Assembly: GCA_043781855.1 (NCBI GenBank)
Contig: JAYWBB010000112.1
Location: 16,115 to 80,114 of the forward strand
Reading direction: 5' to 3'
DNA: 64,000 nt
DNA from: Nevskia sp.
Lineage (GTDB): Bacteria; Pseudomonadota; Gammaproteobacteria; Nevskiales; Nevskiaceae
Shown here: positions 1 through 64,000 of the stretch, in pieces
How positions within the stretch are numbered: position 1 is the first letter of the stretch
How the letters are laid out: each line of letters begins with the position of its first letter
Translations under genes and position numbers: made by a program
Notes under the pieces: model-generated
Told to the model about the DNA's origin: nothing
What the model saw: the letters and a program-made list of their open reading frames with translations, nothing else
Database searches by the model: none

Positions 1-586
1 TGCGCAGGTCTTCGTTCCTGCCCTTGAACGAGAACGACGAGGTGCGGCCGGCCACTTTCAGGTCCTTCACTTTCGCCAGCGCGTTGAGCAATTCCTCGGC
101 CATGCCGTCGGAGAAATATTCCTGATCCTTGCCGGGGCTGAGATCGGTGAACGGCAGCACCGCAATCGATTTGGCGACCCGCACGGGGACCGCCTCGGCC
201 GTCGGCACGACGGCGCCCGGGCTCGCGTCTTTGCGCAGCAGAAACTCATCGGCCAGCAAAAGAACGACGGCAAGACCGAGCACCGCGATGATCCAGCGGT
301 CGATGGCCTTGCCCGTCTGCCGCGTGATCGACGCAGCCGGATCGATCTCGCTCTCGCGCTTGATGCCCTGCGGCGTCCATTCGTAGAACCACGAAAACAG
401 CATCGCAAACGGAAAGCCGACGAGCGCGGCGACCACGATCCAGCGCACCACCCAATCGGGGGCATGAAAAAACGGAAAGACCTGCGTCGCGATCTGCACC
501 AGCAGCCACGCCGCGCCCGCGTAGAACACCGCCGCACGGTGGACGTTGCGGCGCTGAAGTTCGGCGAAGACCGAGGGCTTGCTCAT
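1..586 (-). CDS. Membrane-anchored COG5616-like/TPR protein, paralog 1. Only the N-terminal part is present; the gene runs off the left edge.
   Basis: My own minus-strand translation from the ATG at 586 gives MSKPSVFAELQRRNVHRAAVFYAGAAWLLVQIATQ... and later AKSIAVLPFTDLSPGKDQEYFSDGMAEELLNALAKVKDLKV. This is the same N-terminal module as the 583..2640 and 3847..5946 proteins. There is an ATGA start/stop overlap with the upstream paralog. The frame stays open to position 1, which is why it is absent from the ORF track. Confidence 0.8.
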   Translation of the reverse strand, partial: MSKPSVFAELQRRNVHRAAVFYAGAAWLLVQIATQVFPFFHAPDWVVRWIVVAALVGFPFAMLFSWFYEWTPQGIKRESEIDPAASITRQTGKAIDRWIIAVLGLAVVLLLADEFLLRKDASPGAVVPTAEAVPVRVAKSIAVLPFTDLSPGKDQEYFSDGMAEELLNALAKVKDLKVAGRTSSFSFKGRNEDLR

Positions 587-2640
587 CGCGTCGGCGTTTC
601 GCCGTCGGCAATCAATTTCTGAAAGCGCGGATCGTCTCGGAGATTGTCCCAGTCCGGGTCCAGCCGAAGCAGCGCCGGCGTTACAGGCGGAGAGCCATAG
701 GAAATGCCGAGCAGATGTTGCAAGGCCGCGATGGCGCTGTCCTTGTCGCCGAAGCGCGCCTGGATGCGGGCGAGATTTTCTGCGTAGGTCGGGCCTACCA
801 GCGCGTCCATCGAGGCAGGCAGCAAAGCGATGGCACGGCGCTCATCGGCGAGGGCTGCGGCCTGCATGCCGAGCCCGGCTTCGGCCCAGGCCTTTAGATC
901 GACCAGCCCCGCCGTGTCGGGCGCATCCCGCAAGGCGGTTTCGGACGCGGCAAGTGCCCTGCGGTAGTGGGCCGCCGCAGCGGCGACATCGCCGGCATGT
1001 CGCTGCAGATCGGCCAGCCAGCTTTCATAAGTGCCCAGGCTGGGGCCTAGCGCCTGTGGCTTCTCCAACTGCGTTTCGAGGATGGCGATCGCCGGCTCGT
1101 AGCGGCGCGTGAGAATGGCCTGTGTTGTGATGGCGCTGACAAGATTGCTATCACCCTCCTCGGGCTTCAGCGGATCGAGCAGGGCCTGTGCCTGTGTGAG
1201 TTCTCCTGTCAACAGGAAGGCGGTGGCTTGCGCACTGATGACGCCCGGATTCCCGGGACTCAGTTCGAGCGCGTGCTCAACCCGCTTTAAGGCCGAGGCC
1301 GCATCGCGCATCGAAATATCGGTGCCGGCCGCATCAGCGAGCAGGAAGACATTTCCCGGATCGAGATCGACGGACTGGTCGAACAAGCGGCGGCTGAGTG
1401 GCCACTGCCCCTGCCGGCGCGCGATGGCCGCCAGCGCATAGGTCGGCCATGGGTTACTGGGGATCAGTTTCCTCACGGCCTCGAAGCGGATCTTGGCGCC
1501 CTCGTAGTCGCGCTCCACCCAATAGTGGTAGTAGCCATCGGCAAGCTGCGTCTCGGCCAAATCCGGACTGAGCTTCTTCGCCGCTTCAAGCGCGCTGTGC
1601 GCCGCGTCACGGTGGCTTTGGGTGTGCTCGACGTTGATGTAGGCGAAGCTGTGCTGCCGCGACAGATGGGCCCAAGCCAGCGCGAAGCCGGGGTCGAGCT
1701 GAACGGCCTTCTCGTAAGCGGCGACCGAATTCAGGATGTTCGGCCCAAGGGCATCGACGCGCCCCTCGAACGCCAGACCGCGCAGGTAGGCATCGTAAGC
1801 CGCCGGGTTGGCGGTCGGCCGGGCCATCAGCAGCTGCGCTTCGGCGCCGCTCAGCTTGGCGCGCAGCGTTTCGGCCACGGCTTGTGCAACCTCGCCTTCG
1901 ACCGCGAACACATCGTCCAGTTTGCGGTTGTAGCTCTCCGCCCACAGGTGTTCGTCGCCCGCCGCGCGGATCAACTGCACGTTGATGTGCACAGCGTTCC
2001 CGATCTTCTGCACGCTGCCTTCGAGGATGTTGGCCACACCCAACTGCTTGGCGATTTCGGACAGGTTGCCGGGCTTCGCCGCGTACTGCTGCGTGGACGT
2101 GCGCGAGATGACTTTCAGCGCACCGATCTTGGCAAGGCGGGTGAGGATTTCATCCTGAATGCCGCTGGCGAAGTAGGCATTGTCCGGGTCCGCGCTGAGA
2201 TTCTCGAACGGCAGTACGGCGATGGACTTGTCGTTTGCGGCGACAGCGGCCGTTGGCCCGCTTGCAACCGCCGCCGCCGGCGCCGCATGCGGCCAGAACA
2301 GCCTGGCCAGCAATACCAGCACCGCCACCAGCAGGACGCCGATGATCGCGCGGTTGAGTTGCTGCCCCGTCTGCCGGGTGGTCGACGTGCCCGCCTCCAC
2401 CTCGTCGGTTTTGACGATGCCCTGCGGCGTCAGCTCGTAAATCCAGGACAGTGCCAGCGCCACCGGGAAGCCGGCGACGATCACCAGCACAATGATCCGC
2501 TGCGCCAGGGACGACACCTCGAAGACCGGCAGCACCTGCGTGACCACCTGCACCAGCAGCCAGCCAGCGACGGCATAGACCGCGCCGACCTTGTAAACGT
2601 TGCGGCGCTTGAGCTCGGCGAAGAACGACGGTCGCGTCAT
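583..2640 (-). CDS. Membrane-anchored COG5616-like/TPR repeat protein, paralog 2
   Basis: ORF 583..2688. The likely start is the ATG at 2640 (MTRPSFFAELKRRNVYKVGAVYAVAGWLLVQ), by alignment with paralog 3. It has a TM helix, an SIAVLPFENLS...YFASGIQDEILTRLAKIGALKVISRTS module, and a long Ala/Leu-rich TPR-like C-terminal part. Confidence 0.85.
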   Translation of the reverse strand: MTRPSFFAELKRRNVYKVGAVYAVAGWLLVQVVTQVLPVFEVSSLAQRIIVLVIVAGFPVALALSWIYELTPQGIVKTDEVEAGTSTTRQTGQQLNRAIIGVLLVAVLVLLARLFWPHAAPAAAVASGPTAAVAANDKSIAVLPFENLSADPDNAYFASGIQDEILTRLAKIGALKVISRTSTQQYAAKPGNLSEIAKQLGVANILEGSVQKIGNAVHINVQLIRAAGDEHLWAESYNRKLDDVFAVEGEVAQAVAETLRAKLSGAEAQLLMARPTANPAAYDAYLRGLAFEGRVDALGPNILNSVAAYEKAVQLDPGFALAWAHLSRQHSFAYINVEHTQSHRDAAHSALEAAKKLSPDLAETQLADGYYHYWVERDYEGAKIRFEAVRKLIPSNPWPTYALAAIARRQGQWPLSRRLFDQSVDLDPGNVFLLADAAGTDISMRDAASALKRVEHALELSPGNPGVISAQATAFLLTGELTQAQALLDPLKPEEGDSNLVSAITTQAILTRRYEPAIAILETQLEKPQALGPSLGTYESWLADLQRHAGDVAAAAAHYRRALAASETALRDAPDTAGLVDLKAWAEAGLGMQAAALADERRAIALLPASMDALVGPTYAENLARIQARFGDKDSAIAALQHLLGISYGSPPVTPALLRLDPDWDNLRDDPRFQKLIADGETPTR

Positions 2641-2724
2641 ACCCTCGGGTTCTCTTCTGGTCGATGGCCAGTTACTGAACCCGATCATACGGGCCGGGCG
2701 CGCGGCTCAACGTCGCGAGTACAT

Positions 2725-2751
2725 AAAAACCGGGGTGTCTCAGCGCCCCGG
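2725..2751 (-). terminator. Orphan rho-independent terminator, a copy of the ilvC terminator
   Basis: The 8-bp stem CCGGGGTG/CGCCCCGG (2730-2737 with 2744-2751) has loop TCTCAG and is followed on the minus strand by TTTTT (2725-2729). The flanks are homologous to the ilvC terminator region at 6025-6054. Confidence 0.5.
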
Positions 2752-2930
2752 TGTGTTGCGGCTCACAGCTTGTTGCGGCAGATCAGTTCTTGCTTCTTGT
2801 CGTCATTGAGGGCAAGTGCTCTGGCACCCGAAGGCAAAAATGGCGAGGTTCGACGGGCATTGCGCAGGTCATCGAAGGTATCTGTGGGTTCGGCGAAGGA
2901 CGTTCTGAAGAAGCCCGGAATATTTCGTCG

Positions 2931-3007
2931 TACCGGCGAAAGCCGGTATCCATCGGCGGAACTTTCAATCCCGTGCAAGTGCACTGGATTCCGGCTTTCG
3001 CCGGAAT
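2931..3007. repeat. REP-like pair of short hairpins in inverted orientation
   Basis: TACCGGC-GAAA-GCCGGTA (2931-2948) and ATTCCGGC-TTTC-GCCGGAAT (2988-3007) are reverse complements of nearly the same unit. The palindrome GTGCAAGTGCAC lies between them at 2973-2984. Confidence 0.6.
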
Positions 3008-3037
3008 GACAGGTTTTTTTAGGGTCTCCCAAGACGT

Positions 3038-3436
3038 TCAAGGCGTCACGACTGGAATATCCAGGTCCGGCGCTTTTGCGAGCCGCTTATCGCGGGTCAC
3101 TAGCGTGGCGTTCAGCACGCGCGCAAGGGTGATGTAGGCCGCGTCATAGGCCGTCACGTTGTTGCGCAGCGCCCAGATGCCGTCGATCAGGCTCGTGTGC
3201 CGATATATCCGGATGCGCAAGCCGCGCATCAAGGTTGGCAGTTCCGCACTGCGGCCAGCGGGAATCGCACCCACCTGGTCGAGCTTGCGCAGCGCGTTAA
3301 GCACTTCGATATCGATCAACTCGGGTGCGGCCATCACCGTACCCGGCGCCCACAGCAGGTCTTCGATCGGCTGCGGCCTGAAGCGCGCAAGAAGATCGAT
3401 CACGATCGATGCATCCACGACGAGGACTCGGCTCAC
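3038..3436 (-). CDS. vapC: PIN-domain ribonuclease toxin, VapC family
   Basis: 132 aa. MSRVLVVDASIVIDLL... has the typical PIN N-terminal acidic motif. The GTGA overlap with the upstream antitoxin gene gives the classic two-gene TA layout. Confidence 0.85.
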   Translation of the reverse strand: MSRVLVVDASIVIDLLARFRPQPIEDLLWAPGTVMAAPELIDIEVLNALRKLDQVGAIPAGRSAELPTLMRGLRIRIYRHTSLIDGIWALRNNVTAYDAAYITLARVLNATLVTRDKRLAKAPDLDIPVVTP

Positions 3437-3663
3437 GCCGCGTCACGCTCACGGCGCACCATGCCGGCCGAAGATTTTTTCATCGCAAAAGGCTCCGCCC
3501 CGCTCAGCCGAGCCTTGAGTTCCGCCTCCGAAGGCACCGCCGCCATGGCGACGAGTTCGGTGAGGATGAGCTCGCTCAGGCTCTTCCCCGCCAGCGCAGA
3601 GCGCGCCTTAAGCGCCCGGTGGACCCGGTCAGGCACGTTTCGGATCTGGATCATGACGGACAT
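3433..3663 (-). CDS. vapB: Ribbon-helix-helix antitoxin, FitA/VapB-like
   Basis: MSVMIQIRNVPDRVHRALKARSALAGKSLSELI is a typical Arc/RHH antitoxin N-terminus. I prefer the ATG at 3663 because GAGG sits 8 nt upstream. The ORF track starts at the GTG at 3672. Confidence 0.8.
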   Translation of the reverse strand: MSVMIQIRNVPDRVHRALKARSALAGKSLSELILTELVAMAAVPSEAELKARLSGAEPFAMKKSSAGMVRRERDAA

Positions 3664-3846
3664 TTCACGCACCTCGTTTCATGTGCTCCACATGCTAGCA
3701 TTTGGTTTGCATAATGACATCGAGTCCCAAGGCGGCTGGATTCCGATATCGCGCCTCGCGCGCAGGGGCTGCGCAGGCTAATCAGGTAGAGTGCGCACTG
3801 CGCGCGACGACGTTCGATCGACAAGAATTCGTGCGCCGAGCGCACG

Positions 3847-5946
3847 CTATTTCAGTTCTTTCTCGAAGATCAGCTTCTGGAATCGCGAATCTTCGCGCAA
3901 CGGGTCCCAAGTCGGGTCGAGCTTGAGCAACTCCACGGTGATTGGGCCGCCAGAGAAACTGCCTGAATAGTTTGTGCCCAGCAAATGCTGCAAGCGGTCG
4001 ATGGCGCGACCGGTCTCGCCGACCTGCGCTTCCACGGCCGCCAGATTCTCCTCCATGGCAGGCCCCTGCACGGCGTCGCGAGACGCCGGCAAGAGCGTTA
4101 CGGCGCGCTCGCCTTCCTTGAGCGCAAGCATCTTTTCGCCGAGTTCGGCGTAGACCAGCCCAAGGCGCCCAGCATAGTCAGCGTTGTCTGGTTCCTTTTC
4201 GCGCAACGCCTCGAATTCGCGCCGTGCCTGCATATTCGTGGTCTTAGCGGCAGCTATGTTTCCCGACAGCCGCTGCACAAAGCCGAGGGCTGCTCGAATC
4301 GCAGCGCCGTTTGCGCCGACGGCGAACTCCGGCTTCGCCAGCAGCGCTTTCAGCAATTCCAGAGTCTGGGGGTAACTGTGTTCAAGCAAGCTCTGATTGA
4401 ACGCTGGAACCGCGAGATTAATGCTGGCCTGAGCAGACGGCAGGCGGCCGAGCAGTTGCCTTGCCTGATCCAGCCGCCCCTGCACTTGGTATATACCCAC
4501 CTGGCTGGCGATCGTCTCGGGATCACCTGGCAGAATTTCCAGCCGTCGGTCCAGCATCTTGATTGCCTCCGCGTATCGGCGCGTATTCGCATAGGTGTTT
4601 GCGCGGAAAGCCAACAGAACCGGATTTAATGGGTCCAGAGCGATGGCCTGATCAGAATACGCCAGACTCTGATCCCACAATCCTTGTCGGCGCAAGATCA
4701 ACGACAAGGCGAGGGGCACTTCGCTGCTGCTCGGCAGCCTCGACCATAACGCTTCGAACAGCAGCCTGGCCGCCGGGTAATCGCGCAGCATCCAATAGCG
4801 GTAATAGGCCTGCGCGAGCTGCGTATCGGTTGAATCCGGCTGCAACGCGACGGCCCTCGCCAGCGCTTGCTTGCTGGCCTCACGACGCGCGGCACTGGTG
4901 TCCTGCAGCGAGAACACCAGCAGGGCATCGACCCGTGAGAGCCGGGCCCAGGCCTGCACGAACTGCGGATCGAGTTCGGCCGCTTGCGCAAAAAACTGCG
5001 CAGCCGTCTCGAAAGCTTCGGGCTCGTACCAACTGCGAACCTCCGAGGCCAGCCCGTGCAGGTAGGCGTCGTAAGCCTCCGCGTTGCGGGTCGGTCTGAC
5101 CGCAAGTTCCCGCTGCTCGCCGCCCGATAGCCTGGCTTGCAGCGCTTCGGCGATAGCCGTTGCCACGTTGCTCTCGACGCCGAAGATATCGGTGAGCTGG
5201 CGGTCGTAGGTCTCGGCCCAGAGATGCGTGTCGCTGCTGGCTTCGATCAACTGCACGCTGATCCTTACCCGATCGCCCACCTTCTGCACGCTGCCTTCGA
5301 GAATGCTCGCGACACCAAGCTGTTTCGCGATCAACGGCAGGTTGTCCGGTGAGCTCGCGTAGCGCTGAGTGGACGTACGCGAGATCACCTTGAGCGCGCC
5401 GATCTTCGCCAGCCGCGTGAGGATTTCGTCCTGGATGCCCTCAGCGAAATAGGCGTTGTCTTTTTCGGAACTCCGATTCTCGAACGGCAGCACGGCCAGC
5501 GATTTCGCGTTCGGCGCATTCTCCGCCGCCGTAACGGCGTTCGGCACACTTGCGCTGCCGTTCGCTTCGACGAACGCGGTATTGCTCTGGCCGAACGGCC
5601 AAAACATTCTGGCTGAAATGACGAGCACGACGACGACCAGCATACCGATGAAGATGCGATTGAAGTGTCGTCCTGTGCGGCGCGCGGTCGTTTTGTCCGG
5701 GCCAGCGGCGTCGGTGCGGACGATGCCTTGCGGCGTCAGATCGTAAATCCAGGAGATGATCAGGGCGACCGGGAAGCCGGCGATGATCAGCGTTACCAGC
5801 AGCCGCTGGACCCAGGTCGGGGTTTCATAGATCGGCAGCACCTGCGTGACGACCTGCACCAGCAGCCAGCCGCCGATGGCATACATCGCCCCGACTTTGT
5901 ATACGTTGCGGCGCTTCAGTTCTGCGAAGAACGATGGACGGCTCAC
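3847..5946 (-). CDS. Membrane-anchored COG5616-like/TPR repeat protein, paralog 3
   Basis: 699 aa. It begins MSRPSFFAELKRRNVYKVGAMYAIGGWLLVQVVTQVLP, carries SLAVLPFENRSSEKDNAYFAEGIQDEILTRLAKIGALKVISRTS, and has a TPR-like C-terminal part. The N-terminal 250 aa are highly similar to paralog 2. Confidence 0.85.
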   Translation of the reverse strand: MSRPSFFAELKRRNVYKVGAMYAIGGWLLVQVVTQVLPIYETPTWVQRLLVTLIIAGFPVALIISWIYDLTPQGIVRTDAAGPDKTTARRTGRHFNRIFIGMLVVVVLVISARMFWPFGQSNTAFVEANGSASVPNAVTAAENAPNAKSLAVLPFENRSSEKDNAYFAEGIQDEILTRLAKIGALKVISRTSTQRYASSPDNLPLIAKQLGVASILEGSVQKVGDRVRISVQLIEASSDTHLWAETYDRQLTDIFGVESNVATAIAEALQARLSGGEQRELAVRPTRNAEAYDAYLHGLASEVRSWYEPEAFETAAQFFAQAAELDPQFVQAWARLSRVDALLVFSLQDTSAARREASKQALARAVALQPDSTDTQLAQAYYRYWMLRDYPAARLLFEALWSRLPSSSEVPLALSLILRRQGLWDQSLAYSDQAIALDPLNPVLLAFRANTYANTRRYAEAIKMLDRRLEILPGDPETIASQVGIYQVQGRLDQARQLLGRLPSAQASINLAVPAFNQSLLEHSYPQTLELLKALLAKPEFAVGANGAAIRAALGFVQRLSGNIAAAKTTNMQARREFEALREKEPDNADYAGRLGLVYAELGEKMLALKEGERAVTLLPASRDAVQGPAMEENLAAVEAQVGETGRAIDRLQHLLGTNYSGSFSGGPITVELLKLDPTWDPLREDSRFQKLIFEKELK

Positions 5947-6024
5947 GCCTGAGCTCCCTTCGGGTCGAAAGTCCGACTCTGCGGTCGATCATACGTGCCG
6001 GGCGCGAGGCCCGGCGCGTGGAGT

Positions 6025-6054
6025 AAAAAAAAACGGGGCGCCGAAGCGCCCCCC
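6025..6054 (-). terminator. Rho-independent terminator of ilvC
   Basis: On the minus strand, GGGGCGC-TTCG-GCGCCCC is followed by a run of 9 T. It lies 30 nt downstream of the ilvC stop. Confidence 0.8.
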
Positions 6055-6084
6055 GATCTTTGCAGCCTTGGAACGATCCACCGA

Positions 6085-7152
<1,068 letters not shown>

Positions 7153-7650
7153 TCAGGCCGGCGTCAGCACGCCGGGGCCGCGTTCGAGTGCGGCGGTACC
7201 GCTGCGGACCAGTTCGAGCACCCTGGCGATGCTCGACAGCTCGGCGAGAAACGCGTTGACTTCGCCGCCGGCGCCGGTGAGCTGCACGGTGCGTGTGGTC
7301 TCGGTTTCGTCGAGGATCAGGCCGCGGTGACGGCGCACGCAGTCGACCACCTGGCGCGCACTGGTCGCGTCGACGGCGACTTTGAGCATCAGCAACTCGG
7401 CTTCGAGATGATCGCGGCCGGTCAGATCGGTGATCTCGACGACGTCGACCAGCTTGCGCGACTGCTTGATGATCTGATCGATGACCGACTCGCTGCCGGA
7501 CGTGACCAGAGTCAACCTCGAGACGGTCGGATCAAACGTCGGCGCGACCGAAAGCGACTCGATGTTGTAGCCGCGCGCCGAGAACATGCCGGCGACACGG
7601 GCCAGGGCGCCGGCTTCGTTTTGCAACAGGATGGAAATGATGTGACGCAT
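7153..7650 (-). CDS. ilvH: Acetolactate synthase small (regulatory) subunit
   Basis: The ATG at 7650 gives MRHIISILLQNEAGALARVAGMFSARGYNIESLSVAPT, an ACT domain typical of IlvH/IlvN. The longer ORF 7153..7917 is an upstream extension without homology. Confidence 0.93.
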   Translation of the reverse strand: MRHIISILLQNEAGALARVAGMFSARGYNIESLSVAPTFDPTVSRLTLVTSGSESVIDQIIKQSRKLVDVVEITDLTGRDHLEAELLMLKVAVDATSARQVVDCVRRHRGLILDETETTRTVQLTGAGGEVNAFLAELSSIARVLELVRSGTAALERGPGVLTPA

Positions 7651-7769
7651 AGGGCGCGCAAGGTAGCCTTGTCCGGCCCCGGACGCAAGGCCGCGCGGGG
7701 GCGGGATGAGGGCCGGACGTGCTATAAAAGCAGCCCTTTTTTGTTGCAGGATTAAGAGATCGCCCGCCG

Positions 7770-9611
7770 ATGAACGCCCAGCCGAAACCCGCATCGCATC
7801 CCCTCGCCGGCACTTTGATGAGCGGCGCCGACATGATCGTCCAGGTTCTGGCCGATGAGGGTGTCGATGTCGTCTTCGGTTATTCCGGCGGCGCGATCCT
7901 GCCGACCTACGACGCAATTTTCCGCTTCAACGAGTTGCACCGCCGCTGCGACGGCAGCGAGCTGATGCCGCTGATCGTCCCGGCCAACGAACAGGGCGCC
8001 GGTTTCATGGCCGCCGGCTATGCCCGCTCCAGCGGGCGGGTTGGCGTGGCGCTCGTGACTTCCGGTCCGGGCGCCACGAACACCGTCACACCGGTACGCG
8101 ACTCGATGGCGGATTCCACACCGATCGTCGTCATCTGCGGACAGGTGCCGACCAGCGCGATGGGCACCGATGCCTTTCAGGAAGCGCCGATCAGCAACAT
8201 CATGGGCGCCTGCGCCAAGCATGTGCTCCTGGTCACCGACCCGACCAAGCTCGAAGCCACCGTGCGCACCGCGTTCGAGATCGCGCGCACCGGGCGCCCC
8301 GGCCCGGTCGTCATCGACGTGCCGAAGGACGTGCAGAACTGGCAGGGCGTGTTTTCGGGTAGCGGCAGCTTGCCGGTGCCGGGCTATCGCGCGCGGCTCA
8401 AAGCGTCAGACGAGAGTCGTCTCGACGATGCCGCCTGCGCGAAATTTTTCGATCTGCTGAAACAGGCCAGGCGCCCGCTGCTCTACATCGGCGGCGGCGT
8501 GATCCACGCCGACGCCTCGGCCGTAATGCGCGCGTTCGCGTCTGCCTACAGGATTCCGGGCGTGATGACGCTGATGGGCCTCGGCGCCTACGACACGACC
8601 GAGCCGCTGTCGCTGCACATGCTGGGCATGCACGGCACTGCCTACGCGAACTACGCGACCGACGACTGCGACTTCCTGATCGCCGTCGGCAGCCGCTTCG
8701 ACGACCGCGTCGCCGGCGTGCCGTCGAAGTTCGCGCGCGGGGCGAAGTACATCGCGCACCTCGATGTCGACGCCTCCGAGATCAACAAGGTCAAGCGCGT
8801 GCACTGGTCGCATGTCGGCAACCTGCGCACCGCACTCAGCCAGTTGCTGGCGTACGCGCAATCGCAGTCGTTCAAGCCGGACTACGCCGACTGGCACAAG
8901 CACCTCGCGGCGCTGAAGATCAAGCACGCGATGAACTATGACCGCAAGGCCGCGGCCATCCAGCCGTATGCCGTCATCGAAGAGATCAACAAGCACACCA
9001 AGGGCGACGCGATCATCGCCACAGGTGTCGGCCAGCACCAGATGTGGGCCGCACAATATTTTGACTTCAAAGAGCCGCGGCTGTGGCTCACATCCGGCTC
9101 GATGGGCACGATGGGTTTCGGCCTTCCGGCCGCCATCGGCGCGCAGTTCGCGAACCCGGGCAAGACCGTCATCGACATCGACGGCGACGCCAGCATCCGC
9201 ATGAACATCGGCGAGATGGAGACGGTCACCAACTACGGCCTGCCGATCAAGGTCGTCGTGCTCAACAACCAGGGCGACGGCATGGTCCGTCAGTGGCAAA
9301 AACTTTTCCACAAAAGCCGCTTCTCGGGCAGTGACAAGACGCTGCACAAGAAGGACTTCGTCAAGGCCGCGCAGGCCGACGGCTTCGAATACGCTGTGCA
9401 GCTCAAGAACCCCGCCGACCTGCCGCGCGTGATCAGGGAATTCATCGATTTCAAGGGCCCGGCCTTCCTCGAAGTGGTCATCGACCGCGATGCCGGCGTC
9501 TACCCGATGGTCGGCCCCGGCATGAGCTATGTCGAGATGATCACTGGCGACTGGATCGTCTCGCGCGAGCCACCGAGAGCGGTCGACGTCAGCAAGACCG
9601 AGTTGTTTTGA
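7770..9611 (+). CDS. ilvI: Acetolactate synthase large (catalytic) subunit, ThDP-dependent
   Basis: 613 aa, containing SGADMIVQVLADEGVDVVFGYSGGAILPTYDA, VTSGPGATNTVTPVRDSMADSTPIVVICGQV and GSMGTMGFGLPAAIGA...NNQGDGMVRQWQ. The start could instead be the ATG at 7818 (MSGADMIV). Confidence 0.9.
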   Translation: MNAQPKPASHPLAGTLMSGADMIVQVLADEGVDVVFGYSGGAILPTYDAIFRFNELHRRCDGSELMPLIVPANEQGAGFMAAGYARSSGRVGVALVTSGPGATNTVTPVRDSMADSTPIVVICGQVPTSAMGTDAFQEAPISNIMGACAKHVLLVTDPTKLEATVRTAFEIARTGRPGPVVIDVPKDVQNWQGVFSGSGSLPVPGYRARLKASDESRLDDAACAKFFDLLKQARRPLLYIGGGVIHADASAVMRAFASAYRIPGVMTLMGLGAYDTTEPLSLHMLGMHGTAYANYATDDCDFLIAVGSRFDDRVAGVPSKFARGAKYIAHLDVDASEINKVKRVHWSHVGNLRTALSQLLAYAQSQSFKPDYADWHKHLAALKIKHAMNYDRKAAAIQPYAVIEEINKHTKGDAIIATGVGQHQMWAAQYFDFKEPRLWLTSGSMGTMGFGLPAAIGAQFANPGKTVIDIDGDASIRMNIGEMETVTNYGLPIKVVVLNNQGDGMVRQWQKLFHKSRFSGSDKTLHKKDFVKAAQADGFEYAVQLKNPADLPRVIREFIDFKGPAFLEVVIDRDAGVYPMVGPGMSYVEMITGDWIVSREPPRAVDVSKTELF

Positions 9612-9614
9612 GCG

Positions 9615-10391
9615 ATGCGCGACGACGCGCTTGCCTGGCGCTGGCGCAATGGCAGCTTGCAGGCCATCGCGTTTCCGTCGGCGGTGCGGCTCGATGACCT
9701 GCTCGGCATCGAGCGACAGAAAGCCGCCGCCGCGCAGAACACGCGGCAATTCGTCGAAGGCCGGCCAGCGAACCACGTGCTCCTGACCGGCTCGCGCGGC
9801 ACCGGCAAGTCCTCGCTGGTGAAAGCCTTGCTGACCGAATTCTCGCCGCAGCGTTTGCGGCTGGTCGAGGTTCATCCGCATGATCTCGTCGATCTGCCGG
9901 ATGTCGTCGCGCCCTTGCGTGGAAGGCCCGAACGCTACCTGCTCTATGTCGACGATTTCTCCGTCGGCGTGAACGATCCAGCACTCGCCGCGCTTAAGGC
10001 CGCGCTCGATGGCGGGGTCGAGGAGCCGCCCGAAAACGTACTGATCTACGCGACCAGCAACCGCCGACATCTGATGCCGGAACTGAAACGCGAGAACGAG
10101 GAATATCGCTGGGATGGCGGCGAACTGCATCCCGGGGAAACGACCGAGGAGAAGATCGCACTGTCCGAGCGCTTCGGTCTCTGGCTGAGTTTTCCGCCCT
10201 TCGATCAGGCGCAGTATCTCGACGCCGCGCGCCTGCATCTCGCGCGTCTCGGTTGCCAGGAGTGGAACCAGGAAGTGGAAAAATCGGCACTGCGCTGGGC
10301 ACTCAATCGCGCCTCCCGCTCCGGCCGCGTGGCGCAGCAGTTCGCGCGCGACCATGCCGGACGCCTGGGCCCGACCACCGGCCCGGCTTGA
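9615..10391 (+). CDS. DUF815-family P-loop ATPase
   Basis: 258 aa with Walker A in LLTGSRGTGKSSLVKALL and Walker B-like LLYVDDFS. It starts 3 nt after the ilvI stop. Confidence 0.8.
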   Translation: MRDDALAWRWRNGSLQAIAFPSAVRLDDLLGIERQKAAAAQNTRQFVEGRPANHVLLTGSRGTGKSSLVKALLTEFSPQRLRLVEVHPHDLVDLPDVVAPLRGRPERYLLYVDDFSVGVNDPALAALKAALDGGVEEPPENVLIYATSNRRHLMPELKRENEEYRWDGGELHPGETTEEKIALSERFGLWLSFPPFDQAQYLDAARLHLARLGCQEWNQEVEKSALRWALNRASRSGRVAQQFARDHAGRLGPTTGPA

Positions 10392-10512
10392 GTCGCGAGG
10401 CCGTTCAGCCTGCGCTCAGCCGGGCGCTGCCAACCTTCCTCTCGACGCCTCGTCGTTGCAACGGCGACACGAGAACACACAGCGTCGCCTTCATCACCCG
10501 AGGAGACTAGAC

Positions 10513-11106
10513 ATGATGATTCGTAAAACCGCACTGGCGCTGATCCTGGCCACGACGTTCGCGGCACCGGCTTTCGCGCAGAGCAATGCCGCCACCGACA
10601 CGCAACGCGATGTCAATCAGCAGCAGCGCATCGAGCAGGGTCTGAAATCCGGACAGCTGAATACCAAGGAAGCGGGTCAGCTTGAGCGGCAGCAGCAGCA
10701 GATCGACCGCGTGGAAGCCCGCGATCTCAAAGACGGCTCGATCAACGCCAAGGAGCAGGCGCGATTGAATACCCTGCAAAACCACGCGAGCGAGCAGATC
10801 AAGGACGACAAGCACAATGCGATCAAGGGCAATCCGGAATCGGCATCGAGCGAGCGACTGCAGAACGACGTTCAGCGCAACGTCAATCAGCAGCAGCGCA
10901 TTGAGCAGGGCGTGAAATCGGGCGAGTTGGCGCCGCGCGAAACCGGCAAGCTGGAGCATGGCCAGGCGCATGACAGTCGTCTGGAAGCCCGCGCCGCGGC
11001 CGATGGCCACGTGGGCGCACGCGAGCAGGCCCGCATTGCGCGTTCCGAGACGGTTCAGAGCGAGCGCATCCACGCGAAAAAACATAACCGGCGCGAGCGC
11101 AACTAG
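10513..11106 (+). CDS. Secreted protein of unknown function with an internal two-fold repeat
   Basis: AGGAG at 10501 is followed by the ATG at 10513. The signal peptide is MMIRKTALALILATTFAAPAFA. Two repeats of about 90 aa each contain NQQQRIEQG(L/V)KSG(Q/E)L and end in KHN. Confidence 0.75.
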   Translation: MMIRKTALALILATTFAAPAFAQSNAATDTQRDVNQQQRIEQGLKSGQLNTKEAGQLERQQQQIDRVEARDLKDGSINAKEQARLNTLQNHASEQIKDDKHNAIKGNPESASSERLQNDVQRNVNQQQRIEQGVKSGELAPRETGKLEHGQAHDSRLEARAAADGHVGAREQARIARSETVQSERIHAKKHNRRERN

Positions 11107-11123
11107 GCGGTTCGCTGTCGCAG

Positions 11124-11152
11124 AAAAAGGGCCGCTACGCGCGGCCTTTTTT
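11124..11152. terminator. Bidirectional rho-independent terminator
   Basis: AAAAAG-GGCCGC-TACGC-GCGGCC-TTTTTT, 18 nt after the stop at 11106. Confidence 0.8.
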
Positions 11153-11229
11153 CTGTCCGCGCGGCGGCGTCCGCCCGAGCTGCGCGGGCGCAGCAAAGCA
11201 AAATGAGCCTGCCGAATAAGCGCACGCCT

Positions 11230-11259
11230 TTGTTTTCATGCGGCTTGCGCCGGTACACT
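11230..11259 (+). promoter_or_regulatory. Candidate sigma70 promoter for bcsBZC
   Basis: TTGTTT (11230-11235), an 18-nt spacer, then TACACT (11254-11259). This is about 70 nt upstream of the proposed bcsB start. It is a by-eye match only. Confidence 0.25.
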
Positions 11260-11327
11260 CCGCAGTTGTTGGTCCATCCGTCCACCGGTGTTGGCATCCG
11301 GCTCGCGCAACCAGGGAGCGTGTCGAC

Positions 11328-13559
11328 GTGCGATTGCTGATTCGCTTCGTTGCAGCATTTTTTTTTGCGGGCGCCAGCGCCCTCGCTGCGGCAGCAGCCA
11401 CCAACCCGCCGGCTGCGGCCGCCGAAGCATCGACCTCACGCTTGATGACGCTGCCGTTCACGGACTTCGGCATCACCGGCAGTGCCCCCCTGCGCGGCGT
11501 CAAGAGCGAGATCAATCTGCCGTTCGGAACGCGCCTCGACGAGGTCGCGGTCAAGGCGACGCTGCACTTGCAGTACAGCTATTCGCCCTCGTTGCTCGCC
11601 GATCTTTCGCATCTCAAGATCGTGCTCAACGATCAGGTCGTCGAAACGATCCCGCTGCCGCGCGACGGCGCCGGTTCCGAGCAGACGCGGGATGTCGCAC
11701 TCGACCCGCGTTACTTCACCGACTACAACCACCTGCGCATCGAGCTGATCGCCCACTACACACTGGAGTGCGAGGACGCGCTGCACTCGAGCCTCTGGGC
11801 GACAATCAGCGACCATAGCCGGCTCGAGATCCGGCTCAAGCCGCTGTCGATCGCGCCGGACTTGTCGCTGCTGCCCGAGCCGTTCTTCGACCCGCGCGAT
11901 GGCCGCGCCCTGATCCTGCCGCTGCTGCTGCCGCCGAAGGCCGATACCGCGACGCTCGAAGCGGCCGGCATCATGAGTTCCTGGTTCGGCGCGCTGGCCG
12001 CCTACCGCGGCGCCACGTTCCCGGTCAGCGACGGCGCGCTGCCGGAGCGTGCCGCGCTGGTGTTCGCTGCCAACGGCGCACAGCCGGCCGGGTTGTCGCT
12101 GCCGAAGGTCGAAGGCCCGACGCTGTCGATCGTCGCCAATCCCCAGCACAAGGAAGTGCTGTACCTGGTGCTGCAGGGCCGCGACGGCTCCGATCTGCGC
12201 ACGGCCGCGCAGGCGCTGGCGCTCGGCCAGGCGGTGCTGTCGGGCAAGGTGGCACGCGTCGACAGTGTTACGCTCGGAGCGCTGCGGCCGCCATACGACG
12301 CGCCGAACTGGCTGCCGAGCGAACGGCCGGTGAAGTTCTCGGAACTCGTCGAAACGCCGACGCAGTTACAGGTCGACGGCCACCAGCCCGGCGCCATCCG
12401 CGTCAACCTGCGACTGGCGCCGGACCTCCTGACCTGGAACCGGGCCGGCGTGCCAATCGATCTCAAATATCGCTACACGCCGCCGGCCTCACCCGATAAC
12501 TCGACACTGACCTTCACCATCAACGAGCAACTGGTCCGTGCCTTTCGTCTCAAGGCCGACGGCCAGACGCGCGATCGTCTGCAACTGGTCGTGCCTTTGC
12601 TCGGCGACACTTTCGGTCCCAGCCGCGACCAGTTCGTGATCCCGGCGTTCCAGATCGGCGCCGACAACCAGATGCAGTTCCGCTTCGTGCTCGACTACCA
12701 CAAGCCGGCGCTGTGCACGGACAGCGCGGCGGACTCGGTGCGCGCCGCGATCGATCCCGATTCCACGATCGACCTGTCCAGCTTCCCGCACTATGTGCGC
12801 ATGCCCGACCTCGCGCTGTTCGCGAACGCAAGCTGGCCGTTCAGCAAATTCGCCGATCTCTCGGAAACCGCGATCGTGCTGCCCGACGCACCGACGATGA
12901 ACGAGCTCTCCGCCGCTTACGACCTGCTCGGCCGCATCGGCCGCCACACGGGCGCCCCGGCAACGCGGGTGCGCTTCGTCGGCGAAAGCGGCGTCGACGA
13001 GGTCAAGGACCGCAATCTGCTGATCGTCGGCGGCGGCCGCGCCGACGGCCTGCTGGCGCGCTGGGCGAAGTCGCTCGACCTGCACGTCAGCACGGACCAG
13101 CGCAGCCTCGGCCAGCTCGCGGTCGCACGCGCGCTGCCGACGGAGCTGCTCTACGGCGGACACCGACCGGGCTTCGACGGCGAAGTGGATTTCCGCACCG
13201 ATGGGCCGCTCGCCGGCCTGCTTGGCTTTCAGTCGCCGCTGCGGGCGGGCCGGAGTGTCATCGCGCTGCTGGCCTCCTCGGACGAGGCGCGCGGCAAGCT
13301 GGCCGCCGCGCTGCGCAGCCCGGCGATCGTCAGCCAGCTGCGCGGCGATACCGCGATCATCCGCGGTGACGAAGTCGCGAGCTTCACTTCGCAGCGCAGC
13401 TACTTCATCGGCCGACTGCCATGGCTGACGCAGATCTGGCTCTGGCTCGCCCGGCATCCGTGGCTCATCGTGCTGATGGGTATCGCCGCCGGGCTGCTGT
13501 TGGCGCTCTGGCTGTACTCGCGGCTGCGCAACGCGGCGATCCGTCGGCTCGACACTTGA
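11328..13559 (+). CDS. bcsB: Cellulose synthase periplasmic subunit BcsB
   Basis: ORF 11238..13559. The GTG at 11328 has GGGAG 9 nt upstream and gives the signal-like VRLLIRFVAAFFFAGASALAAAAA. The protein is about 740 aa with a C-terminal TM anchor (WLIVLMGIAAGLLLALWLY), the usual BcsB architecture. bcsZ and bcsC follow. Confidence 0.85.
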   Translation: MRLLIRFVAAFFFAGASALAAAAATNPPAAAAEASTSRLMTLPFTDFGITGSAPLRGVKSEINLPFGTRLDEVAVKATLHLQYSYSPSLLADLSHLKIVLNDQVVETIPLPRDGAGSEQTRDVALDPRYFTDYNHLRIELIAHYTLECEDALHSSLWATISDHSRLEIRLKPLSIAPDLSLLPEPFFDPRDGRALILPLLLPPKADTATLEAAGIMSSWFGALAAYRGATFPVSDGALPERAALVFAANGAQPAGLSLPKVEGPTLSIVANPQHKEVLYLVLQGRDGSDLRTAAQALALGQAVLSGKVARVDSVTLGALRPPYDAPNWLPSERPVKFSELVETPTQLQVDGHQPGAIRVNLRLAPDLLTWNRAGVPIDLKYRYTPPASPDNSTLTFTINEQLVRAFRLKADGQTRDRLQLVVPLLGDTFGPSRDQFVIPAFQIGADNQMQFRFVLDYHKPALCTDSAADSVRAAIDPDSTIDLSSFPHYVRMPDLALFANASWPFSKFADLSETAIVLPDAPTMNELSAAYDLLGRIGRHTGAPATRVRFVGESGVDEVKDRNLLIVGGGRADGLLARWAKSLDLHVSTDQRSLGQLAVARALPTELLYGGHRPGFDGEVDFRTDGPLAGLLGFQSPLRAGRSVIALLASSDEARGKLAAALRSPAIVSQLRGDTAIIRGDEVASFTSQRSYFIGRLPWLTQIWLWLARHPWLIVLMGIAAGLLLALWLYSRLRNAAIRRLDT

Positions 13560-13561
13560 TC

Positions 13562-14707
13562 GTGCCGGGCATCCGGGCGCAATCGCTGCCGGGCCTGGCG
13601 CTGGCCTTGCTGATGCAAGCCGGCATCGCTGGCGCGGCGGCCCCGCCGCCGGAAAAGCACTGGCCGCAGTTCGAGGCGTTCGTGCAGCGCTTCGTCAGCA
13701 CTGAAGGTCGCGTAGTCGATCCGATCTCGGCACCGCGTTACACGACCTCCGAAGGCCAGGGCTACGCCTTGTTCTTCGCGCTGGTCGCCGACGATCGCGC
13801 GCTGTTCGAGCGCCTGCTGGTCTGGACCCGCGACAACCTCGCCGCTGGAGACTTCGCTGCGCATTTGCCGGCCTGGCAGTGGGGCCTGCGCAGCGATGGC
13901 AACTGGGGCGTGGCCGATGCGAACCCCGCCGCCGATGCCGACCTCTGGCTCGCCTACACGCTGCTCGAAGCCGGACGCATCTGGGAAGAGCGCCGCTACC
14001 GCGTGCTCGGCAAGCTGATCGCGCATCGTATCCTCGCCGAGGAGACCGCCGACCTGCCCGGTCTCGGCCGCACGATGCTGCCGGCACCGACCGGCTTTCA
14101 CCCGACGCCGGAACGCTGGCGCCTGAACCCGAGCTATGGGCCGGTGCCGCTGCTGCGCGGCCTGGTACTGGCCGACGAGACCAATGCCGACGCCTGGCGC
14201 GCACTTGCCGCCAGCGCGCAGGCGCTGATCACCGACAGCGCCAGCCAGGGCTACGCGCCGGACTGGACCTTGTTCGAGACCGGGCGCGGCTTTCTCGCCG
14301 ACGCCGAAACCGGCGGCATTGGCAGCTACAACGCGATCCGCGTCTATCTCTGGGCCGGGCTCATGGCCAACGATGAATCACGCGCCGCGCAGCTTGCCGC
14401 ACTCTCCGGTATGGCCGACCGCGTGCCGCCGCCGGAAGTAGTCGAGACGGTCACCGGCCGCGCTCGCGGCGAGGGGCCGAGCGGCTTCGCTGCCGCGCTG
14501 ATCCCGTTCCAGCGCGCATTGCGTCACGAGTCGGCGGCAGCCACGCTGGCGGCGCGCGTCGCGGCAGCCGGCTGGCCGGTCGAAGGCTATTACGACTCGG
14601 TGCTGACCCTGTTCGCACAGGGCCACGAGGAGCGCCGCTACTGCTTCGACGCCGACGGTCGTCTGCATCATCTCCCGGAGCCGAGCGCATGCGCCCCGGA
14701 ACATTGA
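13562..14707 (+). CDS. bcsZ: Endo-1,4-beta-glucanase, GH8 (BcsZ)
   Basis: TSEGQGYALFFALVADDRALFERLLVWTRDNLA is a typical GH8 catalytic region. The GTG at 13562 gives a signal-peptide-like start (PGIRAQSLPGLALALLMQAGIAGA); the TTG at 13556 is also possible. Confidence 0.85.
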   Translation: MPGIRAQSLPGLALALLMQAGIAGAAAPPPEKHWPQFEAFVQRFVSTEGRVVDPISAPRYTTSEGQGYALFFALVADDRALFERLLVWTRDNLAAGDFAAHLPAWQWGLRSDGNWGVADANPAADADLWLAYTLLEAGRIWEERRYRVLGKLIAHRILAEETADLPGLGRTMLPAPTGFHPTPERWRLNPSYGPVPLLRGLVLADETNADAWRALAASAQALITDSASQGYAPDWTLFETGRGFLADAETGGIGSYNAIRVYLWAGLMANDESRAAQLAALSGMADRVPPPEVVETVTGRARGEGPSGFAAALIPFQRALRHESAAATLAARVAAAGWPVEGYYDSVLTLFAQGHEERRYCFDADGRLHHLPEPSACAPEH

Positions 14708-17700
14708 TCGGCACATTGATCGGCGCGCTGCTGTTCGCCGCGACGCTCGCAGCCGCCGCGACGCCGGACGCCGAGACGCAGGCGCGCGCCGATGCCGAAA
14801 CCTGGGAGGCGCTGGGCCGCGCCGATCTGGCGCAGCTGGCGCTGAACAAGATTCTGCTGACGCGGCCGGGCGATACCGGGCTGCTGTTCGAGATCGGCCA
14901 GCTGAATCTGCGGCTCAATCAGACCCGTGCGGCGCAGGCGATCCTGCAGCAGATGCAGGCGCTCGCGCCCGACGCGCCGCTAACGGCGCAGATGGCGCTC
15001 GCCTACCGCGCCGCCTCCAGCGACCGCCTGCGGCTCGCCGGCGTGCGCCGTCTGATCGAGCTGCACCGGGATCAGGAGGCCGTGGCCGAGCTGCGCAAGC
15101 TGTTTCCGCACGGCGCGCCCGACGGCGATCTCGGTGTCGAGTATTTCCGCGTCCTCTACGAGCTGCCGCGCGAGCGGGCCGCCGCGCGGGCCGGCCTCGC
15201 TGCGATTGCCGCGCGTTACCCGCACCAGCCGCGTTATCGCGTTGCCCTCGCCGACCTGCTGACGCGCGAAGGGACGACGCGTGCCGAAGGCCTGCGGCTG
15301 CTGCAACAGGCGTCAAGCGAGGCCGCCGAGCCTTCGCCGAGGGCGCTCGATGCCTGGCGTCGCGGCCTGCTGCGCGGATCGATCGACGCCGCCAGCCGGG
15401 CGTCGGCGCGCGCCTACCTCGGACGCAAGCCGGACGATGCCGAGATCGTCGCCCGGCTGGAACATCGGCCCGCGCCGAGGGCGGCCATTGCCGCGAGCCG
15501 ACAGGCCGCGCCGCGCAGCGATCCGCTGGCCACGACGGTCAACGCGCTGCTGCTCGCGGGCCGGCAGGAGGAGGCGCTGCGGCGACTCGATGCCGTACGC
15601 GCCGGCGTGACCGCCGACGATCCGGCCGCGCCGCTGCGTGCCGCCGCGCTGCGCGCCCGCGCCGCTGACGAGCAGGCGGCCGGTCGTGCGGTCGCCGCGC
15701 GCCGGACGCTCGCCGAAGCGCTCGCGCTCGCGCCTGCCGATCCCTGGCTGCGTCTCGAGCTGGTTGCCGCCCTGCGTGCGCAGGGTGAAGGCGCGGCAGC
15801 GCAACGGCTCGTCGACGAGGGCTTGCAGCGCACCGTCGCAGCGGCGCGACAGCCGGCGGCCGACGACACGCCAGAATCGCGACGCCTGCGCGCCGAGGCG
15901 CTCGGGCTTGCAGCCGACGCCGAGCAAACACGCGGCCGCAGCGGCGCGGCACTGGCCCTGATCGAGTCGGCGCAAACGCTGACGCCGGACGATCCGTGGC
16001 TGCGCTACCGCCTCGCACGGTTTTACGTGGCGCTCGGGGTGCCCGACGAGGCGCGCGCGCTGATGGCCGAGGGCAGCGCGCGGGCGCGCGGTCCCGGTGC
16101 CATCGAGTCGCACTACGCGCAGGCGCTGCTGCTGGCGAGCCTCGACGACCTCGTCGGCGCGCGTGCGGCGCTGGCCACGATCCCAGTACCCGAGCGCAGC
16201 GACGGTATGCGCTCGCTCGATCGTCGACTGACGATTGCCGCCGCGCGCAGCGAGGCCGACCGCTTGCGCGCGGCAGGCGACAGCGAAGGCGCGAGCGCCG
16301 CCCTCGCGGCCATCGAGGATCAGACACTCGATGACGCCGAGGCCGTGCGCAGTCTCGCGTCGGCCTGGCGCGGCCTCGAGCAACCGCAGCGCGGCCTCGC
16401 GCTGATCGCCCGCGCACAAAGCGCCGGGCTGAAGCCGACGCCGGAGCTGCGCGTGCTGCGCGCCGAACTGCTCGGCGAGACCGGCGACGATGCCGCGCTC
16501 GCCTTCGCACTGATCGCCCTGGATGCCGATCCCGAATTGAGCGCGGCGCAGCGCCAGCGTGTCGCGGCGGTCGAGAGCCGGCGCGAGCTGTCGGCGATCG
16601 AGCGGCTGCGCAAAAGCGGCGACGATGCCGGCGCCCTCGCCCGGCTCGACGCGGCGCTGGCACGCACGCCGAACGACGCCGCGCTGCGCGATGCGCGCGC
16701 CGAATTACAACTCGACCATCACCGCTACGCCGCCGCGCTCGCTGACCTGCGCGCGGTCGTCGCCCGCTCGGACGAACCCTGGCGCGTCGCGCGCGCGAAC
16801 GGCCGCATCGAGGATATCGAGGCGCGCCGCGACGGCTTCGTTGCGCTCGGCCCGAGCCTGCGCGACAAGCCGGGCTCGGCCGGCAGCTCGCGCTTCACCA
16901 ATCTCGAAATTCCATTCGAGATCGACTATCCGCTCGGCTATGACCAGCACCTGTTCGCACATGTCGACCAGGTCAGCTCCAACGCCGGCACCTTGCCGGC
17001 GAACTACGACGACGCGGCGCTGTTCGGCCAGGTGCAGGCGCGCGGGCCGCAATCGCTCGCGCGCTTCCCGAACGGCGCGCGCCAGAGCGCCGACGGCACG
17101 GCCCTCGCGCTCGGCTATCGCACCGAGGCCTTGCGCGCCGATGTCGGCACGACGCCGGTGGGCTTTCCGGTCGTCGACATCGTCGGCGGTCTGCGTTTCG
17201 CCGAGCGCCTCGGCAGCCTCCACCTCACCGCCGATATCGCACGCCGACCCGTGACCAGCAGCGCGCTTGCCTACGCCGGCGCGGTCGATCCGGCCACCGG
17301 CCGCGTCTGGGGCGGCGTGCGCGACAACCGCGTGCAATTGCGCCTCGCCGAGTACGATCCGCATTTCTCGCTGAGCGGCAGTGTCGAGGCCGGTCTCGCC
17401 GCCGGCCGCAACGTGGCCGGCAATGCCCACATCCAGCTCGGCACAAGTGCGAACTGGCGCGTGTTCGAGCGGCCGACGCAGCGTGTCTTCGTCGGCCTTT
17501 CTGGCGCCTACTGGCACTTCGAGAAGAACCTCGAGGACTACACCTTCGGCCACGGCGGTTATTACAGCCCGCAGCAGTATTTCTCGCTCGGCCTGCCGCT
17601 GGAATGGAACGGCCGGCTTGGCCGCTGGACCTATACGCTGCGCGGCGCGCTGTCGGTGTCCTACAGCAAGATCGACGCGGCGCCGTTTTATCCCGGCGAC

Positions 17701-17979
17701 AGCGCGCTGCAAACGCTGGCACTCGGCTCGCCGCTACCGGCCGGCTTCTCTGCACCGGTCTACGGCGCACGCTCGGGGCTCGGCTTCGGCCGTTCGCTGA
17801 AGGGTGAGCTGGAATATGCGCTGACGCCGAAGTGGTCGCTCGGCGGCACGTTCGACATCGACCGCTCGGCGTTCTACTCGCCGAATTTCTTCAGCCTCTA
17901 CCTGCGCCGGACGTTCCGCCCGCACAACCTGCTGCGGTCGTTCCCACCGTCGCCGCCACAGCCTTATTCGGATTACTGA
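14689..17979 (+). CDS. bcsC: Cellulose synthase outer-membrane/TPR subunit BcsC
   Basis: 1096 aa with a signal peptide, a long Ala-rich TPR region and a C-terminal beta-barrel-like part ending in ...FYSPNFFSLYLRRTF. It holds the third position after bcsB and bcsZ. Confidence 0.88.
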   Translation: MRPGTLIGTLIGALLFAATLAAAATPDAETQARADAETWEALGRADLAQLALNKILLTRPGDTGLLFEIGQLNLRLNQTRAAQAILQQMQALAPDAPLTAQMALAYRAASSDRLRLAGVRRLIELHRDQEAVAELRKLFPHGAPDGDLGVEYFRVLYELPRERAAARAGLAAIAARYPHQPRYRVALADLLTREGTTRAEGLRLLQQASSEAAEPSPRALDAWRRGLLRGSIDAASRASARAYLGRKPDDAEIVARLEHRPAPRAAIAASRQAAPRSDPLATTVNALLLAGRQEEALRRLDAVRAGVTADDPAAPLRAAALRARAADEQAAGRAVAARRTLAEALALAPADPWLRLELVAALRAQGEGAAAQRLVDEGLQRTVAAARQPAADDTPESRRLRAEALGLAADAEQTRGRSGAALALIESAQTLTPDDPWLRYRLARFYVALGVPDEARALMAEGSARARGPGAIESHYAQALLLASLDDLVGARAALATIPVPERSDGMRSLDRRLTIAAARSEADRLRAAGDSEGASAALAAIEDQTLDDAEAVRSLASAWRGLEQPQRGLALIARAQSAGLKPTPELRVLRAELLGETGDDAALAFALIALDADPELSAAQRQRVAAVESRRELSAIERLRKSGDDAGALARLDAALARTPNDAALRDARAELQLDHHRYAAALADLRAVVARSDEPWRVARANGRIEDIEARRDGFVALGPSLRDKPGSAGSSRFTNLEIPFEIDYPLGYDQHLFAHVDQVSSNAGTLPANYDDAALFGQVQARGPQSLARFPNGARQSADGTALALGYRTEALRADVGTTPVGFPVVDIVGGLRFAERLGSLHLTADIARRPVTSSALAYAGAVDPATGRVWGGVRDNRVQLRLAEYDPHFSLSGSVEAGLAAGRNVAGNAHIQLGTSANWRVFERPTQRVFVGLSGAYWHFEKNLEDYTFGHGGYYSPQQYFSLGLPLEWNGRLGRWTYTLRGALSVSYSKIDAAPFYPGDSALQTLALGSPLPAGFSAPVYGARSGLGFGRSLKGELEYALTPKWSLGGTFDIDRSAFYSPNFFSLYLRRTFRPHNLLRSFPPSPPQPYSDY

Positions 17980-19544
17980 CCGGGACTGCCGAGGTATGGA
18001 ATCCAGCCGCCGCCGGGCTGGCGCAGCATGGCGCGACCACCGACCTCGACGACGATGTTCTCCTCGTTCTGCGCCACGAACGGCGTCTGCGGCAGACCCC
18101 GCACGGCTTCACCGAGCACATTGGCTGCGGCGTCGAACGGGTCTTTCGCGAGCAGCCGCGACAGCAGCTCGGAGATGGCGAGCAGACTGGTCGGGCCGCC
18201 GACCGCAAGCGGCTCGCCGTGCTTGAGGCCGGGGCCGATGATCGCGACGCCGGCCGGCGCGAGCGTGATCGCCGGCGTCGGAATCTCGCGCAGGCCGGAG
18301 ATCTGCATGCGGTCGCCGCGCAGGTTGGCGCCGTGCTCGGGAACAAAGAAAACCAGCGCCCGGCGCTGCGACTTTTCGATCAGATCGAGGAAGCGGGAAA
18401 CGTCCGTCAGCAGCCGCGAGGCGCGGACCTCGTAGCTCTGCTGCGCCGGCAGCGCGCCGGAATCGACGAGCCGGTTGCCGTCGTGCAGGCTCGCCGTGTT
18501 GTAGTAGAGCGCGACGTGCGGCGCCGGATCGCTGAGGCGCTCCTGCCACCAGCGCGACAGCACGGCGTAGTCCGACTGTACCGGCGAGCCGTCGAACTCG
18601 CGCTGCACAGTCGGCAGATCGGCGTACCAGTGTTGCGGGGCGTCGAGGCCGCCGCGCTCGTGGACATCGGCGGTGAAGTTGCCGAATTTGCCGTTGTGGT
18701 TCATCGCCCAGGAGGGCTCGAAGCCAGCGCGTTTCAGCTCGCCCATCAGGTAGCAGCCTTCGGGCGCCGGCGCATACAGCGCCTCGTGCGGGTCCTGCCC
18801 GCAGGGCCCGCGCAGCAAGCGGATCGCGGCCGGGCCGCTGTAGCTCGCGACGGTGTTGAAATCGGTCAGCATCGCGTCGAACTTCTTCAGCTGCGGCGCG
18901 TCCTGCAGCTTGACCGCGCGCAGATCGTCCCAGGACAGCGAGCAGATCTGCAGGAAGATCACGTCGAACGGCGTCCCATCGGCCGGCAGCGCCGGGAAGC
19001 TCACGCGACGCGTCTTTTCCGCCGCGAAAAACGCGGCGAGCCGGCGATCGAGCCCGGCATCGCTGGCATCGGCTGGCGCGGTCTCGGCGACTGCGCCAGG
19101 GCCCGCGACGGTGCCCGGCGCCACCGTCGTGAGTCGCGGCAACACCGCTATCAGCGGCGTCGCCAGCATCGCCAGCACTGCGAACGTACGCATGCGCAGG
19201 CGCAGCGACAACAGGACGTAGATCACCAGCATGGCGAGCAGCACGAAGCAGACGCGCGGATTGATGAAGCGGCCGAGCAACTGCGTGAGGTAGGCGAGAT
19301 CGAACGAGGCCAGCTCCGGCGTCTGCGCGATGACGCGCCCGACCGGCGGCAGCCAGGAGTCGTAATACAGCAGCGCCGCCGCCACCGGCAGCGCCAGCAC
19401 CTGCCGGGTCGTGCGCATCCAGGGCTGCGGCAGCGGCGGCGCCAGGAGCGCAGCGAACGCGACGTTCGGCCACAGGTGGAAGTCGATGTACTGGCCGTAA
19501 AACAGGAACAGTTTGGCAAAGAAGTAGAAGCCCCAGATATCCAT
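17973..19544 (-). CDS. bcsG: Cellulose phosphoethanolamine transferase BcsG
   Basis: 523 aa. The N-terminus MDIWGFYFFAKLFLFYGQYIDFHLWPNVAFAALLAPPLP parallels the E. coli BcsG N-terminal membrane region. It continues with multi-TM segments and a C-terminal alkaline-phosphatase-like domain. Confidence 0.8.
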   Translation of the reverse strand: MDIWGFYFFAKLFLFYGQYIDFHLWPNVAFAALLAPPLPQPWMRTTRQVLALPVAAALLYYDSWLPPVGRVIAQTPELASFDLAYLTQLLGRFINPRVCFVLLAMLVIYVLLSLRLRMRTFAVLAMLATPLIAVLPRLTTVAPGTVAGPGAVAETAPADASDAGLDRRLAAFFAAEKTRRVSFPALPADGTPFDVIFLQICSLSWDDLRAVKLQDAPQLKKFDAMLTDFNTVASYSGPAAIRLLRGPCGQDPHEALYAPAPEGCYLMGELKRAGFEPSWAMNHNGKFGNFTADVHERGGLDAPQHWYADLPTVQREFDGSPVQSDYAVLSRWWQERLSDPAPHVALYYNTASLHDGNRLVDSGALPAQQSYEVRASRLLTDVSRFLDLIEKSQRRALVFFVPEHGANLRGDRMQISGLREIPTPAITLAPAGVAIIGPGLKHGEPLAVGGPTSLLAISELLSRLLAKDPFDAAANVLGEAVRGLPQTPFVAQNEENIVVEVGGRAMLRQPGGGWIPYLGSPGQ

Positions 19545-19564
19545 GGCGATCGTTATCGAAGGTT

Positions 19565-22060
19565 TCAGGCCGGCCGCTCGGCGATATGGCGCACGGTCAG
19601 CGCGTTGTAGAGGCCGCGCAGCGCGCGGTAATAGCCGCGCAGGCCGAAGCCGAGCACCTCGATCAGGCTGTGCAGCGGCCGGTCGTGGATGCGCTCGCTA
19701 TCGTTATCGAGCCAGGCGTCGGCACGGCCGAAGGTGCATTCGATCAGGCGTCGCTCGTCGTCGAGCGAGAGCGCCTCGAAACGCAGCCCGATGTGCAGCG
19801 GCTTCGCGGCGGTAACCACCGCCTCGAACGCATATTCGGCGCCGCCGCGCCGCAGGCCGACGTGCAGGCGCGTGCCGACCGCGATGCGCACAGCCTGTGG
19901 CAACGCCAGCCCGAGGCCGTTGGCCGAGTAGTCTTCGGTCTCGCAGGCGACGACGTGGCCGTTCGGCAGGTACAGGCAGGCCGGCATGCGCAACGCAACG
20001 CGCTGCGCAACGCGCACCTGACGCGCCTCGGCCGCGACGCCGAGCGCCGTGCCCATCATCACCACGTTGGCCAGGGCCCAGACCGCGTTCATGATCACCG
20101 TGCCGCTCTCGAAGCTGTTCCAGTACAGGAGTCGTGGCACCGCGAGGGCCAGGCCGAACGTATTCAACGCGACGAGCGTCAGATAGGGCACGGCAATGGC
20201 CCAGTCGAAATAGGGCCGCTCCACCAGCCCGCCCTTGGCGGTGACGTTGAACGTCCCGGCGCTCGGCTTGATGAGCGCCACCGCCGTCGGCACCGCGATG
20301 TACCAGGCCAGCACCGATTCGTAGGCCTCGGCCCAGAACGAATAGCGGAAGCGGCCCTGCGTGCGCGAGTTGGCGAGGCTGGCCTGCACGAGATGCGGCA
20401 GCACGTAGATCGCGAGCACGATCGCCTGCGCGTTGATCACGTGCATCTCGAACAGCAGATAGGCCAGCGGCGAAGTCAGGAACACCAGGCGCGGCAGGCC
20501 GTAGAAGAAATGCAGCATCGCGTTGGCGTAGCAGATGCGCTGAAAAAAGCGCAAGCCCGGTCCGAACATCGGGTTGTCGAGCCGGAAGATCTGCGCCATG
20601 CCGCGCGCCCAGCGGATGCGCTGACCGACGTGCGCCGAAAGGCTCTCGGTGGCGAGCCCCGCCGCTTGCGTCAGCTTCAGGTAGGCGGAGGTCCAGCCGA
20701 GGCGATGCATCTTCAGCGCCGTGTGGGCGTCCTCGGTGACCGTCTCGACGGCGATGCCGCCGACCTGCGCCAGCGCCGTGCGCCGCAGCACGGCGCAGGA
20801 GCCGCAAAAGAACGACGCGTTCCAGAGATCGTTGCCGTCCTGTACCAGTCCGTAGAACAGGCTGCCCTCGTTCGGCACGCGGCCGAAGGTGTCGAGATTG
20901 CGCTCGAACGGATCGGGCGAGAAGAAATGATGCGGTGTCTGCACCAGCGCGCACTTTCGGTCCTTGAGGAACCAGCCGACCGTGGTCTGCAGGAAGGAGC
21001 GCACGGGGATGTGGTCGCAGTCGAAGATCGCGATGAATTCAGCGTCCGTGACCTTCATCGCGTGGTTGAGATTGCCGGCCTTGGCGTGGGCGTTGTCGTT
21101 GCGCTGGATGTAATTTGCGCCAACCTCTCGAGCAAAGCTGCGGAAGCTGTCGCGCCGGCCGTCGTCGAGCAGGTGCACCCGCAGTTTGTCGCGCGGCCAA
21201 TCGAGCGAGAGCGCGGCCAGCACCGTCGGTTTCACGACTTTCAGCGGCTCGTTGTAGGAGGGGATGTAGACGTCGACGACCGGCCAGGTCGTGGAATCTT
21301 CCGGCAGCGCCACCGTGGGCCGGTCGAGCGGCCAGGCGTTCTGGATGAACCCGAGAACCAGGATCAGCCAGGCATAGCTTTCCGCCACCACCAACCCAAG
21401 TCCGAAGGCGTAGTCCGCACCCGATTCGAGCACCAGGGTCTGCGTCACGCGCCACCAGACGTAGCGCGCCGTCGCGAGCACCGAGAAGCCCATCATGATC
21501 AGGGTCGGCACATGGCCAGGAATGCGGCGCACAACAAGCGTCAGCACCCACATCACGAGGAATACGGCGGACTGCTGCGCGAACGACAGCGGCGTGGTGG
21601 CCCAGAGCACGACCAGTCCGAAGCCGAAGATCATCGCCACTGCTCCGGAAAAAGGCCGGCTGAGCAGCGAACCGACGGACCAGCGCTCGAGCTGGGCAGT
21701 GACGGGCGCGAAGTCGATGCCATCGAGCAACGCTTCGAAGCGCTGCAGCGGCCAGGCGATCACCGCGAGCGCGAAGCGCAGGATGGCGACGGGCACGCGC
21801 ACCGGCGAACGCTGTCGCCGCCGCGCGCGCAGCGTTCGCACGCACATGGCTGTAAGCCAGTCGCGCCAGCGCCGGCGGTCGTCGACGCCGAGCGCACCAG
21901 CGCAGGCATCCGCGAACGGACGCAGACGACGCTGCACCGCGTCGGGCAGCTGCGGTCGTCGTTCCGGTGGCGGCACCAGCAGGCGCAGCAGCCATTCGCG
22001 CCCGCTGTAGCAGTTGCGCACGCCGAGTGCCTCGGCCAGTTGGTCGATCGGCGCGATCAC
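19565..22060 (-). CDS. bcsA: Cellulose synthase catalytic subunit BcsA (GT2 plus PilZ)
   Basis: GT2 motifs present are FDCDH, VTEDAHT and QRIRWARG (QxxRW). The C-terminal PilZ motifs are RQVRV and DYSANG. I prefer the GTG at 22060, which forms a GTGA overlap with the bcsQ stop. The ORF-track extension to 22309 overlaps bcsQ. Confidence 0.93.
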   Translation of the reverse strand: MIAPIDQLAEALGVRNCYSGREWLLRLLVPPPERRPQLPDAVQRRLRPFADACAGALGVDDRRRWRDWLTAMCVRTLRARRRQRSPVRVPVAILRFALAVIAWPLQRFEALLDGIDFAPVTAQLERWSVGSLLSRPFSGAVAMIFGFGLVVLWATTPLSFAQQSAVFLVMWVLTLVVRRIPGHVPTLIMMGFSVLATARYVWWRVTQTLVLESGADYAFGLGLVVAESYAWLILVLGFIQNAWPLDRPTVALPEDSTTWPVVDVYIPSYNEPLKVVKPTVLAALSLDWPRDKLRVHLLDDGRRDSFRSFAREVGANYIQRNDNAHAKAGNLNHAMKVTDAEFIAIFDCDHIPVRSFLQTTVGWFLKDRKCALVQTPHHFFSPDPFERNLDTFGRVPNEGSLFYGLVQDGNDLWNASFFCGSCAVLRRTALAQVGGIAVETVTEDAHTALKMHRLGWTSAYLKLTQAAGLATESLSAHVGQRIRWARGMAQIFRLDNPMFGPGLRFFQRICYANAMLHFFYGLPRLVFLTSPLAYLLFEMHVINAQAIVLAIYVLPHLVQASLANSRTQGRFRYSFWAEAYESVLAWYIAVPTAVALIKPSAGTFNVTAKGGLVERPYFDWAIAVPYLTLVALNTFGLALAVPRLLYWNSFESGTVIMNAVWALANVVMMGTALGVAAEARQVRVAQRVALRMPACLYLPNGHVVACETEDYSANGLGLALPQAVRIAVGTRLHVGLRRGGAEYAFEAVVTAAKPLHIGLRFEALSLDDERRLIECTFGRADAWLDNDSERIHDRPLHSLIEVLGFGLRGYYRALRGLYNALTVRHIAERPA

Positions 22061-22740
22061 GTTCTTGCCCGCTCGTGAACGAACCAGCGCGCCAGCGCGT
22101 GGATGTCGCGCACCGCCTGCGAGCTGCTGCCGTAATCGAGCAGCGCGCGATCGGCGGCGAGCGCCTCGGCCACCGCCTCGTCGCGATGCACCGCGTACGG
22201 CGCCAGCGTGTCGCCGAGTTCGTCGAGCAGCACCGCGCGCAGGTCGGTGTGCAGGCTGCGGGTGGCGTCGAAGCCGTTGAGCAGGTGCACCCGCGCGCGC
22301 GCCGGACACTGCCCGCGCAGGCCGGCATAGGACAGCGGCGTCGGCGCCAGCACCTCGATCGCGCAGTCGGCCGCGCGGCAGGCTTCATCGGCCAGAAGCG
22401 AGGGCCGGCGCGGCGTGTCGCACAACACGATGGCCTCGGGCGGAAGCTCGATCCGCGCGAGCTGCACGGCGAACCAGCCGGGTTCGTGCGCAAGCCGCGC
22501 CTCCAGCGCAGCGCGCTGCGCTGCCGTGGTCTGCCCGAACGGCAGATAGCGCAGATTGTCGGCCGTCATCAGGGCGGCGTCGGCCCAGTCGCGGCCTTGC
22601 GCCACGGCGGCGCCGATGCCCGGCTCGGGCCCACGACCGGTACCGAGCAACAGGCCGAGCACGTTGGCCGGATCGAGATCGATGACCAGCGTCGGCACAT
22701 CGAGCCGCGCGATGGCGTGACCGAGTGCCGCCGTCAGCAT
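22057..22740 (-). CDS. bcsQ: BcsQ (YhjQ), MinD/ParA-like cellulose synthesis protein; start codon problematic
   Basis: LTAALGHAIARLDVPTLVIDLDPANVLGLLLG aligns with the E. coli BcsQ region after the P-loop. The P-loop-equivalent codons (LFALTSAAGGAGRT) lie upstream of the first ATG (22740), in frame, but no canonical start codon precedes them. See the finding on 22740-22800. Confidence 0.8.
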   Translation of the reverse strand: MLTAALGHAIARLDVPTLVIDLDPANVLGLLLGTGRGPEPGIGAAVAQGRDWADAALMTADNLRYLPFGQTTAAQRAALEARLAHEPGWFAVQLARIELPPEAIVLCDTPRRPSLLADEACRAADCAIEVLAPTPLSYAGLRGQCPARARVHLLNGFDATRSLHTDLRAVLLDELGDTLAPYAVHRDEAVAEALAADRALLDYGSSSQAVRDIHALARWFVHERART

Positions 22741-22769
22741 AGTCCGCCCGGCGCCGCCCGCCGCCGACG

Positions 22770-23003
22770 TTAGCGCGAAGAGGCGGACGGTTTATCCTCC
22801 GGCAATGGCTCCGGATCCGGCGCGGCCGGATCGACCGGGATCAGCAGCACCGGCCGCCAGGCGCGGCCGAGCAGGCGCCGGCGCAATGCGCGCAGACGCA
22901 GGCTCGTCGCCAGCGGCGAGCGCAGCAGCAAGGCCAGCGAGCCGATGGCGCCGCCCAGGGTGAACGCGAGGAGGAAATCGACCGCGAGGTCGCCGAAGGT
23001 CAT
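22770..23003 (-). CDS. bcsF: Small single-TM protein, BcsF-like
   Basis: These are the last 77 codons of ORF 22770..24197: MTFGDLAVDFLLAFTLGGAIGSLALLLRSPLATSLRLRALRRRLLG. One TM helix is followed by an Arg-rich tail, as in E. coli BcsF. There is an ATGA overlap with the bcsE stop, and the gene sits immediately after bcsE. Confidence 0.6.
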   Translation of the reverse strand: MTFGDLAVDFLLAFTLGGAIGSLALLLRSPLATSLRLRALRRRLLGRAWRPVLLIPVDPAAPDPEPLPEDKPSASSR

Positions 23004-24643
23004 GGCGCGATCGTGAGTCGCAGGGGCGACGACGTGACATTGCGCAGCGCCGGTGCCGGTGTCACCACTACCGATGTCGTTACGGCGATCGGCGGCGCCC
23101 TCTCGACCGTGGTCGGCGCGCAGGCATGGGATTCGAGTTGCAGCGAAAAAACCTGCGCCGGATGCAGTTGCAGGCGCTGGTGCAGGACATTCGCCTCGAT
23201 CATCGCCGAAGTGTTGGTCGGGTAACGGACTTGCGACTCGATCAACTCGCCGATGGGCACCGCAAACAGGCGATCGACGATCTGATCGGCGTCGCGGTCC
23301 CAGCAGCCGAACATGAACAGATAGACGCTGCCGTCGCCGAAGGTGCAGATATCGCCGGGACGGGTGATCCGCAACCCTTTCAGCGTCTGCAGCGGCTCGG
23401 CGCCGGCGCGCAGCACGAGGCGCACAAGCACGCTTTCGAGCCCGAGCGTCGCGGCGCGGCGCGCACCCTCGATCAGCGCGATGCAGAACGCTTCCGGCGC
23501 GAGGTAGCCGCCCTGCGCCTGCGGCAGACCGTGCATGAAGGCCTCGCCGAAATCGGCGATGACTTCGCGGTTGTAGCGCTGCCCGCGCAGGCTGCCGATG
23601 ATCGCGCCGAGCCGGTCCGTGTCGGTGGCGAGCACGACGACGTTCGCGCCCAGCGACAACAGCAGCTGTTCCTGGCTGCGCCGCAGTGGCGCGCCGACCT
23701 GGCAGACCACGATCTTCAGTGCTGGCCCGCGCTGGCGCCGCAGGCTGTGGACGGTGTACGCGAGATCGCGGAAGCGATGCGGCGCGTCGGTTTCGAGCAC
23801 GCAGGTGGCGCCGACAGCGTCGCTGGCGCGTGCGGACAGCGCGTCGAGGTCTTCGACGATTTCCCATAGCGTCGGGATGCGCTGTTCGCCGCGGACGACG
23901 CTGGCGGTTGCGATCACGCGTTCCTCGTCGACGGCTTCCGCGAGCCGCGTGTCGAGCGGCTGGTCGCGTGCGCTGACGCGAGTATCGACGCCGAGACCGC
24001 CTTCCGGCAGGCGTCGCAGCGGGTATTCGGGGCTGATGATCTGCCCCTCGGGCAGACGCCAGTAATGCGTCGACCAGCGGAGCCGGGAATCGGCGTTGCC
24101 GATTGCGGCAACGCCGTCGAAACCGCCCGTGGTCAGCAGCGTCTCCGATGGCCGCTCGAGCAGCGCGAGCAGCGTCGTCGCAGTCTCGCGCAGCCATTCG
24201 CGCAGCAGCGCGACGTGGCGGTTGGCGTCGCCCTCGGCCGCGTCGTGCATCAGCGCTTCGCCAGGCGCGAGAATGATGATGCCGCCGGGTTCGAAGCCGA
24301 AGTGGTCGAACTCGTCGAGCAACTGTGCCGTGCCGGCACGCGCGAGGCGCGCCACGCTGTCGCGATCCGGACGAAACAGGTGCAGCCGCTTCTGTTTCGC
24401 CGCACGGTGACCGTCGATATCGCAGCGCGCGAGAAAATCGAGCAGCGGCGCAATCGGCAGGTTGCCGATCAGCGCCGTGGCCTGCTTCGCCGACAGCGCT
24501 TCGACCAGCGTGCCCGCGACGAGCTGCAGCCGCAGATCGGCGTCATCGACAACCACCGCATAGGCACAGCCGAGGCGCAGACTGCGCAGCTCCGACGGCA
24601 GCCCGCCGATGCCCAGTCTTACCGGCCGCGATGGCCGTTTCAC
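23000..24643 (-). CDS. bcsE: BcsE, cyclic-di-GMP-binding GIL-domain protein
   Basis: The N-terminus RLGIGGLPSELRSLRLGCAYAVVV resembles the E. coli BcsE N-terminus. An RxGD motif is present (LRITRPGD). I prefer the GTG at 24643, which forms a GTGA overlap with the bcsR stop. The ORF track starts at 24697. Confidence 0.75.
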   Translation of the reverse strand: MKRPSRPVRLGIGGLPSELRSLRLGCAYAVVVDDADLRLQLVAGTLVEALSAKQATALIGNLPIAPLLDFLARCDIDGHRAAKQKRLHLFRPDRDSVARLARAGTAQLLDEFDHFGFEPGGIIILAPGEALMHDAAEGDANRHVALLREWLRETATTLLALLERPSETLLTTGGFDGVAAIGNADSRLRWSTHYWRLPEGQIISPEYPLRRLPEGGLGVDTRVSARDQPLDTRLAEAVDEERVIATASVVRGEQRIPTLWEIVEDLDALSARASDAVGATCVLETDAPHRFRDLAYTVHSLRRQRGPALKIVVCQVGAPLRRSQEQLLLSLGANVVVLATDTDRLGAIIGSLRGQRYNREVIADFGEAFMHGLPQAQGGYLAPEAFCIALIEGARRAATLGLESVLVRLVLRAGAEPLQTLKGLRITRPGDICTFGDGSVYLFMFGCWDRDADQIVDRLFAVPIGELIESQVRYPTNTSAMIEANVLHQRLQLHPAQVFSLQLESHACAPTTVERAPPIAVTTSVVVTPAPALRNVTSSPLRLTIAP

Positions 24644-24840
24644 GGAACCGACTCGCGCTCGTCGTCGCCGCGCTTCAAGCGCAGCAGGAGCGGCCATCGC
24701 GCGAGCGCCTGCGCGGCCAGCTCGCCACGCTGCACGTCGAGATAGCGAAAAACGTCGATGCCACCGAGATGACGCCGCAAGGCATCGATGTCGTCCGAGG
24801 CGACATCGGCGCCCGGCAGAATGGATTCCGGAATGCTCAT
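24640..24840 (-). CDS. bcsR: BcsR (YhjR, DUF2629) small cellulose synthesis protein
   Basis: 66 aa. DIDALRRHLGGIDVFRYLDVQRGELAAQALARWPLLLRL parallels E. coli BcsR (...DIVALKQAF...REQLAAALKRWPLLAEF). It is the first gene of the minus-strand bcs string. Confidence 0.7.
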   Translation of the reverse strand: MSIPESILPGADVASDDIDALRRHLGGIDVFRYLDVQRGELAAQALARWPLLLRLKRGDDERESVP

Positions 24841-24850
24841 GGTCGATCGC

Positions 24851-25108
24851 TCAGCCGAGCAGCGCTTTGACCTTGGCGATGTAACGCGTCATCGCCTCAT
24901 CGGGCGGCGTCCCTTTCAGTCTGGTCCAGGCGTCGTACTTGGCGCGGCCGACCAGATCGAGCATACCGGGGCGGCTACCGTTCGCGTCGCCGCTGCTGCC
25001 CTGCTTGTACATCGAGTAAAGCGCGAGCATGTCTTCGCTGCTCGGTCGCTTGCTCAGGGTCTTTGCTTCTTTCTGGGCTTGCTCGAACTGGGCTTTCAAA
25101 TCGGCCAT
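24851..25108 (-). CDS. Acyl-CoA-binding protein (ACBP)
   Basis: 85 aa. MADLKAQFEQAQKEAKTLSKRPSSEDMLALYSMYKQGSSGDANGSRPGMLDLVGRAKYDAWTRLKG carries the ACBP signature (YKQ...GD...P...KWDAW-like). Confidence 0.88.
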   Translation of the reverse strand: MADLKAQFEQAQKEAKTLSKRPSSEDMLALYSMYKQGSSGDANGSRPGMLDLVGRAKYDAWTRLKGTPPDEAMTRYIAKVKALLG

Positions 25109-25184
25109 GGTCTCTACTCTAGTTTGTTTGTGATGGCGGGACTTTATAGCGCGTGGCGCAAGCAGGCTCAAACCGCGCGCGGGC

Positions 25185-25673
25185 TCAGGATCGCCGCAAG
25201 AGAGTAACGAACGAGTGCGCGAGGGCGTGACGATCATCGGCAGCGCGGTCGTCTCGCGCGGTCTCGCGCCAAGCCTCGGCGTCGATCGTCGGAAAAAAGG
25301 CATCGCCGTCGACCACCGCGTGAACACGCGTGAGTTCCAGCCGCGCCGCCAATGGCAGCGTCTGCCGATACAGCTCCGCACCACCGATGACGATGAGCTC
25401 GCCGCCGTGATGCGCGGCGAGCGCACTGTCGAGATCGTGAAATGCGCGCGCGCCGGGTTTCTCGAAGTTGCAATCGCGCGTCAGCACCCAGTTCGCCCGC
25501 TCCGGCAGCGGCCGGCCGAGCGAGTCCCAGGTCTTGCGGCCCATCAGCACGGTCTTGCCGATGGTCAGGCGCTTGAAGCGTTTCAGGTCTTCCGGCAAGC
25601 GCCAGGGAAGATCGCCGTTGCGGCCGATGACGCCGTTGTCGGCGACGGCGGCGATCAGGACGAGTTCGCTCAC
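25185..25673 (-). CDS. folA: Dihydrofolate reductase
   Basis: 162 aa. LIAAVADNGVIGRNGDLPWRLPEDLKRFKRLTIGKTVLMGRKTWDSLG is the canonical DHFR motif. It has a GTG start with a GTGA overlap. Confidence 0.95.
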   Translation of the reverse strand: MSELVLIAAVADNGVIGRNGDLPWRLPEDLKRFKRLTIGKTVLMGRKTWDSLGRPLPERANWVLTRDCNFEKPGARAFHDLDSALAAHHGGELIVIGGAELYRQTLPLAARLELTRVHAVVDGDAFFPTIDAEAWRETARDDRAADDRHALAHSFVTLLRRS

Positions 25674-26512
25674 GGCACGGTCTTCGGGCTGCTGCGGTCG
25701 AGCACATCGATGATCTCCCGGATCACCAGATCAGGGCGCTTCCACAGGACAAAATGCCCCTGGTCCGGCACCAGGACGACCTTGCCGTTCGGCTTCGGCA
25801 GCAGCTTTTCGGCGTAGGCAGCGGTACGCGGATCGACCAGTTCGTCCTTCGCGCCCTGCACGACCGTGATCGGCATGTGCAGAGTTTTCCAGCGCGAGGT
25901 CTGCGTTTCGAGTTCGCCGACCAGGGGCATCAGCTCCTGGTTCGACCAGACGAATTCCTCGGGTGCAAGCCACTGCGCCAGCTTCCAGGTCATGAGGTAG
26001 TTGTACCAGCGCGGCTGTTCGGTGTTCGGATCGATCGACGGCGCGACGAGCACGGCACCGCGCACCTCAAGGGGATAGTCCATAGCAAGTTCCGCGCCGA
26101 TCGGTCCGCCCAGCGAATGTCCGACGACAACGGCGCTGCCGGCGAGGAGTGGCTCCAGCAGCCGCGCCTGCTCTGCCATCGGCGGCGCCATGCGGCCACC
26201 GTCGGAGGCGCCGAAGCCGGGACGATCGACCGAAATCAGCGTGGCGCGCTTCTGTAGTTCAGGGTCCGCGAGGTAGCGCGCCCAGGCCTTCCAGTCGCCC
26301 GGCGTGCCGTGCAGAAATACGATACGCGCCGGACCGCCGGCAATTTCCCAGTAATGGATCGTGCGATCGCCGACCGCGTAGGTCTTCTCGACCGGCCGCG
26401 GCGGCTGCGGGAACAGTTGCTCGACGGGCCCGCGCGGATACGGCGGATTCGCGCCGAAGGCATTGAGTACCGTGAACAGCAGGCCAAGGCTCGCGAGATG
26501 CGCCGGCTTCAT
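25670..26512 (-). CDS. Secreted alpha/beta-fold hydrolase
   Basis: The ATG at 26512 forms an ATGA overlap with the thyA stop. The signal peptide is [21 protein letters not shown]. It has an HG oxyanion motif (FLHGTPGD), the nucleophile elbow GHSLGG, and a C-terminal DQGHF. Confidence 0.8.
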
Positions 26513-27303
26513 ATGGCGACTTTGGCCTTGATATGTGGGTGTGGTTCGTAGCCGCTGAGGCCGAAGTCTTCGAGCTTGAACGAGAACAGGTCTTTCACTT
26601 GCGCGTTCAGCGTCATCGTTGGTAGCGCCTTCGGCGCGCGCGACAGTTGCAGGCGCGCCTGTTCGAGATGATTCGAGTAGAGGTGGCAGTCGCCGCCGGT
26701 CCAGACGAAATCGCCCGGCTGGAATCCCGCGACCTGCGCGATCATCAGCGTCAGCAGTGCGTACGAAGCAATGTTGAACGGCACGCCGAGGAAGATATCG
26801 GCGCTGCGCTGGTAAAGCTGGCAGGAGAGTTTGCCGTTGGCGACATAGAACTGGAACAGCGCGTGGCAGGGCATCAGCGCCATCTTGTCGAGCTCGCCGA
26901 CGTTCCAGGCCGAAACCAGAAGGCGGCGCGAATCGGGCGTGTTTTTCAGCTGTTCGAGCAGTTGCCCGATCTGATCGATGTGACGGCCATCGGCGGTCGG
27001 CCAGGAGCGCCACTGCTTGCCGTAAACCGGGCCGAGTTCGCCGTTCGTGTCGGCCCACTCGTCCCAGATCGAAACACCCTGCTCTTTCAGGAACGCGGTG
27101 TTGGTGTCGCCGCGCAGGAACCACAACAGCTCCACCGCGATCGACTTCAGGTGCAGCTTCTTGGTCGTCAGCAGCGGAAAGCCGGCCGCGAGATCGAAGC
27201 GCATCTGGTAACCGAACACCGAGCGCGTACCGGTGCCGGTGCGGTCGGACTTCTGGTCGCCGTGGTCGAGCACGTGCTGCATCAGGTCGAGGTACTGGCG
27301 CAT
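26509..27303 (-). CDS. thyA: Thymidylate synthase
   Basis: 264 aa. [38 protein letters not shown] and ...[13 protein letters not shown] are canonical ThyA sequences. Confidence 0.97.
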
Positions 27304-27304
27304 G

Positions 27305-28111
27305 TCAGGCGTCGTTCCGGCGGTACGCGAGCATCATCAACGTGAGGCCGGCGATAAGCATCGGCACGCAGAGTTGCATGCCCATCGTGAACCAGCTCGT
27401 GCCATACAGGTATCCGAGCTGCTGGTCCGGCTCGCGCACGAATTCCACGGCGAAGCGGAATGCGCCATAGAGCAGCAGGAACAGGCCGCTGGCGGCCCTG
27501 CGCGGCCGTGGCTTCGCGCCGAACCACCAGAGGATCGCGAACATCGCGAGCCCTTCGAGGCCAGCCTCGTAGAGCATGCTCGGATGGCGCGGCAACGAGT
27601 CCGGCGCGTGCTGGAAGACCATGCCCCAGGGCAAGGTCGTCGGTGCGCCCCAGAGCTCGCCGTTGATGAAATTGCCGATGCGACCGGTGAACAGGCCGAC
27701 CGGCACGCAGACCGCGATGAAGTCGGTCACGGTCCAGAAGCTCAAGCGGTTCTGCCAGGCATAGACCTGCATTGCGACCAGCACGCCGATCAGCCCGCCA
27801 TGGAACGACATGCCGCCCTGCCAGATGCGAAAGATCACGAGTGGATCGTGCAGGAAAACCAGGCCGTGCTCGTCGAAGTTATAGAAGAACGTGTAGCCGA
27901 TGCGGCCACCGAGTATCACGCCGAGCACGCCGTAAAAAAGCACGTCGGAAATGCGTTCCGAAGTCCAGAAGCTCAGATGCGGATAGCGGCCGCGAATTCG
28001 ACTGAGCCACCAGAAGCCCCAGAAGCCGAGCAGGTAGGTGATGCCGTACCAGCGCACGCTCAGAGGCCCGAGATGCAGGGCAACCGGGTCGAAATCGGGG
28101 TGGACGAGCAT
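27305..28111 (-). CDS. lgt: Prolipoprotein diacylglyceryl transferase
   Basis: 268 aa. It contains [27 protein letters not shown] and [11 protein letters not shown]...[12 protein letters not shown]. The lgt-thyA adjacency is the same as in E. coli. Confidence 0.95.
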
Positions 28112-28170
28112 GCGCGACGAAGGCTCCGGGGCGGTCGGCTTATTTTAAGGCAGGCGGGCTTGCGCGCGTG

Positions 28171-29409
28171 TTACTCGTGCACCGCCGCGCAGATGAAGCC
28201 CTTGAGATAGCGCGTTTCCGGAATGGCCGGATGCACCGGATGATCCGGTCCCTGCTCCAGTTGTTCAAGAATCTGCAGGCGCTTGCCGGCCGCGCGGGAC
28301 TCGCGCAGCAGCTCGCGCTGGAGTTCCTCGGGCGTCAGATGATGCGAACAGGAGCAGGACACGAGAATGCCGCCAGGCGTCAGCAGATTCAGCGCCGCGC
28401 GATTCAGGCGGCCGTAAAGGCCGAGCCCTTCCTCGTGATCGCGCTTGCGTTTGATCAGCGCCGGCGGATCGACGACGACGAGATCGAAACGCCGGCCGTC
28501 GTTCGCGAGCTGCTTCATCACGTCGAGCGCTTCGCCACGCAAGGCTTCGAGCCCTTTCCCGTGGCTTGGGTCGTTGAGCGCGGCGTTGCGGGCGGCGGCT
28601 TCGAGTGCCGGCGCAGAACTGTCGATGCAGGAAATCTCCGCTGCACCGAATGCTCTGGCGCGCAGTGCCCAGGCGCCGACATAACTGAAGACATCGAGCA
28701 CTTTCGAAGTCGGCATGATGTAACGCGAGAGACGATCCCGGTTATCGCGCTGATCGAAGAACCAGCCCGTTTTCTGCCCGCCGCGCATGGCGATCTCGAA
28801 TTTCACGCCACCCTCGATGATGACGACCGTTTCAGGCACTTCGCCAACTTCCTCGACGTACAGCGGCAGGGCTTCCGCTTCGCGCGACGGACTGTCGTTG
28901 CGCAGCACGATGCCGCGCGGCTTGAACACCATTTGCAGGGCAGCGAGCAGCTTGACTTTCAGCAGTTCCATCCCGGCGGTACCGATCTGCACGACAAGCA
29001 CGTCGCCGTAGCGATCGACGACCAGCCCCGGCAGCCCATCGGCCTCGCCGAACACGAAACGGTAAAACGGTTCCGCGTACAGACGTTCACGCAAGGCGGC
29101 GGCGGCGGTGAAGCGGCGCGCAAACCAGTCGGCATCGATCACGGCATCGTACTGGCCCGTCAGTACCCGCCCGCAGAGCAGCGCGTGCGGATTGATATAA
29201 CCCGCGCCGAGCGGCTTGCCACGCGCGTCCTCGAAACGGCAGAGGCTGCCGGGCGTGATGGTCTTGAGTGGCGTTCTGGCGCTATCGATTTCGTTGGAGT
29301 AAATCCACAGGTGGCCGGCGCGCAGACGGCGCTCCTCTTGCGGCTTGAGGCGGATGACGAGATTGGACACGGGGGACGAGGCGCTCGGGTGACGCGATGA
29401 AGCTGTCAT
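28171..29409 (-). CDS. rlmI: Class I SAM-dependent 23S rRNA m5C methyltransferase, RlmI-like
   Basis: 412 aa with a PUA-like N-terminus (LKPQEERRLRAGHLWIYSNEID) and the methyltransferase core VLDVFSYVGAW...DLVVVDPPA. Confidence 0.8.
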   Translation of the reverse strand: MTASSRHPSASSPVSNLVIRLKPQEERRLRAGHLWIYSNEIDSARTPLKTITPGSLCRFEDARGKPLGAGYINPHALLCGRVLTGQYDAVIDADWFARRFTAAAALRERLYAEPFYRFVFGEADGLPGLVVDRYGDVLVVQIGTAGMELLKVKLLAALQMVFKPRGIVLRNDSPSREAEALPLYVEEVGEVPETVVIIEGGVKFEIAMRGGQKTGWFFDQRDNRDRLSRYIMPTSKVLDVFSYVGAWALRARAFGAAEISCIDSSAPALEAAARNAALNDPSHGKGLEALRGEALDVMKQLANDGRRFDLVVVDPPALIKRKRDHEEGLGLYGRLNRAALNLLTPGGILVSCSCSHHLTPEELQRELLRESRAAGKRLQILEQLEQGPDHPVHPAIPETRYLKGFICAAVHE

Positions 29410-29545
29410 CGCGGAAGTGATCGCGTATCATAACCGCCATCTGAATTGAGGCTCCCACCACGGACCTTCCGGGCGTGTCGCCGGGGTCGGGATGCGGCCC
29501 CGTGACAACGCAATTGCCACCGAATTTTAGGGAGGGAAAGCGGGC

Positions 29546-29998
29546 GTGAAATTTCTGACTTCGTATTCGCCGCAAACCTGGGCACTGCTGGTCTACGTGG
29601 CGGCGGTGCTGTTCGTCGTGAGCCTGATGATCGGCCTGTCCTGGATTCTCGGCAGCCGCAACAACGGCCGCGCCAAGAACGAGGCGTTCGAGTCCGGCGT
29701 GGTCGGCGTGGGCGGAGGTCACCTGCGCTTCTCCGCGAAGTTCTATCTGGTCGCGATGTTCTTCGTGATCTTCGATCTCGAAGCCGTATTTCTGTACGCC
29801 TGGGCCGTATCGATCCGTGAGAGCGGCTGGGCCGGCTACATCGAAGCGAGCATCTTCATCGCAGTGCTGCTGATCGGCCTGGGCTACATCTGGCGCCTGG
29901 GTGGCCTCGACTGGGCACCGAAAACGCTCGCCGGCCGGCGCGACCTGCCGCAGCTCAAGCCACCGGCCGACGTGATCGTCGGCCCGGCGCAAAACTGA
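29546..29998 (+). CDS. nuoA: NADH-quinone oxidoreductase subunit A
   Basis: The GTG at 29546 has GGAGGG 10 nt upstream. It contains [37 protein letters not shown]. Confidence 0.92.
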
Positions 29999-30009
29999 GA
30001 TTGGTAGTC

Positions 30010-30672
30010 ATGGAATACAGCCTCCAGCGCATCGACAAGAATGGCCAGACGCATTCCCCGACTCCGCCTGGCGTCAACTCCGGCGAGGGCTACATCGAGG
30101 ACGAGGTCAGTCGCAACGTCATCACCACCAAGCTTTCGGACCTGGTGAACTGGAGCCGCAAGAACTCCATCTGGCCTTACAACTTCGGCATCTCCTGCTG
30201 CTATGTGGAGATGGCAACCGCGTTCACGGCCGTTCACGATCTCGCCCGCTTCGGCTCGGAAGTCATCCGCGCAAGCCCGCGCCAGGCTGATCTCATCGTG
30301 ATTGCCGGCACCTGCTTCATGAAGATGGCGCCGGTCGTGCAGCGCCTCTATGAGCAGATGCTGGAACCGCGCTGGGTCATCTCGATGGGCTCCTGCGCGA
30401 ACTCCGGCGGCATGTACGATATCTATTCCGTGGTGCAGGGTGTCGACAAGTTCCTGCCCGTGGATGTCTACATCCCTGGCTGCCCGCCGCGTCCGGAAGC
30501 TTTTTTGCAGGCGTTGCTGCTGCTGCAGGATTCGATCGCCGAAGAACGCCGGCCGCTGAGCTGGGTCGTTGGCGATCAAGGCGTCTATCGCCGCCCGATG
30601 CCGGCGGAGCGCGATCGCAAGCAGGCCGCACGCGCGTCCGAGACGATTCTGCGCAGCCCCGACTCCGTCTGA
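30010..30672 (+). CDS. nuoB: NADH-quinone oxidoreductase subunit B
   Basis: It contains [17 protein letters not shown] and [11 protein letters not shown]...[11 protein letters not shown] prefer the ATG at 30010; the ORF track starts at the TTG at 30001. Confidence 0.95.
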
Positions 30673-30684
30673 GTCCGAACGATC

Positions 30685-32472
30685 ATGGCTGACGACGCCC
30701 CGACCGTACCGAAGACTGCGCCCCCGGCCACGCTGCCGGGCGTCGTGCGCGAGCTGTATCGCCAGTTCGGCGAGAACACCTTCGTCTATCAGCTGACCAA
30801 AGACGATTGCCCGACGCTCTGGGTGCCGCTGGAAAAACGCGACCCGGTGCTGGTGTTCCTCAAGCATCACGTGCCGCGCCCGTACAGGATGCTGCTGGAC
30901 CTGCACGCGGTCGACGAGCGCATGCGCCGTCATCGCCAAGGCTTGCCGCCGGCGGACTTCACGCTGTTCTATCACCTGCTGTCGATCGAAAGAAATTCCG
31001 ACGTTCGCATCAAGGTCGCGCTGATCGGCGAGTACCCGGTGGTGAAGTCGATCACCAACATCTGGGCCAACGCGAACTGGTATGAGCGCGAAACCTGGGA
31101 CCTGTTCGGCATCAAGTTCGAGGGGCATCCGAATCTCCAGCGCATCCTGCTGCCGCGCTACTGGAAGGGCCACCCGCTGCGCAAGGAATATCCGGCGCGC
31201 GCGACCGAGTTCGATCCTTACCTCTTGACCGCCGCGCGTCAGGACGAGGAGCAGGCGGCGCTGATGTTCAACCCCGAGGAATGGGGCATGAAGCGGTCGG
31301 AGAAAGACCACGACTTCATGTTCCTGAATCTCGGCCCGAACCATCCGTCCGCGCATGGCGCGTTCCGCGTCGTTGTGCAGCTCGACGGCGAAGAGATCGT
31401 CGACTGCGTGCCGGACATCGGCTACCACCACCGTGGCGCCGAGAAGATGGCGGAGCGGCAGAGCTGGCACACGTTCATCCCGTACACCGACCGCATCGAC
31501 TACCTCGGCGGGGTGATGAACAACCTGCCCTACGTGCTCGCGGTCGAGAAGCTTGCCGGCATCAAGGTGCCGGATCGCGTCGACACCATCCGCATCATGC
31601 TCGGCGAATTCTTCCGCATCACCTCGCACCTGCTGTTCCTCGGCACGTTCATCCAGGACGTGGGTGCGATGACGCCGATCTTCTTCATGTTCACCGACCG
31701 GCAGAAAGCCTACGACGTGATTGAGGCGATCACGGGCTTCCGCATGCACCCGGCCTGGTATCGCATCGGCGGTGTGGCGCATGACCTGCCGACCGGCTGG
31801 GACCGCAAGGTCAAGGAATTCCTCGACTGGTTCCCGAAGCGTCTCGATGAATATCAGAAAGCCGCACTGAACAATTCGATCCTGCGCGCACGCACCGTCA
31901 ACATCGCGCAGTACAACGCCGAGGAAGCGGTTGAATGGGGCATCACCGGCCCCGGCCTGCGCGCGACGGGTATGGACTACGACCTGCGCAAGGCGCGGCC
32001 CTATTCCGGCTATCAGCACTTCGAATTCGAGGTGCCGCTGGGCAACAACGGCGATGCGTTTGATCGCGCCATCGTGCGCATCAACGAGATGCGCGAGAGC
32101 GTCAAGATCATCCGCCAGTGCATGAATCACATGCCCGCCGGCCCTTACAAGGCCGACCATCCGCTGACCTGCCCACCGCCGAAGGAACGCACGCTCAAGG
32201 ACATCGAAACCCTGATCACGCATTTCCTCGGCGTGAGCTGGGGTCCGGTCATGCCGCCGGGCGAGTCCTGCCAGTTGATCGAGGCGACCAAGGGCATCAA
32301 CAGCTATTACCTGACCAGCGACGGCAGCACGATGAGCTACCGCACGCGCATCCGCACGCCGAGCTTCCCGCACTTGCAGGCGATCCCCTACATCATCAAG
32401 GGCGCCATGATTCCGGACCTGATCATGCTGCTCGCCACCATTGATTTCGTGATGGCCGATGTCGACCGCTAA
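30685..32472 (+). CDS. nuoC: NADH-quinone oxidoreductase fused subunit C/D
   Basis: One 595-aa ORF holds both a NuoC part ([20 protein letters not shown]) and a NuoD part ([15 protein letters not shown]...[10 protein letters not shown]). Confidence 0.95.
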
Positions 32473-33031
32473 ACCCAATCAAGGCAAAGGCGCTGAAACC
32501 GTGATCAAGCTGGCCGACCTCGTCGCCGGACGCACGGCGCCCACTGCTGCCGCGCCGCCGGCCTATGTGATGTCGAGTGAGGAGCGCCACGAGATCGAAC
32601 ACTCGCTGCATCACTACGACGACAACCGCGCGGCCTCGATCGACGCGCTGAAGATCGTGCAGAAGAAGCATGGCTGGGTACCGGATGGCGCCATCGCGCC
32701 GATCGGCGAAATCCTCGGCATTCCGGCGTCCGATATCGAAGGTGTCGCGACGTTCTACAACCTGATCTTCCGCCAGCCGGTCGGCCGTCATGTCATCAAG
32801 ATCTGCGACAGCATTTCCTGCTTCCTGACCGGCTACGACGACGTGCGTGAGGCGATCAGCGCGCGTCTGCGCATCAATCTCGGCGAGACCACGCCGGACA
32901 AGCGCTACACGCTGCTGCCGATCTGCTGCCTCGGCGCCTGCGACAAGGGCCCGGTGCTGATGATCGACGATGACACGCACGGCGATGTCACGCCGGAAAA
33001 AATTCCCGCCTTGCTGGAGTCATACAAGTGA
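32459..33031 (+). CDS. nuoE: NADH-quinone oxidoreductase subunit E
   Basis: 190 aa with 2Fe-2S motifs: [11 protein letters not shown] and [16 protein letters not shown]. Confidence 0.93.
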
Positions 33032-33143
33032 GCTTCCCGGCGAGGGACCCGCACCACGGGTACGGGATCGACGGCAAGGCGAACTTGGAGCGTGGCCGAC
33101 TCCACTCATCTGCCTCCTATTGCGATCCAACGGAGGCCACCAA

Positions 33144-34448
33144 GTGAGCGCCCTCGCCGAAACCAAACCGCTGACCGCGAATATCGTTGCCGGCCGCGCG
33201 CCGCTGAATCTCAGGGAATACGAGGCCACCGGCGGCTATCGCGCCGTGCGCAAGGCGCTCAAGGATATGAAGCCGGGCGACATCACCAAGCTGGTCAAGG
33301 ACGCCAACCTGCGCGGTCGCGGCGGCGCCGGCTTCCCCACGGGCGTGAAGTGGGGCCTGGTGCCGATGTATCCGGCTGGTGAGCCGATCAAGAGCAAATA
33401 TCTCGTCTGCAATGCCGACGAAATGGAGCCGGGTACGTTCAAGGACCGGCTGCTGATGGAATCGGACCCGCACCAGATGGTCGAGGCGATGATCGTCTCG
33501 GGCTATGCGATCCAGGCGACGCGCGCTTATATCTTCCTGCGCGGCGAGTACGTGGAGGCCGCGCAGAATCTCAACGCCGCGATCGCCGAGGCCAACGCCG
33601 CCGGTTATCTCGGTACCAATATTCTCCGCTCCGGCTGGAGCATGGATCTGCACGTCCATACCGGTGCCGGCCGCTACATCTGCGGCGAAGAGACCGCGCT
33701 GATCAACTCGCTCGAAGGCCGCCGCGCCAATCCGCGCGCGAAGCCGCCGTTTCCGGCCATCGCCGGACTCTGGGGCAAGCCGACTGTCGTCAACAACGTC
33801 GAGACGCTCTACTGCGTTCCGCACATCATCAATTTCGGCGCGGCCTGGTTTCATGATCTCAACCAGGGCAGGAGTCAGGACGGCGGCACCAAGCTCTACG
33901 GCGTGTCTGGCCGCGCGAAAAAAACCGGCGTGTGGGAACTGCCGATCGGCACCACGGCGCGCGAGATTCTCGAGGTCCACGGCGGTGGCATGAAGGACGG
34001 CCTCAAGCTCAAGGCCTGGCTGCCCGGAGGTGCGTCGACCGACTTCCTGATGCCCGAGCATCTCGACCTCGCAATGGATTTCGACACCATCGCCAAGGCC
34101 GGCAGCCGCATGGGCACGGGGCTGCTGACCGTCGTCGACGACAAGCAGAACATGGTCAGCGTCGTGCGCAATCTCGAAGACTTCTTCGCGCGCGAATCCT
34201 GCGGCTGGTGCACGCCCTGCCGCGACGGCCTGCCCTGGACGCACAAGCTGCTGCTGTCGCTCGAAGCCGGACAAGGCCAGAAGGGCGACATCGAAGTGCT
34301 CGAACAGATGACTCGCTTTCTCGGCCCCGGCAAGACCTTCTGCGCGCATGCGCCGGGCGCGATGGAGCCGTTGCAAAGCGCGCTCAAGTTCTTCCGGGGC
34401 GAGTTCGAGGCTGGGATCGCCAGCGTCTCGGCGAAGGCGGCAGCGTGA
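33144..34448 (+). CDS. nuoF: NADH-quinone oxidoreductase subunit F
   Basis: The GTG at 33144 has GGAGG 8 nt upstream. It contains [14 protein letters not shown] (FMN site) and [12 protein letters not shown] (4Fe-4S). The upstream part of ORF 32970..34448 overlaps nuoE. Confidence 0.93.
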
Positions 34449-34454
34449 TGAACC

Positions 34455-34562
<108 letters not shown>

Positions 34563-34566
34563 TCTA

Positions 34567-37302
34567 ATGGCCACGATCTACGTAGACGGCACCCAGCACA
34601 CGGTCGACGGCGCGGACAACCTTCTGCAGGCCTGTCTGTCGCTCGGGCTCGATATCCCCTACTTCTGCTGGCATCCGGCGCTGGGCAGCGTCGGCGCCTG
34701 CCGCCAGTGCGCGGTCAAGCAGTACAAGGACGCGAACGACACGCACGGCCGCATCGTGATGTCGTGCATGACGCCAGCCAGCGACGGCACCTACATCTCG
34801 ATCTCGGATGCTGAGTCGAAAGCCTTCCGCGCCAGCGTCGTCGAATGGCTGATGGCGAACCATCCGCACGACTGCCCGGTCTGCGAGGAAGGCGGTCACT
34901 GCCATTTGCAGGACATGACCGTGATGACCGGCCATGCCTCGCGGCGCTACCGCTTCACCAAGCGCACGCACCACAACCAGAACCTCGGGCCCTTCATCGG
35001 CCACGAGATGAACCGCTGCATCAGCTGCTATCGCTGTGTGCGCTATTACAAGGATTACGCCGGCGGCCCGGACCTCGGCGTGTTCGGGACGGCTGGCAAC
35101 GTCTACTTCGGCCGCGCTGAAGACGGCGTGCTGGAGTCCGAGTTCTCGGGCAATCTCACCGAGGTCTGCCCGACCGGCGTGTTCACCGACAAAACCCACG
35201 CCGAGCGCTACAACCGCAAGTGGGACATGCAGTTCGCGCCGAGCATCTGCCAGGGCTGCTCAGTCGGCTGCAACATTTCGCCGGGTGAACGCTACGGCGA
35301 GATTCGCCGGATCGAGAACCGCTACAACGGCTCGGTCAATCACTATTTCCTCTGCGATCGCGGCCGCTTCGGCTACGGCTTCGTCAACCGCGACGACCGC
35401 CCGCGGCGGCCGATGGTCAAGCGCGACGGCGCGCTCGCCACGGTCAACACCGCAGATGCGCTGCTGAATGCCGCGAACCTGCTGAAGACCGCGAAGGGCA
35501 TCGTCGGCATCGGCTCGCCACGCGCGAGTCTCGAATCGAATTTCTCGCTGCGCCAATTGGTCGGCGCTGCGAATTTCTTCGACGGTCATGCAGCTGCCGA
35601 AGGCGCACTCGTGAAACGCGTCGCGGAAGTGCTGCGGACGGGCCCGGTGCCGAGTGCCTCTCTGCGCGGCATCGAGGGCGCCGACGCGGCGCTGGTGCTC
35701 GGCGAAGACGTCACCAACACCGCACCGCGCGTCGCGCTCGCGCTGCGCCAGGTTGCGCGCGGCAAGGCCGCGCAACTCGGCGCCGAGAAGCACATCGCCG
35801 AATGGCAGGCCATTGCGATTGCCGACGTCGGCCAGCACGAAAAACATCCGATCTTCGTCGCCAGCGTCGATGCCACGCGCATCGACGACATTGCAAAAGA
35901 TACCCTGCGCGCTGCACCGGATGATCTCGCGCGTTTCGGCTACGCGGTCGCCCACGCGATCGACTCAGCAGCGCCCGCCGTCGCCGGCCTCGATGCCGCA
36001 ACCATCGCGCGCGTGAAGGCTGTGGCGGACACGCTGCTCGCCGCGAAAAAGCCGCTCGTCGTCTCGGGTACCGGCGCCGGCTCGGAGTCGATCATCAACG
36101 CGGCAGCCAATGTCGCCTGGGCTTTGCACGCAAAGGGCAAGGCCGTCGAACTCATGCTCGCAGTGCCGGAAGCGAACAGCCTCGGCCTCGCGCTGATGGC
36201 GGCGGAGTCCCTCGAAAAAGCATTCGCTGCCGTCGACTCCGGCAAAGCCGACACGCTGATCGTGCTGGAAAACGATCTTTATCGCCGCGCCGACGCCGGC
36301 CGTATCGACGCGCTGCTCGCGAAGGTCAAGCTGATCGTGCTCGATCACCAGATGACGGCGACCGGCGCGAAGTCCGACCTGCTGCTGTCGGCCGGCAGCT
36401 TTGCCGAGAGCGACGGCACGCTGGTCAACAACGAGGGTCGCGCGCAGCGCTACTTCCAGGTCTACGACGCTGCCTACTACAAGCCGGACACGCTGATCCG
36501 CGAAAGCTGGAACTGGCTGCACGAGATCGCGGCACAGATGCGCGGCGAGTCGGTCGTCTGGGGTCACATGGATGACGCAACGGCGGAATGCGCGGCTGCC
36601 TTGCCGGTGCTCGCCGGCATCGTCGCGGCCGCGCCGAATTCCAAGTTCCGCATGAGCGGCCTGAAGATCGCGCGCGAGCCGCACCGCTACAGCGGCCGCA
36701 CCGCGATGCGCGCGAACATCTCGGTCCACGAGCCGCGCCAGCCACAGGACGCCGACACCGCACTGACCTTTTCGATGGAAGGCCACACCGGTATTCAGGC
36801 TGGCGAGCGTCCTGCGTCGCTGACACCGTTTGCCTGGGCGCCGGGCTGGAATTCACCCTCGGCCTGGAACAAGTTTCAGGACGAAGTCGGCGGCCACTCG
36901 AAAGGTGGCGACGCGGGCGTGCGGCTGATCGAGCCGGCGGCGAACGCACCAGCCGTTCCCAAGTATGCCAATCATGTTCCGGCCGCATTCGCTGCTCGCG
37001 AAAACGAATGGCAGGTTGTATCGCTTGTGCACATTTTTGGCAGCGACGAGATGTCGGCAAAGGCCGCGCCGGTCGAGACGCGAATCGCCAAGCCTTACGT
37101 TGCGCTGAATCCCGATGACTTGGCAGCGCTTGGCGCACCCTGCAGTTTCGTCGACGTGCTGCTGGCCGGGAGCAGGGTGCGGCTGCCGTTGGTGCTCAAG
37201 GCTTCGCTGGCACGCGGCACGGTTGGCCTGCCCCAACTTCCGGGCGTGCCGTTCGCGGTTGCCGGCGCCTGGGTGAAGCTTGCGGGGGTCAGGACGGCAT
37301 GA
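34567..37302 (+). CDS. nuoG: NADH-quinone oxidoreductase subunit G
   Basis: 911 aa. It contains [50 protein letters not shown] and the [16 protein letters not shown] Fe-S motifs. Confidence 0.96.
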
Positions 37303-38303
37303 GCCTTCTGAGCTTTATCCCTCCAGCACTGCTGGACATTCTGATCGAGGTCGTCAAAGGCCTCATCATCCTGTTCGGCATGGTCATCGTGGCGGCACTG
37401 CTGATCTGGGTCGAGCGCCGCATGCTGGGCCTGTGGCAGGACCGCTACGGCCCGAACCGCGTCGGTCCGTTCGGCATCCTTCAAGTCGTCGCCGACATGG
37501 TCAAGATCTTCTTCAAGGAAGATTGGGTACCGCCGTTCGTCGACAAGCCGACCTTCATCATCGCGCCGATGATCGCGATGGGCACGCTGATGCTCGCGTT
37601 CATTCTGGTGCCGATCACGCCGACCTGGGGTGTTGCGCCCGACCTCGGCATCGGCGTGCTGTTCTTCCTGGCGATCGCCGGCATCGAGGTCTATGCGGTG
37701 ATGCTCGGCGGCTGGTCGTCGAACTCCAAGTACTCACTGCTCGGCGGTCTGCGCTCGGCCGCACAGATGGTGTCGTACGAAGTGTTCATGGGCATCGCAC
37801 TGATGGGTGTGGTCATGCTGACCGGCTCGTTTTCGCTGACCAGGATCGTCGAATACCAGGGCACGCACGGCTGGTTCATCCTGCCGCAGTTCCTGGGTTT
37901 CTGTACCTTCTCGCTGGCTGCGATCGCGACCGTGCATCGGCATCCCTTCGATCTTCCCGAAGCCGAGCAGGAACTCGCGGCCGGTTATCACACCGAATAC
38001 TCGGGCATGAAATTCGGCATGTTCATGGTCGCCGAGTACGTTGGCGTGATCCTGATCTCGGCATTGCTGGTGACGCTGTTCTTTGGCGGCTGGCATGGAC
38101 CGGGTGCGGCGACCAGCGGCGTGCTCGCGCTGCTCTGGTTCACCGTGAAGACACTTTTCTTCATTGTGATCTTCATCCTGCTGCGCGCCGCCCTGCCCCG
38201 CCCGCGCTACGACCAGGTCATGGGCGCCGGCTGGAAATTCTGCCTGCCCGTGGCCGTCATCAACCTGCTCGGAACGGGCGCCTACGTGCTCGCGTATCCG
38301 TAG
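37299..38303 (+). CDS. nuoH: NADH-quinone oxidoreductase subunit H
   Basis: 334 aa, containing [28 protein letters not shown]. There is an ATGA overlap with nuoG. Confidence 0.95.
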
Positions 38304-38313
38304 AAGACAGACC

Positions 38314-38850
38314 ATGAAAGACATCCTCAGCGGCATCTGGAGCAATCTGCGCAGCATGGGCATGGTGTTCATGCATTCTTTTCGCAAGCGCGACACGCTG
38401 ATGTACCCGGAAGTGCCGATCTACGTGCCGCCGCGCTACCGCGGCCGCATCGTGCTGACGCGCGATCCCGACGGCGAAGAGCGTTGTGTCGCCTGCAACC
38501 TCTGTGCGGCGGCCTGCCCGGTCGGCTGCATCTCCCTGCAGAAAGCCGAGACCCCCGACGGCCGCTGGTATCCCGAGTTCTTCCGTATCAACTTCTCGCG
38601 CTGCATCTTCTGCGGCTACTGCGAGGAAGCCTGCCCGACCAACGCGATCCAGCTGACGCCGGACTACGAACTTGGCGAGTATCGGCGCCAGGACCTGGTG
38701 TACGAGAAGGAACACTTGCAGATTGCCGGCACCGGCAAGTATCACGACTACAACTTCTATCGCGTGGCAGGCATGGCGATCGCGGGGAAACCGAAGGGCG
38801 CGGCGGCCAACGAGGCGCAGCCGGTCGACGTCAAGAGCCTGCTGCCGTAA
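38314..38850 (+). CDS. nuoI: NADH-quinone oxidoreductase subunit I
   Basis: 178 aa with two 4Fe-4S ferredoxin motifs, [12 protein letters not shown] and [12 protein letters not shown]. Confidence 0.95.
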
Positions 38851-38873
38851 TCAAGGATCGGGGAAACAGGAAC

Positions 38874-39365
38874 GTGGAATTCGCCTTCTATCTTGCTGCG
38901 GTCGCTGCGGTCGTCTCGACCGTGCTCGCGGTGACCAATACCAATCCGGTGCATGCGCTGCTGTACCTGATCGTCTCGCTGCTGTCGGTGGCCATGGTGT
39001 TCTTCGCGATCGGCGCGCCGTTTGCCGGCATTCTCGAGGTCATCGTCTATGCCGGTGCGATCATGGTGCTGTTCGTGTTCGTGGTGATGATGCTGAACCT
39101 CGGGCAGGCCGCAGTCGATCAGGAGCGCCGCTGGCTGACGCCCCGCATCTGGGCCGGCCCGACCGCGATTTCCGCCGTGCTGATGTTCGAGATGGTGCGC
39201 GTGCTTTCGCCGCAGAGTGCCGCGCATCCGATCGGCGGCGGGACCATCGACGCGCGCGTCGTCGGCATCGCGCTGTTCGGGCCTTATCTGCTGGTCGTGG
39301 AGCTGGCCTCCATGCTGCTGCTGGCCGCGCTGGTCGCCGCATTCCACCTCGGTCGTCAAGACTGA
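38874..39365 (+). CDS. nuoJ: NADH-quinone oxidoreductase subunit J
   Basis: The GTG at 38874 gives [44 protein letters not shown], a typical NuoJ sequence. Confidence 0.88.
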
Positions 39366-39378
39366 CGCAATCAACGAC

Positions 39379-39699
39379 ATGAACGACGCTCTTGCCACCG
39401 TACCGCTGGAACACGCGCTGATCCTTGCCGGCGTGCTGTTCTCGCTCGGCCTGCTCGGCATTCTGGTGCGCCGAAACATCCTGTTCGTGCTGATGTCGAT
39501 CGAAATCATGATGAACGCCGCCGCGCTCGCGTTCGTGGCGTCTGGCAGCCGCTGGGGGCAGGCGGATGGCCAGATCATGTTCATCCTGATCCTGACGCTC
39601 GCCGCAGCGGAGGCCAGTGTCGGTCTGGCTCTGGTGCTTCAGCTCTATCGCCGGTTCGAAACGCTTGATACCGATGCTGCTTCCGAGATGAAAGGATGA
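39379..39699 (+). CDS. nuoK: NADH-quinone oxidoreductase subunit K
   Basis: The ATG at 39379 gives [48 protein letters not shown]. Confidence 0.92.
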
Positions 39700-39703
39700 G
39701 ACG

Positions 39704-39832
39704 GCAGTTTCCAGTTGTTAGTTGCCAGTTGTTAGTTACAACAGCTTGTGCTCGCCCAGGGTTGAGGCTTTCGGGCGGATGCACGCTGGCTTCGTCTTCT
39801 CTGGAAACTAACAACTAGAAACTGGAAACTGC
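39704..39832. repeat. Heptad-periodic palindromic element, full copy B (nuoK-nuoL spacer)
   Basis: It has perfect 13-nt termini, GCAGTTTCCAGTT...AACTGGAAACTGC. The left arm reads as heptamers GTTTCCA GTTGTTA GTTGCCA GTTGTTA. The reverse complement of the right arm reads GTTTCCA GTTTCTA GTTGTTA GTTTCCA. The element fills almost the whole spacer and ends 2 nt before the nuoL ATG. Confidence 0.9.
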
Positions 39833-39834
39833 TT

Positions 39835-41751
39835 ATGTTCGATCTGCTCTTCATCGTTTTCCTCGCACCGCTGCTCGGCTTCCTCACGCTGGCAATCGGC
39901 CGCGGCAAGCTGTCGGACAACGTTTCGGCGGCGATCGGCGTCGGCTCGGTCGGCATCTCCGCGCTGGTCACGGCGCTGATCGGCTTCCAGTTCCTGACCC
40001 ATCCCCCCGAAGGCGGCGTGTTCACGCAGACACTGTGGACGTGGATCGACGTCGGCCGCTTCGCACCGAAATTCGCGCTGCGCCTCGACGGCCTCAGCCT
40101 GACGATGATGGGCGTGATCACGGGCGTGGGCTTCATGATCCACCTGTTCGCCTCGTGGTACATGCGCGGCGACGAGAGTTACGGCCGCTTCTTTTCGTAC
40201 ATGAATTTCTTCGTCACGAGCATGCTGTTCCTGGTGCTCGGCGACAACCTGCTGTTCCTTTACTTTGGCTGGGAAGGGGTCGGCCTTGCCTCCTATCTGC
40301 TGATCGGCTTCTGGTACAAGAACCCCGAGAACGGCGCGGCAGCGCGCAAGGCTTTCGTGGTCACGCGCGTCGGCGACACCTTCATGGCGATCGGCCTGTT
40401 CATTCTGTTCCGCGATCTCGGCACGCTGGAAATCCAGCCGCTGATGGCCGCCGCCCAGCAGCACTACACGCCGGGCTCGTCGCAGATCACGGCAATTGCA
40501 CTGCTCTTGCTCGGCGGTGCGGTCGGCAAGTCCGCACAGTTGCCGTTACAGACCTGGCTCCCGGATGCGATGGCCGGCCCCACGCCCGTCTCCGCGCTGA
40601 TCCATGCGGCAACCATGGTCACGGCGGGCGTTTACCTGATTGCGCGCACGCACGTGATCTTCGAGCTGTCGCCATTCGCGCTGTCGATGGTCGGGTTGAC
40701 CGGCGCGGCGACACTGCTGATCGCCGGCTTCACCGCACTGATGCAGACCGACATCAAGCGCGTACTGGCGTACTCGACGATGAGCCAGATCGGCTACATG
40801 TTCCTGGCACTTGGCGCGGGCGCCTGGAGCGCCGGCATTTTCCACCTGATGACGCATGCTTTCTTCAAAGCCTTGCTGTTCTTATCGAGCGGCAGCGTGA
40901 TCCTGGCCTGCCACCACGAGCAGGACATGTTCCGCATGGGCGGACTGCGCAAGCACATCCCGTTCGTGTTCGCGTGCATGCTGATCGGCACGCTGGCGCT
41001 GACCGCGTTCCCCTTCACGTCCGGCTACTACTCGAAGGACGAGATTCTCAACGAGGCTTACGCCAATGGCCATCACGGCCTCTGGCTGGCTGGCGTGGTC
41101 GGTGCGTTCCTGACCGGCGTCTACAGCTTCCGCCTGATCTTCATCACCTTCTTTGGCCCGGAACGCTGGCGCAAGCCCGCGCATCAGGCTCATGGTCATG
41201 ACGATCACGGCGCTGACCACGGCTTGGGTCCCAAGGATAATCCGCACGGCGCGCGCACGCTCGACCACCACATTCCGCTGGCCGTGCTGATGATCCTCGC
41301 GGTCGTTGGCGGCTTGATCCACCTGCCGCTGGCCGGCGTCCTGCCGCCTGCGCACGCGGAGGCAGGCGGCGAGCATTTGCCGGCGCTCATCGAGCACCTG
41401 CCGCTGATCGTCTCGCTGCTCGGCATCGCGCTGTCCTGGTTCCTGTTCCTGAAGAATCCACAGATTCCAGCCGCCCTTGCCCGTCATCCGGCTACCGCCT
41501 GGCTCGGCCGCTTCTGGCACTCTGCGTTCGGCTTCGACTGGCTCTATGACCGGATCTTCGTGAAGCCCTTCCTCGGCTTCGTTCACATCAATCGCAAGGA
41601 CGGCTTCGACATCGCCATCATGAGCGTCACCCTGCCGCTGAACTGGCTCAACGGCCTGCTGGCACGCACGCAGACCGGCCAGATCCGCTGGTACGCCGCG
41701 AGTGTCGCCGGCGGCGCGGTGCTCATCATCGCCATGGTGGCATTGTCATGA
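39835..41751 (+). CDS. nuoL: NADH-quinone oxidoreductase subunit L
   Basis: 638 aa, a polytopic antiporter-like subunit containing [16 protein letters not shown]. Confidence 0.95.
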
Positions 41752-43310
41752 GCTTGGGCATGAATTCGGGCGTAATCCTGGTCTGGCTGTTCCTGATTCC
41801 CTTCATCGGCGGCTTCCTGTGCTGGCAGGGCGAGCGCTTCGGGCGCCGCTTCCCGCGCTGGGTCGCGCTGATCACGATGCTGATCGTGATGGCGCTGTCG
41901 ATCCACCTCTGGCTGACCGGCGATTACTCCCTCACCTTGCTCGGCAAGAACCCGCACTGGGTGGTCGAGTACAAAGCCGCGTGGATTCCCCGCCTCGGCA
42001 TCAGCTTCCATCTCGCGCTCGACGGCATCTCGATGCTGCTGATCCTGCTGACCGGCCTGATCGGCGTGCTCGCCGTCGCCTGCTCGTGGAACGAGGTACA
42101 GCGCAACGTCGGCTTTTTCCATCTGAACCTGTTGTGGAATCTCGGCGGCGTCATCGGCATCTTCCTGGCGATGGATCTTTTCCTGTTCTTCTTCTTCTGG
42201 GAAATGATGCTGGTGCCGATGTACTTCCTGATCGCGCTCTGGGGCCACAACATTCCCGGCGGCAAGGGGCGCATCTTCGCGGCAACCAAGTTCTTCATCT
42301 TCACCCAGGCCAGCGGCCTGATCATGCTGCTGTCGATCCTGGGCCTGGTGTTCGTGCATTACTCGGCGACCGGCGTGTTGACGTTCGACTATGCCGATCT
42401 TCTGCACACGCCGATGAGTGCGACGACCGAGTGGTGGCTGATGCTCGGCTTCTTCGTCGCGTTCGCGGTCAAGATGCCGGTCGTGCCGCTGCATAGCTGG
42501 CTGCCGGACGCGCACTCGCAGGCGCCCACCGCCGGCTCGGTCGATCTGGCCGGCATTCTTCTGAAGACCGCCGCCTACGGCATCCTGCGCTTCGGCATTC
42601 CGCTGTTCCCGCACGCCTCCTTGCAGATTGCACCGTTCGCGATGTGGCTCGGCGTGCTCGGCATCGTCTACGGCGCTGTGCTCGCGTACTCGCAGACCGA
42701 CATCAAACGCTTCGTCGCCTACACCTCGATCTCGCACATGGGCTTCGTGCTGATTGGCCTTTACGCCGGTACCGAACAGGCGCTGCAGGGCGTCATCATG
42801 CAGATGCTCGCGCACGGTATTTCGGCTGGCGCCTTGTTCATCCTCTGCGGCGAAATCTACGAGCGCCTGCATACCCGCGATCTGCGCGAGATGGGTGGCC
42901 TCTGGTCGCGCCTGCCTTATCTGCCGCCCATCGCGATGTTCTTCACGGCGGCGTCGCTCGGCCTGCCGGGTCTCGGCAACTTCGTCGGCGAGTTCCTGGT
43001 GCTGGTCGGAACCTTCCCGGTCGCGCCGGTCGTCGCGATGTTCGCTGCCACCGGCCTGATCCTCGCGGCGACCTACTCGCTGTGGCTGATGCAGCGCGCG
43101 TTCTACGGTCCGGCGCAGAGCGAGGAAAAGCTGCGCGACCTCAACGGCCGCGAGCTGGCGACGATGATCAGCCTCATGGCGATCCTGCTCTGGCTCGGCA
43201 TCTACCCGCAGCCGGTACTCGACGCGACGCGCGCGCCGATGGCCGCAGTGCAGGCGATCTACGAGGCCGCCAAATCGGAAGCCGCAGTCGTCGCAGGAGT
43301 CACCCCATGA
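41748..43310 (+). CDS. nuoM: NADH-quinone oxidoreductase subunit M
   Basis: 520 aa, an antiporter-like subunit containing FFFFWEMMLVPMYFLIALWG. There is an ATGA overlap with nuoL. Confidence 0.95.
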   Translation: MSLGMNSGVILVWLFLIPFIGGFLCWQGERFGRRFPRWVALITMLIVMALSIHLWLTGDYSLTLLGKNPHWVVEYKAAWIPRLGISFHLALDGISMLLILLTGLIGVLAVACSWNEVQRNVGFFHLNLLWNLGGVIGIFLAMDLFLFFFFWEMMLVPMYFLIALWGHNIPGGKGRIFAATKFFIFTQASGLIMLLSILGLVFVHYSATGVLTFDYADLLHTPMSATTEWWLMLGFFVAFAVKMPVVPLHSWLPDAHSQAPTAGSVDLAGILLKTAAYGILRFGIPLFPHASLQIAPFAMWLGVLGIVYGAVLAYSQTDIKRFVAYTSISHMGFVLIGLYAGTEQALQGVIMQMLAHGISAGALFILCGEIYERLHTRDLREMGGLWSRLPYLPPIAMFFTAASLGLPGLGNFVGEFLVLVGTFPVAPVVAMFAATGLILAATYSLWLMQRAFYGPAQSEEKLRDLNGRELATMISLMAILLWLGIYPQPVLDATRAPMAAVQAIYEAAKSEAAVVAGVTP

Positions 43311-44755
43311 CCCGCGAACAACTGCTGGCGCTGCTGCCGATCCTGTTCACCAGCGCGACCATCATCTGGGTGATGACCGCCATCGCGATCAAGCGTCACC
43401 ACTGGTGGAACGCGACGTTCTCGGTGGTCGGCCTCAATCTCGCGATGTTCTCCTGCGTCATCGCCTACCAGGTCTCGCCGCAGTTCGTCACGCCCTTGCT
43501 GGTCGTCGACGGCTTCGGCTGCTTCTACATGGCGCTGGTGCTGGCGACCGCACTGGCAACCGCGACGCTCTGCCACGCCTACATGGAAGGCTACGAAGGC
43601 AACAAGGAAGAGGTCTACCTGCTGCTGACGCTGTCCGCGCTCGGCGGCATCGTGCTGGTCTGCGCTCGGCACTTCGCCACGTTCTTCATCGGTCTCGAAC
43701 TGCTGTCGTTGCCGCTGTACGGTCTTATCGGGTATCTGGTGAAGGAGCGCCGTTCGCTCGAAGCGAGCATGAAATATCTGGTGCTGTCGGCGGTCGCCTC
43801 GGCCTTCATCCTGTTCGGCATGGCGCTCGTGTATTCGCAAACCGGCGCGCTCGGCTTCGCCGAAATCGGCAATCGCCTCGCGGCGGTCGGCGACTCCGGT
43901 TATACGGTTCTCGTGGTCGGCGGCGGCATGATCCTGGTCGGCGTCTGCTTCAAGCTTTCGCTCGCACCGTTCCACCTGTGGACGCCGGATGTCTACGAGG
44001 GCGCGCCCGCGCCGGTCGCCGCGTATCTCGCAACCGCTTCCAAGGTCGCGGTGTTCGCGGTGCTGTTGCGCTACTTCGTCGAGGCACAGGCTTACCACTA
44101 CGCCTCGCTGCTCGACGTGCTGAGCGCGGTCGCCATCGTCTCCATCGTCGTCGGCAACCTGCTCGCGTTGATGCAGGACAATCTCAAGCGCCTGCTCGCC
44201 TACTCGTCGATCGCCCACTTCGGTTATCTGCTGGTCGCATTCATCGCGGCGGGCCCGCTGGCCGTCGAAGCCGTCGGCGTCTACTTGCTGACCTATGTCG
44301 TCACGACGCTCGCGGCCTTCGGTGTCATCACGCTGATGTCGAGCCCGTACAAGGAACACGATGCCGACATGCTCTGGGACTACCGCGGTCTGTTCTGGCG
44401 TCGCCCGAACCTTACGGCGATCCTGACGGTGTCGCTGCTGTCGCTGGCCGGCATTCCGCTGACGGCCGGTTTCATCGGCAAGTTCTATGCGATCGCGGCG
44501 GGTGTCGAGAAGCGGCTCTGGGTATTGCTGGCAGCGGTGATCTTCGGCAGCGCGATTGGCCTGTTCTACTACCTGCGCGCGATGGTAGCGCTCTACCTGC
44601 GCACGCCGTGGGTCCGCAAGTACGGCGCCCCGCTCGGTTGGGCACAGGGCACGGGCGGCGCGATGGTCATCGTGCTGATGGTCATGATGCTGGTACTCGG
44701 CATCTATCCGACACCGTTCATCTTCCTGATCCGGCATGCGCCGCTCGTGCACTGA
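43307..44755 (+). CDS. nuoN: NADH-quinone oxidoreductase subunit N
   Basis: The ATG at 43307 forms an ATGA overlap with the nuoM stop and gives MTREQLLALLPILFTSATIIWVMT. It contains the antiporter-like FKLSLAPFHLWTPDVYEGAP. Confidence 0.93.
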   Translation: MTREQLLALLPILFTSATIIWVMTAIAIKRHHWWNATFSVVGLNLAMFSCVIAYQVSPQFVTPLLVVDGFGCFYMALVLATALATATLCHAYMEGYEGNKEEVYLLLTLSALGGIVLVCARHFATFFIGLELLSLPLYGLIGYLVKERRSLEASMKYLVLSAVASAFILFGMALVYSQTGALGFAEIGNRLAAVGDSGYTVLVVGGGMILVGVCFKLSLAPFHLWTPDVYEGAPAPVAAYLATASKVAVFAVLLRYFVEAQAYHYASLLDVLSAVAIVSIVVGNLLALMQDNLKRLLAYSSIAHFGYLLVAFIAAGPLAVEAVGVYLLTYVVTTLAAFGVITLMSSPYKEHDADMLWDYRGLFWRRPNLTAILTVSLLSLAGIPLTAGFIGKFYAIAAGVEKRLWVLLAAVIFGSAIGLFYYLRAMVALYLRTPWVRKYGAPLGWAQGTGGAMVIVLMVMMLVLGIYPTPFIFLIRHAPLVH

Positions 44756-44783
44756 GCCGGCTTGTCTGCGGCAGTGAGCTGAA

Positions 44784-44818
44784 ACGAAAACGGCCGCCTT
44801 CAGGGCGGCCGTTTTCGT
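44784..44818. terminator. Bidirectional terminator hairpin between nuoN and the PfkB kinase gene
   Basis: A 15-bp stem, ACGAAAACGGCCGCC / GGCGGCCGTTTTCGT, has a 5-nt loop. A and T runs lie inside the stem base on both strands. Confidence 0.8.
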
Positions 44819-44829
44819 TGTGCGCTGCT

Positions 44830-45771
44830 TCAAGCGAGATCGTAGCGGAACTCCTTCTTGAAGCGCGCGCGGAACTGTTCGGGCGTCAGGAAATGGTTCT
44901 GCGGGCCTGGCCGCTCGATCTTCACCGCACCGAGCAGCGAGGCGACGCGGCCGGTGGTTTCCCAGTCGAGGCCGTTGAGCAGGCCGTAGAGCAGACCGCC
45001 GCGATAGGCGTCACCGCAGCCGGTCGGATCGGCCAGCGAATGCGCCGACGCGGTCGGAATCTCGTACGTCTTGCCGTTCGCGTAAATGTTCGAGCCCTTG
45101 CCGCCGCGCGTGACGATCAATGCGTCGACGCGATCCGCGATCTCCTTCAGGCTCCAGCCGGTGCGCGTCATCAGTACCTCCGACTCGTAGTCGTTGACCG
45201 CGAGATACGTCGCCTTCTCGATGAAATCCTTCAAATCGTCGCCACCGAACATCGGCAGCCCCTGACCCGGATCGAAGATGAACGGCAGGCCGGCTTCGGC
45301 GAACTGCGTGGCGTGCAGCACCATCGCCTCGCGCCCGTCAGGCGAGACCGAGCCGATCTTCACGCCGGCCTTGATCGCCGCGTGGACGTCCTGGGTGTGC
45401 GCGAAGCTCATCGCGCCGGGATGGAACGCAGTGATCTGGTTGTCGTCGAGATCGGTCGTGATGTAGGCCTGCGCCGTGTAAGCCTCGGGCACGGTCTTCA
45501 CGTACGTGCGCGGGATGCCGTTTTTATCGAGCCATTCCGAGTAGGTGCCGAAGTCCTTGCCGACCGTCGCCATCGGCAATGCTTCGCCGCCGAGCATCGT
45601 CAGGTTATAGGCGATGTTGCCGGCCGTGCCGCCGAACTCGCGACGCAGTTCCGGCACCAGGAAGGCGACATTCAGGATGTGCACCTTGTCCGGCAAAATT
45701 TCGTTCTTGAACTGGCCGGAGAACACCATGATGGTGTCGAAGGCGAGGGAACCGCAGATGAGGGCTGACAT
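44830..45771 (-). CDS. PfkB-family carbohydrate/nucleoside kinase
   Basis: 313 aa with GGTAGNIAYNL near the N-terminus and DPTGCGDAYRGGLLYGL (the PfkB signature 2 region) near the C-terminus. Confidence 0.85.
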   Translation of the reverse strand: MSALICGSLAFDTIMVFSGQFKNEILPDKVHILNVAFLVPELRREFGGTAGNIAYNLTMLGGEALPMATVGKDFGTYSEWLDKNGIPRTYVKTVPEAYTAQAYITTDLDDNQITAFHPGAMSFAHTQDVHAAIKAGVKIGSVSPDGREAMVLHATQFAEAGLPFIFDPGQGLPMFGGDDLKDFIEKATYLAVNDYESEVLMTRTGWSLKEIADRVDALIVTRGGKGSNIYANGKTYEIPTASAHSLADPTGCGDAYRGGLLYGLLNGLDWETTGRVASLLGAVKIERPGPQNHFLTPEQFRARFKKEFRYDLA

Positions 45772-45807
45772 CTTTTCTCCGTCTGGTTATTTCCTGTTGG
45801 AATCGGA

Positions 45808-46188
45808 TCACAAAGCCTGCGCGCCATCGAGTTTCGCGAGTGTGCGATCAAAAGTGCCGAGTGGCAGGTGACCATTTTTTCGGGCGATCGCAAGCACCAT
45901 GCAATCCGTGAAACCCAGCGCCGGCCGCTTCCGATAGTGAGCCAGGGCCGCGCTCACCACTTCGGAATCCTGGATCGCAACGCGATGATTCGAGAGCAGC
46001 ATTTCGAGTGCATCGGCGAGTTGTCGATCACCCAGCGAAAACACTGAACTCAGCACCCGGACAGCCTCGGCCAGCACCAGATGAGAAATCCAGATGCCGT
46101 TGTCGATGAACGCTTCCGCCTTCAACAACTGCCGTGCATCGTCCCGCATCACCAGCCGGACGACGACGTTCGTGTCAATCGCGCGCAT
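45808..46188 (-). CDS. vapC: PIN-domain toxin, VapC family, second copy
   Basis: 126 aa with MRAIDTNVVVRLVMRDD and ...GFTDCMVLAIARKNG. It overlaps the upstream antitoxin gene by 14 nt. Confidence 0.8.
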   Translation of the reverse strand: MRAIDTNVVVRLVMRDDARQLLKAEAFIDNGIWISHLVLAEAVRVLSSVFSLGDRQLADALEMLLSNHRVAIQDSEVVSAALAHYRKRPALGFTDCMVLAIARKNGHLPLGTFDRTLAKLDGAQAL

Positions 46189-46435
46189 GTTTCTTGCGCA
46201 GGTACTGCCGTATGCCGCCCTTCAGTTCCGCAAGGGTCTTGGGCTCGGGCGGTTCAGGAAACAAGACCTTGTGAATGTCCTCGAAGCTGTACTTCCCCGC
46301 ACGCCGCACCGTGACGTTCTCGCCTTCTATTTCCCATTCGAGCACCGATCCCGGACCGACTCCAAGCCGCTTCCTCACCGGCGCCGGAACCGACACCTGG
46401 CCTTGCGCCGTCAGCTTGGAAAGAGGCTTGTTCAT
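46175..46435 (-). CDS. AbrB/MazE/SpoVT-type antitoxin
   Basis: 86 aa. LTAQGQVSVPAPVRKRLGVGPGSVLEWEIEGENVTVR is a typical SpoVT/AbrB swapped-hairpin motif. Confidence 0.8.
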   Translation of the reverse strand: MNKPLSKLTAQGQVSVPAPVRKRLGVGPGSVLEWEIEGENVTVRRAGKYSFEDIHKVLFPEPPEPKTLAELKGGIRQYLRKKHARD

Positions 46436-46451
46436 GCGCAGTATCGTTCCA

Positions 46452-46467
46452 CATTACCGGGGTAATG
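46452..46467. promoter_or_regulatory. Palindrome upstream of the antitoxin gene; candidate TA operator
   Basis: CATTACC-GG-GGTAATG has 7-bp arms and lies 17 nt upstream of the antitoxin start. Confidence 0.35.
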
Positions 46468-46581
46468 GCAATGATTGTCCCGGTAGCGCGCGCTCCGCAC
46501 ACGAAAGGGTTCCGCGCAATGCCAGAAATCGTGCACAGAGTGCAGGCGGCATCGCCGGGTCAAGGAACATGGCCCGGTACG

Positions 46582-46941
46582 TTAGCCGAACAAGATCAGG
46601 CCCCAGACAAACGGGACTTGCAACAGCGAAAGATGGACCGCCGCAGACCCGAGATCCTTGGCGCGTCCGGAAAGCAGGTGCCGCTCGGAGCCGATGCGAT
46701 CGACCACGACCTCGATCGCGGTATTGAGGAGCTCGACGATCAGCACCATGAGGAGGCTCATCGAAAGCACTGCGCGCTTCAGGCCGTTGTCTCCAAGCCA
46801 GAGCGCCAGCGGCAACATCACCACGAAGAGAATGAATTCGATTCTGAATGCTTCCTCTTCGCGCAGTGCCCAGCCGAGTCCCCAATAGCTGACGCGCGTG
46901 GCGCGGACGATACGCGCCACACCCTTGATGCCATCGGCCAT
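46582..46941 (-). CDS. dgkA: Diacylglycerol kinase
   Basis: 119 aa with FRIEFILFVVMLPLALWLG and LVELLNTAIEVVVDRIG, typical of DgkA. Confidence 0.9.
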   Translation of the reverse strand: MADGIKGVARIVRATRVSYWGLGWALREEEAFRIEFILFVVMLPLALWLGDNGLKRAVLSMSLLMVLIVELLNTAIEVVVDRIGSERHLLSGRAKDLGSAAVHLSLLQVPFVWGLILFG

Positions 46942-48449
46942 CAGTCTGCCGCCGCCTGGTAACGGACATCGAGATGGCGTGCGGCGCGCACGTCATCGAG
47001 CCGCCGCACCGGCATCGAGTACGGTGCACCCTTGACGTAGGCAATGTCTTTCTTCGCCTCCTCCCAGATCGCGCACATCGCGTCGACGAAGGCATCGAGC
47101 GTTTCCTTGTCTTCGGTCTCGGTCGGCTCGATCAGCAGACACTCGGGCACGAGCAGCGGGAAGTAGACGGTTGGCGCGTGGAACCCGTAGTCGAGCAGGC
47201 GTTTGGCGATATCGGTCGCACTCAGGTCGATTTCCTGTTTCTGGCGCTTGAGCGTGACGATGAACTCGTGGCTTGCGAGGCGCGTCGGAAACGCGAGATC
47301 GAAGCCGCGCTCGCGCAGGCGGGCCTGCAGATAGTTGGCGTTGAGCGTGGCGAATTCGGCGACGCGGTGCATGCCTTCGCGGCCGAGCAGGCGGGCGTAG
47401 ACATAGGCACGCATCAATACGCCGGCGTTGCCCATGAAGGTGCTGAGACGGCCGATGGTCTGGGGCAGGTCGCGCTCATCGAGCCAGCGGTAAAAGCAGT
47501 TTCCAGTTGTCAGTGGCTGGTTTCCAGAGAAGCCTTTGCTGGCTTCGTCTTTACGCCCGACGATTGGAATCGGCATGAACGGCAGCAGGCGTTCGGAAAC
47601 ACCCACCGCACCCGCGCCCGGCCCCCCGCCGCCGTGGGGTGTGCTGAAGGTCTTGTGCAGGTTCATGTGGATGACGTCGAAGCCCATGTCGCCGGGGCGG
47701 ACTTCGCCGAGGATGGCGTTGAGGTTGGCGCCGTCGTAGTAGAGCAGGCCGCCGGCCGCATGAACCAGCCCGGCAATCTCCTTGATGCGCCGCTCGAACA
47801 CGCCGAGTGTCGATGGGTTGGTCAGCATGATGCCGGCGGTGTGCGGGCCGAGCACAGCCTTGAGGCGCTCGACGTCGACGTCGCCCTCGGCATTCGTCGG
47901 GATCTCGCGCACGGTCATGCCGAGCATCGTCGCGGTCGCCGGGTTGGTGCCATGCGCGGCGTCAGGCACGAGGATTTCGCTGCGCGCCAGATCGTTTCTC
48001 GCGCGGTGATAGGCGCGAATCATCGACACACCGGCGAACTCGCCCTGCGCGCCGGCCATGGGGGTGAGTGATACGCCGGCCATGCCGGTCACGTCCTTGA
48101 GAATCTCCTGCAACTCGTACATGCAGGTGAGAAAGCCCTGCGAGTGCGACTCCGGCGCCAGTGGATGACGGCCAAGAAACTCCGGGAGCATCGCCAGCGT
48201 ATTGCAGGCGCGCGGGTTGTATTTCATCGTGCAGCTGCCGAGCGGATAGAAGTGCGTGTCGATGCTGAAGTTCAGCTTCGACAAGCGGGTGAAATGCCGC
48301 ACCGCCTGCAACTCCGAAACCTGCGGCAACGCCGGCGGCGTCTTCCGCCGCAAGTGCGACGGCACCTCCGAGCTGAGCGCTTCAAGGGGCATCTGCGCAT
48401 AGGCCGCTCGGCCCTGGCGGGAAATTTCGAAGATCAGTTTTTCGGTCAT
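46941..48449 (-). CDS. gcvPB: Glycine dehydrogenase (decarboxylating) subunit 2
   Basis: I prefer the ATG at 48449 ([14 protein letters not shown]); the ORF track starts at the GTG at 48458. It contains [10 protein letters not shown] and the PLP lysine region [19 protein letters not shown] 39-nt repeat-derived in-frame segment lies at 47496-47534. Confidence 0.95.
47496..47534 (-). repeat. Heptad-periodic element, 39-nt half copy C, in frame inside gcvPB
   Basis: The plus strand reads GCAGTTTCCAGTTGTCAGTGGCTGGTTTCCAGAGAAGCC. It matches copy D at 31 of 39 positions with no gaps. In gcvPB it is translated as [13 protein letters not shown]. Confidence 0.85.
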
Positions 48450-48469
48450 GGGTGGCACGTTCAGGAAAA

Positions 48470-48580
48470 TAAGCCCTTCTCCCTCCGGGAGAAGGGTTGG
48501 GATGAGGGCCTTTCAGATGTAGATCGCTCCCTGCTTGAAGGAGCCTCACCCCCGGCCCCTCTCCCGGAGGGAGAGGGGAG
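48470..48580. repeat. REP-type inverted pair of a roughly 40-nt GC-rich unit
   Basis: The hairpins are CCCTTCTCC-CTCCG-GGAGAAGGG (48474-48496) and CCCCTCTCCC-GGA-GGGAGAGGGG (48556-48578). The flanking GGGATGAGGGCC and GCCTCACCC mirror each other. The pair fills the tpx-gcvPB spacer. Confidence 0.8.
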
Positions 48581-48595
48581 ACCAGAATTAAAGGC

Positions 48596-49096
48596 TCAGC
48601 CCAGCGCCTTCAGCGCGGCGTCGTAATTCGGCTCTTCGGCGATCTCTTTCACCAGCTCGGCGTGCAGCACCTTGTTGTGGGCATCGAGGACGACGACGGC
48701 GCGCGCGGTCAGTCCGGCCAGCGGGCCGTTCTCGATCTTCACGCCGTATTCCTCGGCGAAGCTGTGACCGCGCATGAGCGAAAGGTTCTCGACGTTCTTG
48801 ATCCCCTCGGCGCCGCAGAAGCGCTTCTGCGCGAAGGGCAGATCAGCCGAAATGCAGAGCACGACGGTGTCCTTGAGGTTGGCCGCCTTCTCGTTGAACT
48901 TTCGTACCGACGTGGCGCAGGTCGGCGTGTCGATCGACGGGAAGATGTTCAGCACCTTCTTCTTGCCGGCGTAGTCGTGCAGCGTCACATCCTTGAGATC
49001 GCCGTTGACGATGCGGAAGCCGGGTGCATCGCTGCCGACTTTCGGCAGTTCGCCGTTGGTCTGGATGGGGTTGCCTTGCAGGGTGATCGTGGCCAT
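48596..49096 (-). CDS. tpx: Thiol peroxidase
   Basis: 166 aa. [24 protein letters not shown] and [20 protein letters not shown] are canonical Tpx sequences. Confidence 0.95.
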
Positions 49097-49129
49097 CAGT
49101 TCGTCTCCTCGGTTGTTGTGGACGGATGT

Positions 49130-50542
49130 TCAGCAGTCGAGCGCGCTACGCAGTGCTGCGGCGTAACACGCGATGTCCTCGGCGGTTCTCGTTTCGGTAG
49201 CGCAGACCAGTAGCGCATTGCCCAACTCCGGATAATGCCGCGAAAGATCATGGCCCCCGAGAATACCGTGCCGTGCGAGTGCGGCGAGCACCGGCGCCGC
49301 TGGCCGCGGCAGACGGATCACCGCCTCGTGGAAACACTCGCCGGTGAATGCCGCTTCAACGCCGGGAATCGCGGTCAGTGCTTCGACCAGGGCTCGCGTA
49401 TTCGCCATCGAATGAGCTGCCACGCGGCTCAGCCCTTCCGGGCCAAGCAGGGACATGTGAATCGTCGCCGCCGTAACCAGCAGGCCCTGATTGGTGCAGA
49501 TGTTCGAGGTCGCCTTGCTGCGGCGGATGTGCTGCTCGCGTGCCTGGAGCGTCAGCGTATAGCCCGGCTTGCCGTCGAGATCGACCGTGCGGCCGACGAT
49601 GCGGCCCGGCATCTGGCGTACGAACTGTTGCTTCGCAGTGAGGAAACCGAAGTACGGTCCGCCCGAAGCCAAAGGCGCGCCGAGCGGCTGGCCTTCGCCG
49701 CAGCAAATGTCTGCGCCCTTCTGGCCGGCGGCGACAACCACTCCCGCACCCGCCTCGCGAACCGTGTCGGAGCTGCCCCATTCACCGGGCGGTTTCAATA
49801 CTGCCAGCGAAACCGGATTGACCAGCGCGACAACGAGCGCGCCATTGGCATGCGCCCAGTCGGTGATCGCATCGACGTCTTCCAGCACGCCGAAGAAGTT
49901 CGGCTGTGCGATCACGACAGCCGTGATGCCCTGCCCTTCGAAGCGCTGCAACTGCTGCGGCAGTGTGGTACCAATTTCGGCGCAGTAGACCAGCGACACT
50001 TGCTCCAGCCCCTGCGCTTCCGTGATCGCATGGACCGCTTCGCGGTAGAACGGATGCACTGCGGCGGGCATCAGGATCTTGCCGCTGCCGGCCGACGGAT
50101 TCGCACGCACCGCCATCAGCAGCGCTTCGGCGAGTGCCGACGCGCCGTCGTACATCGAGGCGTTGCTGACCTCCATGCCGGTCAGCGCGCACATCATGCT
50201 CTGGTACTCGTAGAGCAGTTGCAGCGTGCCCTGGCTGGCCTCGGCCTGATACGGCGTGTAGGCCGAGTAGAATTCGCCGCGCGTCGTGATCTCCCAGACG
50301 GCCGCCGGAATGTGGTGCTCGTAGGCGCCGGCGCCGATGAAGTTCAGCAGCTGGCCGTCCTGGGCCGCGCGGCCGTGCATGAGCCGCGCGATCGCCATTT
50401 CCGAAACGCGCTCCGGAACTTTCGTCAGGCCCTTGCAGAACAGCTCGGCGGGAATCTCGCCGAACAGTGCGTCGGTACTCGGCTTGCCGATGACGGCGAG
50501 CATTTCGGCGACATCGGTTTCGGTGTGGGGGATGAAGGGCAT
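49130..50542 (-). CDS. gcvPA: Glycine dehydrogenase (decarboxylating) subunit 1
   Basis: 470 aa with [50 protein letters not shown] and [19 protein letters not shown]. Confidence 0.95.
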
Positions 50543-50545
50543 GAA

Positions 50546-50584
50546 GCGGTTTCCAGTTTCCGGTTGTTGGTTGGCAGAGAAGCC
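50546..50584 (-). repeat. Heptad-periodic element, 39-nt half copy D (gcvH-gcvPA spacer)
   Basis: The plus strand reads GCGGTTTCCAGTTTCCGGTTGTTGGTTGGCAGAGAAGCC. On the coding strand it ends in ...AACTGGAAACCGC, then TTC, then the gcvPA ATG. Confidence 0.85.
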
Positions 50585-50593
50585 ACTGCGCGA

Positions 50594-50983
50594 TTACGAG
50601 GCAGCGAGCGCCTTTTCGTAACCGGCGGCATCGAGAAGTGAATCGACATCGGCAGCGTTGGCGGGCTTCATCTTCCACAGCCAGCCGCCTTCGTAAGGCT
50701 CGCTGTTCAGCAACTCGGGCGCCTCGGCGAGCTTCGGATTGGCGTCGGTGACTTCGCCGGCAATCGGTGCGTAGACATCCGACGCTGCCTTGACCGACTC
50801 GACCACCGCGCAGGCTTCGTCAGCCTTCAGCTTGCGGCCGACTTTTGGCGTTTCCACGAACACGAGATCGCCGAGCGCAGCCTGTGCATGATCGGTAATG
50901 CCGATCAGGACGCTGCCGTCGGGCAGCGTCCTGATCCACTCGTGGGATTTCACGTACTTCAGATCGGTGGGGATTTTGCTCAT
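50594..50983 (-). CDS. gcvH: Glycine cleavage system H protein
   Basis: 129 aa. Its lipoyl-lysine motif is [18 protein letters not shown]. Confidence 0.96.
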
Positions 50984-51021
50984 CGGAATCGCTCCAGTGT
51001 TTTTTTAACGGCTTGATCGGA

Positions 51022-52104
51022 CTAAACAAGAACCTTGCCGTTGCGAACGAACGGCGGCTTCACTTCACGGGTCGGCAGCCACTGGCTGCGGACCTCGACT
51101 TCATACGGCCCGACCGCATTGCCGGCAACGCGCGCGAAAGCGATCGAGCCCTTCATCGTCGGTGCGAAGCCGCCGCTGGTGGTTTCACCCTTTGCTCCAT
51201 TCGCGGCGCGCACCGGCATGTGGGCTCTCAGCACGCCGCGGCCTTCGAGCACCAGGCCGACGGTCCGGCGTGGCAGCATGGCGCGCTGCGGCTCCAGCGC
51301 CTCGCGGCCCATGAAGCGGCGTGTTTCGTCGGCGAACGAAACCGTCCACGCAAGCCCGCATTCGAGTGGACTGACCGACTCGTCCATGTCCTGACCATAG
51401 AGATTCATGCCGGCTTCGAGACGCAGCGTGTCGCGGGCGCCGAGGCCACACGGCTTGACGCCAGCGGCCACCAGCTTCGCCCAGGCCGCCACCATTTGGG
51501 CATGCGGCAGGATCAATTCGTAGCCGTCCTCGCCGGTGTAGCCGGTGCGGCCGACGAAGGTGTCGCCGCTCCAGGCGGCGCTGAACGGCGTCAGCACCGC
51601 AGCGCGTGCGGCAAGTTCGGGGATCAGCAGCGCGTCGACCTGCGCGCGCGCCTGCGGCCCCTGCACGGCGAGGATGCCGAGATCGTCGCGATGACGAACG
51701 TCGACGCCGAAGGCCGGCGCCTGCTCACGCATCCAGGCGAGATCCTTGGCCGTTGTGCCGGCATTGACGACGAGGCGGAAGCGGTTTTCTTCGAGCCAAT
51801 AGACGATGAGATCGTCGATGACGCCGCCATTCGCATCGAGCATGCACGAGTACAGCGCCTTGCCGCGCTGCTTGAGCCGTGCCACGTCGTTGGCCAGCAG
51901 GTGTCGAAGGAATTCTCGTACACGCGCGCCGTGCAGGTCGACTGCCGACATATGCGCCACATCGAACATGCCCGCCGCAGACCGGACGACATGATGCTCG
52001 TCGAGTTGCGAGGCGTACTGGATGGGCATGTCCCAGCCGGCGAAATCGACCAGCTTCGCGCCGAGGCGCAGGTGTTCGGCGTGCAGCGCGGTGTGCTTCA
52101 GCAT
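51022..52104 (-). CDS. gcvT: Glycine cleavage system aminomethyltransferase T
   Basis: The ATG at 52104 gives MLKHTALHAEHLRLGAKLVDFAGWDMPIQYASQLDEHHVVRSAAGMFDVAHM. The ORF-track extension to 52194 would run into the riboswitch. Confidence 0.95.
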   Translation of the reverse strand: MLKHTALHAEHLRLGAKLVDFAGWDMPIQYASQLDEHHVVRSAAGMFDVAHMSAVDLHGARVREFLRHLLANDVARLKQRGKALYSCMLDANGGVIDDLIVYWLEENRFRLVVNAGTTAKDLAWMREQAPAFGVDVRHRDDLGILAVQGPQARAQVDALLIPELAARAAVLTPFSAAWSGDTFVGRTGYTGEDGYELILPHAQMVAAWAKLVAAGVKPCGLGARDTLRLEAGMNLYGQDMDESVSPLECGLAWTVSFADETRRFMGREALEPQRAMLPRRTVGLVLEGRGVLRAHMPVRAANGAKGETTSGGFAPTMKGSIAFARVAGNAVGPYEVEVRSQWLPTREVKPPFVRNGKVLV

Positions 52105-52139
52105 GCGGTTCGTACTCGTGACTTTACGTGTCGTAGCGA

Positions 52140-52315
52140 ACCGCCCCTCTGTCCTTTTACCTGAGAGTTCAGCGCCAATCCGCGCATGCCCCATCGGTGG
52201 ACCGCGCGAGCGGCCGCTCTCCAGAGTCAGCGAACACCTTGCTCCATTTTGCCTGAGCGATTCCGGGCGGATTTGCGCCTTCGGCGCCGTCGTGTACCGA
52301 CGGACTCTCGCAAGG
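52140..52315 (-). promoter_or_regulatory. Tandem glycine riboswitch (two aptamers) in the gcvT leader
   Basis: On the minus-strand RNA, aptamer 1 has GCGAGAGUCCG...CGCCGAAGGCGCAA...CUCAGGCAAAAUGGA. Aptamer 2 has CUCUGGAGAGCGG...CACCGAUGGGGCA...CUCUCAGGUAAAAGGACAGAG. Both match the conserved GGAGAG / CCGAAGGGGCAA / CUCAGGCAAAAGGAC cores. The position upstream of gcvT is the classical one. Confidence 0.9.
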
Positions 52316-52376
52316 GGTTCATTGCTGGGCCAACTATAACGTTCCCTGCCGGCGGTTGCGAGAACCGGCGGCAGAC

Positions 52377-53564
52377 TCAGGCGCTCGCCGCCTGCCGCAT
52401 CAGCAGTTCCTTCAGCGGACCGAGGCGATCCACGCCTTCCAGGCCCAGGCCCAGCGCGGTCCGGATGCCTGGCAGGCGGATGCGGAAGCTGCGATACAGC
52501 GTGTCCGTCAGCGCCAGCATTTCGAGGTTTGCCGCCTTGCGCGCCCGGGCGTAGCGCGCGAGCGTCCGCAACGAGGTCCCATCGCGACCCGCAGCACGCG
52601 CCGCAACGAGGGTGGTCGAGAGTTGCGCGGCATCGGCAAAGCCGAGGTTGACGCCCTGCCCGGCCAGCGGATGGATTGCGTGCGCGGCATCACCGATCAG
52701 GACCAGTCCCGGGCGGACGTACTCGCGCGCGTGCAGCAGCCGCAGCGGCACTGCGCTGCGCGGTGTCGCTGCGAGAATCTCGCCGAGCACGCCCTGACTC
52801 GCTGCACCGAGGCGTGCGCGAAACGCCGCGTCGTCGAGTGCCATCAGCTCGTCGGCCAGTGCCGTATCCGCCGACCAGACGATCGAGCAGCCGCCATCGG
52901 CCAGCGGCAGCAAGGCCAGCGGGCCGCTCGGCAGGAAGCGTTGGTACGCGGTTTCGCCGTGTTCGCGTTCGGTCCGGATATGGCAGATCAGCGCGCGCTG
53001 CGGATAGCTCCATGCGATCGTTTCGATGCCGGCCAGTTCACGCAACTGCGAGTCGGCGCCATCCGCGGCGACGATCAGCCGGGCGCGCACCACGGCGCCT
53101 TCAAGATGCAGTTCGCCGATTTCGCCATCGGCCTGCGGCAGCAGGATCGCTTCGATCGGCGCGTGCAGCCAACAGTCCACCGCTTCGAGCCGCGACCATG
53201 CGCAGGCGAGAATCAAGCCATGCTCGACGATCCAGCCGAGCTGCGCCGCGCCGGCATCGGCGGCGTCGAAGGCCAGCGCCTGCGCCGGTTCGCGCGCCCA
53301 GACCCGCATGGCCGAATAAGGGCTGATCCGGGTGGCTGCGATGGCTGGCCAGACGCCGAGGCGATCCAGGAAGCGCGCCGATTCGGGCGCGATGGCGTAG
53401 ACGCGCGCGTCGTGGATTTCCGGTCGATACGGCGCGGGCTCGGCGCCGCGTTCGATCAGCGCGACGCGAAAGCCGGCCTGCTGCAGGGCCAGCGCTGTGG
53501 CGAGGCCGACAGGTCCACCACCGACTATCGCCGCGTCGTAGACAATGGCGCCGGACGTGTTCAT
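52377..53564 (-). CDS. ubiI: UbiH/UbiF/VisC/COQ6-family FAD-dependent ubiquinone hydroxylase
   Basis: 395 aa with YDAAIVGGGPVGLATALAL (GxGxxG) and GDAAHAIHPLAGQGVNLG. The symbol is assigned by its position after ubiH, as in E. coli (ubiH-visC). Confidence 0.8.
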   Translation of the reverse strand: MNTSGAIVYDAAIVGGGPVGLATALALQQAGFRVALIERGAEPAPYRPEIHDARVYAIAPESARFLDRLGVWPAIAATRISPYSAMRVWAREPAQALAFDAADAGAAQLGWIVEHGLILACAWSRLEAVDCWLHAPIEAILLPQADGEIGELHLEGAVVRARLIVAADGADSQLRELAGIETIAWSYPQRALICHIRTEREHGETAYQRFLPSGPLALLPLADGGCSIVWSADTALADELMALDDAAFRARLGAASQGVLGEILAATPRSAVPLRLLHAREYVRPGLVLIGDAAHAIHPLAGQGVNLGFADAAQLSTTLVAARAAGRDGTSLRTLARYARARKAANLEMLALTDTLYRSFRIRLPGIRTALGLGLEGVDRLGPLKELLMRQAASA

Positions 53565-54784
53565 TCCCGCGGACTAGACCGCGCTTCCACGCGCGCGGCA
53601 AAATCATCGCGCGGCAGGCCGAGCTGCCCGAGATGTTGCCGCAGCATCGCGTTGCGCAGCGGGGGTGCGAGATCGACGGCGATCAGGCCCCAGTGCCGCG
53701 CCTGCGCCAGCCCCGGAATGCGGTTCGAGAACGTGCGCACCATAAAATCGGTGACGGCGCTGACGCGGCTGCGATCGTGTGCGCGGCGCTGTTCGTAGTC
53801 GGCCAGTGGCTTTGCCGCGCCCGGATCGTCGAGCGTCGCAACGGCCTGCGCGAGTGCCGCGACATCGCGCAGGCCAAGATTGAAACCCTGCGCCGCCACC
53901 GGATGCAGGCTCTGTGCGGCGTTGCCGATGAGCACGGTGCGTGCCGCAGCAAGCTGAACGCTCATGATCCGCGACAGGGGATAGCCGCGCCGCGCGCCGA
54001 GTGCCGTGAAGCGGCCAAGGCGGCCCCCGAACGTGTCCTGCGCTTCGGCGAGATAGTCGTGGTCAGAACAGCCCAGCATGGTTTCGGCGCGTTCGCTCGG
54101 CACCGTCCAGACCAGCGAGGCGGCGGCGTCGGGCTTCGGGATCAGCGCCAGCGGCCCGTCCGGTGTGAAGCGCTCGTAGGCGACGCCTTTGTGCGGACGC
54201 GACAGGCGCACGGCCGAGACAATGGCATGCTGCGCGTAATCGCGCGTCTGCGCCGCGATGCCGAGCAGATTGCGCAGCACCGAATGCGCGCCGTCGGCAG
54301 CGACGACCAGCTTCGCGTTCAGCGTCCGCAGCGATCCCGCCGCGTCGATCTCGAGGACGGCGTGATCGTCCGCGAGCGTCACGCCAGCAAGCCGCGCCGG
54401 CTGCATCAGCGAGAGATTCGGCGCGGTCGCCAGCGCCTGCGTCAGCACCGCACCGATCGCTCGCAGCGGCACGTTGTAGCCCAGTGCATCGAGTCCGGCC
54501 TCGGCGGCACTGAAGCGCGTCGTGCCGAAGCGGCCGCGCTCGGAGATATGCGTTGCCACGATCGGCTCGGCTTCTGCGCGCAAGACGTCCCAGAGACCGA
54601 TGGCAGAAAAAATGCGGCGGCTGGCGTCGTTGAGCGCGATGCAGCGTTCGTCCCAGCTGTATGTCCCTGAAGGCGGCGCAGCCGCTTCGATCAGCACCAC
54701 GCGCAGTTTCGTGTGCGACAGCGCGGCCGCCAGACTGGTCCCGACCAGGCCACCGCCGACGATGGCGATATCGAAGTCGCTCAT
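53561..54784 (-). CDS. ubiH: UbiH-family FAD-dependent ubiquinone hydroxylase
   Basis: The ATG at 54784 gives MSDFDIAIVGGGLVGTSLAAAL. It contains GNAAQSLHPVAAQGFNLG. There are ATGA overlaps at both ends. Confidence 0.8.
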   Translation of the reverse strand: MSDFDIAIVGGGLVGTSLAAALSHTKLRVVLIEAAAPPSGTYSWDERCIALNDASRRIFSAIGLWDVLRAEAEPIVATHISERGRFGTTRFSAAEAGLDALGYNVPLRAIGAVLTQALATAPNLSLMQPARLAGVTLADDHAVLEIDAAGSLRTLNAKLVVAADGAHSVLRNLLGIAAQTRDYAQHAIVSAVRLSRPHKGVAYERFTPDGPLALIPKPDAAASLVWTVPSERAETMLGCSDHDYLAEAQDTFGGRLGRFTALGARRGYPLSRIMSVQLAAARTVLIGNAAQSLHPVAAQGFNLGLRDVAALAQAVATLDDPGAAKPLADYEQRRAHDRSRVSAVTDFMVRTFSNRIPGLAQARHWGLIAVDLAPPLRNAMLRQHLGQLGLPRDDFAARVEARSSPRE

Positions 54785-55695
54785 GCCGCATCGACGCCGA
54801 GCAGAACCGACAGCACGCCCGACGCCGCCGAGACACCCACCGCAAGGATGTAGAACGTCCAGAGCCAGAACATGCGCCACAGCGTCCTTGCCGGCGTGCC
54901 GCCGTAAACCCGGCGCAGGGCGATAAAGACATAGGCGGTGATCGCCAGTTCGAAGCCGCGACGCAACAATAACGGCAGCGGCAGAAACCCGAGCGACAGC
55001 ACGATGAACAACAAGCAATGAAGATGCAGGGAAAACAGCAGATGCACGCCGTAGCGCAAACGCTGCTTCCGGTAAAACCACCTCAGCAGCAGTGCGAAGT
55101 AAGGCAACAGGAAAAACATCGCGTAAGGTGCGTCATCGGCCAGCTTCTGCCGCAACACCCGACTCTGTTCGGCCGAGCTGAGCCTGGAAAACGACATCGC
55201 TCTTTCTTCGATCTTCGCCTCGAAGCTGCCCGCTGCGGGCTCGTCCTTCTTTTTCGCAGCCGCCGCAGCCTTGTCGTCCTCGTCGGCAATCAGGACTTTC
55301 GGAGGCTGCCCGTCGACGTCGGCCCCCTTGAGCAAGAACGGATTGTTCTCCGCCGGCAGCAGGCCGAGCAGTGCGAAGAACAGGAAGCTGATGCTCAAAT
55401 AGAGCTTCAGCGGCCGCACGTAACGCTGGCGACGACCCTCGACGTAATCCAGTGTCAATTGACCCGGTCGCGTCAGCAGCACCCGCAGCGTGCGGCCGAG
55501 CTTGCCTTCCAGCGCGACGAATTGATCAACGAATTCCTCGGCGAAGTGGCGCACCGTCGGCGTTTCAATCAAGGTTTCCTGACCGCAGTTCGCGCAATAT
55601 TTTCCGGCGACCGGTGCCGCGCAGTCGGCGCAGACCGACGGCGCGATAGCTTGATCCTGCGACGCCGGGACTGCCTGGGGCGCGAGTTCGTTCAT
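54781..55695 (-). CDS. DUF3667-like zinc-ribbon membrane protein, paralog B
   Basis: The ATG at 55695 gives MNELAPQ..., followed by CADCAAPVAGKYCANCGQE, TVRHFAEEFVDQF...LTLDYVEGRRQRYVRPLKLYLSISFLFF, and several TM helices. Confidence 0.7.
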   Translation of the reverse strand: MNELAPQAVPASQDQAIAPSVCADCAAPVAGKYCANCGQETLIETPTVRHFAEEFVDQFVALEGKLGRTLRVLLTRPGQLTLDYVEGRRQRYVRPLKLYLSISFLFFALLGLLPAENNPFLLKGADVDGQPPKVLIADEDDKAAAAAKKKDEPAAGSFEAKIEERAMSFSRLSSAEQSRVLRQKLADDAPYAMFFLLPYFALLLRWFYRKQRLRYGVHLLFSLHLHCLLFIVLSLGFLPLPLLLRRGFELAITAYVFIALRRVYGGTPARTLWRMFWLWTFYILAVGVSAASGVLSVLLGVDAA

Positions 55696-55699
55696 CGTC

Positions 55700-56545
55700 T
55701 CAATTGGCAACCGCGAGCACGACAGTGGCGAGCGCCGCGCCGGCAATCGCGAGGACATACGCCGCGACGATCGCGACCAGCCGCAGCAGCGTCGCGATCC
55801 TGCCGCCGCCGTAAACCCGGCGCAGCATCAGGAACATGTAGACGCCAAGCACGAGATTGATCGCGTTGTTGATCCAGTCATGCAACGGCTGCGGCCAGGG
55901 CACGAGACCCGGCAGCAGCAGCAGGAACGCGAAGCTGTGGAAATGCAGCGCCAGCAGAAGGTGCTCGCCGTAGTGGCGGTGGCGATAGAGCAGCATCAGC
56001 AGTGCCGCGAACAACGGCACCAGCAGCAGCATCGCCTTGGGCGCATTGCTGACCATGCCGCCCCTGAGTACATGGTCTCGCGCCGCCGGTGGCAGGCGTG
56101 AAAACGTCGCGATGCGATCGTCGATGAACGGGAAGCCGGTCGTGGCATCGATACGCGACTCGCGGACCGATTCGGTATTGATCTCTACCCCGGCCGCGCC
56201 GATTTTCACGCTGATGCCTGGCACCAGCATCAACCCGAGAAAGAACAGCACGCTGATCGCCAGATACAGCCGCAGCGGCGAGATGTAGCGCTGGCGCCGG
56301 CCTTCGAGATAGTCGACGGTCATCGCGCCCGGATGGAAGAACAGCAGCCGCAGCGTCAGCGGCAACCGGCCCTCGACGCCGAAATATTTCTCGATGAACT
56401 CGTTGAGAAATTTGCGGACCGTCGGCACGTGCAAGTGCGCGTCCTGGCCGCAATGCGGACAGTAGTTGCCCTGGTGCGAGGTCGCGCAGTTCGGACACCG
56501 CCGGTCGCTGGGCGCTGCGCTGTCGGCGCCGTCGCTCAAGCGCAC
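55700..56545 (-). CDS. DUF3667-like zinc-ribbon membrane protein, paralog A
   Basis: The GTG at 56545 lies 1 nt after the pepP stop. It has CPNCATSHQGNYCPHCGQD, TVRKFLNEFIEKY...MTVDYLEGRRQRYISPLRLYLAISVLFF, and TM helices. Confidence 0.7.
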   Translation of the reverse strand: MRLSDGADSAAPSDRRCPNCATSHQGNYCPHCGQDAHLHVPTVRKFLNEFIEKYFGVEGRLPLTLRLLFFHPGAMTVDYLEGRRQRYISPLRLYLAISVLFFLGLMLVPGISVKIGAAGVEINTESVRESRIDATTGFPFIDDRIATFSRLPPAARDHVLRGGMVSNAPKAMLLLVPLFAALLMLLYRHRHYGEHLLLALHFHSFAFLLLLPGLVPWPQPLHDWINNAINLVLGVYMFLMLRRVYGGGRIATLLRLVAIVAAYVLAIAGAALATVVLAVAN

Positions 56546-56546
56546 C

Positions 56547-57869
56547 TCACCCGCGCATGACCGCTTCGACTTCGGCGACGGCCTTCGGCACATCGCGCGT
56601 CAGCACCTCAGGGCCGCTCGCGCCGATCAGCACGTCGTCCTCGATGCGGATGCCGATGCCGTGAAAGCGCGGGTCGACGCCCGGCGTGCCCGGCGCGATG
56701 TACAGACCCGGCTCGACCGTCATCACCATGCCGGCCTTGAACGGACGCGGCTTGCCTTCGAGCTTGTAGCGGCCGACGTCGTGCACGTCGAGCCCGAGCC
56801 AGTGGCCGGTGCCGTGCATGTAGAACTGTTTCTGCTTGTCGGTCTTGATCAACTCGTCGACATCGCCCTTCAGCAGCCCGAGCGCGACCATGCCCTCGGT
56901 CAGCACACGCGTTGCCACTTCATGCGGACGCGCCGAGGAATTGCCGGCTTTCAGTTCCGCGATCGCCGCCAACTGCGCCGCCAGCACGACCTCATAGACT
57001 GCCTTCTGCGCGCCGCTGTACTTGCCGCCCACCGGAAACGTGCGCGTGATGTCGGCCGTGTAGCCGCGGTACTCGCCGCCGGCATCAATCAGCAGCAGAT
57101 CGCCGTCGCGCAGCTGTGCTTCGTTTTCCTTGTAATGAAGGATGCAGGCGTTGTCGCCGCCACCGACGATCGAGCCGTAGCCACATTCCATCTCGTTGCG
57201 CTCGAACTCGTGATGGATTTCGGCAGCCACCTGCCATTCCCAGCCGCCCGGCCTGGTCGCGCGCATCGCCCGCACATGCGCCGCGGCGCTCACCTTGCAG
57301 GCATGGCGCAGGAGTTTCAATTCGGCTTCCGTCTTGATCAGCCGCTGCTCGTGCAGCGTGGTTTCGAGCGCGACGAATTCAGTCGGCGCTGCCGCACCGC
57401 GCCGCGAAACCTCGCGGATTTCGCGCACGCAGGCGGCGAGCTTTGCGTCCCAGTGCGGATGCTCGCCGAGCGTGAAGTACACGCGCTCCCGACCCGCGAG
57501 CAGGCCGGTCATCTGCCTCTCGAATTCCTCGACGACGAAGCCCTGATCGGCACTGTAGGCACTGACCGCGCCTTCGGGCCCGGCGCGGCGTCCATCCCAG
57601 ATTTCGCGCGCTGGATCGCGCGGCCGGACGAAGAGTACGCAGGAACCCTCCTTGCGGCCGGGCGCGAGCACGAGCAGCGAGTCCGGCTCGTGAAATCCGG
57701 TCAGGTAGAGGAAATCCGAGTCCTGGCGGAAGCGGTAATGGCTGTCGCGGTTGCGAATGACTTCACGCGCCGAGGGCACGATCGCCACGCCATCAGGGCC
57801 GATGGCCTCGATCAGGCGGGCGCGGCGGGCGGCATATTCGGAGACTTCGGTGGCAGTCGGTGCGGGCAT
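56547..57869 (-). CDS. pepP: Xaa-Pro aminopeptidase
   Basis: The ATG at 57869 gives MPAPTATEVSEYAARRARL. It contains YRFRQDSDFLYLTGF, the metal ligands DLLLIDAGGEYRGYTADITRT, HGTGHWLGLDVHD and EPGLY. Confidence 0.93.
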   Translation of the reverse strand: MPAPTATEVSEYAARRARLIEAIGPDGVAIVPSAREVIRNRDSHYRFRQDSDFLYLTGFHEPDSLLVLAPGRKEGSCVLFVRPRDPAREIWDGRRAGPEGAVSAYSADQGFVVEEFERQMTGLLAGRERVYFTLGEHPHWDAKLAACVREIREVSRRGAAAPTEFVALETTLHEQRLIKTEAELKLLRHACKVSAAAHVRAMRATRPGGWEWQVAAEIHHEFERNEMECGYGSIVGGGDNACILHYKENEAQLRDGDLLLIDAGGEYRGYTADITRTFPVGGKYSGAQKAVYEVVLAAQLAAIAELKAGNSSARPHEVATRVLTEGMVALGLLKGDVDELIKTDKQKQFYMHGTGHWLGLDVHDVGRYKLEGKPRPFKAGMVMTVEPGLYIAPGTPGVDPRFHGIGIRIEDDVLIGASGPEVLTRDVPKAVAEVEAVMRG

Positions 57870-57894
57870 GTCGATTGGGGTCAATTCAATGAAT

Positions 57895-58452
57895 CTAATG
57901 GATCGTCGGCGAATCGCTGGTCGCGCCGGAGCGCGGATGCAATTCCATATAGACCAGCTGCGCACCGACGCGGATGTATTCGACGAGTTCGGCATACGCC
58001 TCTTCCTCGACCTCGTCGTCACCGCCGGCATCGAGCGAAGTGCGCGTGAACTGCGTGAGGTCCTTGACGATCTCGCGGACTTCCTCGGAGCACTCGCGCA
58101 GATTCAGCTTGATGCGCCCGGCGAGGCCGTAGAGAAAGCCCTCGCACCAGGCGCCGAGCGCCCGGGCGCGCTCGGCCAGCAGCGAATGGTCGTCCGGCAG
58201 CACCGGCATGAAGGCCGATTGCAGGTCGGTCAGCGCGGCGATGGCTTCGTCGCGCAGCGTTCTCAGTTCGGCCTGGGCCTGCGCGTCGGGCGCGGCATCG
58301 TCCTCGTCGAGCAGCTTCACCGGGTCGACATCCTCCGGCTTCTGCCGGCACAGCGCCCCGCAGAGGCTGCCGTGGAATGCCGCTGCATCGTCGCCGTAGC
58401 CGGTGCGCGCCAGGAGCGCAGTCAGCGCGTGGTAATCGAGTAGAGTCGTCAT
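57895..58452 (-). CDS. ygfB: UPF0149 family protein YgfB
   Basis: 185 aa with an acidic C-terminal half and WCEGFLYGL, typical of YgfB. It sits upstream of pepP as in E. coli. Confidence 0.8.
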   Translation of the reverse strand: MTTLLDYHALTALLARTGYGDDAAAFHGSLCGALCRQKPEDVDPVKLLDEDDAAPDAQAQAELRTLRDEAIAALTDLQSAFMPVLPDDHSLLAERARALGAWCEGFLYGLAGRIKLNLRECSEEVREIVKDLTQFTRTSLDAGGDDEVEEEAYAELVEYIRVGAQLVYMELHPRSGATSDSPTIH

Positions 58453-58681
58453 AATGCGGATTATATGCCGCCCATGCTCCCTGCCGGCGCCGTGAGGGGC
58501 GACAGATCAACGCGGGACGAAGTCGGGGCACAGCGCCGCGCTCGATGGCGCTGAGGGCCTGCGGCCATGAGGGTTTGCACTCCTTGGCGGAACCGGGCCA
58601 GCGCACTAAAGTGCAGGCAGGTCACGGCCATTGCCGCTTCACGAGATAATCACAGCTTCACGAGATGGAGGAGAGATCGTC

Positions 58682-60298
58682 ATGGGTCAGATGCAGTCAC
58701 CAACGCAGCAGGTCGACGCGGTTGTCGTGGGCGCCGGAATCGCCGGCATGTATCAGCTTTATCGGCTGCGCGAAAAAGGCCTGAAGGTGCGGCTGTTCGA
58801 GGCCGGTGAGGGCGTCGGCGGCACCTGGTACTGGAACCGCTACCCGGGCGCGCGCGTCGATTCCGCATCGCATGTCTACCAGTACTGGTTCTCCGATGAA
58901 ATCCTCAAGGAATGGAACTGGAGCGAGCGCTTCCCGGCCCAGGAAGAAACCGAGCGCTATCTGAATTTCGTCGCGGACAAGTGCGATCTGCGCAAGGACA
59001 TCACGTTCAAGGCCCGTGTCGCGTCGGCTACTTACGATGAGACGGCGAAGCGCTGGACCGTTGTCACCGAATCGGGCGAGACGCTCAGCACGCAGTTTCT
59101 GGTCATGTGCGCCGGCGGCATTTCCGCACCGCTGGTGCCGCCGTTCCCCGGTCACGAGAAGTTCAAGGGCCAGATCGTCCACACCGCGCGCTGGCCGAAG
59201 GCGGGTATCGAGCTGACCGGAAAACGCGTCGGCGTCATCGGCACCGGCGCGACGGGCATGCAGGTGATCCAGACCATCGCCAGCCAGGTCAAGCAGTTGA
59301 CGGTATTCCAGCGCACGGCGAACTATGCGATCCCGATGCGCAACCCGAAGTACGGCGACGCCGACCGCGCCGAGTTCCGCGCGCAATACCCGGCGCTGAA
59401 GCAGCGCGTGCAGCGCACGTTCGCCGGATTCGACTACGACCTGCAAGAGAGCAACTTCGTCGACCTGTCACCGGAAGAGCGGCAGAAAACCATGGAAACG
59501 CTCTGGAAAGACGGCTCACTGAGCTTCTGGATCGGCGGCTTCAAGGAAGTGTTCTTCGATGCCGGCATCAACGAGGAAGTGTCGAAGTTCGTCCGCGAGC
59601 GCATGCGCGCCCGCATCGAGGACCCAAAGATGGCCGCCAAGCTGATCCCGAACGACCACGGCTTCGGCACCCGCCGCGTGCCGCTCGAAACCGGGTATTT
59701 GGAGGCTTACAACCGCGACAACGTCGAGCTGATCGACTTGAAGGCCGATCCGATCGAGTGCCTCACCGAGAAGGGCCTGAAGACCAGGAGCGGCGAGCAC
59801 GAACTCGACATCCTGATTTTCGCGACTGGCTTCGACGCCGGTACCGGCGCGCTGACCCGCGTCGACATCCGCGGCCGCGACGGCTTGCGGCTCAAGGACG
59901 AGTGGTCGAAGAACATCCGCACGACCATGGGCCTGCAGGTGCACGGCTACCCGAACATGTTCACGACCATGGCTCCGTTCGCGCCGGCTGCCGCGTTCTG
60001 CAACGTGCCGACCTGCCTGCAGCAGCAGGTGGACTGGATCGCCGACTGCATCCAGTACGTTCGCGAGCATCACCTCGCGACGATCGAGCCGACGGCCGAG
60101 ACGGAAGCGAAGTGGCTCGCGCATCACGACGAGGTCGCCAGCATGACGCTCGTTGCCAAGACCAAGTCCTGGTACATGGGCAGCAACATCGAAGGCAAGC
60201 AGCCGCGTCTGCTGTCGTACATCGGCGGCGTGGGCGCCTATCGGCAGATTTGTGAGGACGTGAAGGCGAAGGGCTACGAGGGCTTCGCCATCGCCTGA
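58682..60298 (+). CDS. Baeyer-Villiger (type I flavin) monooxygenase
   Basis: The ATG at 58682 has GGAGGAG upstream. It carries the Rossmann motifs GAGIAG and GTGATG and the BVMO fingerprint FKGQIVHTARWP (FxGxxxHxxxW). Confidence 0.88.
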   Translation: MGQMQSPTQQVDAVVVGAGIAGMYQLYRLREKGLKVRLFEAGEGVGGTWYWNRYPGARVDSASHVYQYWFSDEILKEWNWSERFPAQEETERYLNFVADKCDLRKDITFKARVASATYDETAKRWTVVTESGETLSTQFLVMCAGGISAPLVPPFPGHEKFKGQIVHTARWPKAGIELTGKRVGVIGTGATGMQVIQTIASQVKQLTVFQRTANYAIPMRNPKYGDADRAEFRAQYPALKQRVQRTFAGFDYDLQESNFVDLSPEERQKTMETLWKDGSLSFWIGGFKEVFFDAGINEEVSKFVRERMRARIEDPKMAAKLIPNDHGFGTRRVPLETGYLEAYNRDNVELIDLKADPIECLTEKGLKTRSGEHELDILIFATGFDAGTGALTRVDIRGRDGLRLKDEWSKNIRTTMGLQVHGYPNMFTTMAPFAPAAAFCNVPTCLQQQVDWIADCIQYVREHHLATIEPTAETEAKWLAHHDEVASMTLVAKTKSWYMGSNIEGKQPRLLSYIGGVGAYRQICEDVKAKGYEGFAIA

Positions 60299-60395
60299 TG
60301 GCCGCGCCGATGTAATGCTGGAACCGGAGGCCGCGCAAGCGGCCTTCGGTCTTTAATGCCCCTGCCGGGCCGCCGCGCGACTCTATAATCCGCCC

Positions 60396-61727
60396 ATGGA
60401 ACCCGTCGATTTCGTTGCCGCGCTGCGCGGCGCAGCCCCCTATGTCCACGCGCACAACGGTCGCGTGTTCGTCGTCGCCTTCGGTGGCGAGGCCGCCCTG
60501 CGGCCCGATTTCGACCGCCTGATCTACGACATCGCTCTGCTGCACAGCCTCGGCGTCAAGCTGGTGCTGGTGCACGGCGTGCGGCCGCAGATAGAAGCGC
60601 AACTGGCGGCGCGCCAGATCGAATCACGCTTCGCCGGCGACCTGCGCATCACCGACATGGCGACGATGGACTGCGTGAAATCCGCCATCGGGTCCCTGCG
60701 CATGAGCATCGAAGCGCGCCTGAGCACGGGCCTCGCGAGCACGCCAATGGGCGGCGCGCGGCTGAAAGTGGCTGGCGGCAACTGGGTCACCGCGAAGCCG
60801 GTCGGCGTGCGCGACGGGACGGATCATGAACTCACCGGCGAAGTCCGTCGCATCGACATCCCGACCATCCGCGAAGTGCTGGAAAACGGCCGCATCGCGC
60901 TGCTCAGCCCGATCGGCTACTCCCCGACCGGCGAGATCTTCAACCTGCGCGCGGGTGAAGTGGCGCAGGCCGTCGCGATCGGCCTCAAGGCCGACAAGCT
61001 GATCTTCGTGCTTGACTCCGACCCGGACACCTGGAAGCTCGCCGCAGAAACCGGCGACGCCGGCCAGCTTCCGCTCGGCGAAGCGGAGCGCCTGCTCGCT
61101 GATGCCTCGCAGAACAATCCGCTGTCCGCCGAAGACCGTGCACTGCTCACCTCCGCCCTCGCCGCTGGCCGCGGCGGTGTCGCCCGCGTACACCTGATCG
61201 GCGCCGACGCCAATGGCGCCTTGCTGCGCGAACTCTACACACGCGATGGCTGCGGACTGATGTTCTATTCCGACGAGAACTACGAGTCCGTGCGCGAGGC
61301 GACGATCGAGGACGTCGGCGGCATCCTGGCACTCATCAAGCCGCTCGAAGACGCCGGCGTGCTGGTGCCGAGATCGCGCGAGCAGCTGGAACTCGAAATC
61401 ACCCTGTTCGACGTGATGGTCCGCGACGGTACGGTGATCGCCTGCAGCGCCCTGTTCCCGTTCCCGCAGAACGCGATGGCCGAATTCTCATGTGTGGCCG
61501 TCCACCCCGACTACCGCAGCGAAGGCCGCGCCGACGCCCTGCTCAAGCGCGCCGAGGAAAGCGCCAAAAAGCTCGGTGTGAAGAAGCTGTTCGCGCTGAC
61601 CACGCACACGCCGCACTGGTTCATCGAGCATGGCTTCGTGCAGGGAGCTATCGAAGAACTACCGATGCAGAAGCAGCGGATTTACAACTATCAGCGGAAG
61701 TCGCTGGTGTTGGTGAAGGGCTTGTAA
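60396..61727 (+). CDS. argA: Amino-acid N-acetyltransferase (N-acetylglutamate synthase)
   Basis: 443 aa with FVAALRGAAPYVHAHNGRVFVVAFGGEA...LLHSLGVKLVLVHGVRPQIEAQL (kinase-like domain) and a C-terminal GNAT domain. Confidence 0.93.
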   Translation: MEPVDFVAALRGAAPYVHAHNGRVFVVAFGGEAALRPDFDRLIYDIALLHSLGVKLVLVHGVRPQIEAQLAARQIESRFAGDLRITDMATMDCVKSAIGSLRMSIEARLSTGLASTPMGGARLKVAGGNWVTAKPVGVRDGTDHELTGEVRRIDIPTIREVLENGRIALLSPIGYSPTGEIFNLRAGEVAQAVAIGLKADKLIFVLDSDPDTWKLAAETGDAGQLPLGEAERLLADASQNNPLSAEDRALLTSALAAGRGGVARVHLIGADANGALLRELYTRDGCGLMFYSDENYESVREATIEDVGGILALIKPLEDAGVLVPRSREQLELEITLFDVMVRDGTVIACSALFPFPQNAMAEFSCVAVHPDYRSEGRADALLKRAEESAKKLGVKKLFALTTHTPHWFIEHGFVQGAIEELPMQKQRIYNYQRKSLVLVKGL

Positions 61728-61825
61728 TCCGATTTGGTAGCGTGCGCTTTGCGCACGGACGGGTTGGGGTTGAAGGACAGGGAATTGTGCGGGGAGTGCA
61801 CGCTACGTCACTTAGGGTATTTGCT

Positions 61826-62809
61826 ATGTCTCTCAATCTGTCACAAACGCTAGTGGTTGGAATTTCCTCAACAGCGCTATTTGATTTAACGGAAGCCGAT
61901 GAAGTTTTCAGGCGCACATTTGTTGACGACAAACAAAAGGCTGTCTCAGAGTATCGGGCCTACATGCTTGCTCGTGAAAACGACCCTCTTGAAGATGGCA
62001 CGGGAATGCCACTGGTGAAAGCACTACTCGCTCTAAACAACCTGGAGACAAAGGAAACGTCTAGTCCTCTGGTCGAGGTCATTGTCATGTCACGCAACAG
62101 TCCAGAGACTGGTGTCCGCGTTTTCAATAATATTCGATCTCGCAGCCTAGCAATTAGCCGGCACGCGTTTACTGGAGGCGAGTCCGTAGTTAACTATCTA
62201 GACGCCTTCGATGTCGATCTCTTTTTAACAACCAATATCGGAGACGCTCAACGCGTCATCGACGAAGGAAACTGCGCTGCCGCCATTCTCAAGAGACCTC
62301 CTGGTGATTTGACGACACTGCCAGAGGATCAAGTCCGCATCGCATTTGATGGCGACGCCGTGTTGTTTGATGACAGCAGTGAGCTTGTATTCAAGACCAA
62401 GGGCCTAGATAGCTTCCACTCAAATGAAGACAGCCAGCAAGATGTGCCGATCCCAGAGGGCCCTTACGCTACTCTTTTAGAGAAGCTCTCCCGCCTACAG
62501 AAGCGATTGCCATTCAGCGTCGAATTCTCTCCAGTTCGTATCGCTATTGTCACAGCTAGGAATGCACCGGCAGAAATGCGGGTTATTAAGACGCTTCGTC
62601 ATTGGGGCGTGTACGTGAACGAAATATTTTTCCTCGGCGGCGTCGAGAAAGCTAAGGTATTGAAGGCTTTTCGGGCACACATCTTTTTTGACGATCAAGA
62701 CCTTCACCTTGACCCAGCCGCTCAGCATGTTCCGGCGGGCAAGGTTCCATACAGGTCGAACTCGCCACTCAACGGCGACCCTTCTCTACGTAACGATGAA
62801 GCCAAGTAG
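61826..62809 (+). CDS. 5'-nucleotidase of the cytosolic cN-IA (PF06189-like) family
   Basis: The ATG at 61826 gives a 327-aa protein. It contains VVGISSTALFDL, RVFNNIRSRSLAISRHAFTGGESVVNYLDAF, RIAFDGDAVLFDDSSE, IVTARNAPAEMRVIKTLRHWGV and HIFFDDQ. As far as I recall the human cN-IA sequence, these line up closely with its conserved blocks. The gene has visibly lower G+C than its surroundings. Confidence 0.8.
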   Translation: MSLNLSQTLVVGISSTALFDLTEADEVFRRTFVDDKQKAVSEYRAYMLARENDPLEDGTGMPLVKALLALNNLETKETSSPLVEVIVMSRNSPETGVRVFNNIRSRSLAISRHAFTGGESVVNYLDAFDVDLFLTTNIGDAQRVIDEGNCAAAILKRPPGDLTTLPEDQVRIAFDGDAVLFDDSSELVFKTKGLDSFHSNEDSQQDVPIPEGPYATLLEKLSRLQKRLPFSVEFSPVRIAIVTARNAPAEMRVIKTLRHWGVYVNEIFFLGGVEKAKVLKAFRAHIFFDDQDLHLDPAAQHVPAGKVPYRSNSPLNGDPSLRNDEAK

Positions 62810-63109
62810 CTCAGTAGGGCGGGATAGCAGCTTCATCGTAAAATCAAAGGAAATCAAAGGGGCCGTGTTCGAATATTTTTCAAAGATCGCGGAAGCGATC
62901 AGGCACCTTCCTCGATATCCGAACGATCGATGCCTCGCAAGCGAAATCCTTACAGTCGGCGTTGTCGGGCAACTGCTCGATCACTCCATGCGCGTTCTGC
63001 TTGAAGCTGGGAGCGGCGGCGATCACGGCGATGTTCCCCGATTTCAATTGCAGCAGGTACCCGGGCTGTGGTGGACACCATGCCTTGCACCCAGGACACC
63101 GGCGACGAA

Positions 63110-63484
63110 TCAGCGGCTGAACGGGACCGTATCGAAGTAATCGCGCCACTCGTAGATCTTGCCGTTGCGCACCTTGAAAATGCCCATCAGCGGGATGGAG
63201 ACGAGGGTCTTGCCGTCGGCGCCTTTCAGATGATCGACGCGCTCGGTCAGCACGGCGTCGCCTTGCGCGGCAATCGCCAGCATGTCCACTTCGATGGTGA
63301 CGAAGGGAATCTTCCTGGCGAATTCGGCGAAGAAGGCGAGTGCTTCCGCCGGGCCTCTGGTTTTCGAGAGGCCGATGTTTTCGTACAGGCAATCCGGCGT
63401 GAAGTGCTTATCGAGCGCGGCGACGAGGCCGTTCGGTACTTTCCAGGTGGCGATGAAGCCTTGCACGGTCTCGGTGGCGGTCAT
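63110..63484 (-). CDS. SnoaL / limonene-1,2-epoxide hydrolase-like NTF2-fold protein
   Basis: 124 aa. MTATETVQGFIATWKV...CLYENIGLS...GIFKVRNGKIYEWRDYFD is a typical LEH/SnoaL pattern. Confidence 0.75.
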   Translation of the reverse strand: MTATETVQGFIATWKVPNGLVAALDKHFTPDCLYENIGLSKTRGPAEALAFFAEFARKIPFVTIEVDMLAIAAQGDAVLTERVDHLKGADGKTLVSIPLMGIFKVRNGKIYEWRDYFDTVPFSR

Positions 63485-63585
63485 ATCGTTTCATCCTTCG
63501 GGTGGGGCCTGCGCCATACTATCGCCAGACCGCAGCCCCGAATCAATCCCGTTCCCGAATTCGAGACCGCCCAGGAGCGCACGAC

Positions 63586-64000
63586 ATGGAACCTCTATCC
63601 CCTGCGAGAATCATGGAAGTCGGCATGGCGTTCTGGCCGTCCAAGGTTCTGCTTTCGGCGACGGAGCTGGGGCTTTTCACGGCGCTGGGCGCCGGGGCCA
63701 TGACCGGGCGCGAATTGCAGAACTCGCTGGGCCTGCATCCGCGGGCGAATCCCGATTTCTTCGATACCCTGGTCGCGCTACGCTTTCTCGAACGGGACGG
63801 CAATGGCCCCGAGGCGCGCTATCGCTGCACCGAGGAAACTGCGGCGTTTCTCGATCGCAAAAGCCCGCAGTTCATCGGCGGCTTCCTGGAAATGGCCAGC
63901 GCCCGGCTCTACCGGTTCTGGAGCGATCTCCCCGAAGCGCTGCGAACGGGCAGCCCGCAAAACGAGATCAAGCACTCCGGCAATTCTGTCTTCGCGGAGC
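63586..64000 (+). CDS. Class I SAM-dependent O-methyltransferase, N-terminal dimerisation domain only; runs off the right edge
   Basis: My own translation from the ATG at 63586 (AGGAG 9 nt upstream) gives MEPLSPARIMEVGMAFWPSKVLLSATELGLFTALGAGAMTGRELQNSLGLHPRANPDFFDTLVALRFLERDG. This resembles the winged-helix dimerisation domain of family 2 OMTs. Confidence 0.7.
   Translation, partial: MEPLSPARIMEVGMAFWPSKVLLSATELGLFTALGAGAMTGRELQNSLGLHPRANPDFFDTLVALRFLERDGNGPEARYRCTEETAAFLDRKSPQFIGGFLEMASARLYRFWSDLPEALRTGSPQNEIKHSGNSVFAE

Follow-up and report, generated by a model that had tools for sequence, protein, structure and literature searches.

An in-frame heptad-repeat insertion in gcvPB of a Nevskiaceae-like bacterium, at a codon position where inserts recur

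Within a stretch of 64,000 nucleotides of Nevskia sp. DNA (the window), the gene gcvPB most probably carries, inserted into its coding sequence, one arm of a short heptad-patterned repeat of the non-autonomous kind, together with a stub of its partner arm (copy C); we assign this reading a probability of about 0.8. Sixteen codons were gained in frame and free of stop codons. Furthermore, alignments with relatives indicate that inserts have repeatedly entered this codon position, and that they stem from unrelated repeat families. The features on which this analysis is based are listed in Table 1.

Table 1. Location of gcvPB, its insert and related repeat features in the window
Feature	Position	Strand	Basis
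gcvPB CDS (glycine dehydrogenase subunit 2, P-protein beta)	46941..48449	-	ORF, homology and fold
Heptad-repeat arm C, in gcvPB	47492..47534	-	leave-one-out nhmmer, arm alignment, in-frame translation
Inverted stub at the insert's 5' edge, GAAGCC-AGCAAA-GGCTTC, 6-bp perfect stem	47529..47546	-	hairpin search and RNA fold
Span holding the net gain of 48 nt (16 codons) over empty alleles	47493..47549	-	homolog and outgroup alignments, sister-allele DNA
Second in-frame insert, 51 nt / 17 aa, in GcvPA between PPGEWGS and KGADI	49721..49771	-	
Arm D, single noncoding arm filling the gcvH-gcvPA spacer to the gcvPA ATG	50542..50586	-	arm alignment, nhmmer
Two-arm element A, (AGTTTCC)4 ... (CTGGAAA)3-4, nuoF stop to just upstream of the nuoG ATG	34450..34565	+	
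Two-arm element B, nuoK stop to nuoL ATG	39700..39836	+	nhmmer

The gcvPB product comprises 502 aa when read from ATG; the listed open reading frame begins three codons further upstream, at GTG. Both sequence and fold identify it as glycine dehydrogenase subunit 2: the T. thermophilus protein 1WYT_B was matched at E=1.9e-145, Pfam PF02347 and PF21478 were found on an identical protein (P0001), Foldseek of the structure model returned 1wyt_B with a TM score of 0.82-0.87, and the PLP lysine motif HKTF is present together with GGGGPG. Residue K266 is invariant. Protein homology places this GcvPB in a Nevskiaceae-like taxon.

In this genome, the repeat normally fills stop-to-start spacers between co-oriented genes, in many cases with two inverted arms that pair as a hairpin. 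The genes flanking elements A and B were identified with Pfam; A folds as a long hairpin (-55.5 kcal/mol, z=-5.6) and B also folds stably (z=-4.5), and Tandem Repeats Finder (TRF) reported period 7 at 34456-34485, 34535-34560 and 39801-39831. All six arms of the window align in heptad register, with the unit TGGAAAC/CTGGAAA containing GG only, and have in common the non-heptad ends GGCTTCT and CTGCTT with four heptads between these end motifs. The arms are tandem heptads and not self-complementary. No target-site duplication flanking A or B was found by eye, so that these elements do not qualify as MITEs despite their inverted arms. Rfam at its gathering threshold returned a glycine riboswitch only, the heptad elements falling outside every family.

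A preliminary description of this DNA had placed a 39-nt repeat copy inside the gcvPB frame. Translation confirmed that the reverse complement of 47496-47534, GGCTTCTCTGGAAACCAGCCACTGACAACTGGAAACTGC, is read in the gcvPB frame as 13 residues in the context quoted there. The recognisable arm is 42-43 nt long and consists of six heptads (GGCTTCT...CTGCTTT, 47493-47534), namely GGCTTCT CTGGAAA CCAGCCA CTGACAA CTGGAAA CTGCTTT, translated as 14 residues. When a profile of the five other arms was searched with nhmmer, arm C was matched on the minus strand at E=6.6e-10, and no further match over the 64 kb was obtained beyond arm C and the profile's own five arms. In the window, CTGGAAAC occurs 13 times as compared to 1.29 times expected. 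Arm C resembles the noncoding copies including their non-heptad ends; hence, its sequence originates from the repeat and not from the protein, as had been proposed. The proposal had also called copy D nearly identical to C, which overstates an identity of 33/42 (79%).

The number of codons added, given there as 13, has to be raised as well. The segment from HKTF to SIGR comprises 70 residues in the window GcvPB and 54 residues as the baseline in relatives, a length shared by 81 of the nearest 120 homologs; the difference, 16 codons (48 nt), is the net gain. The borders of the span given in Table 1 are ambiguous by a few codons, and 19 codons are covered. The gain exceeds 13 codons because of the inverted stub upstream of arm C. 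The stem of this stub is the longest perfect hairpin in the insert region and is also present in the RNA fold. Judging by its letters (AGA(C)GAAGCC versus GGCTTCTCT), the stub seems to be the remnant of a left arm that was lost except for its inner end.

Local polymerase slippage in a hypervariable loop, an assembly artefact or a pseudogene feature could each simulate an insert without any copy of a dispersed repeat. Heptamers are described as prone to slippage by Mrazek (2007), as far as that work is cited in PMC4679880 and PMC4692102. However, the similarity to the noncoding copies extends to the non-repetitive ends, the open reading frame is unbroken with all catalytic motifs conserved, and 9 contigs, from at least 3 samples or assemblies produced with different assemblers, encode the very same 502-aa protein, so that the insert is no assembly artefact. 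This explanation is largely refuted and hardly deserves any weight.

The comparison with orthologs that had been suggested as a check shows that these lack the segment. None of 72 genome loci and none of 79 metagenome loci had more than 7 extra residues at the insert site; these outgroup loci belong to other Gammaproteobacteria and to Betaproteobacteria, outside the Nevskiaceae-type relatives, and come from scans of genome and metagenome contigs that yield mostly distant relatives owing to widely conserved peptides. In the alignment with 1WYT_B, 15 of the 19 insert-region residues stand opposite gaps, and most Nevskiaceae-type homologs lack the segment, too. As judged from these alignments, the insertion is derived and lineage-specific.

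Extra residues at this site were not restricted to the window organism. Counting a homolog as insert-bearing when it had at least 8 extra residues, 27 of the 120 close GcvPB homologs carry 9-41 of them, in a set of full-length ORF matches that is biased to in-frame survivors. Fitch parsimony over the 120 homologs required at least 18 gains or losses, with an empty root state. Sister alleles differing in presence or absence of an insert are up to 98.4% identical at the DNA level (P0047/P0091; P0002/P0004 94.6%, P0034/P0033 94.1%). The 210-nt flanks on both sides of the site follow the clade phylogeny and not the insert type, which rules out transfer of the inserts by homologous recombination. 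Insert families comprise CTGGAAA, CGGGAAA, CGGGAAT and CGTGAGG heptads, REP-like sequences and a nested 48-nt palindrome. The REP-like family occupies the site in Stagnimonas aquatica (P0029), and a REP-like insert encodes PHPNP..QAGEG. As in the window, the inserts of P0065, P0046, P0034 and P0078 have four heptads per arm. The insert of locus L173 is built of CGGGAAA units and that of L174 of CGGGAAT units, literally GGGAATC; the host family of L174 is related to Xanthomonadales.

Such a distribution might also have arisen from one ancient ancestral insertion that was repeatedly and precisely lost, the retained copies having been homogenised to the repeat family of each genome by gene conversion. 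Inserts that form hairpins are easily deleted, sister genomes differ in the heptad variants of their orthologous intergenic elements, which shows that turnover or conversion does happen, and the inserts of P0078 and P0082 have the loop start CAACAGC in common. We nevertheless regard a single ancient insertion as improbable: the root is empty in the parsimony reconstruction, as are about 150 loci of the outgroup, the site has taken up elements as unrelated as REP-like palindromes and heptads and also a nested insertion, and the empty alleles uniformly have 54 residues with a conserved GKxGxxY motif, which imprecise deletions would not yield.

Apparently, the ribosome translates the inserts. The unit CGTGAGG appears as CGGGAGG in precisely those heptads whose phase would read TGA (P0034, P0078, P0082), and arm B, if placed in the frame of C, would present TAA where C has CAG. 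Such stop-avoiding substitutions indicate that the inserted copies are translated. Translational bypassing, as in T4 gene 60 or by mitochondrial byp-like elements, and removal at the RNA or protein level were considered unlikely for inserts that are in frame, stop-free and stop-avoiding.

The structure of GcvPB was predicted with AlphaFold2 from an alignment of diverse representatives (mean pLDDT 85.4, pTM 0.81); this run replaced one on homologs at least 79% identical alone, which gave a mean pLDDT of 53.9 and was discarded. Strands were predicted at residues 297-299 and 320-322, and the pLDDT of residues 304-312 was below 50. In the model, the segment forms a low-confidence, presumably flexible loop between two beta strands, approximately 35 residues past the PLP lysine; a structure prediction had been suggested as a check, and its outcome is in line with the proposal. 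Loop length at this site varies over 150 diverse GcvPB representatives, and the site is the one internal position of GcvPB which accepts changes in length. The insert peptide is probably a neutral passenger tolerated by the enzyme.

Alternatively, the insert may be adaptive, acting as an mRNA structure, as a protein-binding site in the operon transcript or as a surface loop modulating the P-protein. The noncoding copies coincide precisely with stop/start junctions, where they may have a role in translation (cf. PMC4679880), both P-protein subunits of the window organism contain inserts, and two-arm copies within genes fold very stably, e.g. that of L086 with -78.8 kcal/mol and z=-5.7. The fold of copy C, however, is not significant (z=-1.4), its peptide is predicted to be disordered, most relatives are without an insert, and among close relatives sequence, length and family of the inserts differ freely. 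An adaptive role is therefore given little credence as compared to a passenger.

The insert in GcvPA (Table 1), which belongs to the same operon as GcvPB, contains degenerate CGNGAGG-like heptads. It is missing in 8 of 8 Nevskiaceae-type relatives and in at least 111 of 133 loci; other inserts occupy its position in about 12 of 120 homologs, which makes it a second recurrent site. Neither the window nor the loci yielded a source copy of it, the search giving chance matches of 8-15 nt only. At its 3' end, GTCGCCGCC agrees at 8/9 positions with GGCGCCGAC read as the reverse complement; this might represent the downstream flank copied in inverted orientation, but it was rejected as too weak in GC-rich DNA. 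An unusually permissive P-protein may be a reason for the recurrence, since GcvPA has a recurrent site as well.

It has to be considered whether the gcvPB site is mutationally ordinary, a high flux of small repeats throughout Nevskiaceae-type genomes leaving visible, after selection, only those in the few tolerant loops of highly conserved proteins. Differences in the length of the insert loop occur throughout the GcvPB family, a recurrent site exists in GcvPA too, and REPs within ORFs are known from many species (PMC3733652). On the other hand, NuoG (911 aa), nearly double the length, showed no recurrent insert site in 120 homologs, NuoG being a single control protein with a homolog set more divergent than that of GcvPB. 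Additionally, the gcvPB copy is the sole heptad array within the 3.7-21.5 kb fetched for L172, L173 and L174 despite many intergenic spacers, and the inverted-flank hairpins described below suggest a site-specific DNA process. General flux as the sole explanation hence appears unlikely.

At the start of four heptad-type gcvPB inserts, 9-12 bp of the insert's own upstream flank recur in inverted orientation. The stems formed by flank and inverted copy are perfect over 11 bp in P0065, 12 bp in P0034 and 11 bp in P0082, and comprise 9 bp with one G.T pair in P0078; the best perfect stem in 151 empty alleles is at most 7 bp long, with a mode of 4. These flank-derived stems covary with lineage-specific synonymous codons, which further argues against one ancient insertion. 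In copy C of the window the signature is weak, being limited to a TCGTC/GACGA pair of 5 bp and the GAAGCC/GGCTTC stub of 6 bp, and the insert of P0002 shows none; the proposed mechanism therefore rests on the four other lineages.

The native gcvPB site is a small quasi-palindrome, GTCG...CGAC, formed by Val-Val-Gly ... Asp codons, from which we infer that it is a true mutational hot spot, beyond mere permissiveness. Because four inserts open with their own inverted upstream flank, insertion may proceed via a hairpin and template switching during replication or repair and not by cut-and-paste transposition. The native quasi-palindrome would fold during either process, the nascent strand would first copy its own flank to give a perfect hairpin of 9-12 bp, and it would then switch template to a dispersed heptad element; heptad repeats could spread by such templated copying without a transposase. 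As a tentative extension, the sites at gcvPB codon 300 and in gcvPA may possibly be natural traps that record the birth of four-unit heptamer repeats by transposase-free templated copying. We know of no description of a dispersed repeat of 40-100 nt captured beside a perfected hairpin. Imperfect inverted repeats are known as hot spots of quasi-palindrome template-switch mutagenesis, in which the nascent strand copies the other arm and thereby perfects or extends the palindrome (PMC7202029, PMC6357072). The transition from native stems of at most 7 bp to flank-built stems of 9-12 bp is of this kind, whereas what is known of such events is limited to base changes and short templated patches.

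The insertions at gcvPB, comprising at least 18 changes in several families with alleles up to 98% identical, provide clean junctions before and after insertion, which are rare for bacterial small repeats, and these junctions hint at a hairpin or template-switch route rather than transposition. They also mark a P-protein loop that tolerates 9-41 extra residues. For annotators, length variants of GcvPB and GcvPA in the Nevskiaceae-like group are repeat insertions and not errors. If the two sites indeed act as traps, the abundance, four-unit size and fast turnover of the xanthomonad and cyanobacterial heptamer repeats would become testable at one locus.

In-frame selfish repeats in housekeeping enzymes are, to our knowledge, textbook matter for Rickettsia only; the sites of the Rickettsia palindromic elements (RPEs) are scattered over many genes, and we know of no report that they reuse one codon position as observed here. 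With the present case, the phenomenon is met also in free-living Nevskiaceae-like bacteria and among heptamer repeats of the Xanthomonas type. The analogy to RPEs drawn in the preliminary description aptly describes how the element works, namely as a small non-autonomous repeat that lies in frame in a housekeeping gene and adds residues in a fold-compatible loop, but the element itself is no RPE. RPEs are full palindromes of about 100-150 bp in defined families of an obligate intracellular alphaproteobacterium (Ogata et al. 2000, 2002; reviewed in PMC10969869), and this description sets apart the window element, a single arm of 42-57 nt with heptad periodicity in a free-living gammaproteobacterium.

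The repeat falls into the four-unit heptamer class known from Xanthomonas. Together with the RPEs, the heptameric repeats of Xanthomonas (GGGAATC) and cyanobacteria (GGGGA(C/T)T), in which four units are strongly preferred (Rehm et al. 2015, PMC4692102), are the systems that come nearest to it. Those of Xanthomonas often form convergent inverted pairs, vary rapidly between close relatives, have no known association with a transposase and lie between co-oriented ORFs less than 50 bp from stop or start codons, sometimes overlapping the stop (PMC4692102). The window elements likewise consist of 7-nt tandem units in four-unit arms, with A and B as inverted pairs between co-oriented nuoF/nuoG and nuoK/nuoL and D between gcvH and gcvPA. 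In contrast, their unit TGGAAAC matches at 5/7 positions only and has no G3 tract, so that the G-quadruplex rationale does not apply and such a role was discarded, and their arms terminate in conserved non-heptad motifs, GGCTTCT and CTGCTT. For the Xanthomonas repeats, neither in-frame insertion into proteins nor a coding hot spot that is hit repeatedly nor inverted-flank junctions are described (PMC4692102).

REP and REPIN sequences are short dispersed palindromes, mostly extragenic and near gene ends, and some REPs lie wholly within ORFs, encoding extra linker or loop residues (Di Nocera et al. 2013, PMC3733652). Their units are, each by itself, imperfect palindromes of 20-40 nt with a GTAG or CGTC head and often linked to a RAYT transposase (IS200/IS605-type), unlike the heptad arms, which are not self-complementary. 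The TAACTGA direct repeats of Beggiatoaceae and cyanobacteria form arrays of few units that end a few nucleotides from start codons, mostly where a canonical Shine-Dalgarno sequence is missing, and the few intragenic ones are mostly near protein termini (MacGregor 2015, PMC4679880). The core AACTG and the position of arrays by start codons are common to both; the TAACTGA repeats differ in taxa and unit, have no paired inverted arms and remain peripheral within genes, whereas copy C lies in the middle of a conserved enzyme. A further possibility considered is that CsrA, S1 or Csp bind those GGA-containing heptads that precede start codons.

The segment at 47496-47534, whose reverse complement is GGCTTCTCTGGAAACCAGCCACTGACAACTGGAAACTGC, encodes 13 residues of the gcvPB gene product; translation confirmed the reading frame and the protein context first quoted for it. 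The mechanical ORF start of gcvPB is a GTG three codons before the ATG. The segment is absent from 72 genome loci and 79 metagenome loci of other Gammaproteobacteria and Betaproteobacteria, which confirmed an insertion; the distance from HKTF (the PLP-lysine motif) to SIGR is 54-61 and 54-60 residues in these two sets, respectively. Among the 120 closest homologs, 81 have a distance of 54 residues, as against 70 in the GcvPB of the window (query), and gaps lie opposite 15 of the 19 residues of the insert region in an alignment with T. thermophilus 1WYT_B. This amounts to a net gain of 16 codons instead of the 13 assumed in the preliminary description. Immediately 5' of the gcvPB arm (copy C), GAAGCC-AGCAAA-GGCTTC forms a 6-bp perfect inverted repeat, and its left half resembles the inner end of a partner arm (AGA(C)GAAGCC vs GGCTTCTCT). 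Judged from sequence, the insert most likely represents a two-arm element minus most of its left arm, with a span within 47493-47549. An assembly artefact was excluded, since nine contigs, derived from at least three samples, code for the identical GcvPB protein.

Features in the window
Feature	Position	Strand	Remark
Inverted pair A	34450-34495 / 34520-34565		nuoF-nuoG spacer
Inverted pair B	39700-39744 / 39791-39836		nuoK-nuoL spacer
MazE-like antitoxin / PIN-domain toxin pair	45808-46435	minus	between dagK and pfkB
gcvPB	46941-48449	minus	502 aa counted from ATG
Thiol peroxidase gene	48596-49096		between gcvPA and gcvPB
gcvPA	49130-50542	minus	
GcvPA in-frame insert, 51 nt/17 aa	49721-49771	minus	between PPGEWGS and KGADI
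Single arm D	50542-50586		gcvH-gcvPA spacer
Glycine riboswitch aptamer, RF00504, 61.7 bits	52230-52322	minus	upstream of gcvT

Five further arms of the same repeat were found in the window, namely pairs A and B and arm D, and the word CTGGAAAC occurs 13 times as against 1.29 expected. A profile of these five arms retrieved copy C with E=6.6e-10 (64 kb searched), and no other match besides the source arms was obtained in the whole 64 kb. All six arms follow a common plan: GGCTTCT, four heptads of the CTGGAAA/CTAACAA type, and CTGCTT. Copy D had been described as nearly identical to C; the alignment gives only 33/42. [quoted passage not shown] Apart from the size and the likeness of copy D, the proposal of a repeat element inserted into and tolerated by gcvPB was right: with a probability of about 0.9, the segment is a derived, in-frame, tolerated repeat insertion. 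Taken alone, it is another case of an already known phenomenon.

Elements A and B span exactly the intervals from the nuoF and nuoK stop codons to the nuoG and nuoL start codons (34450-34565 and 39700-39836). Their folding would juxtapose stop and start codons, and no GGA other than that of the last heptad occurs close to the start codon. The elements may act in translational coupling or in mRNA processing.

The 120 closest GcvPB homologs (79-100% identity; Nevskia, Stagnimonas, Hydrocarboniphaga, Solimonas and Stenotrophobium types) include 27 with 9-41 extra residues at exactly the same position, their sequences being very different. Empty alleles, i.e. those without an insert, and insert-bearing ones were interspersed in a tree constructed with the site masked; Fitch parsimony gave at least 18 changes and an empty root. 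Furthermore, the DNA of twelve alleles was retrieved. Alleles P0002 (+51 nt), P0034 (+96 nt) and P0047 (+84 nt) showed 94.6%, 94.1% and 98.4% DNA identity to their empty sisters P0004, P0033 and P0091, respectively. Movement of an insert between alleles by recombination was ruled out, because the 210 nt on each side of the site group by clade phylogeny and not by insert type; the insertions therefore occurred in place. They represent unrelated repeat families. Single-arm inserts consist of CTGGAAA (query, P0002), CGGGAAA (P0065) or CGGGAAT (P0046) heptads, and P0034, P0082 and P0078 carry two-arm hairpins of CGTGAGG...CCTCACG heptads. The insert of P0029 (Stagnimonas aquatica, L169) is a REP-like palindrome encoding PHPNPTPQAGEG in frame; two palindromes of the same kind, CCCCTCTCCCTCCGGGAGAGGGG... 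and CCCTCATCCCAACCCTTCTCCCGGAGGGAGAAGGG, lie in the tpx-gcvPB spacer of the window (48459-48595). In P0047 (L170), an additional 48-nt palindrome, GCCGTTGGCTTATCGCGGAGTGACTCAATGTCACTCCGCGACCCGGCCAACGGC, is nested in the REP-like insert with the frame kept. Recurrent insertion at this gcvPB site is very probable.

Heptad-type inserts begin, right after the conserved Val-Val-Gly codons, with these same codons in inverted copy. The junctions read CCGTGGTCGGC-TTG-GCCGACCACGG in P0065 (L173; stem 11 bp), CGGTCGTCGGAC-TTTC-GTCCGACGACCG in P0034 (L086; 12 bp), CCGTCGTCGGC-GTT-GCCGACGACGG in P0082 (L172; 11 bp), GTCGTCGGC-TTC-GCCGATGAC in P0078 (L175; 9 bp, one G.T) and, read off the sequence, GTCATCGG-CCGAA-CCGACGAC in P0046 (L174; 7 of 8). 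The right arm tracks lineage-specific synonymous differences of the left arm (GTG/GTC, CCC/CCG, GGC/GGA); it therefore originated from the local flank or has been kept in agreement with it. The inverted copy of this flank also accounts for the G-[LVF]-A-D-D motif recurring in insert-bearing proteins. The best perfect stem in 151 empty alleles is at most 7 bp (mode 4); they contain a small native quasi-palindrome, GTCG...CGAC (Val ... Asp). Just 5 bp (TCGTC/GACGA) are left in the query, and the P0002 junction retains no inverted-flank stem. Quasi-palindromes are known to undergo hairpin-driven template switching (PMC7202029, PMC6357072). Inserts might arise at the gcvPB site in this way, a tentative lead and not proof, and we consider this mechanism rather doubtful.

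All inserts, in a sample biased towards full-length ORF matches, are in frame and without stop codons. Heptads of CGTGAGG arms that would give TGA are altered to CGGGAGG in three separate alleles, and arm B placed in the register of C has TAA at the position of C's CAG. The in-frame, stop-free inserts and stop-avoiding changes disfavour bypassing or removal of the segment, and the sequences argue for translation of the inserts.

With a shallow alignment, the structure model reached only pLDDT 54 and was discarded. After addition of diverse representatives to the alignment, a second model reached a mean pLDDT of 85.4 and a pTM of 0.81, with TM values of 0.82-0.87 to the P-protein beta subunit structures 9a73_B and 1wyt_B. 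A surface loop had been considered at first; in this model the insert is placed in a low-confidence loop between strands 297-299 (IVG) and 320-322 (YRW), about 35 residues past the PLP lysine K266, with pLDDT below 50 at residues 304-312. Length at this position varies among 150 diverse family representatives, and HMMER alignments to single-chain P-proteins are interrupted there.

Such an inherently length-tolerant loop might make the site merely permissive and not mutationally special, and GcvPA likewise possesses its own recurrent insert site. However, the sole heptad arrays in 3.7-21.5 kb of DNA at L172, L173 and L174 are those within gcvPB, inserts do not recur at any one position of the control protein NuoG (911 aa) among its 120 closest homologs, and the junction hairpins consist of sequence taken from the site. 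A site-specific propensity is therefore favoured, and we lean towards a true mutational hot spot. The 17-aa GcvPA insert was found in none of 8 relatives and is lacking in at least 111 of 133 loci; about 12 of 120 GcvPA homologs carry different inserts there, 13-41 residues long. In the 51 nt of the window's GcvPA insert, which occur nowhere else in the window, there are degenerate CGNGAGG-like heptads.

In relatives, the same spacers hold heptad elements with genome-specific units. Sister loci L084 and L085 are about 95% identical in gcvPB and their heptad elements are entirely different (L084 3470-3600 / L085 610-665; L084 3970-4045 / L085 1036-1112); their gcvH-gcvPA spacers hold differing variants. 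A two-arm element of L084 takes the place of the entire gcvT-gcvH spacer and changes the C-terminal end of GcvT from ..ILV (stop) to ..ILPAVTGG (stop). Turnover of these heptad elements is far faster than that of the genes. In architecture, the window repeat matches the Xanthomonas heptameric repeats, which comprise GGGAATC units with a four-unit preference and convergent pairs, are located between aligned ORFs near stop/start codons, and have no mobile-element link and no known function (PMC4692102). Unlike GGGAATC, the window unit TGGAAAC has no G3 tract and therefore fails the Xanthomonas sequence definition and G-quadruplex rationale. The repeat also resembles the TAACTGA arrays 5' of start codons in Beggiatoaceae (PMC4679880). 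A Lamprocystis MAG (Chromatiaceae; L042 7380-7480) contains a similar two-arm element, GTTTTTC GTTTCGC ... CGAAAAC TGGAAAC, suggesting that the heptad two-arm architecture extends past Nevskiaceae and Xanthomonadales. The way in which a conserved enzyme carries the repeat in frame is like that of Rickettsia palindromic elements (PMC10969869), as the preliminary description had proposed, and intra-ORF REPs (PMC3733652); the gcvPB heptad insert is a member of neither. What is new is that several repeat families have repeatedly used the same codon position, that hairpins derive from the flank, and that GcvPA has a second site. The gcvPB site is worth following, as its clean junctions may help to learn how heptamer repeats spread.

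Additionally, the MazE/PIN pair is present on this organism's contigs and not at that place in L085, L086 and L169. The thiol peroxidase gene separates gcvPA from gcvPB in this family, and the glycine riboswitch occupies the position expected for a gcvT-H-PA-(tpx)-PB operon.
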